Origin: Gekko japonicus
Taxonomy: Eukaryota
Reading direction: 5' to 3'
Assembly (NCBI RefSeq): GCF_001447785.1
Contig: NW_015174324.1
Coordinates: 276,004 to 340,003, forward strand
Length of the DNA stretch: 64,000 nt
Made by a program: the position numbers and the translations under genes. Below are positions 1 through 64,000 of this stretch, piece by piece. Each line of letters opens with the position of its first letter. Positions within the stretch are counted from its first letter, which is position 1. Under the pieces are notes generated by a model that ran no database searches, had not been told where the DNA came from, and saw only the letters and a program-made list of their open reading frames with translations.

Positions 1-1232
1 CAGCGCGGCGGAAAGGAAAGAACTGGCGGGATGTCCGTGCCTGCCCTTCTGGGCATGCTCACTGGGGCTCCTGAGCATGCTCAGTTGGGCCAGGCACGAA
101 AATCCTTTTAAGAGAGCTTGCTAGGCACCGGCAGATCCAGCGCAGGCGCACTAGATCCCATTGGTGTGAAGCACAGAGACCACGAAGAAGATCCATCACT
201 GTCTGGTTTCTTTTTACCAAAGGACCTCTTTCCCCCCTTCCTTTTAGGCAATCCCCTCCCTGTAAGCTATCCAGAGGAATCAGAAGAGACTGATATACTG
301 AAGGAGCCTGGGCTGCCTCTCCTGGAAAGTTGAGATCCACACGGGCTTGCACTGGGAGAAAGTCCTCTCTGACTGGACCTGAGCTGTTTCTCTTCCCCCC
401 CCAACTGACCCCTCTGCTGTACTTCAGACTCTACAGGTATAGCCTGTGGGAACCAGGCTGCCCTCCATGTATTCCGTGGCCAGTGCAAGTATGGGGGCTG
501 ACCAAACATAGTGGGGGGGAAAGGCACAGCCCCCATACTTGCACTGGCCACGGTAGCGGGTCCCGCCATGGTGGAAAAGGTTGGGGTGAAAGGCACCCCA
601 TAATAGGCTATTCCGCTGAACCGTCTTGAACCGGTGGGGAAGGATTAAAGGTGTTTGGTGGGGCTGCAGGAAACTCACCGACCATTGCTGCCATGGAACT
701 TTCAGCCGCGTTCCTAATGGCCTGCCTCTCCTCCCCCTCCCTTTCTGGCTGCCAGGAGGCCTCCAAGGCCAACAGGGACGTTGGCGGCACTGATCTGCTT
801 AAGCTTAGGTGATTCCCCGAGGCCCCGAGGGCACCCACCTGCTCTTCACCTCGTCCCAATGCCGAGACAGCGTCCCGCAGCAATTTCCCTTTGCCCGAGA
901 CCTTACGCAGGAATGGCTTGCCTTGATGAAGCTCCCATTTCCCTGAGGGTCCCGTGACCGGAACCCTTTTTGAAGACTTCAAGTCCATCTTTAACTTATC
1001 CTTGTCTTTTAANNNNNNNNNNNNNNNNNNNNNNNNNNNNTTTATTTATTTTGTAACTGAAGTAGAGAGTGGAGCTAGGCTCTGACGACCCTCCTGAAGC
1101 GGCAGGGCTATCGAACTGGAAGGACACCCACGCTCTGTCCTACTGGGCATGCTCAAAAATTTGCATAGCCCTGCCTGGAGTGAGAGGAGGCGTGGACTAA
1201 CCAGTGTGGATGCCTTCCCCCACTGAAGGAGA
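1..1232. mobile_element. DIRS1-like tyrosine-recombinase retroelement remnants (terminal repeats, possible ORF1 fragment on minus at about 270-1010)
   Basis: Terminal motifs GCGCAGGCGCACTAGATCCCATTGGTGTGAAGCACAGAGACCACGAAGAAG (141-190) and CCAGTGTGG...CACTGAAGGAGAA (1201-1233) resemble vertebrate DIRS ends; shared CTGGGCATGCTCA; P/S/K-rich frameshifted ORFs between them; gap at 1013-1040. Confidence 0.5.
1013..1040. other. Assembly gap
   Basis: Run of N. Confidence 1.
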
Positions 1233-1570
1233 ATGTAAGCTGGCAAATGCTAAAAAAAATGAGCTATTTGACCCTAGTTAGAGAACAGCACAGCTTACAG
1301 ACTTAGGCAAAGGCATTATTAAAGCTCTGATGGAATAACGTGACACTGTATTTTAGGACAGAAGTGTTTTTCTTTTTCAATCAAGTGAGCTCAAATTGAC
1401 TCAAAAGTAGCCAGTTGCCCTGCTGTGTTGAAAGCTCTGCACCTTTTTTTTAATGCAGTTTATGGTCTGACATTATTGTTGGGGTCATTTCTTTTACCCC
1501 CAGCTGCATCAAAGGGGAAATGAAGTGAGCATATAGGAGGAAGTTAACAAAGTTATGTTTTGTTTCACTC

Positions 1571-1753
1571 AGGGTTGCTAAGTCTGGGTTGGAAAATACC
1601 TGGAGACTTTGGGGAGGGGCCTCAGCATGGTACAATGGCATAGAGTCCAACCTTCAAAGCAGCCATTTTATCCAGGGGAGCTGATCTCTGTCAGCTGGAG
1701 ATCAGTTGTAAAAGCGGGAGATCCCCAAGCCCCACCTGAAGGCTGGCAACCCT
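1571..1753. mobile_element. Short non-autonomous DNA element (AGGGTTGC...GGCAACCCT inverted ends), abundant family in this window
   Basis: Inverted termini; related copies at about 5330-5570, 7770-7990, 22310-22480, 25770-25970, 50530-50740, 52560-52750 and 60500-60715. Confidence 0.6.
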
Positions 1754-1765
1754 AGTTTCAGTAGA

Positions 1766-1970
1766 GGGACTGTGGCTCACTGAAAGAGCATCTGGTTTGG
1801 CTGCAGAAGATCTCAGCTTCAATCCCTGGCAACTCCTCTTAAAAGATCAAGTAGTAAGTAAAATGAAAGACCCTCATTATGCGAGACCTTGGAGAGCCAT
1901 TACCCATCAGAGCAGACAATGCTGACCTTGATAGACCCATAGTCTGACTAAGTAAAAGGCAACTTTATGT
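1766..1970 (+). mobile_element. tRNA-derived squamate SINE
   Basis: A-box (TGGCTCA) and B-box (TTCAATCCC) head followed by a typical squamate SINE body. Confidence 0.55.
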
Positions 1971-2119
1971 GCAGGAATGCAATTTTAGGTTAGCATTCTA
2001 CTCATCAATCCATAACTAGACCAATTTGAAAAAGTAGAATTTGTGTGTGTGTGTTGAAGAGTTGGTTGAGAAAATCAGGGTGAAAAGTTTCACCAATGCC
2101 TTAGGTTGAAATGGAAACA

Positions 2120-2913
2120 TAACACAAAATAATCAACACTTTAATTATGGTCAAGTATGGTACACCTTGTCTAAGAAATAGCTAGAATTAATATTTGAAC
2201 ATAAAGGCATTTTAAAACTATTCATACGTTGAAAGAGAAGAAAATACTTCTCTGAAATATTAACAAGACAAAGGAAAAAGCCAGACAACACAGTTGTTTT
2301 GCAATTGCATTCATTCCCCAAATTCAAAGTGAACAAATAAAGGTAACCGAAATAACTAGTGCTTGATTACACCACAGTAAAGTGTTCTCAAGTTTTACCT
2401 GTATACTAAACTGTAAGGTAAGTACAGATCTTTGCTTTATAAACTGATCAACTAAGACAGGATAGTCCAAGAAAATTAGGATTCAATTCTTGTACCTGCT
2501 GCAAGGCTTTCCTAGCAATATACATATAACAGAAAAGGATATTAAAACACTGAAAATAAGAATAAATCATCATCTTAGCTTTCAGAGTATAACATGAAAG
2601 CCATCTACCGGGTCCTTAAAATGCAATGTTCAGGAATTCTTACAGTATTTTCTCTCTCATGCACCATTTTATACTATATTGTGATAAATGGCAATGACCA
2701 AGATCTAGAATGCCGTTAAGCACAGTTGAATTCAAGAGGAATCTGTAGGATTTAGAAGTGTGCTTAATTCTATGCTAGACAGTGATATCTGACGCAGCTC
2801 AATTGTTTAAAGTGCCATTTATAGCTTGAAATGTTAACCAGTAATTTTTGACAAGCTTCTAATACACGGTGACAGCAGCTTAGATGTTGTAGAGCACTGA
2901 TCTCAGGACATCT
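2120..2913 (-). terminator. ZNF451: ZNF451 3' UTR with probable poly(A) signal ATTAAA at 2145-2140
   Basis: AT-rich, repeat-free sequence after the stop; ATTAAA on the minus strand followed by a GT/T-rich tract. End position inferred. Confidence 0.45.
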
Positions 2914-2966
2914 TCATATTTCCTGAAGACTTCGTCTGATCGCCTCTTGTAATTGTACATCTTCAT
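2914..2966 (-). CDS. ZNF451: ZNF451 exon 15 coding part (DEDVQLQEAIRRSLQEI-stop; ubiquitin-interacting motif)
   Basis: Matches human EDVELEEAIRRSLEEM; TGA at 2916-2914. Confidence 0.93.
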
Positions 2967-3868
2967 CTGCATAAATATATCGGAATTTTATTTATTTATG
3001 GTTTTAAAATAATATTTCAGTGAAAACCTGACCTTGTTTAACAGTGTGACCATCTATATGAGCATTAACTAAATTATGGAGCAGTAACTAAGTGCAAAGA
3101 ACTTTAAGGTGCCAAGCACCATGTAGGTATCTGGATCAATAAGAAATGCAACAAGAGTCCTTGTGCTTAACTTGACTCTAGAACAAGACACTACCTTTCT
3201 ACCCACTGATGCTAGTTAGGAGACCTTCATGCCTGGATTCGAATCCTCTCTCTGCTATGATCAAAACAAGATGGACTTGAGCAAGTCATTGTCTTTCAGG
3301 GCTAGTTCATACAAGCTGCAGTTTCTGTATGATGACCTTGGAATATGCAGTACTGCAGGCAGGCTCACATTACCTATATAGGCTATGCATCAGTATGTCC
3401 ATGTGGAGGTTTGTCACAATTTGTTGTCAGAATTCACTATAAAATGTGTTGCTACATCCATGTAGGTTGTGGGGCCTATACATAAGAGTACTGTGCAAAA
3501 GAGTTGATCCATACCATTACTGGCTCCTAGTGATCTTGTCTATGTCATAAACCCATACTTAGAGGTCACTGCATGAGCAACACCAGTAATATGAACTGGT
3601 TCGCAAATTCAGCTCTCCAATTATAAGGAAATCAATAATAAGTAGTATTTTATGACCAAGGGATCATTTAGTACTACTGTTTTGTGGGCACTATCCTTGT
3701 TTGTCTGCTGTTACTGTTTTGTTACCACTATGTGCTTTCTGCTCAGTAATGTGTACATATAGTAAGAACAAGCAAGCAAAGAAGTATTTTAGAATGTTCC
3801 TTGTTTGACCTAAAAGGTCTTTGGTCACAGAAAATTAATAAAAATCTCACATGGAAATTAAGACATAC

Positions 3869-3931
3869 CCCCTTGAATCTGTGGTCCTTGCAAGCACTGT
3901 TGTGTAGTCACTGGAGAATCCTCTTCAGTTT
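3869..3931 (-). CDS. ZNF451: ZNF451 exon 14 (ETEEDSPVTTQQCLQGPQIQG)
   Basis: 63 nt, phase 1->1, tttacag acceptor, gtatgt donor; poorly conserved linker in the position of the short penultimate human exon. Confidence 0.75.
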
Positions 3932-4359
3932 CTGTAAACAGACACAAATATTGTCCTCACTAGGGACTATCTCAGCTCACATAATTCCCCCTCCTGTGGA
4001 GTTTTGACTACCACACACCTTTTGAACAGAGGCTTAATATTCTCAAGCTAACAACCTCACATAATCAAAAATGCACATATTCAGAAGTGGGCATCTTCCT
4101 CTGTCTTCCTAGGCAAGTAGTTTATCCCTCCCAGGAGTGCAAAACACAGAGTAAGAGGGTGAATGTGGTATAATGGCTAAAGCATTTGGCTTGGAATAGG
4201 GAGACCTGGATTTAAATCCCCTTGGACCAGGAAAGCTGCTGTCTTTCAGCATAACCTACCTCCCAGTGCCTGGGAAGATAAAATGGGTGGAGGAGAATCA
4301 TCTATGCTTCTCTGAGCTCTTTGGAGGAAGAGTGTGTGCCACTTAGTTAAAAAATATAC

Positions 4360-4546
4360 CTTTGGCCGTATCCGAAATGCTGTTTAATAAGGCACACATC
4401 ATATCAGCATCAATTTTATGAGGGTCTAGAATACGGGTTGCCCGTTGAGTCATCTTAAGCTGGTTCTCCAACTCCAGAAAGCTTTTGTCTCCAGAAAGAA
4501 TGGTGAAAGGAATATGCTTGGGCAGATACTCATCCAGGCGGCCCAC
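4360..4546 (-). CDS. ZNF451: ZNF451 exon 13 (VGRLDEYLPKHIPFTILSGDKSFLELENQ...DMMCALLNSISDTAK)
   Basis: 187 nt, phase 0->1, AG/GT; strong match to the human C-terminal domain. Confidence 0.95.
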
Positions 4547-5205
4547 CTAAGAAACAGAGTGTAAATTAACTAAAACCAAAAGTATGTAGTTTAAACAAAG
4601 ACATCTGATAGAGGATTCTTCAGTTAAAAAATACTTCAAGATTGGTATGGCTGTTTGGTTTGTGATGGTGAAGAACAAACTGACTTATAAACAAACTAGG
4701 AATAAAGCCTATTGTGCAAATAAATACAATGAGCTCTAAAAAGAGGCTCTGGGCGGATGTCCTGGTCTTAGGCAGGCAGCATCAATTTGCTGTGGTGACC
4801 TCAGCAAGGTATAATGACACAGAGCTTACCGTTTCCTCCAGGGGAACTGATCTCTGCCATCTGAAGAGCAGTTGTAATTCTGACTAAACTCCAGCCCTCC
4901 CCTGGAGATTGGAAACAATGGTTCCCCAGGAGGAAATGGCTGGTTTGGAGGATATGGCATTGTACATGTCTGAGGACCCATTCCACCTCAAACCTCCAGG
5001 AATTTCCCAACTTGGAGGTGACAACCTTATCTCCTTCCCAGCTCACCATCGGCGTACCTTTATCTGCCCCTCTGACTTCAGCTTTCCATCTCCCCACACA
5101 CACCTGGAGCCTCTACCTAGGAAAAGTAGTATTTCTCCACAGTGGGGACCAAAGCAGCTCACATCATTTTCCTCTCCCTCTTTTGATCTGAGGTAGGTTA
5201 GGCTG

Positions 5206-7081
5206 AAAGTCTGTGAGTGGTCTGAAATCACCCAATCGGCTTCCACAGGAAGAACCTGCGTCTGGCAGACCCTGCTTTGAAGCACTAACTGCTACATTAC
5301 ACTGGCCGTCATGGGGGGGCACCTCAGCAGGGTATAATGACACAGAGTCAACTATCTTATCCAGGGAACTGATCTCTGCCATCTGGAGAGCAGTTGTAAT
5401 TGTGAGTGATCTCCAGCCCTCCCCTGGAGATCGGCAACAATAATTCCCCAGGAGGAAATGGCTGGTTTGGAGGGTGGAGTCTATGGCCTCCTCAAACCCT
5501 ACCCTCTCCAGGCTCCACCCCTCAAATCTCCAGGAATCTCCCCACCTGGAGTTGGCAACCCAATCTCCTTCCCAGCCAACCATCAACCTAACTTTATCAG
5601 CCCTTCTGACTTCAGCTTTCCATCTCCCCACCCCCCCAATCTGGAGATTCTACCTAGGAATAGTACAGTTTTTCTCCACAGTGGGGACCCAAGAAGGACG
5701 GAAGCGACCTCAGGAGGGCATAATGACACAGTCTACCCTGCAAAGCAGCTGTTTTCTCCAGGTGAACTGATCTCTGCCATCTGAAGAGCAGTTTTAATTC
5801 TGAGTGATCTCCAGCCCTCACCTGGAGAATGGCAGCAATGGTTCCCCAGGAGGAAATGGCTGATTTGGAGGCATTGTACCTGTAAGTCCCACCTTTTCTC
5901 AAACCCCATCATCTCCAGGCTCCACCGCTCAAATCTCCAGGAATTTCCAAACCTGGAGTTAGCAGCTGTAATGACTCCATGTTTTAGTGTGTGTGTTCCT
6001 TTAAATGTTAGTTTGACAGCAGTAATGCAAGGAGGGCGATAGGAGGAGATGAGTATGATTTGATTGGCTGGTGACTGAGAGTGTGGGAGATGTTCTGAGA
6101 GGAATCTGTGTGTGTGTTTTATGACAGAGAGTTCTGTGTATGTAAAGTCTGTGAGTGGTCTGAAATCACCCAATCGGCTTCCACAGGAAGAACCTGCGTC
6201 TGGCAGACCCTGCTTTGAAGCACTAACTGCTACATTACACTGGCCGTCATGGGGGGGCACCTCAGCAGGGTATAATGACACAGAGTCAACTATCTTATCC
6301 AGGGAACTGATCTCTGCCATCTGGAGAGCAGTTGTAATTGTGAGTGATCTCCAGCCCTCCCCTGGAGATCGGCAACAATAATTCCCCAGGAGGAAATGGC
6401 TGGTTTGGAGGGTGGAGGCTATGGCCTCCTCAAACCCTACCCTCTCCAGGCTCCACCCCTCAAATCTCCAGGAATCTCCCAACCTGGAGTTGGCAACCCA
6501 ATCTCCTTCCCAGCCAACCATCAACCTAACTTTATCAGCCCTTCTGACTTCAGCTTTCCATCTCCCCACCCCCCCAATCTGGAGATTCTACCTAGGAATA
6601 GTACAGTTTTTCTCCACAGTGGGGACCCAAGAAGGACGGAAGCGACCTCAGGAGGGCATAATGACACAGTCTACCCTGCAAAGCAGCTGTTTTCTCCAGG
6701 TGAACTGATCTCTGCCATCTGAAGAGCAGTTTTAATTCTGAGTGATCTCCAGCCCTCACCTGGAGAATGGCAGCAATGGTTCCCCAGGAGGAAATGGCTG
6801 ATTTGGAGGCATTGTACCTGTAAGTCCCACCTTTTCTCAAACCCCATCATCTCCAGGCTCCACCGCTCAAATCTCCAGGAATTTCCAAACCTGGAGTTAG
6901 CAGCTGTAATGACTCCATGTTTTAGTGTGTGTTTTCCTTTAAATGTTAGTTTGACAGCAGTAATGCAAGGAGGGCGATAGGAGGAGATGAGTATGATTTG
7001 ATTGGCTGGTGACTGAGAGTGTGGGAGATGTTCTGAGAGGAATCTGTGTGTGTGTTTTATGACAGAGAGTTCTGTGTATGT
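5206..7081. repeat. Tandem duplication, 2 x 938 bp (5206-6143 and 6144-7081)
   Basis: Near-identical units (about 3 substitutions seen); duplicated ORFs in the track are offset by exactly 938. Confidence 0.95.
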
Positions 7082-7570
7082 ATCTTTGGAAAAGTGAAGT
7101 GTGGAAGAGCTATGAAGAGGGTCTGTGTGACTCTAAAAGTTCTGTGAGAGAGTCTATATGGCAAAGAAACAAGTAGTGTCTAAACTGTGTGGTTAGACAA
7201 ATGTTTTATCTTCTATGCCTAAGACAAAGAGCTTAGCCAATGTGGTTACATATATGAGAGAAGTCTATCAGCTTGGAATTTTGGTGTCTGAGAGACTGTG
7301 TGTGACACCTTACCAGTTATATTTACAAGTTCTTTTTTCCAGACACAGTTCAAGATAACCAGAAACCTATTTTGTTCTTTATTCAAATTGGTACAGTCCT
7401 TCCTCAGGGTCACATAGTCCTCTGAAGTGCCCATACCCTGGGTCATACTACCAAAAGAGAGAGAATTGGAATTTTTAATTCCTGGTGGCAGCAGAAAACT
7501 ACCAAGTTTATATACACAGTGGGTGGTTTAAAGGAAAAAACAGTTTCCCCCTATAAGCAAGCATGCCACA
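6905..7570. mobile_element. Solo LTR
   Basis: TG...CA ends; TSD gcagc/gcaac; splits the ggcaaccct terminus of the host repeat. Confidence 0.65.
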
Positions 7571-8515
7571 GCAACCCTATGTCCTTCCCAGCCAACCATC
7601 AACATACTGTTATCTGCCCCTGACTTCAGCTTTCCATCCCGTGGCCCCCCCCCCACTACCTAGGAAAAGTGCAGTCTTTCTCCACAGTGGAGACCCAAGC
7701 TGGAGGAAAGCGGAGGAAAGGTATAATGACACATAGTCCACCCTGCAAACCAGCCATTTTTCTCCAGGGAAACTGAGCTCTGCCATCTAGAGAGCAGTTG
7801 TAATTCTGAGTGATCTCCATCCCTCACCTGGAGAATGGCAGTAACAGTTCCCCAGGAGAAAATAACTGCTTTGGAGGGTGGACTCTATGGCATTCTATTC
7901 AGCTGAGGCCTCTCCCCTCCCCAAACCCTGGCTTTTGTAGACTCCACCACAAAATCTCCAGGAATTTCCCAACCTGGAGCTGGCAACCCTAGTCAGGATT
8001 GGCCCCAATGAGCTCCCCACAAAGGCCTGGAAAGGGCCTCCTGGCTTTGCCTTTTTACTAAGAATAACAAAACCACAACTGTGTGCTAAAATTCCCGCAA
8101 AATATTTACAAAGGAGACTTTGTCTGAAGTAAATCTGTCCATATAATCCATCACAGGAAAATTCAGAAGCCAAAAAATTAATATACAAGATAAATATACA
8201 AAAAGCCCAACACTTTTCCTAGGTATTTTTCAGTGTTTCAGACTTCTGGTCCTTCCTCAGGAACAAAGAACAACTGCTGAGAGTCTCATTCTATCTCTTT
8301 ATAAGATAATGCTTTTCTATTATTTCTATATTAGTCAAGGTCTTCTTAGGTCTAACCAGCATCCCTATAGGCTGCTTCAGTGTATCAGGACCAAAACATA
8401 CCTCTGGCTTTGCCTTTTTACAGAAGCCAAGCAGGAGAAGTGTCTTCGACAGGAGAGACAGCTGTTTTGGCAGTTAATTCTGACAGGGAACAGTGGATGA
8501 GGTAGCAGTGGGCAG

Positions 8516-9262
8516 TGTAGGACAAGGGACCAGTGAATGATTGTGATTTTTGATATTTTTCTCGACATGTAGAATGACAGTTGTCATTGTGCCTTATTAG
8601 GAGTCTGATTAAAGTGAATTTAGATTTTAATATTTAGCCCAGACAGAAGAGCTGTAGAGCAGGATTAATTAGAGTATTATTTTAATAGTTAAAGGTCTTT
8701 TTCTTAGAGTCAGAAAATAATGGAATGGAATGTACATTTGAAATTATAAGCTCTCCAGGTGAAGGACATCTGAGAAGTAAAGCTATGAGATGGAAAGACT
8801 CTGAGTGTTCTCAAAACAAATATCTTTCTGTGTAGAGCAGCACACCTGGCCCTAGAAGGTCTGCTAAGAGCTAAGTTTTGTGCATTTTATCAGGAAACTC
8901 CCTAGTTTCAGGCTGAAACAAATAAACCAGGAATTATGCCAAAAGAAGGCCCCTCTGTTCCTTGATGTTTTCCACTGTTCTGGGATCAGATAAGCAGACA
9001 CAATTATTGACACTTGGGATCCCAATAGGGGTTTCCCAATAGAGAAGTGCCAGCTAAAAGGATGCTTTGCTGATGACACCTGTCAAACAGCAATAAAAGA
9101 CCTATTGCCCTTCCTGGTCGGGGCAGAATATAGTTTGGTGTTACTGGGTGCCAAGGTATCCAGTCCTGTATTTTCCTGATTATTGCAATAAACATATATT
9201 TGTTCTCTCCCTGGACTCCAACCATGTATTCCTTATTTGGCCCCGGGAGCACACGGGGCACA
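8516..9262 (+). mobile_element. Probable solo LTR inside the Helitron
   Basis: TG...CA ends, AATAAA about 75 bp before the end; absent from the homologous copy at about 26180; TSD unclear. Confidence 0.5.
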
Positions 9263-10038
9263 GAGGAGTGGACCCAGCACCCAGCCAATGGCACGCGAGT
9301 ACTCTTGATTGGCGGTTGATGGGCCAAAGGCTGATGGAGCGCACAGCACAGCCAATGGGAGAGCTGGAAAGTGCCAACGCATTAGGGCAATTATATCAGA
9401 ATATTGGGGGGGATTCTAAAAAAGTCTATTTGTTCAGAATTGGAGGATGCTTTTGCTATACTGGAATAAGTTGAATCCAGCTGAAGATGTACAGACAGAA
9501 GTGTATAATATTACATGTAATACTATGTGTTTAATAATATTTTTATAAACAATGTGCATTAGGCTAACCTTGTTTGGTTTTATAGGTCTCTTTTTATGTT
9601 TTGCTAAAATAAAATTTTAAGAACTGGCATGGCTGGAAATTACATGAAGGTCTAGTTCAGTTCCTTGAACTATGGATTTTTCATAGATGCCAGCAATAAA
9701 TACCTGGGAAGCCAAGATAAGCTGGCAAAAAAGAACAAGAGGCTAAGTCCAACACTACTGCCCCATGGAAGTATGCCCCATCTTTTATCTTTCTCTCAGC
9801 ACATCGGTATAAATGTATGGTTTTCTACAATTTATTTACTAATGGTTTTATTATGTAGAAAAAGATAGTCCTCTCTCCTGAGGACTGAGCTCTAAGTACG
9901 CAATGGAGGAAGAAAAAAGGATATTGCTGTGGCCCACCCTCAGGTACCTGCAGATGTGGATGTGTATGTAGATTTTGCCCAGACAGTCATTCATGCATGG
10001 CAAAAACAGAAGGCTGTCAAAGAAGCCTGATGACTTAC

Positions 10039-10169
10039 ATGTACACAGATTGCAAAGTCAGCTGCTTCCCTCCTTTTACCACAGCGTGGATGAAGGAAGA
10101 AACACCCAATCTTGCTAAGATAATTAAATATTTTGCAATTCACAGGTTGTTTCCAGTTGCCGTGCCCAC
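10039..10169 (-). CDS. ZNF451: ZNF451 exon 12 (GGHGNWKQPVNCKIFNYLSKIGCFFLHPRCGKRREAADFAICVH)
   Basis: 131 nt, phase 1->0, AG/GT; human IGCFFLHPRCSKRKDAADFAICMH. Confidence 0.95.
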
Positions 10170-10542
10170 CTAAATGATAAAATGAGGATGGACACATTGT
10201 TAGAAACGTCACTTAAGTTTCACAAGGAGAAGGGATGGGCTAGAAGTAGCAGAGAATGTCACTGTGAAAACCATAAAATGTTATGCACATTTTCCAAGAA
10301 TCAGAAAAAGGTTACAAAAGGTTAATACAGTGAATGAGATGCACTCAACTCTTCCTCTAAACTTCTTGTTAGTGTATCAGATCAAAGTATAAGTGTAGAA
10401 ATTTGAACACTGTTCCCACATCAATCAGAAATGGCCAAGCAGCATCTAAGCAACTTTATTTGCCCCCCCAATCAAAGTCTACTATTAAAGATAGATACAG
10501 ATTCACTTAAAGCAAACATGGGAGAAATTATCAAAGATAATA

Positions 10543-10956
10543 ATAGAATCATAGAGTTGGAAGGGGCCATACAGACCATCTAGTCCAACCCCCTGCCCAA
10601 TGCAGGACCAGCCTAGAGCATCTCTGATAAATATTCATCCAGCCTCTTCTTGAAAGCTGTCAATGAAGGGGAGCTAACCACCTCCCTAGGCAGCTGATTC
10701 CACCTCTGAACCACTCTGACCGTGAAAATGTTTTGCCCTAAATATCCAGCTGATACCTTTCTGCATGTAATTTAAACCCACTGCTTCAGGTTCTATCCTC
10801 TGCTGCCAACTGGAATAGCTCTTTGCCCTCCTCAAAATGACAGCCTTTCAAATATTTAAAGAGAGCAATCATGTCCCCATTCAGTCTCCTCCAAACTAAA
10901 CATTCCCAAGGCCCTTAGCCTTTCCTCATAGGGCTCAGTCTCCAGACCCCTGATCA
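10543..10956 (-). mobile_element. CR1 LINE 3' fragment
   Basis: CR1 3' UTR with (ATTCTATG)n tail and C-terminal RT sequence; homologous to 58760-59172. Confidence 0.9.
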
Positions 10957-11263
10957 TCTGAGGATGCCCTCCCCAAAAGATGTTATGAGATTGTGACAGG
11001 CATTAGGGGGTTTCCTAGCAACCCTGTAGAAACAAGCAGTCAAGAAGGAGCCAGGTGGCAGCTGATGAAGAAAGGAAACACAGAACCGGCAGTGCGTGGT
11101 AGGGATAATGGGATGAACACACTTTGGCTTATAGCCAAAGAAAGCATGATATAGAACATGGGCCATATCTGATTTTTCTTATTTTGCCAGATTCTAAGAA
11201 AGTGCACTACTTATTCTATAAAGCTTTCATTGTTATGCCTGAACAGTTTATTCTTTCCCTTAC

Positions 11264-11401
11264 CTTGAAAGCCCCAGATAAAAGTCCCCTGGTTAAGAGT
11301 AGCAGGCAGTTGATGGAAGAGGTTCCCCCAGTTATCTAAATCCATCATTATAATATGCGTCATGGTGCACAAGTAATCTAGATCAGGTAGATCTTCATCG
11401 T
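11264..11401 (-). CDS. ZNF451: ZNF451 exon 11 (DLPDLDYLCTMTHIIMMDLDNWGNLFHQLPATLNQGTFIWGFQ; start of PIN-like domain)
   Basis: 138 nt, phase 1->1, AG/GT; human LPDLDYLRTMTHIVFVDFDNW...LNQGTFIWGFQG. Confidence 0.95.
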
Positions 11402-11754
11402 CTAGGTTGGGGGGAGGGAGAGATCAAAATATATTTCACATTCCATTACAGATATCGAAATCCAGACTACTTTCAAAATATAGTTCTATGGACTGATTTC
11501 CTGCTTTCTACTAGTGCAAGTAGATAATTGCCCTTTCCCTGGCATGCCTTTTGACCCCTCCAAAAAGATATGCTAGTGATTAGAGGAAGATCTGCATGGA
11601 CAAAAAAACCCTGGTTGAGGGGCTGCAGTAAGAAGAGGAATCAAGCAAGATCATCCAACCTCCCTCTTAACACCAATGGAAATAATGGTAGGATCCAACA
11701 TTACTATGTTTTGACAGCAGTATAATCCAAACCATAAAAATAAAGTATATTTAC

Positions 11755-13361
11755 AGTGGCCAAGCACTTCTTTCTTTATAGCTCCTGGCTTCCTTGGAGA
11801 AAGGGATTTTGAACTTGGTGCAGTCATAGCAGCTGAAAGCTTCAGTTTATCAGGCTTCTTGTCTACACAAGACCCACTAGCAGAGAACTGGAAGACGTCA
11901 CTTTCTGCTGGAGAGCCAAAGTCTAACTTGGGCTTCTGTGAGAAACAGTGTTTGGCATGATAGTGCTGATGGGCAACTGCAAGCTCACTGAAATTTCTGT
12001 TGCATGCTCCACATCTCACAACATACAATTCTTTTTCAGCTTTGTTGACTGTGTGGCCTGCAAGATGATTAAGCATGTCAGAATGGCTTTGTGTTGTTGA
12101 AGAGCATGAGGTGCAGCGAAACCACAGGTTACCTTTTGCAAGCATGGCTTCTTGGCACTTCTTGTAATCTGCTTTTCTATTTTCTTTGGAGATGTATTTC
12201 TCTCGACAGCCACAGTTTAGAAGGCTGCTTTCTTCTATCGTCTCAAAGATTTTGATTGATGTTTCTGCTGCTGCAGACACACATATGTAATCTGTGCTAT
12301 GGAAACCCTTAAAGTGAAGTAAAAACTCTTCCTCGACATCAAAAAAGAGGTCACCACAAAATCCACAGAAATGTTTAATCTGTATAACATTATTATGCTT
12401 ATCCTGGCAGTGTCGGTGCAGTGTTTCTATTTTCCGAAATGTAACTTTACACATGGCACAGCTGTATCTGTGAAAATGATGGCTCTCTAGTGACATGCAA
12501 TGCTGTTTCACAGTATCTTCCGAGTCAAAGACTTCCTCACATAAGCAGCACTGCCATTTCCCTTGGTGAGACAGTTCCTCAGACAGGTCCATTGGACTTG
12601 CAGGTGGAGACAGCTCCATAGGGGTCGAAGACTGGTTTTCTATCTCAAGTGATTTATCACAGACTGAGTCTGTAAGTCTGTCAAAAGATAAAGCATGCAC
12701 ATCCTCACTAACATACTTCTCACAAAAGTAGTTATGTCCACCATGAAATTCAGTCACGTGTGCCATTACATCATCCGCTTTCTGAAGATCTACATTGCAG
12801 GACTGACACCAGAAGAGGAAATCAGCCAAGTGTGCTCCTCCATGGAACCTGCTCATGTGCAAACGGATGATGCTTGTACTTTCTGCAAGCTTCCCACACA
12901 CAGCACACTTGTGGCATATTCTGTTTGAAGAAAAAATATGTTTTTCTACTAACTCTTCAGAAGGAAATGTCAGATGGCATTCACACATCCAGGTTTTCAC
13001 GGTGTGGGCATTACAAGTCTCTTGGCTGTTGTCTTCCAAAACCCTTTTTTGTTTTGAAATGGTTTCACTCTGATCATCCATGGCCAAAGATCGCTTCAGA
13101 GGAGAAGACTTTACAAGGCTTCCAAGTTTCTTAAGGTAAGAGACATTTTTATTGGCATGGCAAAATATCAAGATTGATTGTTCCATTGTAGTGAGAATTT
13201 TAACCTTGTGCAAGGTTTTGCAAGTATGCTGACTGACACCGTTGTAATCAACAAACAGCTCATTGCAGCTCTGACAGAAGCCTTTCACTTTAAATATTTC
13301 AGCAACTTGGGAGATATTCTTTTCTGACACAGCTACTGGACCGGCATTATGACAACGAGTT
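11755..13361 (-). CDS. ZNF451: ZNF451 exon 10, large multi-C2H2 zinc-finger exon
   Basis: 1607 nt open frame (ORF track 11651..13330), phase 2->1; IRLHMSRFHGGAHL, GKWQC, KIETLHRHCQD and GNLWFRC match human ZNF451. Confidence 0.97.
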
Positions 13362-13982
13362 CTGTAATTGGAAAGGAAACAAACAAAAATGACTTTGCAG
13401 CTGTAACTCTAAACATGTTCCAGTGTCCACTCAAAAGCAGTAAATATTCTTGATGCCAGCTTTGTATTACAGTATAATTTACTTTTTAAATCCAGTTTAA
13501 GACTACCCATACCCTTCTGCCACAGAATGCCTCCTATTCTTGAAGTAGACATCTCAGAACATCTGTCAGAATCCTTTAAAACCATGACTGGCAGCTGGCT
13601 CAGTGCACTGAAAGCAGTACATGACTGCTGTCTTAGCCTTTTAAAAGGCAGAAGTGAACACACACACTATATATATGAAAAAGTACAAATATTTATTAAG
13701 GTGTACACGTGTTAAAACATACATTCAAAGACCTATGGCCCATCACTAATACCAGGAGTCCAATTATAAGTAGACAAGGTAACTTTATCTTTAATAGAAT
13801 CATTTTTTATGTAATAATGGTTTCTTTTATACATTTGGACAAAATAATGATGTTGTTTCTCTCCCCCCCCCCCTTTATTTTTCTTTGAACAATTTCAGGA
13901 AAAAACATCTGGTTTAATTATATGGATACTAGAATTCTGTAACAGGTCTTTGAATGTATGTCTATAATATATAGATAATAGT

Positions 13983-14024
13983 GACCACTGAGGAAGGCCC
14001 TTAGGGGCCGAAACGCGTATGGTC
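13983..14024 (+). ncRNA. Minimal type-I hammerhead ribozyme (Penelope-associated)
   Basis: GACCA-CUGAGGA-A-GGCCC-uuag-GGGCC-GAA-ACGCGU-A-UGGUC: stem I GACCA/UGGUC, stem II GGCCC/GGGCC, palindromic stem III ACGCGU, intact core, GUA cleavage triplet. Confidence 0.8.
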
Positions 14025-14328
14025 TTCAGTTGTAAAGTTTTTACCCATCATTTGTATGTAGAGTGGACAAGCTGTTACAGTCTGATTTTAGACAAAGCAA
14101 TTTTTAATCAGGAAAGTTTTAACATGTGTACACACACACACCATTGCACATTACTGCTTTTCCAGCAGTGGAAATACACTTCGGCATTATGGTTGACTAT
14201 TCACAGTTCTGTTTAGACAAACAAATGACAAAGGACACACAAGAACAGAAGCTGGGCTTAATATCCAACAGCTGTTTAGAAAGATTGATCTGAAGTCAGA
14301 TTTTACAAGTGTTAAAACTCTCACAAAC

Positions 14329-14476
14329 CTGAAATGTGCTGTTAGCTCCACATGGGAACATAAATCCTGATGGCAGGATGTACATTTTACTTGGAATGGA
14401 ACTTCATTGCACAAGGAGATAAGAAGATTTTTTGCATAGGCTGGAAAAGGCAAAGGAAGTGGGGTCCCCGTTTTAT
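14329..14476 (-). CDS. ZNF451: ZNF451 exon 9 (PFPAYAKNLLISLCNEVPFQVKCTSCHQDLCSHVELTAHFR)
   Basis: 148 nt, phase 1->2, AG/GT; homologous to human AKKLLISLCKDVPFQVKCVACHKTLRSHMELTAHFR. Confidence 0.95.
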
Positions 14477-15846
14477 CTGCAATAGAATGCAAAGACAACA
14501 TGTGCTGGAAAAGTCTACTTAGAGGTATAAAATGGACTTCAAATACAGTATCACCAAACTGGAATGACCAAAGGTCATCTAGTCCTCAGATCAGATCCAC
14601 ATATCAGCCCAACCCCTCCCCTCAAACAATATTCCACTGTACTACCTGCAAAGCCAAATAGGCAGGAAGGTAAGAGATTTTATGTAGCAGTGGCATCAAG
14701 GTCATAATGCACCATGTACAACATGCAGTAAATTTCCAATCAATTCTTGCAAAAAAAAATAAAAATCCCCAAACCCCAGGCTTCTATGAGCATTTAGCTG
14801 GTGCACAGCATGAAGATTCTCCAGAACAAACAGTCTCAAATTACTGAAGTGAGAAAGTAAATCAATTGCATGAATCAAGCCAGGACGAGTAGTGTGGGTA
14901 GCTAAACACTGATTGCTGCCCAAAGAGAAAGGAAGCCCCTCTCCCCAAGATTAGTCACAGTCACATCCAGAGCATCTGTTGGAAGTAACTGCAAGAGCAA
15001 TTTATTTGGCCCATCTTGACCCCATAAGATGAGGTGGTTTTGTTCTTTATTTTAACTGGGCTTCAGTGTTATTTTATACATGTGCCTCAAGACTTCATAA
15101 GTTGTATGTTATGGAATATTAACATTAACAAGAAGCTAATGCCCCAGAGAAAGCAGAAAAAAGGAATTCCAAAATGATAGGCAGGATAAAACAAGCTCTG
15201 GAGGCTCTATAAGAATACAATACTTAGGGACTGCCAAACGGAGTAGTGTAAAATACTTAAATATTAAAATGCGTTTAAACAAAGTTTGGCAGGTGGCTCA
15301 ATTTGAAAACTCAATTTTGCTTATGGGTGGAAACCCTTTTATGATTATTGGTATCAGAACCTACAGTTGGACTTTGATTTATTTAACTGTGTATGTTTGA
15401 AATTGTGTAGCTAATATAATAATTAAGCTTATGGGAAAGCATTCTTGAATCTGAGTATTATATTTTACTCCCCCCCCAAAAAAAAATATTTCACTGAAAG
15501 AGCCTTTTCAAATTAATATTCCAAGTTATGTTCTTTGTGTAAAATTACACTAAATATTTTTTTAAAAAATACAATGCTTGGGGAATTCCTTTGCCCAGCT
15601 GCATGCCAGCACAGAGGAATTCTCCCCTCCTGCTACCACAAAGCACTTTCTGCACCTGTGGCACCTGTGAGGACCTCTACCAAGTTTCAAAGACTCAGAC
15701 AAACACCCTCACAAAACTGCCCTTTTCTTGCATTTCTTCCTCCATTTCAAGTTTCTCAAACTCTGCACCTGTCTAGCTCCACTTTGGGTTAAAAATTCCT
15801 GGCCTAATCCATGAATCTTATATTCTAATAGCCAAGTGCAGCCCAA

Positions 15847-16567
15847 TCTATGGATATCTAAATTCATGGATCATGGTCACATGGACTGACATGGTTATAA
15901 TCAACAAACGGCTCATGGCAGCTCTGACAGATGGTTCTGCAAACTTTGGGGACCCCCAGGTTTGCAGAAAAGTCTGAAAATACATTGGGTTTAAATCTCC
16001 CCCACCAAAAAAAAAAAGTTTGCCCACACCTGTACTGAGGCTGCAATGCTGCAAGCAGGGAGACAGGTGGGGAAGTCACCAGCCCCATTACCATTGAGGG
16101 TGGGAAGCTGCCAGGTGGGAAAGCTGCCACTGTTGCTGTGGGGGGAAGCTGCTGGGTGGGCAGCTGGGAGAGCCACAATTGCTGGACGTGGACGGCACAG
16201 AGAGTCACCATTGCTGTGTTTGCAGCAGAGCTGTCAGGCAGCCAGAAGAGCCACCAGGCGAGTGGCTGGAAGAGCTGCCACCACTGGCATAAGGGGGAGA
16301 AGCTGCCAATGAGAGGGCAGCAAGGAGAGTTGCCGCGGGTGGGGGCAAGCTGCTGGGTGGCTGGGAGAGTGACGGAATGGGGGGGCAGCGGGAGAGTGAT
16401 GGGGTGTGGAGGCAGAAGCAACTAGTATGGAGGAGAGAGAATAACAGAAGGGGTGACAGGAAGAAGAAAAAAATGAGAGACTGAGAGAAGTAAAGGTAGA
16501 GAGGAGGAAGCAAAGGTGGAGAGAATGGGATGGCCATTCCCACAAGTTTCTTGCAAGTGACCACCTG
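15847..16567 (+). mobile_element. Non-autonomous Helitron-like element carrying a ZNF451 exon-10 fragment
   Basis: A|TCTAT 5' end; 3' degenerate hairpin CCCACAAG-TTT-CTTGCAAG then CCTG|T; GC-rich low-complexity interior. Confidence 0.55.
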
Positions 16568-17091
16568 TATTCTTCTATCTTTGATAATTATTTACAAGAA
16601 AGTAGAGCAGTACTTAGTACATCAGGGCTGTGCCCAGAAAATTCCCATACAGCAATCAGGTATATTTTAGGGAATTCACATGCATCAAATGAACAATGCA
16701 AGTCCTAGCTATTTTATTTAAAACAACAAATGCCCTTGGGGTAAAACAACTCATTTCCTGACATCTCTCTCTCTCTCTTTACCAGATTGGCAAAAGTATC
16801 TGCAGTTCAATAATGCAATAAAAGTTGTGGAGTCAGCACATCCAGACTTCAGAGCCTTCTATCTTATGTAAGACTGCATTTGGGCATCCACCTCACAGTC
16901 CTGCTTAAGACAATACTACCACATTTTTTTCAGTTTGAAAAAGAATGTGTGATGAATGCCTCATTCACCACAAGAGTACTACTGTAATCCTAAAACAGAG
17001 TTGCACACTTCTAAACCTACTGAAGTCAGTGATCTTACAAAGGTATAACACTGCTTAGGACTGCATTGTAACAGCACCATATATAGTTATA

Positions 17092-17806
17092 CTAGCTCAA
17101 AACCCATCCTTCACTACAGTATTTAACTACCGTAAATTCAGCTATAATACTTCTGTGGAGAAATACATTTTATGGTTTAGGACGGGCTTTTTGGTTTTTT
17201 GAATTGGTCTTGTAATATAACAGCACAGTATCCGGGAGCCTTCTTGGGGACAGTAAAAGGTGAGAGGCGTGAGGCAGAGTTGGACTGAGGGAGGGGTGAT
17301 GTGTTTGACACTTCTTCAGGTTCACAAGGGAGCCACATATTGAAATGGCTCCTAGAAAGGTCCTGCACCATCTCCCCATGCACATTAATGAACTGTATTG
17401 CCATACCGACTTTTTTGAGAAACCCGTATTCAGGAGTCTTGAATCACTGATGTTATTGTGCAGAAGACATAACTTCCCTGAATACCAACTGTCTTCAACT
17501 GTCTGCAGTCTCCTGCAACTTGTTTTTACCTCAGAATGCTGAGCTCCACATCTGACCAATCAGAGAGGCGGGGGGGGGGTGTGCAAGCAGGCAGCAGCCT
17601 GCCAGGCACACAGCAAAGCTTTACCCCTTTGGGAAAACATATTTTACCCCTTTTCACTCCCTTAGGGGTCAAATTTCTAAAAATCCCTTCACAGTGGGCA
17701 CTGACATCATGGAAGGAGAGCACTTCCCAAATTTCGTGTTCCTAGATCCAGGGGTTTGGTCTGGGCATTGATGAGTCAGTCAGGACACCTGTTTTTACAG
17801 AAAAGA
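17092..17806 (-). mobile_element. Non-autonomous Helitron
   Basis: Minus-strand A|TC 5' end at 17806 with ATGAGTCAGTCAG and AAATTTC motifs typical of small Helitrons; 3' CTAG|T at 17092 with a decayed hairpin. Confidence 0.55.
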
Positions 17807-18387
17807 TAGGTTGCTCAGCTATGAAGAGCCAACTGGAGCAGGGGCAATTAGAGATGAGCAGTCAGCCTATTAGGATTTAGCCTGAGAAGAGAGAAAGAGA
17901 TAGGGATAAGCACCAGTGTAGGGATTAAAGGTTTTACATTAAGTTTCAGGTCAGTGCAAGTTTCCCTATACTATTCTGAAAACTCAAGAAGCAGTAAAGT
18001 TTATCTGAAAATTACTTGAAACTGTAACCTATGAAATAAAGTTTCTTGGCATGTGTAGTCTAGGAATGACTCATTTACCTGAAAGTTTGTTACAGTTATT
18101 TGTTTAAATAGTTGTTATTTATTGTTCAAGAAAAACCTTTGTGTTGACTTTACCTCACACGTACTGCTTTGGGCTACAGGCTTGAGAGTTTTATATCCAA
18201 GCTGTTGTAGGATGCATCCTACAACAAGCTTCTTTTGGTGTCCCTCGTGTGGTGGAGAGTGATCTGAGGTAGTGTGTGAGGCAAAATTTTTAAGGACCCG
18301 CTCCAGATAAGTCACATCATGATTTTCTGTAAATAACCAAATAATGCAGTGTGTGTTCACACCAGATATTAAAAAGAAGAAACATAC

Positions 18388-18541
18388 CACTCAGTTTAAA
18401 ACAGTGAGAAAAATGATTCTCTCCAGACATATGTTGCAGGCACTCATCTCTTAGGCTAAAAAGAAGGAAACAGCACGGGCAGGCAAAAAACTGAATATGC
18501 TGAGGAGGATAATTTCTTTCATGGCCATCATTTTCATTTGC
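18388..18541 (-). CDS. ZNF451: ZNF451 exon 8 (ANENDGH...FACPCCFLLFSLRDECLQHMSGENHF)
   Basis: 154 nt, phase 0->1, AG/GT; homologous to human FACPNCFLLFSRKEECSKHMSGKNHF. Confidence 0.95.
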
Positions 18542-18634
18542 CTGGAAACTGGGGGGGGGGGGGGGGGAGGAAACAGAAAAAACCCTCATTTTTGTAGATA
18601 CAGTGGAGGTTTATTAACTGCTATTACTGGAGAT

Positions 18635-18984
18635 GGAGCTGCGGTGGCTCGAGTGGTTAAGACGCTGAACTGCAGGCTGTGGAAGGTCAGTAGTTCAGCA
18701 GTTCGAGACCCGCGTGTGCCGCATGACGGAGTGAGCTCCCGTCTCTGGTTCCAGCTCCTGCCAACCTAGCAGTTCGAAAGCAAGAAATTGCAAGTAGATA
18801 AATAGGTACCACTTCGGTGGGAAGGTAACAGCATTCCATGCACCTTGGTGTTTAGTCATGCCGGCCACATGACCACGGAAACGTTTTCGGACAGCGCTGG
18901 CTCTTCGGCTTTGAAACAGAGATGAGCACTGCAACCCTAGAGTCGGATTCGACTGGCTTTCGAGCAAGGGAACCTTTACCTTTT
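18635..18984 (+). mobile_element. Sauria SINE, full length
   Basis: tRNA head, GCCAACCTAGCAGTTCGAAAGC core, (ACCTTT)n tail; perfect 13-bp TSD TATTACTGGAGAT (18622-18634 / 18985-18997). Confidence 0.92.
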
Positions 18985-19487
18985 TATTACTGGAGATAAT
19001 TTTACAAACTGCTATGGGAAGACTGTTCCCAATATTAGAATTCACAGGTAGATAATGAGAAAACAATTCTAGTATTTTCTTTCTTTTAATACCACATTCC
19101 TAAATGTCTTCTGCAGCATACATATACATAGTAAAAAGGAGAAATTCCAATCCCAACCAAAGAGTACAGTGGCTGAACTGCTAAGGAATTTTCAAAATCA
19201 AGTAATCCATATGTACAGACATTGATAGCTGTAATATTTTTTATCTGTTCATGACTGACAGATCCAAGGTGAGCTTCATGATTCAGTGGGGGTATGATCT
19301 CAAATGCTAAATGCTATACAGTCTTTCCTCCTAAGCTAGGTGAACTATAAAGAATCAAAGATAAATTCTACATCTTAAGAGTACCTCTGAAGAGGTTAAT
19401 ACATAGGGTCTCCCTCTGAATGTTATTCTTTGGAGGGGAAAGAACTTGCCATTTTCTTTAAAATAACTCCTATCCTCAAATTCTTAC

Positions 19488-19614
19488 CTTAGATAAACAG
19501 TGATCACTATATTGTTGAGAGGTAGAAAATCTTCCATTACAGACTATACAGGCAAAAGAACTAGATGGAGGTCCATGTAGTGTAACTGCTGGGTTGCATG
19601 GGGAGTGATCAAAC
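19488..19614 (-). CDS. ZNF451: ZNF451 exon 7 (FDHSPCNPAVTLHGPPSSSFACIVCNGRFSTSQQYSDHCLSK)
   Basis: 127 nt, phase 2->0, AG/GT; homologous to human FDHSPCDPTITLHGP...FACVVC. Confidence 0.95.
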
Positions 19615-19908
19615 CTAAGAAGATAGTTAATTGGAATCATATGTATAAAGACATGTTTTAATAAACAATATGAATTCTGCATTTGAAAACTGCCCATTTC
19701 ACTTCAGAGTAAAAGCAACTTTAGCCCTGTCCTGTATCTTCATTTAATATGTACCAAGTTCACTAAAGGACAGTGTGAAAAATTCTTAATATACACAAAA
19801 GTAAAAAATTCCTGTTTTTCATCTATGAGAAATTTGGATGTAGCATTTGAAGCTCCACACGATACCCCATCTAGTGGCACATTTACTTGGAGCATAAAGA
19901 AATGTTAC

Positions 19909-20056
19909 CTTTTAAGGTGGCCTAGAAGAAGATATCCATTGTCAAACTTCTTGTTGCAGTGCATTATGGGGCATAAAATGGATTTACTGCCAGATGGTGT
20001 TTGGGCTGATTTTCGAGGTAACATTCTTCCTGAGTTTACAGTACCTGGCTTGAGAC
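19909..20056 (-). CDS. ZNF451: ZNF451 exon 6 (includes ILCPIMHCNKKFDNGYLLLGHLK zinc finger)
   Basis: 148 nt, phase 1->2, AG/GT; matches human ILCPIMHCNKEFDNGHLLLGHLKR. Confidence 0.95.
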
Positions 20057-20333
20057 CTAAGGTATGAAACAATTATATTTAATATATTGGGTGATTATGC
20101 TTCAGAACAACCCAGAGTTAAACGAGAAAATGAAAATGGACCTGTGCTGATGTGATACACAATTTACCTCATGACTTCATGATAGCTATTTATACATACA
20201 AAACACAATTAATATTTTGTAATGCTGTTTCTGTATTAGAAGTTGGGCTGCTATTGCACTTATTTGATGGAAGCTGTTTATCAGTTAGACTAGACAATAA
20301 CCTGAGCAATCACTTTCTATCAAGGGAGGAGCC

Positions 20334-21100
20334 TGTCCGGAGCCAGGACCACTGGAACACCCACGACCACACAGCTAGACATCCAGGGACCCAGAGGCTT
20401 CCCCACTGCCCCCCAGGCCCAAGACTCACCCACTCTCCAGCATGGGAGCCCCACCAGCAGCAGGCTCCCAGGACCATCAGGGGAGCCCGGGAAAGACCAA
20501 GCACACTGGCTAAGCCTGGCAAAGCCATGCAGTCAGCAGAGGTCGATCCCAGAAGCTCTAGCAGGGCAGCAGCCACCATGGTGAGTGGGACAAGCATGGC
20601 CCATAAAGTCTGCCGGATCTGGTGCACACCTCTGGCAGCTCACAGAAGGCCAGTCATGCTACAGCCCTGGGAAGAGCATGCGGAAGCCAGCTCTACTGTC
20701 AAGGGAGTAGGCCACCTCCAGGCAGGTGCATGGCTACTGCAGGGAGGAAGGGCCAGGCCTACACTGCAAGGCAGGTGAGGGAGTGGGACAGGAACCCAGG
20801 TTGGTGCTCCAGAAAGCCTATGGCCCAAGGCCCCTAGTGATGAATAGGAGCGGCAGCCATGGGCAGAAGGGAGGGGGGAGGGACATCTGACAAGGAAAGA
20901 GGGGTCTAAAGGAGACTCTAGGAGCAGACTAGGAAGGAATAGCCAGGGAGCCTGAGCTGGCAACTGAAGGCCACACAGGAGGAGGGCAAGCGTGAGTCCA
21001 ACCCCCTCACCTCCCATTCTGAGGTCTGCGGAGCATCCCAGTGAGGCAAGCGCGATGGTGGAAGGCAGCGTCCCCCAGGGGGTGTCCTCGGGGCGTGACA
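20334..21100. mobile_element. GC-rich solo LTR (Gypsy-type)
   Basis: TGTC...GTGACA ends; 5-bp TSD gagcc/gagct. Confidence 0.75.
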
Positions 21101-22867
21101 GAGCTCCTTACGGCTAATCTATATATTAATAGTAACTTTGTACATTTAGACAGATGGGTAGAGTCTATGAGGGTGAAATATCAGGCAAGCTAACTTAAGC
21201 TATGAGTAGAAACTCTCAAAGTTTGTCAAAATAGCACAATAGTAAAACCAATCTCTTCCATTTTAATTCCTAGAACCATTCTGTAATCTTTATGCATACA
21301 CGATCTCTTTAAAAATAAGCTGATTTCCACAAGCTGAGGAATTTCAGACGTGTCAAAAATATAACATCTGCCCAGAAAAAAATGAGAGCATGTGAGACAC
21401 ACACCCACTTTTCCTGACTGAAACTTAGTATGTGAAGAAGTCCTTTATAGGGGTGGTGTCTGGGGTCCTAGTTTCTCAAATACAATTGCCACAAATTCTT
21501 ATGACTGGAAACAACTTCACTCTCACCAAAAGGCTAAAGTGAAGAGAGGCAGCGCATCAGTTTCTCCACAAACCTTGGGGATGGAGGTGCAGTCATTCTA
21601 CTGAGAAACAAAACCTAAGAAGAAACACCTCTAAACTTTTACACAGCCCTTCAATTCCAGATGTTCCTATGCAACTGAAGACCCTCATCTAATCCACAGG
21701 AAAGCTCAATTCCAGTCCTTTAAAGCTTTAGAATGGAGCTGGTAGGTCATAATCCACAATTAGTGAGGTAGGAAGACACATGATAGAGCAGCTTTGTGAA
21801 GCTAAGGAAGTCTGGGTGTGGTCAATGCCTGAATGGGAGTCTTCTTCCGAACCCGTTGTATGCTGCCTTGAGTTCCATGGTAGAAGAAAGGATGAATATG
21901 AAAATAATCAAGAAAACAAACAAAGCTTGGACTAAAAACTTGCCGAAGATTGGCTCAGCTATGCCTGGGAAACAACTGTGATGACAGTGTGTCACTCCTT
22001 CCTAAAAATCTGTTTTCTCTGCATTTGAAATTGCACTCTGTGGGTATAACCAAACTCCAGGAGGCTGCCAGCTAGCAAGATGACTTAGTAGGTAAACAGA
22101 TTTTCCATCCCGGAAATAAATGCAGAGATGCCACAAAGTCTGTCCAACTAGCTTGAACAACCTGGGAATGGCCCCCATTACCTCTAGATTAGCCATGGCA
22201 AACCAATCAGCATGATACGAGGGGAAGAACCTCCCACTTTCCCTCTGCAAACAAGTCAGTGGGATGAAGAGGCTCCAAAATTCCTGTGATGTACAAAACA
22301 GTGGACTTGGAGATCCCCCAGAATTACAACTGAACTCCAGACAAGAGAGATCTGTCCCCCTGGAGAAATGGGGTGAACTCTGTGGCATTATATCCAGCTG
22401 AGGCGTCTCCCCTTCCCAAGCTCCGCACTCCTCAGACTTCACCAAAAATCCCCAGGAATTTCCCAACATGGAGCGGGTAATCCTTGTCCCAGGCCTGGCT
22501 CCAAACCCCCTACTATTTAGCTATTCATACTGCAGGAGGAATCCTCCCCAATCCAAGTTCCAGTTCTGCTTTTGCTTCCTGCCCTCTCTCTCTCTCTGGC
22601 TATCAGTCAGTCTGTGTCTCACAGCTGACACAGCAGGGCCCGGAGTAGATCCCTGCAGCAGCCATTTCAAAAGGTATTTGGGGAGGGAGGGATTTAACCC
22701 TCCCTGAGTCTGTTTGCTTTTTTACTTTTTGGATTTTTCTGCAGACCCATGGAGTCCCCTGAATCTGTAGAAACACCTGTTGGGGGAGAGTGTGCCCCCA
22801 TCTGCTGAACTAAGTAACCACACACAGAGGGTGCTGTTGAGAATTAGATATATAGATTAGGTTACAG

Positions 22868-23460
22868 CAGGGGTGCCATATGGCCCGCAGGCCAGATCTG
22901 GCCCCTGCACGGCTCCTATCCAGCCCATGAGCAACTGGCTCTCTGCTGCTTCCTGTTCCTGCTTCCTTCATTGCAGCTGCTTTTGCCCAGTTTCTCCTAT
23001 TTCCTGCTTTGCAGAGGAGAGAAAGAAAGCCAAACCTCCCTTTCCTCCATTGGCTGAGGGCTCCTTCTCCGCCTCCAGGGGGGGAGGGGGGAGGAGAGAG
23101 AGAGAGAAATGGAGTCCCCTTCTCTTTTGAGAAGATCAACAACGTTTTATTCCAGGTATAAGCTTTTGTGTGTGTGCAGACTTCTTCAAAGGAGGGGGGA
23201 TGAGGAGGAAAGGGGGGGGGAGAGAGAGAGAACGAGAACTGTGTTTAAGACCAACAATGTTTTATTCCAGCTTTTGTGTGCAAGCACACTTCTTCAGAGA
23301 GAAAGGGAGGGGAAGAGAGGGAAGGAAAAAGAAAGAGCCAGAGAGAGCATGCCAGAGAGGGAGAGAGAGAAAAATGGAGTCCCATGGCACTTGGAGAGAT
23401 CTCCCTTTTCATTTCTAACAGATGGGGGGTGGGGAGAAACCTAACAGCACAGCTTGCATT
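22868..23460 (+). mobile_element. hAT-type MITE 5' part with embedded Penelope fragments
   Basis: CAGGGGTG...GGCCCGCAGGCCAGATCTGGCCC start typical of hAT MITEs; similar to 57219-57600. Confidence 0.5.
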
Positions 23461-24078
23461 CTTTATTACTGGAAGGGAGCGAGAGTCCAGCGAGAGTCCA
23501 GTAGCACCTTAAGGACTAACAAAATTTGTGGCAGGGCATGAACTTTCATGAATGACTGCTCACTAGGTTTTCTGTCTCATTACCAATGCTGATATCTTCA
23601 CACCTACTACTTCTCTGCATACCACTCCCAATGAGTGAAGGCCACCCCTTGACTGTCCCTGTGGTGGTGGTGGCAGTGATTCTGCAGCCCCCTCCTGAAT
23701 TTTCGACCAGTGCCTCAGAATCACTAAGACTGCCCCTGCATGTTTATGCTTTGATTTCTCTTCAGCCTTAATTTTACTTGAGCCTCTTGACTCCCCAATG
23801 TCCACCTGTGCAATATACATTTCTGTCTCTAAATAAACTCCTTTTTAAAAAGAAAAGCCTGAAATCACTGATACAACACTTGAGCATCCCGTCATGCTTC
23901 TAAACAGCTCTGCAGACAACCCAAGGAAGGAAGGAAAGGATTAACTTCAGAGTTTGGTTGGTTTGTTTCACAACTCCTTAGCCCAAAAAGAGTCCCACCT
24001 ACCTATAGCTAGATGCAGTAACGTCTTCTCACAAATCATCCTACTGCTGGTGACAGCCAAAGTGTCCCTCCCCTACAC

Positions 24079-24149
24079 NNNNNNNNNNNNNNNNNNNNNN
24101 NNNNNNNNNNNNNNNNNNNNNNNNNNNNNNNNNNNNNNNNNNNNNNNNN
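24079..24149. other. Assembly gap
   Basis: Run of N. Confidence 1.
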
Positions 24150-24199
24150 CTTTGACAAGGGGAAAAGGGAAGGCTGAACCTATACAGATATTTTTAATG

Positions 24200-24400
24200 T
24201 TGTGGTGGTGGAAAGTGCCATCAAGTCACAGATGACTTATGGCAACCACACAGGGTGTTCAAGGCAAGAGACATTCAGAGGTGGTTTTCATTGCCTGCCT
24301 CAATGTCATGACCCTGGGATTCCTTAGAGGTCTCCCATCCAAATACTAGCCAGGGCGGACAAGATCCGACAAGATCAGGCTAGCCTGGGCTATCCAGGTT
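24200..24400 (-). mobile_element. 5S rRNA-derived SINE
   Basis: Reverse-complement relative of 61735-61910. Confidence 0.6.
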
Positions 24401-24762
24401 TAATGTTAATCTATAATAACGGAAGGATGCACTTCATTGTTTAAACTTTAATTATGTCTAATTAAAAAACCGTAATAAAACCATTAAAATTGGGTACCAT
24501 ATTTACAGTTTGTGATTAACACCGCATTCTGAATCCAGAAACTGAAAGTCAAACCTAAGCAAGATCCTTTAGCTGGATCACTAAGGATTGTGCTTGGTTG
24601 CTTATATGTGAAGCCCTTAAAACTCTCAGAACATACTATATAAATACTGAATATTAGTACTTACATACAAAAGTATGTGCTGTGCCACTGAGCTTTAGCA
24701 CCTTTTTAAACAGAAGAGTGAAATGCAGGTATCTCTGGTGATTGGCACACCCAATGAATTAC

Positions 24763-24874
24763 CTGGCATTTTGAGCCACTGATTCACACACAGTCTTGCT
24801 GCTTCTGTATCACTCTGTCCATGGATAAATTCTAGTTCTTGCAGTCCATGAGCATGCTGGGAGTCCATTTTTTC
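24763..24874 (-). CDS. ZNF451: ZNF451 exon 5 (EKMDSQHAHGLQELEFIHGQSDTEAARLCVNQWLKMP)
   Basis: 112 nt, AG/GT, phase 0->1; matches human QHAHGLQELEFIRGHSDTEAARLCVDQWLKMPG. Confidence 0.95.
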
Positions 24875-25564
24875 CTAATGATGGTCCCAATTATTAGAAA
24901 AATATAGGCCATTAATTTTGTTGTTAAATTTTCCATGTTGAATGAGAACTGATTAAGGCAAACACAAGAAGCTTGTATATTTACAAAAAAAAATTTACAC
25001 CAAAAATGCTGATAACAATGTCTTCCTTTAGCAATCTATATGGTTCAGAACAATAATTTTCAAAGGTCTACATCAATTACCACTACTATGAATGAATGTT
25101 TCTAATTTCTCATGGGAACCTGCTTTGATGATTCTCCTCCTAGATCAATACATCTCCTCCAGCTGCAACTTAGTGCCATCTGCATTATTAGCCTGAGCTC
25201 TCTAAAGTATTATAGATTTCTGTTACAGTTTTTGTAGCATCCATTTTTAGACACAGGCTGCCATAAGAACATTCCTTTTTATCTTAACCAAAAATTTGTG
25301 GCGGGGACATTATGGCTATGCTGTGCACTAAGCCAGCCCATTATAATCTATGTACTGAAAGATTCAAAACTAGATTTAATACAATAGCTCAGTGTTGGCA
25401 ATCTACTGCCTGCAAACCTTATAAAACCCACTGTTGTTTTTCTCCCAGTACAAGGCTGGGAAGGTGTCATCAAATAAATTTAGCAAGGGACCATGGAAAA
25501 AGTCACAACAGATTAAACACAGCACACAGACCTTCATGGCAAATTTCATACTCTTATAGAACTA

Positions 25565-26331
25565 CTAGGAATAAGGCCTGTTGTGGAAATAAATACAGTG
25601 AGCTCTAGAAAGAGGCTCTGCATGTATCATTTTTTGATAATATTTGATACCAATATTTAGACAATCGTATTGAAAAATATAAAAAGAAAAAGAATAAAGT
25701 ATAAAATTGTTTTACCATAAGCATATATTTATTGTACACAGTGATATATATTTTTGTATATAACCTCCAGGTGTAGCCTGAAGATCGCCGGTATCACAAC
25801 TGAACTCCAGACAACAGATATCTTCCCCCCTGGAGAAAATAACTGCTTCAGAGGTTGGGCTCTATGGCATTCTATTCAGCTGAGGCCTCTCCCCTCCCCA
25901 AACTCTTGCTTCCTTAGACTCCACCACAGAATATCCAGGGATTTCCCAACCTGGATCTGGCAACCCTAGTCAGGACTGGCCCCAATGAGTTCCCTACAAA
26001 GGCCTAGAAAGGACTTCCTTTCTTTGCCTTTTTACTGACAGAACCAAGTTTGGTTGCCTAGCAACAGCCACTGAGGGAAAAGTTAGTCCCACAGGAGCCA
26101 AGCAGGAGAACTGTCTTCATCAGGAGAGACAGCCATTTTGATACCTTATTCTGTGACGGAAAAGTGTCCAGGCTGGCAATGGGCGGGGGAGAGCAGCGGA
26201 CCCAGCACCCAGCCAATGGCATGCAAGTACTCTTGAGTGGCGGTTGCTGGGCCAATGGCTGATGGAGCACACTGCACAGCCAGTGTGTGAGCTGGAAATG
26301 GCCAATACGTAAGGGAATTATATATATAGGA
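25565..26331 (-). mobile_element. Complete non-autonomous Helitron (767 bp)
   Basis: Minus strand: A|TCCTATATATATAA 5' end; 3' imperfect hairpin followed by CTAG|T; A/T insertion site, no TSD. Confidence 0.8.
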
Positions 26332-27950
26332 TAAGCTGCTTTCTTTGGGAAAGCATATGTTACAGCCTTGAATAAAGTCGTAAGCCAACATTTGGTCCTT
26401 CTGTAGTCCCAGAATATGAATATATCTAATTCTCAACATTGCCGCATCTTTGGATACTTAAATCCAGAAACTAGAGCCACAAACGGCCAACACAGATCTT
26501 TCTACAAACCCAAGAAAAGCCCCAGGTTGGCAGAAAAATCTTAAATCTTAAAAACAAATCATTGCAAAGTTAACCCTCAAAAATGATAAAAGGAGTACCT
26601 CTAGCTTTAAGAAATAAATGCCCTTAGTGGCTGTTGCTAGAAAACTACAACAATATTGCCAGCATTCAAGCCTTGTTTTCTATTAGTAAAAGGCAGGTGT
26701 AGGTGACAAGGTTTTTTCAAGGGCTGTTTTGGCTTTTGAGGGAGGACTCATTGGAACCACACCTGGAAACAATAACTGGGTGTCTTGCTACCACACGACT
26801 TGCATGAACTACCCAGGCTCGGCTGCTTGCTACTGGTTCAAAAGCAGCTACACCACGAAAGCCAGTGTGGTACAGTGGTTAGCATTTCAGACTAAGATCT
26901 AGGAGACCCAAATTTGAATCCTCATTTGCTGTAGCTCACTGGATGACCTTGGGTAAGTCAAACACAGTTAGCTTAATCTACCTCACAGGGTTGTTGTGAG
27001 GACAAAATAGAGGAGAGGAGAATCATGTAAGCTGCTTAGGGTCTGCACTGTGTAAAAAGGAAGTGTATATAGGACATAAATAAAACAGCTGGATATGGGG
27101 CAGATAAAGGTACGTCATCTGGTAGGTGGGAAGGAGAGAAGGTAGCAGGAAAAGGAGAGAGGCTATGGGGGCTGCCAGAGAAGGGAAGAAAGAGGAACCA
27201 AAATGACCCTGCAATGGCCTACGTATCCCCTCGTTTTTAAATATATATATGTTTGTGTCTCTTTGTTCCTCTATCCTCACCTCCATCTCTTTGCAGAATT
27301 GCTTCGTAACTGTGCCATGTCATTTGTTTGTGAGATAACAAAGTTTGTTCGTTAGAAGCTGGACCAAGAACAACAAGTTCTTTGGAAAAGACCAGTCAAG
27401 GATGCCTGTATAACTGCTAGAATGTGCTATTTTAATGCAATGTAAGAGCCAAAATAAGAATAGTTTTACATGAAAAAGACAGTGCTAGTTTCAGAGTCTT
27501 GAGCAGCTTCTTCCTTTAAAGCCTTCCTAAGTGTAAGGGAAATGCTAGAAGCTGGCCCACAGCATACACTATAATCAGCATTTCCCTATTACAGCCACTT
27601 AGGGTTGCATGTAATGCAACATTTTTTCTTTCATTCATTCATTCATTCCAATCAAAGATCAGCCAATACAAACATATGAGCACAAGTGTAATGTAAAACA
27701 CTACAATAACAATTTTCAAATATTTTTGGCTTGAGTAATGCTGGGTGGGAAGCATACGAGAATCCAAGGAGCCATCACAGCCAGATAGGAACAGCTGCCT
27801 CCAATAGATAAATGTGGCCCCTGGGTCGCCTCCTCATCAAAAGTAATATGGCCAACAGTTGCATGTGGCATTTAGTCAGGTTTATGCCTTCGTATTATAC
27901 TACAAAATCAAGCCATGGTATTTTTGCCATAGCTTTGTAAAGAAACATAC

Positions 27951-28076
27951 CTTAAAAGCTTTGTTTTTCTCTTCTTTCAGCTGTTTCTCTACCTCTACAT
28001 GCCGCGCCAGGCGATCAAGGGTTGAAGCAACCCTTTCCTTCTGGTAGTCAATGTAGTCTTTGCATTTTACTTTTTT
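27951..28076 (-). CDS. ZNF451: ZNF451 exon 4 (coiled coil; KKVKCKDYIDYQKERVASTLDRLARHVEVEKQLKEEKNKAFK)
   Basis: 126 nt, AG/GT; near-identical to human IDYQKDKVALTLARLARHVEVEKQQKEEKNRAF. Confidence 0.95.
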
Positions 28077-29476
28077 CTATAAATTAAGAAAAAAGTATTC
28101 ATAAATGGCTAGTTAGTCAACACCATTACACAGTTCAACTAAATAGAGGACGAAAAATTCCAAGTAAGTAGGTTTGCCTCTTTATGGGACAATGCAATAT
28201 TCTTCTGGAGTTTTTTGAACTTTCTTCCCCTCTCCCACAACAATCCTCAAACAACATGGGTGCAAGAACAAACTGAGCTGCCTCACTAAGCTTCTATTGA
28301 ACTATGACAGTATAATACCATGGACCAATGTCTGTCAGGTGAATAGCCAAGATTCAGTTTGTAGTCCATAGGGCTGGATCCTGCTGATCCAATTTGCTAA
28401 CATGAGCTGATTTCCTCAGAGCAAGAGAACCTTCAAGCCTCATATCAAAGGAAGACTCCTATTGCCAGGGGAAAGCACTGCTGTTAGAGAAATGGGTCCA
28501 TGGATCCCATAGTCACAGTAGTCTTGGGGAGGTTTTATGGAGTTGGGATTGTTGGGGAAAATATGGAAAAGACAGCAGTTTTAAACCAGAATTTGTCATA
28601 GCAACTGAATTTGTTTTGCTGCTTGTGAGAATGATTAATTATGATTTTTTTTCTCTTCTTAATACAATATCTAAAAGAGACCACTTGTGGGCATTACATT
28701 GCCTCCTATAAACAGAAACAGTAGTCACATTACTCAATAGCAACAGTACAAAAACAGAAGTTCTGCAGTTTTTTTAAAACTAAAACCATCCAAAATATCT
28801 CAAGACAGTGTGCAAGTGTCTGAAGCCTCCAGAACACTTCATCTGGATGGATATTCAGTAGAAAAACAAAAGAGAAAACAAGTTGTTTCAACCACATTCT
28901 GAAAAGCCTGAGGTCTGCAGACTATAATGCAGGATGCGTTAAAAATCTAAGCAGATTAGATGGTGGTGGGTGCAAAACAGGTTTCTGTGTTGCACCAAAA
29001 GTGGCCAGCAGAAAAAGGAGAAAGGGGAAATTGTGGCATTCTCTTCTTCATGAACATGGAATATCATCAAACATTTTTCTGACACCAAATGAAACATACA
29101 GGTCCCTTAAAAGGAATAGAGCAAAGGGGAGGGGGGAAGGAGTATTTTATATTTATTTATTTATTAAACACTTATATTCTTTCATATAGTCATTATACTA
29201 ACAAAACTGGGAATCAATTTAAAGCATGGTTAGAGGGAAAAACAGCCCACTAAGCATTATGTCTACAAGACGCAAAGTTGAGATTTTCCCACCATTTCCC
29301 AAAACACTTATTTTCTCTTCCCCTCCCTTTTTTTGTACTGAATACTCAACTGGTGAATAATTCTGAAGAACTGAAACACACATTGTTGTGTAGTATTTTG
29401 GTTGGTCCTAATAATATCTCCTTATATATAATTGTATTTTAGGGTGACTCTTTCCTGAACATTACTCACGCTCCCA

Positions 29477-30220
29477 CAGCATTTGACTCCCACACCTGTC
29501 ACTCCAACAATGTGCCAATCCAGTGGCTGCATTGCTGGAGTCCCGCCCACAGAAGCAGCAGCGAGCGTCTCGGCCTCAGTGTCGTGTGAGGTAACAAGCA
29601 GGATGGACACTCTGGTGGGCGGAGGCTGAGAAGGCTGAGTCTTGTGTCGCCATTGGTCACAACGGCTCTTCCTATGCAGGCAGCGGCAGTTGCCACAAGC
29701 AGCCGTTCAGGGGAGCAGGGAATCAGCAGCCACGTGCAAGGCCTGCCAGAACAGCTGTTGCTGCCTCAGATCTCCCTTCTGCCACAATGGACGAGCCCCC
29801 GGCCAAAGCAGGGCCTTTCCTCACCGCTCTCAGCTGGGGAAACAAGGTCGAGTGCTGGCCCACCCCGCCGGAGAGTGCCAGGGAGGCGCCACTCGAGCTG
29901 TTGGACACCTGCAGATCAGTCGGCCAGCAGCTGCACAGCTGGCAGCCAAAGCTCCTGCCCTGCTGTGCCACCACTGCCTACCCACACCTCGCCACCACCT
30001 GCTGTCTCCGCCCATTGCCCCTTCCCCCAGCGAAGATACGCCACTGCCGCAGGCACTCCCTCCCCTGGCCCTGTCCTCACCTGTTGCCGCGCCCCCCTGC
30101 AAGCCAACATCTTTCTAGGGCACGTTGTATTGATTTTACAACGAGCTTTGCTACTAGTAATTAATAATTATCGTAGGGCATCGTGTTAGAATAGCCAGAA
30201 TATCCTAGGATTGTCTGACA
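29477..30220. mobile_element. Possible solo LTR (GC-rich)
   Basis: TGTCA...TGACA inverted ends; composition differs from flanks; no TSD found. Confidence 0.4.
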
Positions 30221-30984
30221 GCTGCAAGTTTTAGTTCTTAGTGTTGTGCTAGTGGTGATAAAAGGTAGTACACAATTGTTTTTGGACCTTTGCTTATAAA
30301 TCCTCCTTTAGCCACCATACAATCCATGTGGCTAAAGTGCTACTGATGAAGGGTTTGTTCCCCACACTGTTGGAATGTTGGTGGCATCGGACAAGCCTAG
30401 ACATTTAGTGTCAGAAACTTCTCTTTCTCTTACTATAAAATGTGTGTAGTAATAATTGCTTATTGCATGAGGCCGAAGGCCCTTACAAAGTTGGTCTAAA
30501 TAAAACACAGATAAAACATAAGAAGAATAAAAAAGATGAAGATAAAATGCCACACAATTAAAATGGATTACAAGACGACAGTTTTTTAAGCTTCAGACAC
30601 CATCTTTGCACATATTTGGCAGCCATAGCATATAGGCCTATCATAAAATGAAACATTGGACTTACTGTGAAGGTTTCTCCTCATCAGTGAAGGAAGGCAT
30701 CCTTGTACAGAATACTGAAAAGCACTATTATCCCAGGTGGGGAAAAATGGAAAGTAGAGAAAGTAAGGACCTACTTTTCTGATTTCTGTCTAAAGTAGCC
30801 ATAGCTGAGGAAAACATGTTTAGTTGGTAGTGTCTCACTGAACTAGAGGCCCTACCCATGCATGCAATGGAATCCAGAGATATGAAGACTGTTATCCTCT
30901 CAGGTAGATGTGGGAAATTCCCTGGACCTCTAATTTAAGCTAGACCCGTTCCATAGGATGACTGGGATAAGATAGATATCCTGA

Positions 30985-32690
30985 TGTCAGTTAGCATTGC
31001 CATTCTCTGGAATGTGTGGGAGGAATCCTCCTGGCCTCTGCCTGGTCAACTAATAAAGTCTACTGTCTGGGTTTTATCTGCTTTTGCTTTTCTGACCTTG
31101 GATGTGCCAGCTGCTACCGACTCGCTGGGAACAAACGGTTTCTACTTTGCCCGCTCTCTTTTCCCTGCGCACGCGGACATTGCTTATTGGCCATTGCTTA
31201 TTGGCCTTTGCCCACCCCCGGCCACCTGTGGGAGGTGATCTCCATGGATTTCATCACTGATTTACCTCCCAGCCGGGGGGAAACGGTTATATGGGTGATA
31301 GTGGATCTTTTTACCAAGCAAGCCCATTTTGTCCCATTTAAGTCCATGCCTACGGCTCGCCTTCTGGCCAAAGCATTTATCCAACAGGTCTTCAGGCTAC
31401 ATACTTTGCCCTGCAAGATAATCTCCGACCGTGGGGCGCAATTTGTTTCCAAGTTCTGGAAGGAACTCATGGACCTGTTGGGGGTGGAGCGGGGCCTGAG
31501 TAGCGCTTACCACCCAGAGATTGATGGCCAAACGGAATGGGTAAATCAAACCCTGATGCAGTACCTCCATTGTTTCACCAACTATCAACAGGATGACTGG
31601 GAGGGGCTCCACCCTTTTGCCGCGTTTTGCTACAATAATGCATGTCACTCATCTACGGGGGTCTCCCCGTTCATGGCTCTCTATGGATATAAGGCCCCTC
31701 CCCTCCCTTTCCTGACGGACTCTACCCTGCCTGAGGGGGATGTGGGGGAATGGTGTCAGCGTTTGCGGGACGCATGGCCGGTCCTGTGCAAGACTTTGGA
31801 TAGGGCCAAAGACACTTATAAAGCACAGGTTGACAAAAAACGTTCTGAGGGCTGGGACATCCAGCCAGGGCAATTGCTCTATGTTTCCACTAAGAACATC
31901 CAGGGTCTTCACCCTATGCGTAAACTGGGGTGGAAGTTTATCGGCCCTTTTCATGTGTTGCGTAAAATCAATGATGTGACTGTTGAACTGGAGTTGCCTA
32001 AAAATTTAAAGTTACTGCATCCCATTTTCCATTTCAGTCTCCTAAAACAGGATCCTGGACCTAATGTTTGGAGACCCCAATGAGCGCAGCCGCCTCCCCT
32101 GTTGATGCAAGGCAAACAGCATTTTGAAGTGGCCGATATTTTGGACTCCAAGCTTAAGCGAAATAACTTGTACTATTTGGTGGAATGGGCTGACTTTGGG
32201 CCGCAACATCATGAGTGGATGGAGGTGGGTTCACATGAAGGCCCCTTGTCTACTGCACAAGTTCCACCATCGTTTCCCGGGTAAACCGGGGGAGAGCTTT
32301 TGTGAGGGCAGGATGTCAGTTAACACTGCCATTGTCTGGAATGTGTGGGGGGAATCCTCATGGCCTCTGCCTGGTACACTAACGGAGTCTACTATCTGGG
32401 TTTTATCTGCTTTTGCTTTTCTGACCTTGGATGTGCCAGCTGCTACCAACTCGTGTGGGAACAAACGGTTTCTACTTTGCCCGCTGTCTTTTCCCCGGAT
32501 GCGCGGACACTGCTTATTGGCCTTTGCTTGTAGGGTGTGTGTGTTTTGAACCTAGTATAATTCAGGGTGCCTTGATGCTTCGGGCCATTCCTGAAACAAG
32601 AAATACACGTGTCGTAGTTATGAACTACCAATAAACAGAATTCTTCTTATGAAGCGCTGTCTGGTGTGATCTGACTATCAAACCCTGACA
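30985..32690 (+). mobile_element. Internally deleted Gypsy/chromovirus LTR retrotransposon (partial 5' LTR, integrase + chromodomain, PPT, 3' LTR 32314-32690)
   Basis: LTR repeat at 30985 and 32314; TSD cctga/cctgg; integrase motifs WEVISMDFITDLP, IISDRGAQF, HPEIDGQTE, KFIGPF; chromodomain FEVADILDS...YYLVEW. Confidence 0.92.
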
Positions 32691-33049
32691 CCTGGTCTCT
32701 GTGGAACAAAGACTTAACAGATGGCTATCTCCGTCTTCTCAGTATCTGAGGATGTTGTAGATCTAAGAATGGTCTCCAAGTGCCATGATTCTTGGGCATG
32801 ATGAACAGAGAAGGTCCTAGAAAACCTTATGCCTTCAGAACTAGTACCGTGGCTTGGTTCTTCCATAGGTATCTGGTGGCTTAGAGTCAAAGCCCATGTC
32901 ACATTGGCCTGTTGGATCCATGGAAGGAGACCTGCTCCTCAAGGTTGCATATGCCCTGCCCACGGAGCAAGGAGGCATGACCCATACACTCCTCCACTGA
33001 TTGAGAACGTGTCTTCTATGTTCATCTTTTACTGCCTCTCAAAAAGCAA

Positions 33050-33320
33050 AAAAGAAGAGTAGGTTTTTAGACCCCACTTTTCTCTACCTTGAGGAGTCTC
33101 AAAGCGGCTTATAATCACCTTTCCCTTCCTTTCCCCTCAACAGACACCTTGTGAAGTAGGTGGGCCTGAGAGGTTTGTGCGAGAACTGTGACTGGCCTAA
33201 GGTCACCCACTCTCTGGCCAAAGGTCACCCACCAGGCTTCATGTGGAAAAGTGGGGAATCAAACCCGATTCTCCGGATTAGAGTCCACCGTTCTTAACTA
33301 CCATACCACACTGGTTCTTA
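33050..33320 (-). mobile_element. tRNA-derived squamate SINE
   Basis: Minus-strand CAGTGTGGTATGGTAGTTAAG head with B-box; related copies at about 4160-4340 and 26860-27050. Confidence 0.6.
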
Positions 33321-34135
33321 GGTAGCACGGACTACAGAAACTAAAGGTTTCCCCAGAATTTGCAAACACATTTCTGGGGGGAGGGGGAGGACCCCAACTT
33401 TTTTACCATAGCTTCAGGTGTTTCAGAAATTTTACATCTCTATATTGGACAAAACATTCCAGTTGTACTGACGAACATATTTACTGAAATAACCAGCTAC
33501 CAGAGAGAAGCCAGAAAAGAGCAACCATTACCATACCTGGCAGGAAAAATTCTCATTTTCAAGGATTTCATTACAAACTTATCAAAGACATAGAACAGCA
33601 ATAAGCCCACAATTGTGACTATTTCTAGAAAGTTGATATTTCTACCCTTTACTGAAACTGGGGATCTGCTTACCCATTTCAGCAAATAAACAAGTATTGT
33701 TTTATCAGAGCAACCCCATTCATAGCACCCTGCACCTTTGCTTTCTTAGGGTATGAGGTTTTAATCCCAGCCCATTTCTCCTATTATACCTCAGCTGTTC
33801 AGAAGTGATGCAAAGAATGCCACCACCATCCCTTCTCCTTTCTATGGCAGCATATCAACTATGCAGATTCACTCAGCTCCCTTGAAACATGCAGCTGCAA
33901 TTTAAAAACTGCATGGCACACACAACTGTAGCTCTCATTTACATGGCATTTTTTTAAAAAAACAGTCTCCTTTAAGCCATCTACAATCTCAGATCTTACT
34001 ACAGAAAAAATGAGATTCAGGATACACCCCACATACAGTTGGCCAAACGAGTGCAAGCTTACAAAAATGAGGCAGATCAGAACAACTCCAAAGAAAACTT
34101 TTGCCCAAATATTTTAAGTATAATGTAATACTCAC

Positions 34136-34213
34136 ATTAGAAGAACTGCTAGATTCCTCATCTCCACTACTAACAAGGTCAATGCAGTCCAGGACAGGTC
34201 TTAATACAGCTTC
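34136..34213 (-). CDS. ZNF451: ZNF451 exon 3 (EAVLRPVLDCIDLVSSGDEESSSSSN; PxRP linker and SIM2)
   Basis: 78 nt, AG/GT boundaries; aligns to human EGPLRPVLEYIDLVSSDDEE. Confidence 0.95.
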
Positions 34214-35102
34214 CTAAGGAAGTAAACAAGCATTTATCTTCAGAGATTTCTCTATATAACAAAGAAATATTTTTATAAAACTCAGGTATCAATGCATTTG
34301 CCTAAACACAATTATAGAGCTGGGACACTGTTCATTTATTTGACTGCTTATTAAAAACAGTGGTCAAATATTCTGGGAATCTAAGAAAATCCCTATGTTG
34401 GCAGAAGCATACTCATTTAGTTGCATCATGGGCCCAATTCCCTCATTCTTAGGCAGTGAGATTGAAAGTAAATCGAGTTTATTCCCTTTTTCACTTAAGA
34501 TCTGTGACTAACAAAGTGGGTAACTGGTGTTAAGACTACAGGTGGATAGCCGTGTTAGACCACAGTAGCAGAACAAAATTCGACTTCTATAGAGTTTTCT
34601 TTATATCTGATGAAGTGAGCTTTGACTTAAGAGTCTTTCAGGTACTACTGGACTCAAAATCTGATACAGAATAAAGACTGTATGTTATTCTGTCTACTTT
34701 CAAAGAAAGCTGCTTCTACAATGTTTCAGAGGGAAAACATTATGGTAGAATCTTATATAGGTGGTATTTGGCTGTATGAAAGTAACAGGAAACAGTGCAC
34801 TGGATATTTGATATTTTCATGAATTGAGAAACATTCATAGATGGGAGATTTTTTTCTTTGTATTTTTGGGACAAAAGGTGCTGGTGAGATAATCTGGGAA
34901 AATCCTTCTGAAAACTGCTAAACTGACTTTTGATCATACACTAGATTATGACTATTAAATGGTATTATAAAAGACTTTAGTATTAAATGAACAGCTTACC
35001 AAGTAGGAATTTTAGTTTACTAAAAAGACTAGTATTAGTTTTGCTGTTAATGTATTGGTAGGAACAGCTAACTTGTGTTTTTCTCCCCTTCTATATGTAA
35101 GG

Positions 35103-35285
35103 AGAAAAGAGCAAGAGTCCAGTAGCACCTTAAAAAACTAACAAAATTTGTGGCAGTGTATGAGCTTTGTTGAGTCACTGCTTACTTCTTCACAAATTTT
35201 GTTAGTCTTCAAGGTGCTACTGGACTCTTGCTCTTTTCTACTGCTATGGACAGACTGACACGGCTACCCATCTTGATCTATATGT
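35103..35285. mobile_element. Penelope-like element remnant forming an inverted repeat
   Basis: GAAAAGAGCAAGAGTCCAGTAGCACCTT...ACTAACAAAATTTGTG arm and its reverse complement about 40 bp downstream; related fragments at 23480-23565 and 34535-34660. Confidence 0.7.
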
Positions 35286-35399
35286 ATGTGTACATGATAA
35301 ATACAGTAAAGGGAGGGACTTCACAAGCTGAAGCCACTTCACATTTAGATACAAAATGGTGGATACTCCTGAAACAGCAGACAACATTTCCCTCTAGAA

Positions 35400-36050
35400 C
35401 TACTTGAAACTCAGGCTGTAGACATGAAGCAGATCAAGGTAATTAAGGATGGCATGAAAGACTGTAAAGCGATTAAGACCAATGTAGAGCAGTTTGGTAC
35501 AGAACTCACGGATCTAAAAGCTTCATTAAATCAACTTGTGGCACACTTCAGAACAGCTGAGGATTAAATTCTCTTCCTACCAAGACTGAGCTACAACAGT
35601 GTTTTCAAAGGAAACCAAGGAAGCTTAAGTATTTGTAGATTAAAACAGCTGTTTTAGAAGTCTCTGCCCAAGGCAGAATATTTGAATTATTGGGTTTGAG
35701 AAGCCTGAGCAAAGAAAAGATCCGGTAATGTTCAAAAGTTTCTTTTAAAACATATGTCCAAGGTCACCAAACTCAATCTCTATCTACTGGTGACTAACCA
35801 CAAGCTATTCTCTGTAGACTCTTTCACTAGACAGCATTACGGGTGGAACACACAGCATCAATAATTATTAGATCCAGAACAAGCTGAAGTTAATATTTTT
35901 CATGACTGGCAAAGGATGCTGTTGATAAGGCAAGTATTTAACCAAGCTTGTGAGTTGGCAAGGCAGAAAAATAACCGTCAATCCCGATTTTTCCACTTGT
36001 GAACTAAAAACTGAAGATTTCTACAATATTATGAGAGGTTCACTTATTGT
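35400..36050 (+). mobile_element. Old L1/Tx1 ORF1 remnant
   Basis: Decayed coiled coil, RQNI*IIGF and SWQGRKITVNPDFS motifs typical of L1 ORF1p. Confidence 0.55.
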
Positions 36051-37515
36051 ATCATCACAATCCCATAACTGCAGAACCCCCTACACTCCTGAAGCCTCTG
36101 CAGCATGGCCAGGCTTCACTGTGGATGAAACCAGAGAATCAGGACAGGAATTAAGGACAATAAAATACCATTTCCTGGTGAGGCATCAGGGCCTACAGGA
36201 GAAACTACAGCTCCCATTCACCAGGGCTTTGTTTTGGGACTCTGTGGGATCACCTTACACTGAGACCAAACTAACTGAGCTTTTGTGGCAATAATCTAAC
36301 AATGCTCACTTTTCAGAATCAGGCAAAGTATGAATTTTTATTTCTCGTTCACCTCCCCTTTCTCACTCTCATTCCCCCATACCCTCCCTCCTAGACCCCC
36401 CACTTCTAAGACCTCTTTTCCATAAGCAATGCATCTCCCCCCCACTTCTTCTCCCTTTTGTTCCACCAGCTCGTGGTCACTATGCTGTTCTTGTACTAAG
36501 CTACACAACACTAGCTCGTACTTCTGACCTTCCTTCTCTTGCTTCCCACTTCAAGTTCAAGCTCTCCCCCCACCCCCCATCTGCACCACATGCACAACTG
36601 TGAGTGGCCTCCTTTTGGACAGATTTAGCTTAACACTAACTACTGTTTAAATTACCTTTCCTTGCCTTTCCTGATTTGTGAGTTTCCATCACTGCACTGT
36701 TTTCAAACCTTGCTTCCTTTTCCCAACCTCTCTGTTTATCACTATACTTAAGTTCAGCTGAAAGACACTCTTTCTCATATTTGTTTCCCAAAAAATAATC
36801 CCCAAATGGTTGATAGTTGGGCCATAAACACTACTGTAACTGCTACCTAAAAGTGAAACGGCTGGCCCCCAAGCCAGTGATGGCAACTGTAAAACAAAAC
36901 CTTCAACAGATAAGCAATGGGTTTCTACACACTCACCAGGCATGCAAATAAAATATAACTTTACAAAATCAACCAAACAAAAAAGAACCTGTTCCCCAGA
37001 TGTCCTAATGAAGACTGAGAATGCTCAAGAAAGTTGAGTACAATTAAAAGGAAAACAGAGAAAAATGACTAGTCAAGCCTGTGAAATCTTTCATAACTCC
37101 ATTACGTAACAAATTAGTCTGTCTGCAAGAAATTGCCATATCATTTGTTTTCATATCCACCCCATGTGTGATTTTTTTATCTTCATTTGTCTTCATATCC
37201 AACCTATGTGTGATTCCTCATGGAGCACAGCATGTGAACAATATTACCAAGTTTGCACTGCTTCATGTCCACATGTTGGTTCTTCATTCTGTGACTGTTT
37301 AACTGCTCTTAGAATGTTAGGCATGCTTTTAGTCCATCTCGTTGCATGAAGCTGAGATGCATACTGTACATGGCAGTAGTCCAAAGCCTTAATACATTTT
37401 AGAGGACTTATTTGGGTGGGGTTCTTTAAAAACTTTTTGTGTACTATTACTGGCCTCGACCTCCTACGCATAATCACCCATTCATAACCTCACAGAAGCA
37501 TATTAAGCAGCAGGC

Positions 37516-38049
37516 TATGACACTGAAAATGTATTTTACCAAATATGTGTATTGCCTATTACAGGGGTGTTAAACTCACTTGTTACGAAGGCTGGATTTG
37601 ACATAAATTGGACTTTGTCGGACCGGGCCATATGTGTCATAAAATGTAATGTCAAGTGTTGCCAAGCAGTCCCCCCCCCCCACATATTAACACCAACAGG
37701 TGAAACATGCATTCCTTTCCAGGTTAGAACAAAAGGATGTGCCTGATTAAGATAGTAGCAAGCTATCAAGTCTTCCTGCCGCCCATCGAGATAACACAGC
37801 TCTCAAGCATCTGATCATTAATCCAAAGCACCGGTCCTGCAACCTGAATAGTTCTCTTCATTTCCTCCTTTGTCTTTCCCATTCCTAAGAGGGGTCACTT
37901 CTAGCCAAGCCATTACCTGCAATTGCCCAACCATTACTCCCTTTTCTGCCCAATTCAAAAGTTTAGTTAATATTTTTAGTTAATATTTTAGTTAATATTT
38001 CAGTTTTTAGTTAAGTTTTTAGTTAATATTTCCTGGGGACTGTGTGACA
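37516..38049. mobile_element. Solo LTR with an internal TTTAGTTAATATT mini-repeat
   Basis: Ends in GTGACA; 6-bp TSD gcaggc/acaggc. Confidence 0.55.
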
Positions 38050-38346
38050 ACAGGCAATTGCCTCAGATCATAGCTCAGGTATAAAAAGAGAACACCTAGC
38101 CATCTCTCTCTCTCTCTCTCTCTTTTACCTTTCCTAACCCCACCCTATCTTGCTGATTCCATTCCTTGAGCAGTTTGGGACCTCTCCACATGTCTTGCTG
38201 GTCAACTCACGACCCCTTCCCTCATTTTATCCCTTTTTCACTGCAGAGCCAACTATTAATCTTCCTGCTAATGCAAATGTCTCTGTACTTTTCTCTCTGA
38301 ATTCTTAGTCCTGTATTGTGTGTGTGTGCTTGATTTTATGTCTGTA

Positions 38347-38550
38347 CTAGGAATAAGGCCCGTTGTGGAAATAAATACAATGAGCTCTAGAAAGAAGCTC
38401 TGGGAGAGTGCCAAGGCCTTGGGCACTCAGCGTCAATGTGCTGTGGCAACCTCAGCAGGGTATAATGACATAGAGTCCACCATTTTCTCCAGAGGAACTG
38501 ATCTCTGCTACTTGAAGAGCAGTTGTAATGTTCAGTGATCTCCAGCCCTC
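38347..38550 (-). mobile_element. Helitron 3' end, same family as 4696 and 25565
   Basis: ACTAGGAATAAGGCCCGTTGTGGAAATAAATACAATGAGC: hairpin + CTAG terminus. Confidence 0.7.
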
Positions 38551-38819
38551 ACTGCGTTTTTAGAGGGACAGTGAGACCCCTCTGGCTGAATCTCCCTATT
38601 GGGGATGGAATCCCCAATCTTTGGGGGATCCCTGGAAAGTTGGCAACCCAAGGGTCTGGCCTTTCCTTGCTTCCCTGGGCTACCCCCTCCCTTTAGTATT
38701 GTGCAAAGCAGGGGAGACTATGTGGTCAGAGCACAACACAGATTATTAGCCCAAATTAAGGAATTTATTTAACTATTTACACAGTTGGGGTGGAAATATG
38801 GAGGACCCTTTAAGGTAGT

Positions 38820-39662
38820 GCGTATCATCAACAAAGTGGCTGTTGAACTTGACCTCCCTAAATCTTAGTGTTATCTACATCCTGTATTTCACTATAGGCT
38901 CCTGAAATGGGACCCAGGTCCTTTGCCCTGGGTACACAAGCCTCCAGCTCCGTCTCCTCATCTGGTTGATGGGGAACACCACCATGTTGTTCAGGAGATC
39001 TTGGATTCCCGCTTGTCTCATGGGCAGTTATAGTACCTGATTAAATTGAAAGACTTTGGTCCTGAAGAAAATGAATGGGTTGCATCTAAGCATGTGCGGG
39101 CCCTCACCCTTCTGCGAAGGTTCCATAGACTATATCCCGATAAACCAGGGGGAGGGGGAGTTTAAGGGGAGGCGGTATGTCAGGATCGGACGCCTTTCTT
39201 GGTCAATGCTGGTAACTGTATTGCCCTGTGTTGCTAATACTTACTTTTGCTTTTGTACACCCTGCCCACTTTGCATATCTGCCGGCTTGCTTGTTACCTT
39301 ATCAGTCCTCCATGACATTCCTGAGGAGGGGAGTGTGAGAATGAGTGCCTGGTGGAGTGTGGAGGCGCAGCCCATAATTTTCCCGAAGCTACCCACATAC
39401 GGTTCACAGGTTCCAGCTGGGCCTGTGTCCTTGGGAGCAATAAGACTTGAGACATAGCTAGTTAGGTCGTATATTCTTTCATGACCTGTAGTAAACCTGT
39501 GCGTGTGTGACGTACGACTGAGAGGTGGGGCCCATTCCCCAATTACCAATCCTGTGCTATTGCTTGTTAGTTCTGACAAAGGACCTTACCAGAAGTCCAA
39601 ATCTTACCAATAAACCTTATTAAGGACTACTGAGTGGAGTGTGGCTCCTCTGGGGTCTGACA
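38820..39662 (+). mobile_element. Gypsy 3' fragment: integrase end/chromodomain, PPT, LTR 39178-39662
   Basis: QEILDSR...FGPEENEWV...FHRLYPDKPG; purine tract then TGTCAG...CTGACA. Confidence 0.8.
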
Positions 39663-41405
39663 GTAATGACTCCCACTCATCAGGCCAGACACACACTCAA
39701 TCTGATCTTCATGGCAGAGGTCACACTGCCTCAGTTAGATGAGCTTGTGGAGGACTGGCACAGCTGACTCTCGGCAGCCATTGATGAGATCACTCCCCGA
39801 CACCCTCTGCGCCCTCACTCTAGGCTGGCTCCTTGGTTTACCCAGGAGTTGCGGCTGATGAAGCAAGAGACAGTAGCGGTGCGCCTGTGACAAAGCCACA
39901 TCTTATAGGACATTTATGAGATCCTATGAGATGGCAGTCAAAGCCACTGAGAGTATTATGCAGCCACAAATGCATCTGCGAGCTCATGCCCAGCCCAATT
40001 ATTTAGAATAATTCAGACTATGACTGTTCTGCCACAAGGCATGTGCTGCCTTGAACCATGCCCATCATGGATAATTAAAGCTGGCCGTGATGGGTTTTGA
40101 GATGCCCTAAAGGAGATTATTAACAACTCCATCTCAGAGGGACAGTTCCCTATGGCACTCAAGGAAGCTGTGGTTTATCCCCTCCTGAAAAAGCCATCTC
40201 TGGATCTGGCCGAATTGGCTAATTACCGGCTGGTCTTCAATCTGCCTTATTTGGGCAAAATAATTGAGAGAGCCATGGCAATTCAGCTACAGAGCTTTTT
40301 GGATGACACTTCCATTCTAGATCCTTTCTAGTCCAGTTTCCGCCCAGGCCACAGGACGGACACGGCACTGGTCGCCCTCACAGATTACCTCCGAAGGCAT
40401 CTGGATTGGGACGAATTGGCAGTGACGTTGCTGTTGGACCTGTCAGTGGTGTTTGACATGGGCAACCATCAGTTACTGATCCACTGCCTCGCTGACACTG
40501 AAGTCCAGGGGCCTGCCTTGCAATGGCTGGCTTCCTTCCTTCAGGGTGGCGCTAGGGGAGCAGCTATCCCAAAGACACCCACTGATTTGTGGAGTGCCCC
40601 AAAGGGCAGTGCTGTCCCCAATGTTATTTAACATCTACATGCATCTCCTTGCCCAGATTGCCTGAAGGCTTTGGGCTGGGATGTTACCAGTATGTGGATG
40701 ACACCCAGCTTTATCTGTTGTTGGGCGGCCAGTCTGACTTTACACCAGATCTGGACCGGGCACTGTAAAATACCGAATTCGATTCAAGGTGCTGGTGTTT
40801 ACCTTTAAAGCCCTTTATGGTCAAGGGCCCACATACCTGAGGGAACGCCTTTCCCCACATGTTCCCCAGGGAGCACTGCACTCAGGGTCACAAAACTGAT
40901 TGGCCTCCCAGGTCCTAAAGATGCGAGGCTGGCCACAACCAGAGCCAGGGCCTTCTCAGTGGTGGCTCCATACTGGTGGAATGAGCTCCCAGAAGAGATC
41001 AGGGCCCTCAGGACCTTTTACAGTTCCACAGGGCCTGCAAGATGGAACTATTCCACCAGGCCTTCGACTAAGGAGGCGCACCAAATAACATCAAATAACT
41101 GAGAAGTGGCAGTGCCCTGGTCCTTGGCTTACCAACAACAGCCTGTGCTATTGCCTAAATATGGAGACCAAGACGGGCCAACCACCAATATAGATCATCT
41201 GATAACAGCAGTAGTACTGGTTCTGCCTTCTGTAAGCATTGTTATAAGTACCTGATCACTTACTAGCACTTTATGATAATGTAGAGTTTTATTATTTGCT
41301 TTAAGATTGTATATAATTTGTTACCTATATGTTTAATCGCTTTGTAAGCAGCCCTGAGCCCGCTCCAGCAGGGAGAGCGAGGCATAAATTGAAAAAATAA
41401 ATAAA
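39663..41405 (+). mobile_element. L2-clade LINE, decayed RT region
   Basis: LDPF*SSFRPGH, GVPQ, YVDDTQLY motifs; TGTAAGC.GCCCTGAG...AATAAATAAA tail. Confidence 0.8.
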
Positions 41406-44280
41406 AGTTATTCACAAACTCTTTCGTTTCTTAATAGTTTTCTGCACTGCATCCACAAGTATTTTTCCCCTTGTCCTCTTCTTCCATTGCTTTCTCAACT
41501 CCTTCTAGCATGAGCTGTGCCATGTTGAATCCCACAATATCCATCACCTCTACTTTCATTGTCTCATGTTTTAAGAGGTTAATTATGGGGGTTTTTATTT
41601 TTTTTATTTCATACATATAAGACAAAGACTGAACAGACTTACATAGATACACATTTGGGAAGATTCATTTGTATAGTTTTTTTACATAGTCATTTGACCT
41701 CAAGCTGTAACCAAAGTTTATATCTTTCCCACCTTATGATTTTAATATACATATTTTGCTCATAGTTAAGTATATAGTTCTTATTTCTTTTTATTTCGGT
41801 TGTATGTCTAGGAGTTTTCATACATTATGTTCTTCTATCCATTTATAAAACCTTGACCATGTGTCCTCAAATTCTTCTTTGTTATTTCCTCTGAAGACTG
41901 ACATTAAATTGCCCATCTCTGCTGTTTCCAATATTTTATTTATAACTTCTTCCTTTGAAGTTGTTTTACTTCTTCTCCAATATTTAGCTTATAATATTCT
42001 TGCCACTGTCGCAATATGTATAGTGAGATAAAAATCTTGCTTTTGATAGTTATCTTGTGATATATTCAATAGAAACAATTCTGGTGTATAAGGCACAATA
42101 GTTTCTAACATTTTTTGCAAAATTCCATGTATCCAGCTCCAATATTTGTTAACTTTATCCACCACATATGAAAATATGAACCAACATAGTTTTTACATTT
42201 CCAACAATCATTTGGTAGGTTAGGGTAAAATTTAGCTAATTTATTTGGGGTAATATACCATCTATAAAACATTTTATATATATTTTCATTGTATGAAATC
42301 ACTTTAGTAATCTTTGTATTTGTTTTCCATATACGTGACTATTGGTCTAACTCAATATTATGACCCAGATTTTGTGCCCATTTAACCATACAGTTTTTAA
42401 CTACTTCATCTTGAGTTATGTCTTCTAACATTATTGTATAAAATTTCTTCAACAGCTTAAGAGCAGTATGTAACAGTACCTTATCCATTTCCGTTATATT
42501 TGAATAAAAACCCAATGGCTTGTCTTTAGCAAATCTTAACTCTATTTGTATCCTTTCCCACCAAACTATGTTAATCTCTTGTTCTTTGAGTCTTTCTGTT
42601 GATTTTAATTCATTTTTATTACCAAACAAGTCTTCATATCTCAACGTCTTTGGGGGTTTTTTTTGCAGTAAATTAGGATTTGTAAAAGCTTCAAGTGGTG
42701 AAACCCATTTGGGTGTCTTATTGAACAATAATCTTTTAATACTTTCCTATACCATCAATAAGGATTTCCTAATCAGATGTTGTTTAAAATAGTTGTGTAT
42801 ATCTGATTTTCCATACCACATAAATGCATGCCACCCCAATAATAGATTGTGTACCTCTAAAGTTAATAACCTAGTGTTTTCTAATGTGATCCATTCTTTT
42901 AACCACATCAGTGCTGCCACTCTATAATATAAAAGCCAATCTGGAGTGCGCAAATCCAGCACTTTCTTTGACATCTTGTAAAGCTTTCAGTTTTATTCTT
43001 GGTTTTTTCTTCTGCCATATAAATTGTGACATTACTTTGTCAAGTTCTTTAAAAACTGTTGATTTTGGAGAACTGGTATCGTTTGAAATTTTAAAAAATC
43101 AATCTTGGAAGAATATTAATTTTTATTGTAGCTATTCTACCCATCAAACATATTTGTAGATTTTCCATTTTTCCAAATCTTTTTAATTACTATCATAAAT
43201 TCAGTGTAATTGTCTTTCACCAAAGAGCTACATCTATTTGTTATATTTATTCCTAAATATTTCACTTTCTTTTGTGATTCAAAACCTGATTTTTCTTGTA
43301 GTTGTTGCACTTGGTCCTTAGTCATATTTTTTGTTAGCATTTTTTCTTGGTCAGGTTAATCTTCAATCCCGCTACATAGCCATAATTCAGTAATGTTGTT
43401 AATAACTGTGTAATTGAGTCCAGTGGATTTTCTATGATAAATACCAAGTCATCTGCAAATGCTTGCAGTTTATATTCTTCTCCTCTTATTTTCTCTAATA
43501 TATATATATTCTCTCTAAGCATATTATTCAATATTTCAAATACAGATATAAACAATAGTGGTAAAAGTGGACAACCTTATCAAGTTTCTTTTCTAATTTC
43601 AATGCTTTGTGATAGATCACCATTGATGAGAATCCTAGCTCGTTGTTTAATACAAATTGCTTTGACTACTGTAAAAATTCTTTACCACATTGTGAATCTA
43701 ACAATTGTTCCTACATAAAACTCCAGTTAACATTATCAAATGCTTTTTCAGCATCTAAAAAAATTAAAGTCATCTGTTTCTCTGGATGAGCTTCAAAATA
43801 TTCAATAACATTTTGAACAGTTCTTACATTATTTCTAAGTTGTCTTTTTGGTTAAAAAAACTGCTTGGTCTTGGTGAATTATCTGCATCAATATTTTTTT
43901 CAGTCTTGCAGCTACAATAGCAGTATAGATTTTATAGTCCACGTTTAATAATGAGATTGGTCTGTAGTTTTTAATCTCTTTCTCATCTGAGTTTTGTTTA
44001 TGTATCAAAGTTATTAAGGCTTCATTCGAAGTTTCTGGTGTTCTTCCATCTGTTCTTATACTCTGTATAACATACTTTAAAGGTAATGTCAGTTGGTCTT
44101 CAAACACATGGTAAAATTCTGCTGATATACCATCAGGACTTGGTGTCTTCCCCTTTTTTTTGCTTCAATAATTTCACAGGGTGATACTTGATCGCTTAAG
44201 ATTTTCCTGTTCTTCATTAAATTTATTTAAATTATATTTCTTTTCAAAAATCTTTAATTTCTTCTCGTGTGGCTTCTCCT

Positions 44281-46056
44281 TTTTTTCTTTTTCTTTTATA
44301 ATTTTTAATTTTCCATAGCTACAAGAAAATAAGTAAAGGGAAACTATAAACTACAGAAGAAAGTAAAGATAAACCTCTAAAAACCCAAGAGGTCGTGGTC
44401 ATATAATGATTACAATAAAATAGCTTTAAATAAAAAATAATAATTTGTTACATTGAAAGTAATAGTTAAAGTCACTTAAAAAAATTCCAAGTCCAGGTAT
44501 TCTGACTTAGTAAAAAACAAAACCAAGAACGCTTAAATATTAAGACCAAACTTCAGAGAAAATTGACATCTCATTTGCCTCTTCTTTCCCTCAATTGATA
44601 TCCTTGCTTGGGGGCAGCCGCCCCACGTTCCGAATCTTGAGTCTTCTCCAGAAAGTGTTTCATCATCACTCCCCTTGTTGCTCTTCTCGTCTTCTTCCCC
44701 TGTTGGATCCAATTGTTGCTGCAAAAACTCACGTGCTTTCATAACAGAATCAATTTTTCCCCTCTTATTTTTAAATTTGAAAAGTATGACTTCAAGTACA
44801 ATCCATTTGTAGGAGATATTATTTTGTAGAAACAGCACCAATTCTCTGTATTTCTTCCGTTTTTTCCTTATTTCAAAGGGAATGTCTTTCAGAATTATCT
44901 CGCCATCACTTTTAAAGGTAGTTCCATTTGTTGCTTTTAATATCTGATCCTCATATGTCTTCGGGAGAATCTAACCACCGCCTCACCGGGCAGATTATTT
45001 TTCTTTATGTATTCTGAATATGACCTAGAGATCACACCCATCTCACCTTGAAGAAAATCTACTTTTAAATCTGCAACCAGTCCCAGGGCATCACTCATAG
45101 TCTGTATAAGATTCTCCCCTTTAAACTCAGGAACTCCCTGAAATCTCAGTGTAAAGCTTGCCTTTTCCATTTGAAGCTGTAAAAGCTGGGCTTCATCAGA
45201 ATTTCTCTTCTTTTCCATCTCCTGCATTTGCTTTTTAAGCTTTTTGGTGTTGGCATCCACTTCTTTAGGATTCTCAGCTGTTTGCTCTGCTTTCTTTTTG
45301 GTCTCGTCTAATTGCTGTTGCAGTGCAGCGAAGTTTTGATTGAGTGTCGTCATTTGCTCCAGCAGGGGTCGCAAAGCTTCTGTTAGCATCTTAGAGAAGT
45401 CTATGGTTGCATCCGGTCGCATGACCGCGCTTGCTGGGCTAGCAATTCCTGAAGAAGTCTTAGGTTTCGTTTGCTTATCTTTCTCCATCTTTTTCAGTGA
45501 CATCTTTGAAGCTGTTTAAATTTAGAAAAGTTTGCCCAAAGTCTCTAAAGTCTGCAAGTTGCCTGTAATTCTCTTGTACGTTCCTTACTTTAGTAACATT
45601 TTGCTTTCAGTTCCGCCCCCCTTTAAAAGATATGCTTTAAATCCGTTTTTATTTCCGCAGGGGGGGGTTCCCACCCTCCCTCGCTTATTTTAGGGGAGAC
45701 TTTCAGACATTTCTCTGGTTCTCGTTTCAACCAAACTCACTCTCTATGTAGATCAGATGGATCTCGCCATCAAACGTGTAAAGCGCTCGACCTCCACTCG
45801 CTTGTCCTGGTGTGCGTCTCTGAGTCCAATACTGGAACACAGCAGCAAGACTGTCGGGGCATCAGAATGCCTCAATCCACCGGCACCGTGCTGGGCGAGA
45901 GGCGATCCTCAGCGCGCCATGGGTAGGAACCCATCGCAAGGGCTCCAGGGGGGCATGTACAGTCACACACCCTCTTCTTCCGCTGGCTCCCGGATCGCGT
46001 CCTCGGGAGCTCCCGACAGACGTGTCCGCTATTAGATTGCCACAACTGGAAGTCCA
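44281..46056 (-). mobile_element. ORF1-only L1 derivative (half-L1/HAL1-like) inserted in L1 ORF2
   Basis: Own GGACTTCC 5' end, 5' UTR, ORF1 (45503-about 44533), short 3' UTR and poly(A); TSD tggcttctcct/tggcttttcct. Confidence 0.82.
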
Positions 46057-46680
46057 TGGCTTTTCCTTTTTGATATAACTTTCTATAAAATGTCTCAATT
46101 ATTTTTTTAGGTCATTGAGGGGTTTTTTTTCTTCTCCTTCACCATCCCTTAAAATTTTGTTTTTTATTTTCTTAATTTATATGCTAACCATCTGGTTGGT
46201 TTGTTAGCATTTTCAAAAAAGTTTTGTTTCGCATATGTAATTTTTTTGGCTATTTCTTCTGCCAGCAGACAATTCATTTGGTGTTGTAAAAACTTTAGTT
46301 TCATTCTTAAGTATTCAACTAAAGTATCTTGCTTCAAATTTTCTTCCTCTTTCCTAATCTGTTCCTTAATTTGCAGGAATTTTTCCATCTTATGTATTAG
46401 GAAGTTCGTTTCCCTGTTTTTGTTTTCCAGTAGTTGTCTTTCTATCTGAGAGTCTATCAAAAACAGCATTATAAGTCTCCAATCAGACAAATTTAATCAT
46501 AGTTGTGTTCAGAAATAGGTTCATGGAGTAGTTTAAAATTTTTTCCTTGGTGTTGGTTGGGTGCATATATATTTATAATTAAGAGTTATTTTAACTTGTC
46601 TTTGAACTTGGACTATCAAAATTCTCCCATCTTCAGAACTGTATAATAATTCTGGATGTAAACGTTCTTTAATGTTACCT

Positions 46681-47246
46681 CATAGAATCATAGAATGTTA
46701 GAATTGGAAGGGACCTTGAAGGTCATCTAGTCCACCCCCCTGCACTCTATAGGAGTGTAGCCGAAAGATAGCCCTACAACATACCCAAAAGATGGTTGTC
46801 CAGCCTCCGCTTAAAAACGTCCAGCCAAGGGGCATCCACCACCTCCCAAGGCAGTCTGTTCCACTACTCAACCACTCTTGAAGTTAGGAAGTTTCTCCTG
46901 ATATTTAGCCGGTAACGACTCCCTTGTAATTTCCACCCATTAGATATAGTCTTGTAATCCGGAGCAAGAGAGAATAGATCTGCTTTATCTTCTACATGAC
47001 AGCCCTTCAGATATTTGAAGACTGCAATCATGTCCCCTCTAAGCCTTCTCTTTCCCAGGCTAAACATACCCAACTCTTTCAGCCTTTCCTCATAAGACTT
47101 GGATTCCAACCCTCTCACCATCCTGGTTGCCCTCTTCTGGACACACTCGAGCTTGTCAACATTCTTCCTAAAATGTGGTGCCCAAAACTGGACACAGTAA
47201 TCCAGGGGAGGCCTGACCAAAGCAGAATAGAGCGGAACTACACCTT
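46681..47246 (-). mobile_element. CR1 3' fragment
   Basis: YCVQFWAPHF, RRLRGDMIAVFKY motifs; CATAGAAT tail. Confidence 0.92.
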
Positions 47247-49456
47247 CCCCCCCCCTTTATCTGAAGATATAAGATTTTTTCCAAGTTTTTTATATTCCAA
47301 ATATTTTGATCTGAATATCTTTTATGAGTCTCTTGTATAACATCCAGTTGCATCTTCTTCAGTTGTTGAAAGATCAGTCTTCTTTTTTGGGGTGCATTTA
47401 ATCAGTTAAGATTGACTGAGATGATCTTTATTTTTCCTCTATCCATCTTTATTCTGGGTTTTGTTATCATTTTTGTTCTTCATCTTAAATCTTGTAACCA
47501 TCTGGGGTACAGTATTTGTTCCAGTTGTTGTAGTTGTTCCAATTGCTTCTTGTTGGTCCTCTTCAATTGACTCTTCTTTGTTAGCTTCTGTTTGTTCCTC
47601 CTCTGTCTTCAGATCATCGCCATATGTTTTAATAAATTCTTTCACTTTAAATATAGAGTTGATTCTATGTCTTTTCCCTCTGTAAGTAAAAAGGAGGACC
47701 TCTGGAAGTATGTAATTTCATTCTTTCTAAGGATGCTTGCAAGTTCTGTGTAGTCTCTCCTTTTCTCTCTCACCCTCCTTTAAGATTTTTATTTGTCTCA
47801 TCTATTTGGAAAGGTGTTTCGCTTGTCACATTGAGGACAGCATCTCTTATTGTTCTTTTGTTAAATCTCACATGCACTTCTCTTGGCAATCTGTCTCCTT
47901 GCATAGGCAGAGTTCATTCTATAGGCCATGTCAATTTCATTATATATTTCATCTGGATTCTCTGCACCCATATAAGCAGCAAGTGCTTGTGTCATATCAA
48001 TTTTCAAATCTTCATCTTTTTTCTCTAGTACATTCTGAAATCTTAAGAATATATGCTGTTTTGTGAAGTTCTAGCTTGATGAGAGCCTCCTCCATAGAAT
48101 TTTGTTTTGATACTACTTTCTGTACCTTAAATTGCATTTTTTCAGGTTTGTCTTCCATCTGCTTAACTGCTTTAGCCAAAGTGGACATCTCTTGTCTATT
48201 TTCCATAAGTTGCTTTTGTACTTCTGTCATCTGCTGTGTCATCTGTTGTGACAAGGAGTACAATTTAGTTTGCATAAGATGAACAGCTGCAGTTACAGCA
48301 TCTTGAATCAAAGTTTGTAAACCTTTTGCTGAAATCTGTGCCAAGCTGGTAGTTACTGATTTACCTTGACTAGGAGATGAAGATTGGGGGGGGGGGTTTT
48401 CCTTTCTTATCAATGGCCTGTATTGTACCTTTAACCTACTACACACCTCTATAATGAGTGCTCCATATGTAAAAAAGAAGCTCCCTTTAGTTGCCCATAA
48501 ACACCCTCCCAGTCAATGTAATCACAAGAAACAGTTATCAGCCATTTGCATTACACTCTGCACAGACTGTACCTTAAAAGCAACAACATATAACCTTCAA
48601 AGACATAACAGTTCCAAGTTTAGAACCTATCTCAAATGGAGGTGATGTATAGAAAGTAAAAGTAAGTTCCCACCAAGTCCGGGTGTCTTCCTTTTCTTTC
48701 TTCTTTTATAACAAACAACACAGTCACTTTATCTTTAATTTGTATTTGTATTCCAAATAAAGGATTAAAATAAACTGTAACCTGATTTGGTATCTTCAAA
48801 GGGATAAGAATAAAATAATCTTTTTTTCCTCAGTTCAAATTGTAATCCCAAAGGAGGCTTTAATAAAACCAGAACTTATCCCAACGTTCTAATATTGTAA
48901 TCCACAACAGCACAATAAATCAAATAGCAGTTGAAAAGTAGAGTATTATAACAAGGAAAAAATCCCAGACATCCACTGTTTCCTCCTCTTCTAGCCCTTG
49001 AAGAAAAACACTCCAAATGCCAAGTTCTATGATTCTTTGCTAAGCCACTTCATAGAGGGAGGGGGGAGAAAATTTTCTTTCCATCCTTCCATTCTTTTTT
49101 AAGTCTCCTTGAAAGGACTATAATATCAAAATCTCTTCGAGTTGCGATGCTTTATAGAGTACTCACAGTGATAAGGTTAGTTGTGACTTCAGATGAGGTC
49201 TGCTACTTCCCTCCATCCTGGTGGAGGATCACAGTTACGCTCATTTGGATTTGTGCTTGAGGGCGATCTTGGACTCAATTCGTTTGCCGCCACTTACAGA
49301 GAGTCCAAGATCAAGCCCCCTGCTTGGGCTCCTCTCCAGGGAGCCCAGGGGGTTCAAGATTGTTTTGAACCCCTTCCAAATCCAATGATCTGGCACAGCT
49401 CTTCAGGAGATCTCCCGGAGCTGGTCTGCTGCCACTGCACCAAAAAACGGAAGTCC

Positions 49457-49756
49457 TAAATCCAAGTAAATTATGTTTCTATACTTTGTGGAAGATTTCA
49501 CCAAATCATTTTTACTCTTAGGAACAAAGTCCTTAAAGTACTTCATAACTAAACTGAAAACAATTTGTCTTCTCACTGGGAAGTCATCATGTTTCCCCAA
49601 AAATGCAGTGATGAAAATGGAAAAACACAATCTGCATTCACAAAAAACAAAGAAATACTGACTTTACTGACCAATTTTTTTAAAAAAACTGACAAATTAC
49701 TGACCAGGATGAAAAAACGGACTTTTACTGATTTTACTGACCATATTTCATCCCTG
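49457..49756 (-). mobile_element. hAT transposon 5' end
   Basis: TIR CAGGGATGAAA (minus, 49756-49746), the Ac-type TIR; repeated TTACTGAC subterminal motifs. Confidence 0.55.
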
Positions 49757-50969
49757 TCATTATAAAAAGACAGTTAAGAGTCTCATCTCGAGATTATCAG
49801 AGTAGTTTCTGTAACATCTATTTTTTTTTTTAAGATAGATTCTGTACTCGCTCATTATTAGCATGTATGGTTTCACCACTTCCTCTTGGATAACTAAACT
49901 AGGTCGCTTAAAGTAATGAGCTAGTGTAACTCTTGAATGGTGTATCTAGAATAATGACATATTGGGACAAAGACACTGTTATAAAGCTGTTAGTGTTTGG
50001 AAATAGAGACCTTCTTAGAATAATACAATCAGTTTGTGGAGGTCTAAAGAATCACAGCAGGCAATATCTTTAATTGGCTTCTAACTGAGAATACGGATTG
50101 GAATGCCTTCGTATGGTCCATTAAGATATCTATTCATTCTCCCAGGCTGCAAGTACCTAAGATGCCATCTCAGAAACCCTCTTCTGCAGTTCTGTGGACA
50201 TTTCATAAACTGAAAGCATTAATAAGGGCATTTGATAATTCTAATGAGTCTACAACTGAAAAGGGTCAAAACATTTTCAGACACAGAAATGTTAGCTCAT
50301 GTTGAGAACTTCCTTTAAAATAACCTGCGTTATAAATACCACACGTGAGAACCTGCAAGGCAACTCACTTCCCCCTCCCCCACTATTTCCTCTTCCCTGA
50401 AAGCCCCCATAGTCTATCCCCTTTTCCTGGTTCCTTCTCTTCTTCTAGCACTGCCAACCTCTGGGTGGGGGCTGGAGATTTCCCTGGAAACACACACCTC
50501 CCAACTACAGAGATCAGTTTCTCCATTAGGGTTGCCGAATCGAGGTTGGGAAATCCCTAAAGATTTGGAGGTGGAGCTTTGGGAGGGTGAGGTTTGAGGA
50601 GGGAAGCAACCTTAGCAAAGTATAATGCCATAAAGTCCACCTTCCAAAGAAGCCATTTTCACCAGGGGAACTGATCTTTATCATCTGGAAAAGTTATAAT
50701 TCCAGGACATCTTCAGCCCCCACCTGGAGGTCGGCGACCCTAGTTCCCCTAGTAGAAATTGATGCTTTGGAGGGTGAAATCTACAGCATTATACCCCTCT
50801 GAGGTCCCTCCCCTCCCCAAACCCCCCTCCCTCCAATTTCTAGGAATTTTCTAACTTCTTGGGAATCCCCATATCCTCTCCCTGCCTCATACTCGTCTTC
50901 TCATCCATTCACCAACCTACCTTTTATCTACCTCCCATTTTTAGCTATATTTAGTCTTTATGTACTTCA

Positions 50970-52260
50970 TTTCATACAATGTTAGAGTTGGAAGGGACCT
51001 TACAGGTCATCTAGTCCAACCTCCTGCACTCTGCAGGAGCATAGCTGAAAGATAGCTCTACAACATACCCGAAAGTTCAGCCTCCGCTTAAAAATGCCCA
51101 GCGAAGGAGCATCCACCGCCTCCCAAGGCAGTCTGTTCCACTACTCAACCACTCTTACAGTTAGGAAGTTTCTCCTGATATTCAGCTGGTAATGACTCCC
51201 TTGTAATTTCCACCCATTAGATCTAGTCTTGCAATCCGGAGCAAGAGAGAATAGATCTGCTCCATCTTCTACATGACAGCCCTTCAGATATTTGAAGACT
51301 GCAATCATGTCCCCTCTAAGCCTTCTCTTTCCCAGGCTAAACATACTCAACTCTTTCAGCCTTTCCTCATAAGACTTGGATTCCAACCCTCTCACCATCC
51401 TGGTTGCCCTCTTCTGAACACGCTTGAGCTTGTCAACATCCTTCCTAAAATGTGGTGCCCAAAACTGGACACAGTACTCCAGGTGAGGCCTGACCATAGC
51501 AGAATAGAGCGGAACTACCACCTCCCTTGATCTGGACACAATGCTTCTGTTAATGCATCCTCAGATTTCATTAGCTTTCTTCACAGCCACATCGCACTGC
51601 AGGCTCATGTTTAGCTTGTGATCAACTAGAAAACCTAGATCCCTGTCACATGTGCTGTTGTCAAGCCATGTCCCTCCCATTCTATATCTGTGTCTTTGAT
51701 TTTCTGTACCTAAGTGTAGGACTTTGCACTTATCTCTATTGAAATTAATTTTATTCGTCTCAGTCCACTGTTCCAGCCTATCTAGATCATTTTGAATCCT
51801 GACTCTGTCTTCTTCAGAATTAGCAATCCCACCCAGCTTCGTGTCATCTGCAAATTTGATAAGCATCCCCTCTATGTCTTCCTCCAGGTCATTTATAAAA
51901 ACATTGAACAACACCGGGCCCAGGACCGAGCCCTGCGGCACTCCACTCGAGACTTCCCTCCACGTAGACGCAGAACTATTTATGAACACTCGTTAGGTAC
52001 GATTTTTCAACCAACCATGAATCCATCCAATGGTTGCACCATCCAGCCCACATTTGACCAGCTTATCCTCAAGGATATCATGAGGAACTTTGTCAAATGC
52101 TTTACTGAAACCTAGATACACTATGTCCACAGCATTGCCGGAGTCAACCATTTTAGTTAACTCTGTCACAAAAGGAGATAAGGTTGGTCTGGCATGACTT
52201 ATTCTTGATAAACCCATGCTGGCTACTACCAATTAACCATTCTGTTCAAGGTGTTCACAG
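50970..52260 (-). mobile_element. CR1 LINE 3' 1.3 kb
   Basis: SGVPQGSVLGPVLFN, KFADDTKL, YCVQFWAP motifs. Confidence 0.93.
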
Positions 52261-52791
52261 GTTACACCCCACCTTTCTCCACAGTGGGGCCAAAGCAGCT
52301 TACATTATATCCTACTCCTTGTTATCCACATAACAACCCTTTGAGGTAGGTTAGGCTGAAAGTATGTGACCGGTCCAAAATCACCCAGTCAGCTTCCACA
52401 GCAAGATGGGGATCTAAACCTGGAACTCACAGATCCTGCTCTGAAACTACACAACACTGGCTTTCAAAGGGTGGCTGCTGTTGAACAATAGTAAACAGTC
52501 AGGCCTGCTTGAAATATGCACGTTAGGTGGCATCAAGTCATCCAGAGGCTGCCATCAGGCCAAGGATTGCCAGCCTCCAGGTGGGACCTGGAGATCCTCC
52601 AGAATTACAACTCCAGACTCCTGTCCCCCCGGAGAAAATGGCTGTTTTGGAGGCTGGACCATGCTGAGGCCTCTCCCCTCCCCAAACCCTGCACTCCTCA
52701 GACTTCATCATAAAATCTCCAGGAATTTACCAACCTGGAGTTGGCAACTCTAGCCAGGCCTGGCCCCAATTAGTTCTCCCTCAAAGGCCAA

Positions 52792-52931
52792 TACCGTGTT
52801 TCCCCGAAAATAAGACACTGTCTTATATTTATTTTTTTCTCAAGAAGACACACTAGGGCTTATACCACAAATGCATAGAAATCCTGCTAGGGCTTATTTT
52901 TGGGGTAGGTCATTTTCGGGAAAACAGGGTA
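52792..52931. mobile_element. Tc1/mariner (Tigger-like) MITE
   Basis: TA-flanked TIRs CCGTGTTTCCCCGAAAAT / ATTTTCGGGAAAACAGGG. Confidence 0.75.
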
Positions 52932-53828
52932 GGCTTGGAAAGTCCCTATCCCCTCCCTCTGCCTTTACTGACAGAGCCAAGATTGGAATACTGTGGTCGC
53001 CTAGCAAAAGCCACTGAGGGGATCCACTGCTTAAAGCTACAGATGCTCCTTTTACCATTTTTGGATTTTTTAAAGCTGCCCAGTGTATTTTATTTTAGAT
53101 TTAACATTTTTCTGCAAACCTAGGGCCCTTTTCAGGTTCATAGAATTATCTGTCTTGCCTGTCCACAGCTCCAGTTACTGTATTTAAGCATCCAAAGACA
53201 TCCTGACTTCGCTATTAGAATACAATCCAAGTGGAGAGTCACGAAATTTGGAGGAGAGGAGTATCCCTCCCCCCCAATTACTGCTGATTCCCTGGGGGGG
53301 AAGATCCCCAGTGGGATGGGATCCCATATCCCCACACTCAATCACCAAGCATTATGTCCTCCATCAATCCTCCACTGCTGTGAGCAGGGGGGGAACCCCA
53401 TATCCCCCACCCAGTGCCAAGCCAGGTTCAGCTCCTGAGTTTGGTGTCCACTGTCACCAGGCACAGTGCGGCTCCCAGGCCCCGTGAAGTATCTGGGGAG
53501 AAATTTAAACCCCCACTGTTTGTTCATTTTTAAATCAGATTTTTTTTGCAAACGTAGGGAGTGCCCCAAGTTTGCTAAAAGATCTGTTTAATTTCTGTGT
53601 GGCCCCAATCCATGGATTTAGCTATCCGCAGATGGGGGCCACAGGTGGCTAATAGTACATAGATTATCATTTTCCTATCCTGAGACTTTATTTTAAAAAG
53701 TATTTTGCTTCATCATGCTGGCAGGATACAAATACTCAAGCCTGTGAAATATTCAAACTACTGCAGAGATTCTATTTTTGTCAACAACAATGCTTAAAGG
53801 AACTGAACAAGTGTAAGTATCTACATAC

Positions 53829-53921
53829 ACCAACAAACTCAATATCCTCTTCACTTTCATCCTCTTGAAGGGAAGCATTACCCTCCTTCTGGTTCTGAGA
53901 AGACACAAGGCAGTCCATTAT
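53829..53921 (-). CDS. ZNF451: ZNF451 exon 2 (IMDCLVSSQNQKEGNASLQEDESEEDIEFVG; SIM1)
   Basis: ttttttcag acceptor, gtatgt donor, 93 nt; EEDIEFVG matches human EDDIQFVS; in-frame ATG at 53918. Confidence 0.9.
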
Positions 53922-54899
53922 CTGAAAAAACATAAATACACAGCATCACTGAATTAATTTTAACCTCAATTGTCTCAACTGCTTCAATTACTCTATGGCT
54001 CTATTTACATTTATTGATGCCAGGAGTGGTTGAGTTATTCCATCAGAATGGTCCACCACCTTTCCCTGGCATTAACTCAGTGTGCACTGAAATGTAACTA
54101 ACTGCTAAGCTGCCAGTTAGGTATTTAAATCAGTAATTTGAATTTAACTTTGTTGGAATTTTTTAAAATTGATTTTATGTTTTATGGAATTGTTTGACAC
54201 TTCGTAAACCACTCTGAGTCAGTTTGTGGGGTAGGGCAGGATATAAATCTCAATAAATAAATAGACTGCGTAATTCCACAGCAATCAGTCTAAAGACTAG
54301 TCCCTTTTTAATAGTTAACACTGTAAAGTTACAGAGTAATTGGTTAAGAAACTGTGGTAATAATTTATTTATTTATTTAAAAAATGACATTAAAAAGATA
54401 TAAAGTAACACAAAGCCAACACTTACTCTGACAATTAAAAAAACCTTTTTAAACATAGCCTACTTTTACTAGTAGCACTTACAGGTATTAATAAAACAAA
54501 CTTAGAAAACCTACAGGTAGATGCTGCAGAAAACATAACAAGCCTCAGTACAAAGAGTTTGCATTCTATTTTGGATATAACAAAACAGAAAATCAAGGGT
54601 CAATAGAAAATGACAAAGTGGTTACCCTGTTGGCCCTAGAGAAAAGGAATGCAGAATGCCACCTTTTACTGTTTCTACTTAGGTTGTGTCAGTATAAAAA
54701 TATGCAGGCTTTCCACGTTTCACAAAACTTCTTATGGGGGAATATGAGGAAGAGTTCCTTAGAACCTGAATCCCTTGCACAAATGATTCCACACCAGCTT
54801 GGTCAGACCCATAAAGAATGCTGTTTTATCTAGATTTAGAATAAAAGCCAATCAAGTACTAATGAAGAAATAAAGAATGTAAACTCGAGCTTTTCTTAA

Positions 54900-55560
54900 A
54901 AATGGGAGGGCGCTTCCCAGGAGTCAAAAATGGCAAAGGAAGCCACTAGGCCTTATCAGCAGGCATGCTCTTACCTGCAAGAGTTCACCCGAGAGCAGTG
55001 GATTTAAAAAAAACACTGCGCTACTCCTAAAAGCGATACATTTATTCAATCGGAAACCAACCGCAACGCGTAAACGAAACAGTAAAGCTGCCAGCTGGCG
55101 GCAAGGGGAGACGAATGCATACCGTGACAGCAGCACAGGCCTGGGTTACTAAGAGACAGCACCTGCGCGCACAACGCACCCCACTATGCCTCGGGACAAT
55201 GCTGCTGCAAGATACCTGGCTACTGCAGCGCATCGATGCTCAGGCACAGGATCCTGGAAAATAGCGCGAGAGTGGCTGCGTGGATCTATTACAGAACAGA
55301 GCAAAGACGAGCCCCCGGAACTTCCGTTTGTTCCACAAACTTAACCCGCCCGCCCCCGGGAATTACAGGCATTCACACGTGACTTTCAGAATAGCGCGCG
55401 AGTTTTACTTCCTGCGCTTCAAATTTAGAGGACGTCACGATTGCCCGCCGGAAAGACTAGCAGGTGTCTGTCGGGAATTGTAGTTTCGTTCCCGTTTTCA
55501 CGCGATTAAAGCTAACATTTTTGGCGTTGAAATAGTTCAAATTCTGTTGATGCATTCGCC
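54900..55560 (-). promoter_or_regulatory. ZNF451: CpG-rich ZNF451 promoter and first exon
   Basis: Local CpG enrichment in non-repeat DNA; inverted ETS pair CCGGAACTTCCG 55315-55326; GC boxes about 55345-55357; CRE-like GACGTCA about 55431; ZNF143-type ACTACAATTCCC (minus) 55473-55484. Confidence 0.8.
55216..55233 (-). CDS. ZNF451: ZNF451 probable coding exon 1 (MRCSSQ)
   Basis: ATG at 55233 inside the CpG-rich promoter region; CAG|GTATCT donor, phase 0 and in frame with exon 2. Human exon 1 also encodes only about 7 aa. A stronger alternative donor lies at 54975. Confidence 0.5.
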
Positions 55561-55934
55561 GCAATTTGGTTTTCCTTCCAATCAACGGAGTCATTTTTAA
55601 AAAAATACTTCTCAATGGCGTTTGGAACGAAATTCATATTTTTTAATAAATGAATCTTCGTTTTATGTCCATCCCATTTAGCTGACCCTCTAGAGAAGAG
55701 CCTTGCCTCTGCGCCAGACCATATGCTTTATGCTGTAAAAGGAGGTACTAAAAGGAAGGACATGATTGCCCATTGGAAACAATGGGAAACACTTGAAGGC
55801 CCATTGGAAATAATGGAAGCCAGGCATGCCAATTGACTTGCATGGGCCCCATTGAAATACAATACAGTACAAGGAGAGTTGCAATAAAAATGCGGAATAG
55901 ATTTTCCATTAGGGTCTCTGAGCCCAAAAAGACT

Positions 55935-57018
55935 ATTCTGGGAATGGAACGACAAAGACGCCTCTAGGAGTAACAAAATTGTTCTGCGGCTGGAATGAGA
56001 GACCAGGGAGTGGATTGACAGCCCCAGGGTGTAGCAGGAGTGTTCAGGGACTGGGATGAGAGACCCCAGAGTGCAATGAGAGCCCCTAGGACTAACAAAT
56101 GTATTCTGGGACTGGAATGAGAGACCCAGGGTGTAGCAGGAGTGTTCAGGGACTGTAATGAGAGACCATGGAGGGGAATGACAGCCCCAAGGTGTAACAG
56201 GAGTGTTCAGGGACTGGAACATAGACCATGGAGTGGAATGACAACCCCTGGGGGTAGCAGGAGTGTTCAGGGACTGTAATGAGAGACCATGGAGTGGAAT
56301 GCCAGCTCCTGGGGGTAGCAGGAGTGTTCTGGAACTGGAATGAAAGGTCCCATATTGGAATGACTGCCCCTGAGTGTAGCAGGAGTGTTCAGGGACTGGG
56401 ATGAGACCCCCCAGAGTGGAATAACAGCCCCTAGGAGTAACAGAAATGTTCTGCGACTGGAATGAGAGACCATGGAGTGGAATGACAGCCGCAGGGTGTA
56501 GCAGGAGTGCTCTGAAACAGGAATGACAGGCCACAGACTGGAATGACAGCCCCAGGGTGTAGCAGGAGTGTTCAGGGGCTTGAATGAGAGACCACGGAGT
56601 GGAATGACAGCCCCTGGGGGTAGCATGAGTGTTCTGAGACTGGGATGAAAGGCCCCAGAGTGGAATGATAGCCCCTAGGAGTAACAAAATTGTTCTGCGA
56701 CTGGAATAAGAGACCATGGAGTGGAATGACAGCCCCTGGGGGTAGCATGAGTGTTCTGAGACTGGGATGAAAGGCCCCAGAGTGGAATGATAGCCCCTAG
56801 GAGTAACAAAATTGTTCTGCGACTGGAATAAGAGACCATGGAGTGGAATGACAGCCCCTGGGGTTTGCAGGAGTGTTCTGGAATCAGAAGGACAGGGCCC
56901 AGAGTGAACTTTCAGCCCCAGGGTGTAGCAGGAGTGTTCAGGGACTGGGATGAGAGGCCCCAGAGTGGAATGGCAGCCCCTAGGGGTATCAGAAGTGTTC
57001 AGGGACTGGAATGAGAGG
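55935..57018. repeat. Minisatellite with about 61-bp unit (about 18 copies) and a 122-bp higher-order repeat
   Basis: Consensus approx. GGACTGGAATGAGAGACCATGGAGTGGAATGACAGCCCCTGGGGTAGCAGGAGTGTTCA; near-identical 122-bp blocks at 56621 and 56743. Confidence 0.92.
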
Positions 57019-57218
57019 TAAACTGTGTATTTGAACTTGTAAAGTAGGGTTATTTTTGAAAGTGTAGTCTATAGATAATATGTGCCTTATAGTGTTACTC
57101 TAATCAGAAGTAAATTAGTAAACCATTGTTACATAACATATGTGGGAATCATAGGTATTCCTTCTCTTTCTCCTGCATATGCTTTTTAATTGCTTGGAGC
57201 GTTCTCAAAGGCATTAGA

Positions 57219-57600
57219 CAGAGGTGTCAAACATGTGGACCATGGGCTGGATCAGGCCCTCGGGGGGCCCTAATCCGGCCCACAAGGCCCTGGTTGTTTC
57301 CTAATTCTATTTGCAGTTCTGCTGCTGCTGCCATGTTACCAGTCTCTCTCAATCGCACAGGAGAGATCGATAGGCAAGGCTCTCCTGTGCAATTGAGTCT
57401 GGTAAAGAACTGGCTGAGACTCCTTTTCCTCCTCCTCCCAGGGAAGGGAGGGAACAGCCAGAGCTCTCTTCCTGGCCAAGCTGCAGGAGACAAAGGGCAG
57501 CCTTTCTTTCCTTCTACTGGCTGAGGCTCGTCCCCAAAGGCAGGGAGGGAACGAGGGAGAGCTTGCTTTGCTGGGCTGCCTCAGTAGTACAGGAGAAAGC
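57219..57600 (+). mobile_element. hAT-type MITE 5' part
   Basis: CAGAGGTGTCAAAC...GGATCAGGCCC...ATCCGGCCC start. Confidence 0.6.
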
Positions 57601-57603
57601 ACT

Positions 57604-59172
57604 TTTAAGCCTCTGTCCATCATCTTCAAGGCCTCCTGGAGGACTGGGGAGGTGCCACAAGATTGGAGAAGAGTGAATGTTATCCCAATCTTTAAAAAAG
57701 GGAAGAAGGATGACCCGGGAAACTACAGGCCGGTCAGTCTGACTTCTGTTCCTGAGAAGATATTAGAGCAGATTTTAAAGGGATTGATCTGTAAGCATCT
57801 GAAGGACTACTTAGTGATCCAGGGAAGTCAGCATGGTTTTGTCCCCAACAGTTCTTGTCAGACCAATCTGGTTTCCTTCTTTGATCGTGTGACGAGCTTA
57901 CTGGATCATGGGGACTCTGTTGATGTGATTTACCTGGATTTCAGTAAAGTTTTTGATAAGGTTCCCCATGACATTCTGATGGGCAAACTGGAAGACTGTG
58001 GACTGGACTATAGGACAGTTCAGTGGTGAGAAGTACGCAGATGGAGAGTGATTTCAGCAAAGTGTACTTTATTCGATCAGGAACAAGACGACTTTGGCCG
58101 GCTTGCAGGCCGGCTTATATTCCCTGTGAAACTGCCACCCAAAACAGACCCCCACTTCCCAATAGGTTATTTACAGTGGCCAAGATTTCCATAGGCTCTC
58201 AGCCGGGAACCTAGCCCCCTGATTGGCGCGGGCTAGGATTCGCATAGTCCATTGTCTCTTTGAGCGAAGCTTGACGTTTGCGCTTGAACGCATGGAGCCC
58301 AAGCTGGCCACATGGTCTGAACTGGATATATTACAGGTGGACAGGAAACTGGTTAGAGGACCGCACCCAAAGAGTGGCGGTCAATGGTGTCTCATCAGAT
58401 TGGAGGGAGGTGTCCAGCGGGGTGCCGCAGGGCTCAGTTTTGGGCCCGGTACTTTTCAATATTTTTATCAGTTATCTGGATGAAGGGGTAGAAGGGCTAC
58501 TCATTAAATTTGCTGATGATACCAAATTGGGAGGAGTAGCAAACACCCAAGAAGATAGAGTTAAAATTCAACAAGACCTGAATACTCTGGAGAAGTGGCC
58601 AGTTGCAAACAGGATGCAATTCAACAAAGATAAATGCACAGTATTACCTCTGGGCCACAAAAATGTCAAGCACAAATACTGGATGGGGAAAACATTTCTG
58701 GGGAGTAGTGTATGCAAAAGAGATCTTGGGGTAAGAGTGAACTGTAAACTAAATCGGGGGTCTGGAGAGTAAGCCCTATGAGGAAAGGCTAAGGGCCTTA
58801 GGAATGTTTAGTTTGGAGAAGAGGAGATTGAGAAGGGACATGATTGTTCTCTTTAAGTATTTGAAAGGCTGTCATTTGGAGGAGGGTAAGGAGCTGTTCC
58901 AGTTGGCAGCAGAGGACAGGACCCGGAGCAACGGGTTTAAATTACATGCAGAAAGGTATCGGCTAGATTTTAGGAAAAACCTTTTCACAGTCAGAGTGGT
59001 TCAAAGGTGGAATCAGCTGCCTAGGGAGGTGGTTAGCTCCCCTTCACTGACAGCTTTTAAGAAGAGGCTGGATGAATATTTGTCAGAGATGTTTTAGGCT
59101 GGTCCTGCATTGGACAGGGGGTTGGACTAGATGGTCTGTATGGCCCCTTCCAACTCTATGATTCTGTGATTC
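57604..59172 (+). mobile_element. CR1 LINE 3' fragment split by a solo LTR
   Basis: PGNYRPVSLTS, YLDFSKVFDKV, GVPQGSVLGP, FADDTKL; ATTCTATG tail. Confidence 0.93.
58027..58335 (-). mobile_element. Solo LTR (309 bp) inside CR1
   Basis: TG...CA ends, TSD agtgg/ggtgg; the CR1 reading frame resumes after it. Confidence 0.8.
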
Positions 59173-59900
59173 AATTACAGTGAGTATGCAGTATGTGCAC
59201 TTTGGTTTGAAGTAGTGGAATAAGTTTGATGCATCCTGGAACAGGAAGAGCTGATGTACATAAGATTTGACAAATCTGTGGACAGTTCAGGCAAAACCTG
59301 AATTCTACAAACCTTAATAACAAAGTAATCTAGTTCTCATTTGTCAATGCTTACCATGCATTTCAGAAGACTGAAGAATATCTGTGTTTCCACATAGGGA
59401 AGATGACCCTTAATGCAAGATGAGCCCCTTCAACGTTTTTACATATGCTAAATAATGCAGTTTTAATCCACTTCAGCAACCGTTTGCAAGTGGATTTTGC
59501 CATTTCATACAGTAAAACCCAGTTGCAAAGTGCGTTGAAAGTAGATTAAAAGTGTGTAATTTAGTGTATGTGCAAGTGCCCAAATGTTATAGACAAAATG
59601 CCTTTTATTACTGTAAATACTTGTAACTTTTCTTGAAGGCATGTTTGGGGGGAAAACTAGTCTTTCATTTTAAATAGAGTAACTGATACTACTAAGACAG
59701 CAAAGATACTTTAAACCTTTCCGCCTCTGATAGCTAGCATTAGATTTCTTGTAGCGCTATGCTAAGTAGAGTTACAACCTTCTAAGCCAATTTACTTCAA
59801 AGGACTTATAAGAATGTAACTCTGCTTTAGAACTGAACTAGTAAATATATAAACATTTATAATGAGTACCTCTTGGCAAATAGCCTAATCTAATGCTATA

Positions 59901-61046
59901 AGCAGGAACCTGCAAATACTTGTGGGAGGCATCTCATCTCCCCCTCCTCCACTATTTCCTCTTTTCCTTCCCTGAAAACCTCCATAGCATCTCCCCTTTT
60001 CCTGCTCCCTTTTGTCCTTCCCAACCGCCCACCCACCAACCTAACCTTTATCTGCCATCTTCAGATTTCCCTCCTTCCTTCTCCTAGGCAGCCTCTACCC
60101 AGAAAAATTATGGCCACCATGGTGTTCTCTCCTCAGTCTTTCTTCAACTGACCTTTTATCTACCTCCCATCTTCAGCAGTATTTATTATTTATTTATTTC
60201 ACTTATACACCTTTCTTCACAGTGGAGACCAAAGCAGCTCACATTAGTGTCTCCTTTCCTCCTTTTTATCTGCACAACAACCCTGTGAGGTAGGTTAGGT
60301 TGTAAGTATGTGACTGGTCCATAATCACCCAGTGAGCTTGCCCAGCAAGATGAGGATTCGAACCCGGATATCCCAGACCCTACTTTGAGACTGGCTTTCA
60401 AAGGATGGATGTTATTGAACAGTAGCAAGCAGCCAGGCCTAGTTGAGTTATGCAAGTCAGGTGTTATCAAGTAACCCAGGGGTTGCTGCCAGACTTAGAG
60501 TTGCCAACCTCCACTTGGGATCTGGAAATCTCCCAGAATTACAACTGAACTCCGGACTAGAGATCTGTCCCCCTGGAGAAAATGCCTCCTTCGGAGGGTG
60601 AACTGAACTCTACGGCACAATATCCACCTCAGGACCCTCCACTCCCCAAACCATCCTCTCCTCAGACTCTACTGCAAAATCTCCAGAGATTCTTCAACCT
60701 GAAACTGGCAAACCTAACCAGGCCTGGCCTCAAGGTGCCTTCACTCAAAGGCTAAAATATGCCTGGAAAGACCCTGCCTCCTCCCCCTTGCTTTTACGGA
60801 CAGTACCAAGCCTTGGAATACTGGTTGCCTAACAAAAGCCACTGAGATCATCTGTTGCTTCAAGCTACAGGTGCTCCTTTTATCAATTTTTTTTAACCCA
60901 CAGTTTTCTAAAAAAATATTTCTCATTTTTCTGCAAACCTGGGGTGTTTTTCAGGTTTGTAGAAAAACCTGTCTTGCCCATTCAGAGTTCCAGTCACTGG
61001 ATTTAAGTATCCTCAGATTTGTCTAACTTTACTATTAGTATGTAGA
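59901..61046 (-). mobile_element. Composite Helitron-like element
   Basis: Minus-strand A|TCTACATACTAATA 5' end; 3' CCCACAAG-TA-TTTGCAGG hairpin + CCTG; internal SINE/MITE modules. Confidence 0.55.
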
Positions 61047-61734
61047 TTACAGATGCTGTATCCCAAAACAAAGTATTGATACTCTTGCTTTGGAGTAATA
61101 TGCATGAGTCATATGAACAAAATACTGTGGCCTTATATAATGACCCTCCCCACCCATAGCTCCTCCTCTCCACCATTGCAAAAGTCCCTGACAAAGGAGT
61201 AATTAGAAAATCTCCTGAAACTTTATTTCCAGTTGTTTTTACTAGTTGGGTTCTAGACCTCTCTCTGAAAGATAAATGTGCTGCCCCAGCCAGCATTAAT
61301 GTACCTTTAAGAGTAGTTGCACCCTGGGAATTGGAGTCCACAGTTAGGGGTCCCAGAAGCTTCCCTCTGACTGGCTCATTAAGAGTAATTTCCTGACCTT
61401 AGAGGCGCAAAGATAGGAGTTTATTGTTCTTTTCTGTTTCTTTGTCCATCAACCCTTACTGCTAGGAGAGGGGAAGCCCATCTCTTCTCTCACTATTGAA
61501 CTAGCCTAGATCAGAAGATGTAACTTTCCACTGGACAGGACAGTAAACCTGGGTCCGGAACACTGATGGGATAGAAGTAGCTGAGTGAGGGGAAGATTTA
61601 GGGGGGGGGATGACCAACCAGTTAAGCACTGGTACAAATACTTCCATCTCCATGTTACTTTGCAGTAGCTTTTTAGTACATTTATATGTAGCTGCTCTGT
61701 AACATGAGCGCTGTCCTGGAGACCCCGTACTAGT

Positions 61735-61910
61735 CCAATATCAACATATCTTGGAAGCTAAGAAGGGTCAGCCCCAGTTAGTACTTGGATGGTAGACCAC
61801 CCAGGAAATCCAGGGTTGCTATGCAGAGGCAGGCAATGGCAAACCACCTCTGTTCATCTCTTGCCTTGAAACCCTACAGGGTTGCCATAAGTCATCTGCA
61901 CTTGACAGCA
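61735..61910 (+). mobile_element. 5S rRNA-derived SINE
   Basis: GGAAGCTAAG..GGGTC...GTTAGTACTTGGATGG.AGACC 5S-like head followed by a squamate SINE tail. Confidence 0.7.
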
Positions 61911-61979
61911 AATATAAATATATAAAATAAAAGTATAATGTAGTTTGGCCCCTTAAAATGGACCAGTGCCAATGGCAAG

Positions 61980-62338
61980 CTTTGTTGTTGTTTGGTCGTA
62001 CAGTCGAGTCTGACTTTTCGCAACCTCATGGACCACATCACGCCAGGCCTTCCTGTCTTCCGCCTCTGTCCTCCGGAGTTTGCTTAATTTCATGTTTGTT
62101 GCATTGATAACACTCTCTAACCATCTCATCCTTTGCCGTCCCCTTCTTCTTTTACCTTCAATCTTTCCCCACATCAGGGTCTTCTCCAGTGAGTGCTCCC
62201 TTCTCATGTGGTGGCCAAAGTATTTGAACTTCAGCTTCAATATCTGGTCTTCCAGGGAACAGGGTTGATTTTTTGTTAGGATTGACTGATTTGATCTCCT
62301 TGCAGTCCAAGGGACTCTCAAGGGTCTTCTCCAGCATG
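61980..62338 (-). mobile_element. BovB (RTE) LINE 3' end
   Basis: RVPWTARRSNQSIL, KYFGH, SLEKTLM.GKIEGKRRRGRQRMRWL; (CAA)n tail. Confidence 0.92.
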
Positions 62339-62540
62339 CAAGGCAAAAGAAGGATAGGTCGAAGAAATTTCAAGAGTTGAAAGATCAACTAGCAAAGCAG
62401 GAAGAAAAGTTGAAAAAGTATCCAACAGTTATTGAGTTGAAAACAAAAATACAATTGGTTCAATGTGAGAGTGCACAGAAGGCTAAAAATGTGCCCAACT
62501 GCATGATCCTCCATATAGTGGCTGGAAAGCAACATGATCA
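62339..62540 (+). mobile_element. Short L1 ORF2 fragment
   Basis: K/E/Q-rich coiled segment resembling 46164-46490. Confidence 0.4.
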
Positions 62541-64000
62541 AATCCACTCATCCACTATAAAACAGAGAACCACTCTATATAAAAGATTTTATTGCATTAA
62601 CGGGAAGAAAAGGTAATCTGGGACAGACCAAGTACCCTTTTCCAGTTTAACTAGAGGTCTTTTCCATTCTTACTGTCTTCCAGCTCCGTCAAAACTAATT
62701 TTATTCTATAACTATCTAAAACACGATGTGCATAGAAACATAAAATATAACAATTTGATGGTTACACTTTTCTGCATATGAGATGCCTTGCTGGATACTG
62801 TGCATTGTGCAGGTAAGACTCCAAATGTGTACATTAAAGTACTGTTTAGCCATGGCTCTCATAGGTATCACAGAATGAGCTGCAGACCTATACATGGGGT
62901 TTTTAAGTTTCCAGGACTTTGTTTGGGATGAACTGGTCTGGACATGACAAAGACTGGTGGACCACGACCAGCAACCCATTTCATAGCTTAGCTGAAGGCA
63001 ATGTTAAGTACTCCAGAGGATGTAGCAATGATAACATGTCATAGCTGCAGAAAGAAATCAAAATTTTACATGGCTGCTCTGTAGGCATCTATGTTGTGCC
63101 ATCAAATCTGCTGTTTTTGCAGAGCTGACATCAGGGGCAGCTACAGTGCAGAAGACTGAGCACAGTTTTGCTTTACTGATAAATCAAGGACATGGAGTAA
63201 AATTAATGCCAAATCAAGGATATAGAATAAAATGATATCTCTTTTGACTTCTCTTCAGCATTTCCCACTATGAATGCACGACTTTCTCCTAATGGTGCGC
63301 GATTCTGAATAATCTCCTGTGACAAGCCATTGGCCCTGGGGATAATAGTGACCTGTCTTTTGGCATCATCCCTCATGAGTGATTTAAAGGGATTGGAAAG
63401 ACAGAATAAAATGTGGGTTACTCAAGGAAAAGAATAAGCCAAGAACCATCACCTGGCCTGCGCTTGCCCTCAAAACTCAGAACTCAGGGAGATTTCTTGC
63501 AGCATCATTAAAAACAAAAAGTTTGCTTCAGGGTCGCTAATTATGTGTTTCACAGAGCGGCTGCCAAATTAGTCGTTTTACACTTTTGCCCATATTCAAC
63601 ATTGCTGGAACTCTGTCAAAGTTTTAAATATAAATACATTTCAGGTTCAGTTCTGGAAATGCTAAAATCAAGATCAGACTGGAGCCTTGAGTAACTTGTT
63701 AGTGATATTGGGGATTAACTATATTTTATGTGCAAATGCATGCATTAGATCTTGGTGTGCTTTTTAAAAATGGTTCGGGAGAGGGGAATTTGCAGCTGGG
63801 AAGCAATGTTGAAGGAAGGGGTTCTTAACCATTTTGCCCTCTATAGCATTTCTGCCCAAATCATCCTTCTTCCCGGTCTGCCCCTTGTAGAGTTTGAAAT
63901 GTGAGTAAATGTCAATTTTGAACTCTGCAAAGGGAAAAACAGTTTAGGATGTAATTCGAAACTGGAGAAGCTACAAGTAGAGAATGGGTTAAGCATTCCC

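What the first reader, a model, noticed from the sequence alone, without database searches (positions are those of the whole stretch)
13983..14024. Intact minimal hammerhead ribozyme in ZNF451 intron 9, antisense to the gene
Seen: full core CUGAGGA/GAAA, perfect stem I (GACCA/UGGUC), stem II GGCCC-uuag-GGGCC, self-complementary stem III ACGCGU, predicted cleavage after GUA at 14019, one extra A after the CUGANGA box. Known: this is the architecture of minimal type-I hammerheads in Penelope-like elements and retrozymes, which often cleave as dimers via the palindromic stem III. Its CpGs are intact while other copies here have decayed, so it is young or conserved. It would cut only plus-strand (antisense) RNA.
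Basis: partly seen in the sequence, partly recalled or inferred. Interest (0 to 1): 0.7.

Follow-up and report, generated by a model that had tools for sequence, protein, structure and literature searches.

The report
Hammerhead in a Penelope retrotransposon end
The small self-cutting-RNA motif is real, but it is one of over a thousand similar motifs in this genome and sits in a broken-off end of a young Penelope-type jumping gene that landed backwards in a ZNF451 intron, so it is a known kind of passenger that likely does nothing to the host gene.

Summary
The 42-nt motif is exactly as described and is not chance (0 hits in 150 simulated windows; stems covary across families). It lies in a 465-bp insertion (13669-14133): a 5'-truncated, partly inverted pseudo-LTR of a young Neptune-type Penelope-like element, whose longer copies carry RT and a GIY-YIG-type endonuclease directly upstream. 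The genome holds 25 identical motifs and 1,120 of this build. The extra A and palindromic stem III are published traits of Penelope minimal hammerheads. It is antisense in a spliced ZNF451 intron, has no partner copy, and the motif is no better conserved than its flanks among young copies: young, not selected. Not a retrozyme (no same-strand pair in 225 loci). Side result: the element has two GT-AG introns; spliced copies almost never extend upstream of a likely start site (1 of 41) while intron-keeping copies do (18 of 19), which bears on why these elements keep introns. The scan noted such spliced leader copies before on other DNA. Cleavage is untested.

The parts
13983..14024 (+). Minimal type-I hammerhead motif; predicted cut 14019/14020
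13731..14133 (+). 5'-truncated forward piece of the pseudo-LTR of a Neptune-type Penelope-like element (97.8% to L002 over 403 nt); stops about 65-100 nt short of the element's usual 3' end/tail
13779..13898 (+). Retained 120-nt GT-AG spliceosomal intron of the element (second of two); precisely absent from 46 of 64 genomic junction matches and from RNA reads
13669..13718 (-). Inverted copy of the element's 3' end, head to head with the forward piece; reaches about 32 nt further 3' than the forward piece; holds no hammerhead
13721..13734 (-). 14-nt inverted piece of the element at the inversion junction (likely template switch)
13658..13667 (.). (AC)5 left of the insertion; with (AC)6 at 14130-14141 a likely microsatellite target; a target-site duplication cannot be told from the repeat
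13362..14328 (-). ZNF451 intron that holds the insertion (967 nt, joint 14329 to 13361)
11755..13361 (-). Large ZNF451 zinc-finger exon downstream of that intron

Best explanation
The motif is the hammerhead of a Neptune-type Penelope-like retrotransposon, carried in a truncated and partly inverted copy of the element's terminal repeat that inserted into an (AC)n tract, antisense in a ZNF451 intron, and it is likely inert there. Shown: the repeat family, its link to an RT plus endonuclease ORF, two spliced introns upstream of the motif, the repeat's 3' end followed by an ORF start in a related subfamily, the antisense intronic position. Inferred: in an active element RNA starts about 30-40 nt after a TATA-like box in the repeat, the two introns are spliced, the hammerhead lies in the 5' leader and again in the 3' repeat, and it would cut weakly, as a dimer through ACGCGU or with help from the element's protein; the window copy was reverse transcribed from uncut, intron-retaining RNA, probably the 3' repeat. 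Here it lacks the promoter region, exon 1, a partner hammerhead and the right strand, so it would not cut ZNF451 pre-mRNA.
For: 40 of 40 scored candidates (of 1,314) match the 201-nt query at 95-100%; 25 exact 42-mers, control 0; 1,120 motifs of this build, control 1. L002 runs without break from the endonuclease ORF end through both introns to the motif; sister copies give RVT_1 hits, 2 of 3 above the Pfam cut-off, and one 386-aa ORF shows CxxCxxC, IYCIQCPCGKLYLG, H..H and GLN motifs. L136 shows repeat end, then ORF1 ATG. 5 of 12 pairs change on both sides, 97.6% of cells paired, slid controls 15-47%. Among 57 young copies non-CpG substitutions are 2.5% in the motif vs 1.6% in flanks, CpG 10%. 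Published class traits match (PMC4209133; PMC8557442). Single minimal motifs did not cleave in vitro; the anole element's motif cleaved only with its protein and mutants still inserted (PMC11167929).
Against: No cleavage test. Pfam did not recognise the endonuclease: its identity rests on motifs read by eye against PMC8557442. No RT tree was built, and no complete intact element was found. Libraries were unstranded and reads cannot be assigned to this copy, so antisense transcription of the locus is not excluded. No orthologous locus could be compared.
Confidence: 0.93

Rival explanations
1. Host-domesticated intronic ribozyme that regulates ZNF451 or an antisense RNA, like the conserved amniote intronic hammerheads.
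For: Core, stems and all three CpGs are intact in this copy; the intron is short and next to a large exon.
Against: Antisense to the gene; 11 of 57 other young copies are letter-identical and 33 of 57 intact; copy is 97.8% identical to another over 403 nt; stem III cannot stand alone and no partner is present.
Confidence: 0.03
2. Monomer of a non-LTR retrozyme (tandem 150-450 bp repeats spread through circular RNA).
For: Short non-coding unit with a type-I hammerhead; most copies lack any ORF; a preprint derives retrozymes from such repeats (10.64898/2026.07.22.740005).
Against: 0 same-strand pairs among 225 motif-bearing loci of 290 examined (some loci overlap), 11 opposite-strand pairs; copies are colinear from start site to tail, not permuted at the cut site; contiguous with a Penelope ORF in longer copies. 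A short-contig assembly could hide arrays.
Confidence: 0.03
3. Chance arrangement of letters.
For: Rfam finds nothing.
Against: 0 in 150 simulated windows; 1,120 vs 1 in the reversed-pattern control; covariation.
Confidence: 0.005

Closest known systems
Minimal hammerheads (min-HHR) in pLTRs of metazoan Penelope-like elements (Cervera and De la Pena 2014, PMC4209133; parts 1-2 of 4 read: results and discussion)
   Same: Type I, 5-bp stem I, extra nucleotide between 9 and 10.1, G10.1-C11.1, palindromic 15.2-16.2/loop 3, mostly solitary and genome-wide, reported from reptiles, intron upstream as in D. virilis.
   Different: Stem II is 5 bp (paper: often 7-8); a small palindromic helix III as in their insect/rotifer variant; two introns, the second ending 84 nt before stem I rather than at it.
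Neptune clade of endonuclease-bearing Penelope-like elements (PMC8557442, passages and section 15; PMC3846280, passages)
   Same: RT, Cys-rich linker, C-terminal GIY-YIG-type domain with CCHH, upstream ORF in another frame, 5' truncation, inverted piece at the 5' end, variable tail, microsatellite target.
   Different: Most short copies here are precisely spliced, whereas these papers stress intron retention and call its significance unknown.
PAc / Poseidon of the green anole (PMC11167929, parts 1-2 of 4 read)
   Same: Reptile element with pLTR hammerhead; copies span the cut site uncut; 3' ends cluster at two or three places, as internal initiation predicts; no RNA ends piled at the cut.
   Different: PAc's ORF starts inside the hammerhead; here the ORF1 start lies some 250-300 nt downstream (L136), and the element has the Neptune linker.
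Animal non-LTR retrozymes (PMC7229834, passages; bioRxiv 10.64898/2026.07.22.740005, parts 1-3 of 5)
   Same: Type-I hammerhead in a short AT-rich non-coding unit.
   Different: No tandem units; minimal, not canonical, motif; carries introns and joins a Penelope ORF.

Membership tests
PLE minimal hammerhead | CUGANGA, GAAA and UH core in type-I order with stems I and II | tested here: met
PLE minimal hammerhead | Extra nucleotide between 9 and 10.1; G10.1-C11.1 pair | tested here: met
   A13995, G13996-C14009; G invariant, pair kept as GC or GU in 24 of 24 distinct rows. The extra A was part of the search pattern.
PLE minimal hammerhead | Minimal palindromic helix III | tested here: met
   ACGCGU; self-duplex -7.5 kcal/mol
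PLE minimal hammerhead | Located in the pLTR of a Penelope-like element | tested here: met
PLE minimal hammerhead | Self-cleavage (weak, dimeric or protein-assisted) | not testable with these tools
   needs in vitro assay
Neptune-clade PLE | RT followed by C-terminal GIY-YIG endonuclease | tested here: met
   RVT_1; endonuclease by motif only, no Pfam hit
Neptune-clade PLE | CX2-5CxxC linker and CCHH motif | tested here: met
   definition from PMC8557442. Nematis and Naiad share the linker; Naiad has the endonuclease N-terminal.
Neptune-clade PLE | pLTR, 5' truncation, inverted 5' piece, tail, microsatellite target | tested here: met
Neptune-clade PLE | Placement in RT phylogeny | not tested
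   no reference proteins were fetched
Non-LTR retrozyme | Tandem units each with a hammerhead | tested here: not met
   0 same-strand pairs in 225 loci
Non-LTR retrozyme | Abundant circular RNA | tested here: inconclusive
   no back-joint at the cut site listed in 4 runs; libraries not suited
Conserved intronic amniote hammerheads | Low copy number and conservation beyond flanks | tested here: not met
Conserved intronic amniote hammerheads | Kept at the orthologous site across species | not testable with these tools
   no relatives of this genome are held

The most novel reading that the evidence does not exclude
This family's genomic copies answer why Penelope-like elements keep introns: the template is sense RNA; reverse transcription starting at the tail of the 5' leader gives short, spliced, promoter-less dead-end copies that begin at the start site, while initiation at the 3' repeat, which is mostly left unspliced, rebuilds promoter and introns; both run through an uncut hammerhead, so cleavage is not the step that makes the template.
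Probability: 0.55. Interest if true: 0.55.

Novelty: new member of a known kind. Interest (0 to 1): 0.27.

Why it matters
The motif itself matters little: it is an expected passenger of a known element class already reported from reptiles. The family around it is a useful natural experiment. Published work leaves open whether intron retention comes from an antisense template or an unspliced sense RNA (PMC3846280) and calls its significance unknown (PMC8557442). Precisely spliced copies show sense RNA is copied, and their 5' ends map the start site without any RNA experiment.

Tried and rejected
Cleavage footprint in genomic copies: in the window's family 4 of 23 5' ends fell at -2..+2 of the cut (expected 0.66, P 0.004; P 0.28 for any 4-nt window). 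The replicate in a second family gave 3 of 36 (P 0.10), all at -2, where a cleavage product cannot start, with an equal peak in loop II; ends spread over the 11 nt before the cut. Not supported; stalling at the structure or microhomology fits as well. RNA ends at the cut: none piled in three unstranded RNA-seq runs and one contig set, weak evidence. Selection on young copies: none. Spliced copies as one SINE-like subfamily: rejected, starred branches force at least 3 changes and labels are no more clustered than shuffles (38 of 61 rows usable). Ungapped 5'-end walk failed for unspliced copies at an A-run indel; values were used. Rfam, PDB sequence search and Pfam for the endonuclease found nothing; the Atlas did not hold the protein. 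No indexed holder was on record as RNA. No full-length intact element found.

Full report
Observation. A relaxed descriptor finds it as the only compact hit in the window, a strict one finds it and nothing in 150 simulated windows, and it folds into stems I and II with z -2.67. Rfam has no match. The minus-strand ORF at 11654-13408 is ZNF451 by Pfam, and RNA data join 14329 to 13361 across CT..AC ends, so the motif is antisense in a 967-nt intron. The intron number was not checked.

It is part of a young repeat. A 201-nt query gave 1,314 candidates; the 40 scored match at 95-100%. The genome has 25 exact 42-mers and 1,120 matches to a pattern for this hammerhead build against 1 for the reversed control. 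In the window the insertion is a forward piece 13731-14133, a head-to-head inverted copy of the element's 3' end at 13669-13718 and a 14-nt inverted filler, between two (AC)n runs. No other copy of the family and no ORF remnant lie in the window.

The repeat is the terminal repeat of a Penelope-like element. Copy L002 runs from an endonuclease-like ORF end through to the motif. Longer copies encode an RT (RVT_1) and then a CxxCxxC linker, a GIY-YIG-like stretch, CCHH residues and a terminal GLN; Pfam did not name that domain, so this is a motif reading against PMC8557442 (passages), where the linker separates Neptune from Penelope/Poseidon. An upstream ORF overlaps the RT frame, as that paper's figure legend allows. 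In related copy L136 the repeat's 3' end is followed by the ORF1 start. All long copies seen are broken; no intact element was found.

The structure is under selection in the element lineage, not at this locus. Across the window copy and the first 30 of the 1,120 matches (24 distinct rows), 5 of 12 pairs change on both sides and 97.6% of cells pair, against 15-47% when partners are slid; stem III was fixed by the search pattern and says nothing. Among 57 young copies the motif has 2.5% non-CpG substitutions against 1.6% in flanks and 10% at CpG; 33 of 57 keep core and stems, 11 are identical to the window's. Intact CpGs thus reflect youth.

Introns. The 120 nt at 13779-13898 are a GT-AG intron, precisely missing in other copies; a second one lies upstream. 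By hand count 46 of 64 junction matches are spliced for intron 2 and 66 of the first 100 of 131 for intron 1. RNA reads show both joints, though they may come from spliced genomic copies. I fetched 60 of the 131 in contig order, skipping six already held (five of them unspliced). Only 1 of 41 spliced copies extends upstream of a narrow zone, against 18 of 19 unspliced (Fisher P 4e-13); the zone begins 29 nt after the start of a TATA-like run. Spliced copies are not one clade. In a second family (93 segments from the first 100 of 355 matches) there are again two introns, and 32 of 40 measurable intron-1-spliced copies begin within 42 nt; but 7 reach further upstream, one of them into the ORF, and 2 of only 3 unspliced copies also begin in the zone. 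So the start-site clustering repeats; the contrast was not replicated.

How it likely works. In an active element RNA would start in the repeat, lose two introns, pass the hammerhead and enter ORF1; the repeat recurs at the 3' end. Internal initiation of reverse transcription, shown for the anole element (PMC11167929), would give short spliced copies from the leader and intron-keeping copies from the 3' repeat. The window copy keeps intron 2, so it likely comes from the latter. Copies span the cut site, so their templates were uncut. Single minimal motifs did not cleave in vitro and dimers did weakly (PMC4209133); the anole motif needed its protein and was dispensable for insertion. In a two-strand fold of the bare motif, stem II strands pair between copies rather than stem III. 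Here there is no partner, no promoter region and the wrong strand, so it is likely inert.

A lead that failed. 5' ends looked enriched at the cut in the window's family (4 of 23) but not in the second (3 of 36, all at -2). I do not claim a cleavage footprint.

Comparison and novelty. All testable traits of Penelope minimal hammerheads are met, including the extra A; the 2014 paper already reports them from reptiles. Retrozyme membership fails on tandem arrangement. Searches for spliced or intronless genomic Penelope copies and for cut-site ends listed no paper whose passages I read reports them; most subscription papers, Repbase notes and all supplements were not seen, and D. virilis transcripts are known to be mostly spliced (PMC2377424, passages). 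Earlier AI notes of this scan describe spliced leader copies in other genomes and similar relics in this genome; I read them after my own tests. Verdict: real, ordinary member of a known class, with a modestly interesting family-level observation.

Noticed in passing
L049 and L050 near 1500; L043:4775: ORF1 and the RT ORF overlap in different frames at a run of T's followed by A, a likely -1 frameshift site; a frameshift after ORF1 is mentioned in PMC8557442.
   Followed up: partly
L053, L054, L056, L060-L062, L064-L070: About half of 24 loci holding the RT ORF's start share an upstream region; in those printed (L056 part, L060, L062) it is a degenerate (CCCTAA)n tract next to an inverted piece of ORF1, probably one insertion amplified with telomere-like repeats.
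   Followed up: no
window 15884-15931: 48 nt that are 90% identical to ZNF451 exon sequence 13231-13278, sitting in the next intron.
   Followed up: no
window 23262-23300, 23489-23560, 35100-35330: Decayed hammerhead-like relics inside other inverted repeats, probably another Penelope-type family (family name from recall).
   Followed up: partly
window 14019; L216-L245: Position 17 varies among A, U and C between subfamilies (30 A, 26 U, 1 C, no G in 57 copies where G was not excluded by the search).
   Followed up: partly
L080, L106, L328: Exceptions: ORF-linked copies with spliced introns, or with only one of two introns spliced.
   Followed up: partly
window 55960-57060: 61-bp tandem array of at least 15 units.
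   Followed up: no
window 30995-32549: Integrase-like ORF between 142-nt direct repeats, an LTR-retrotransposon remnant by appearance.
   Followed up: no
window 18635-18985: Short repeat with very high RNA read depth in two runs.
   Followed up: no
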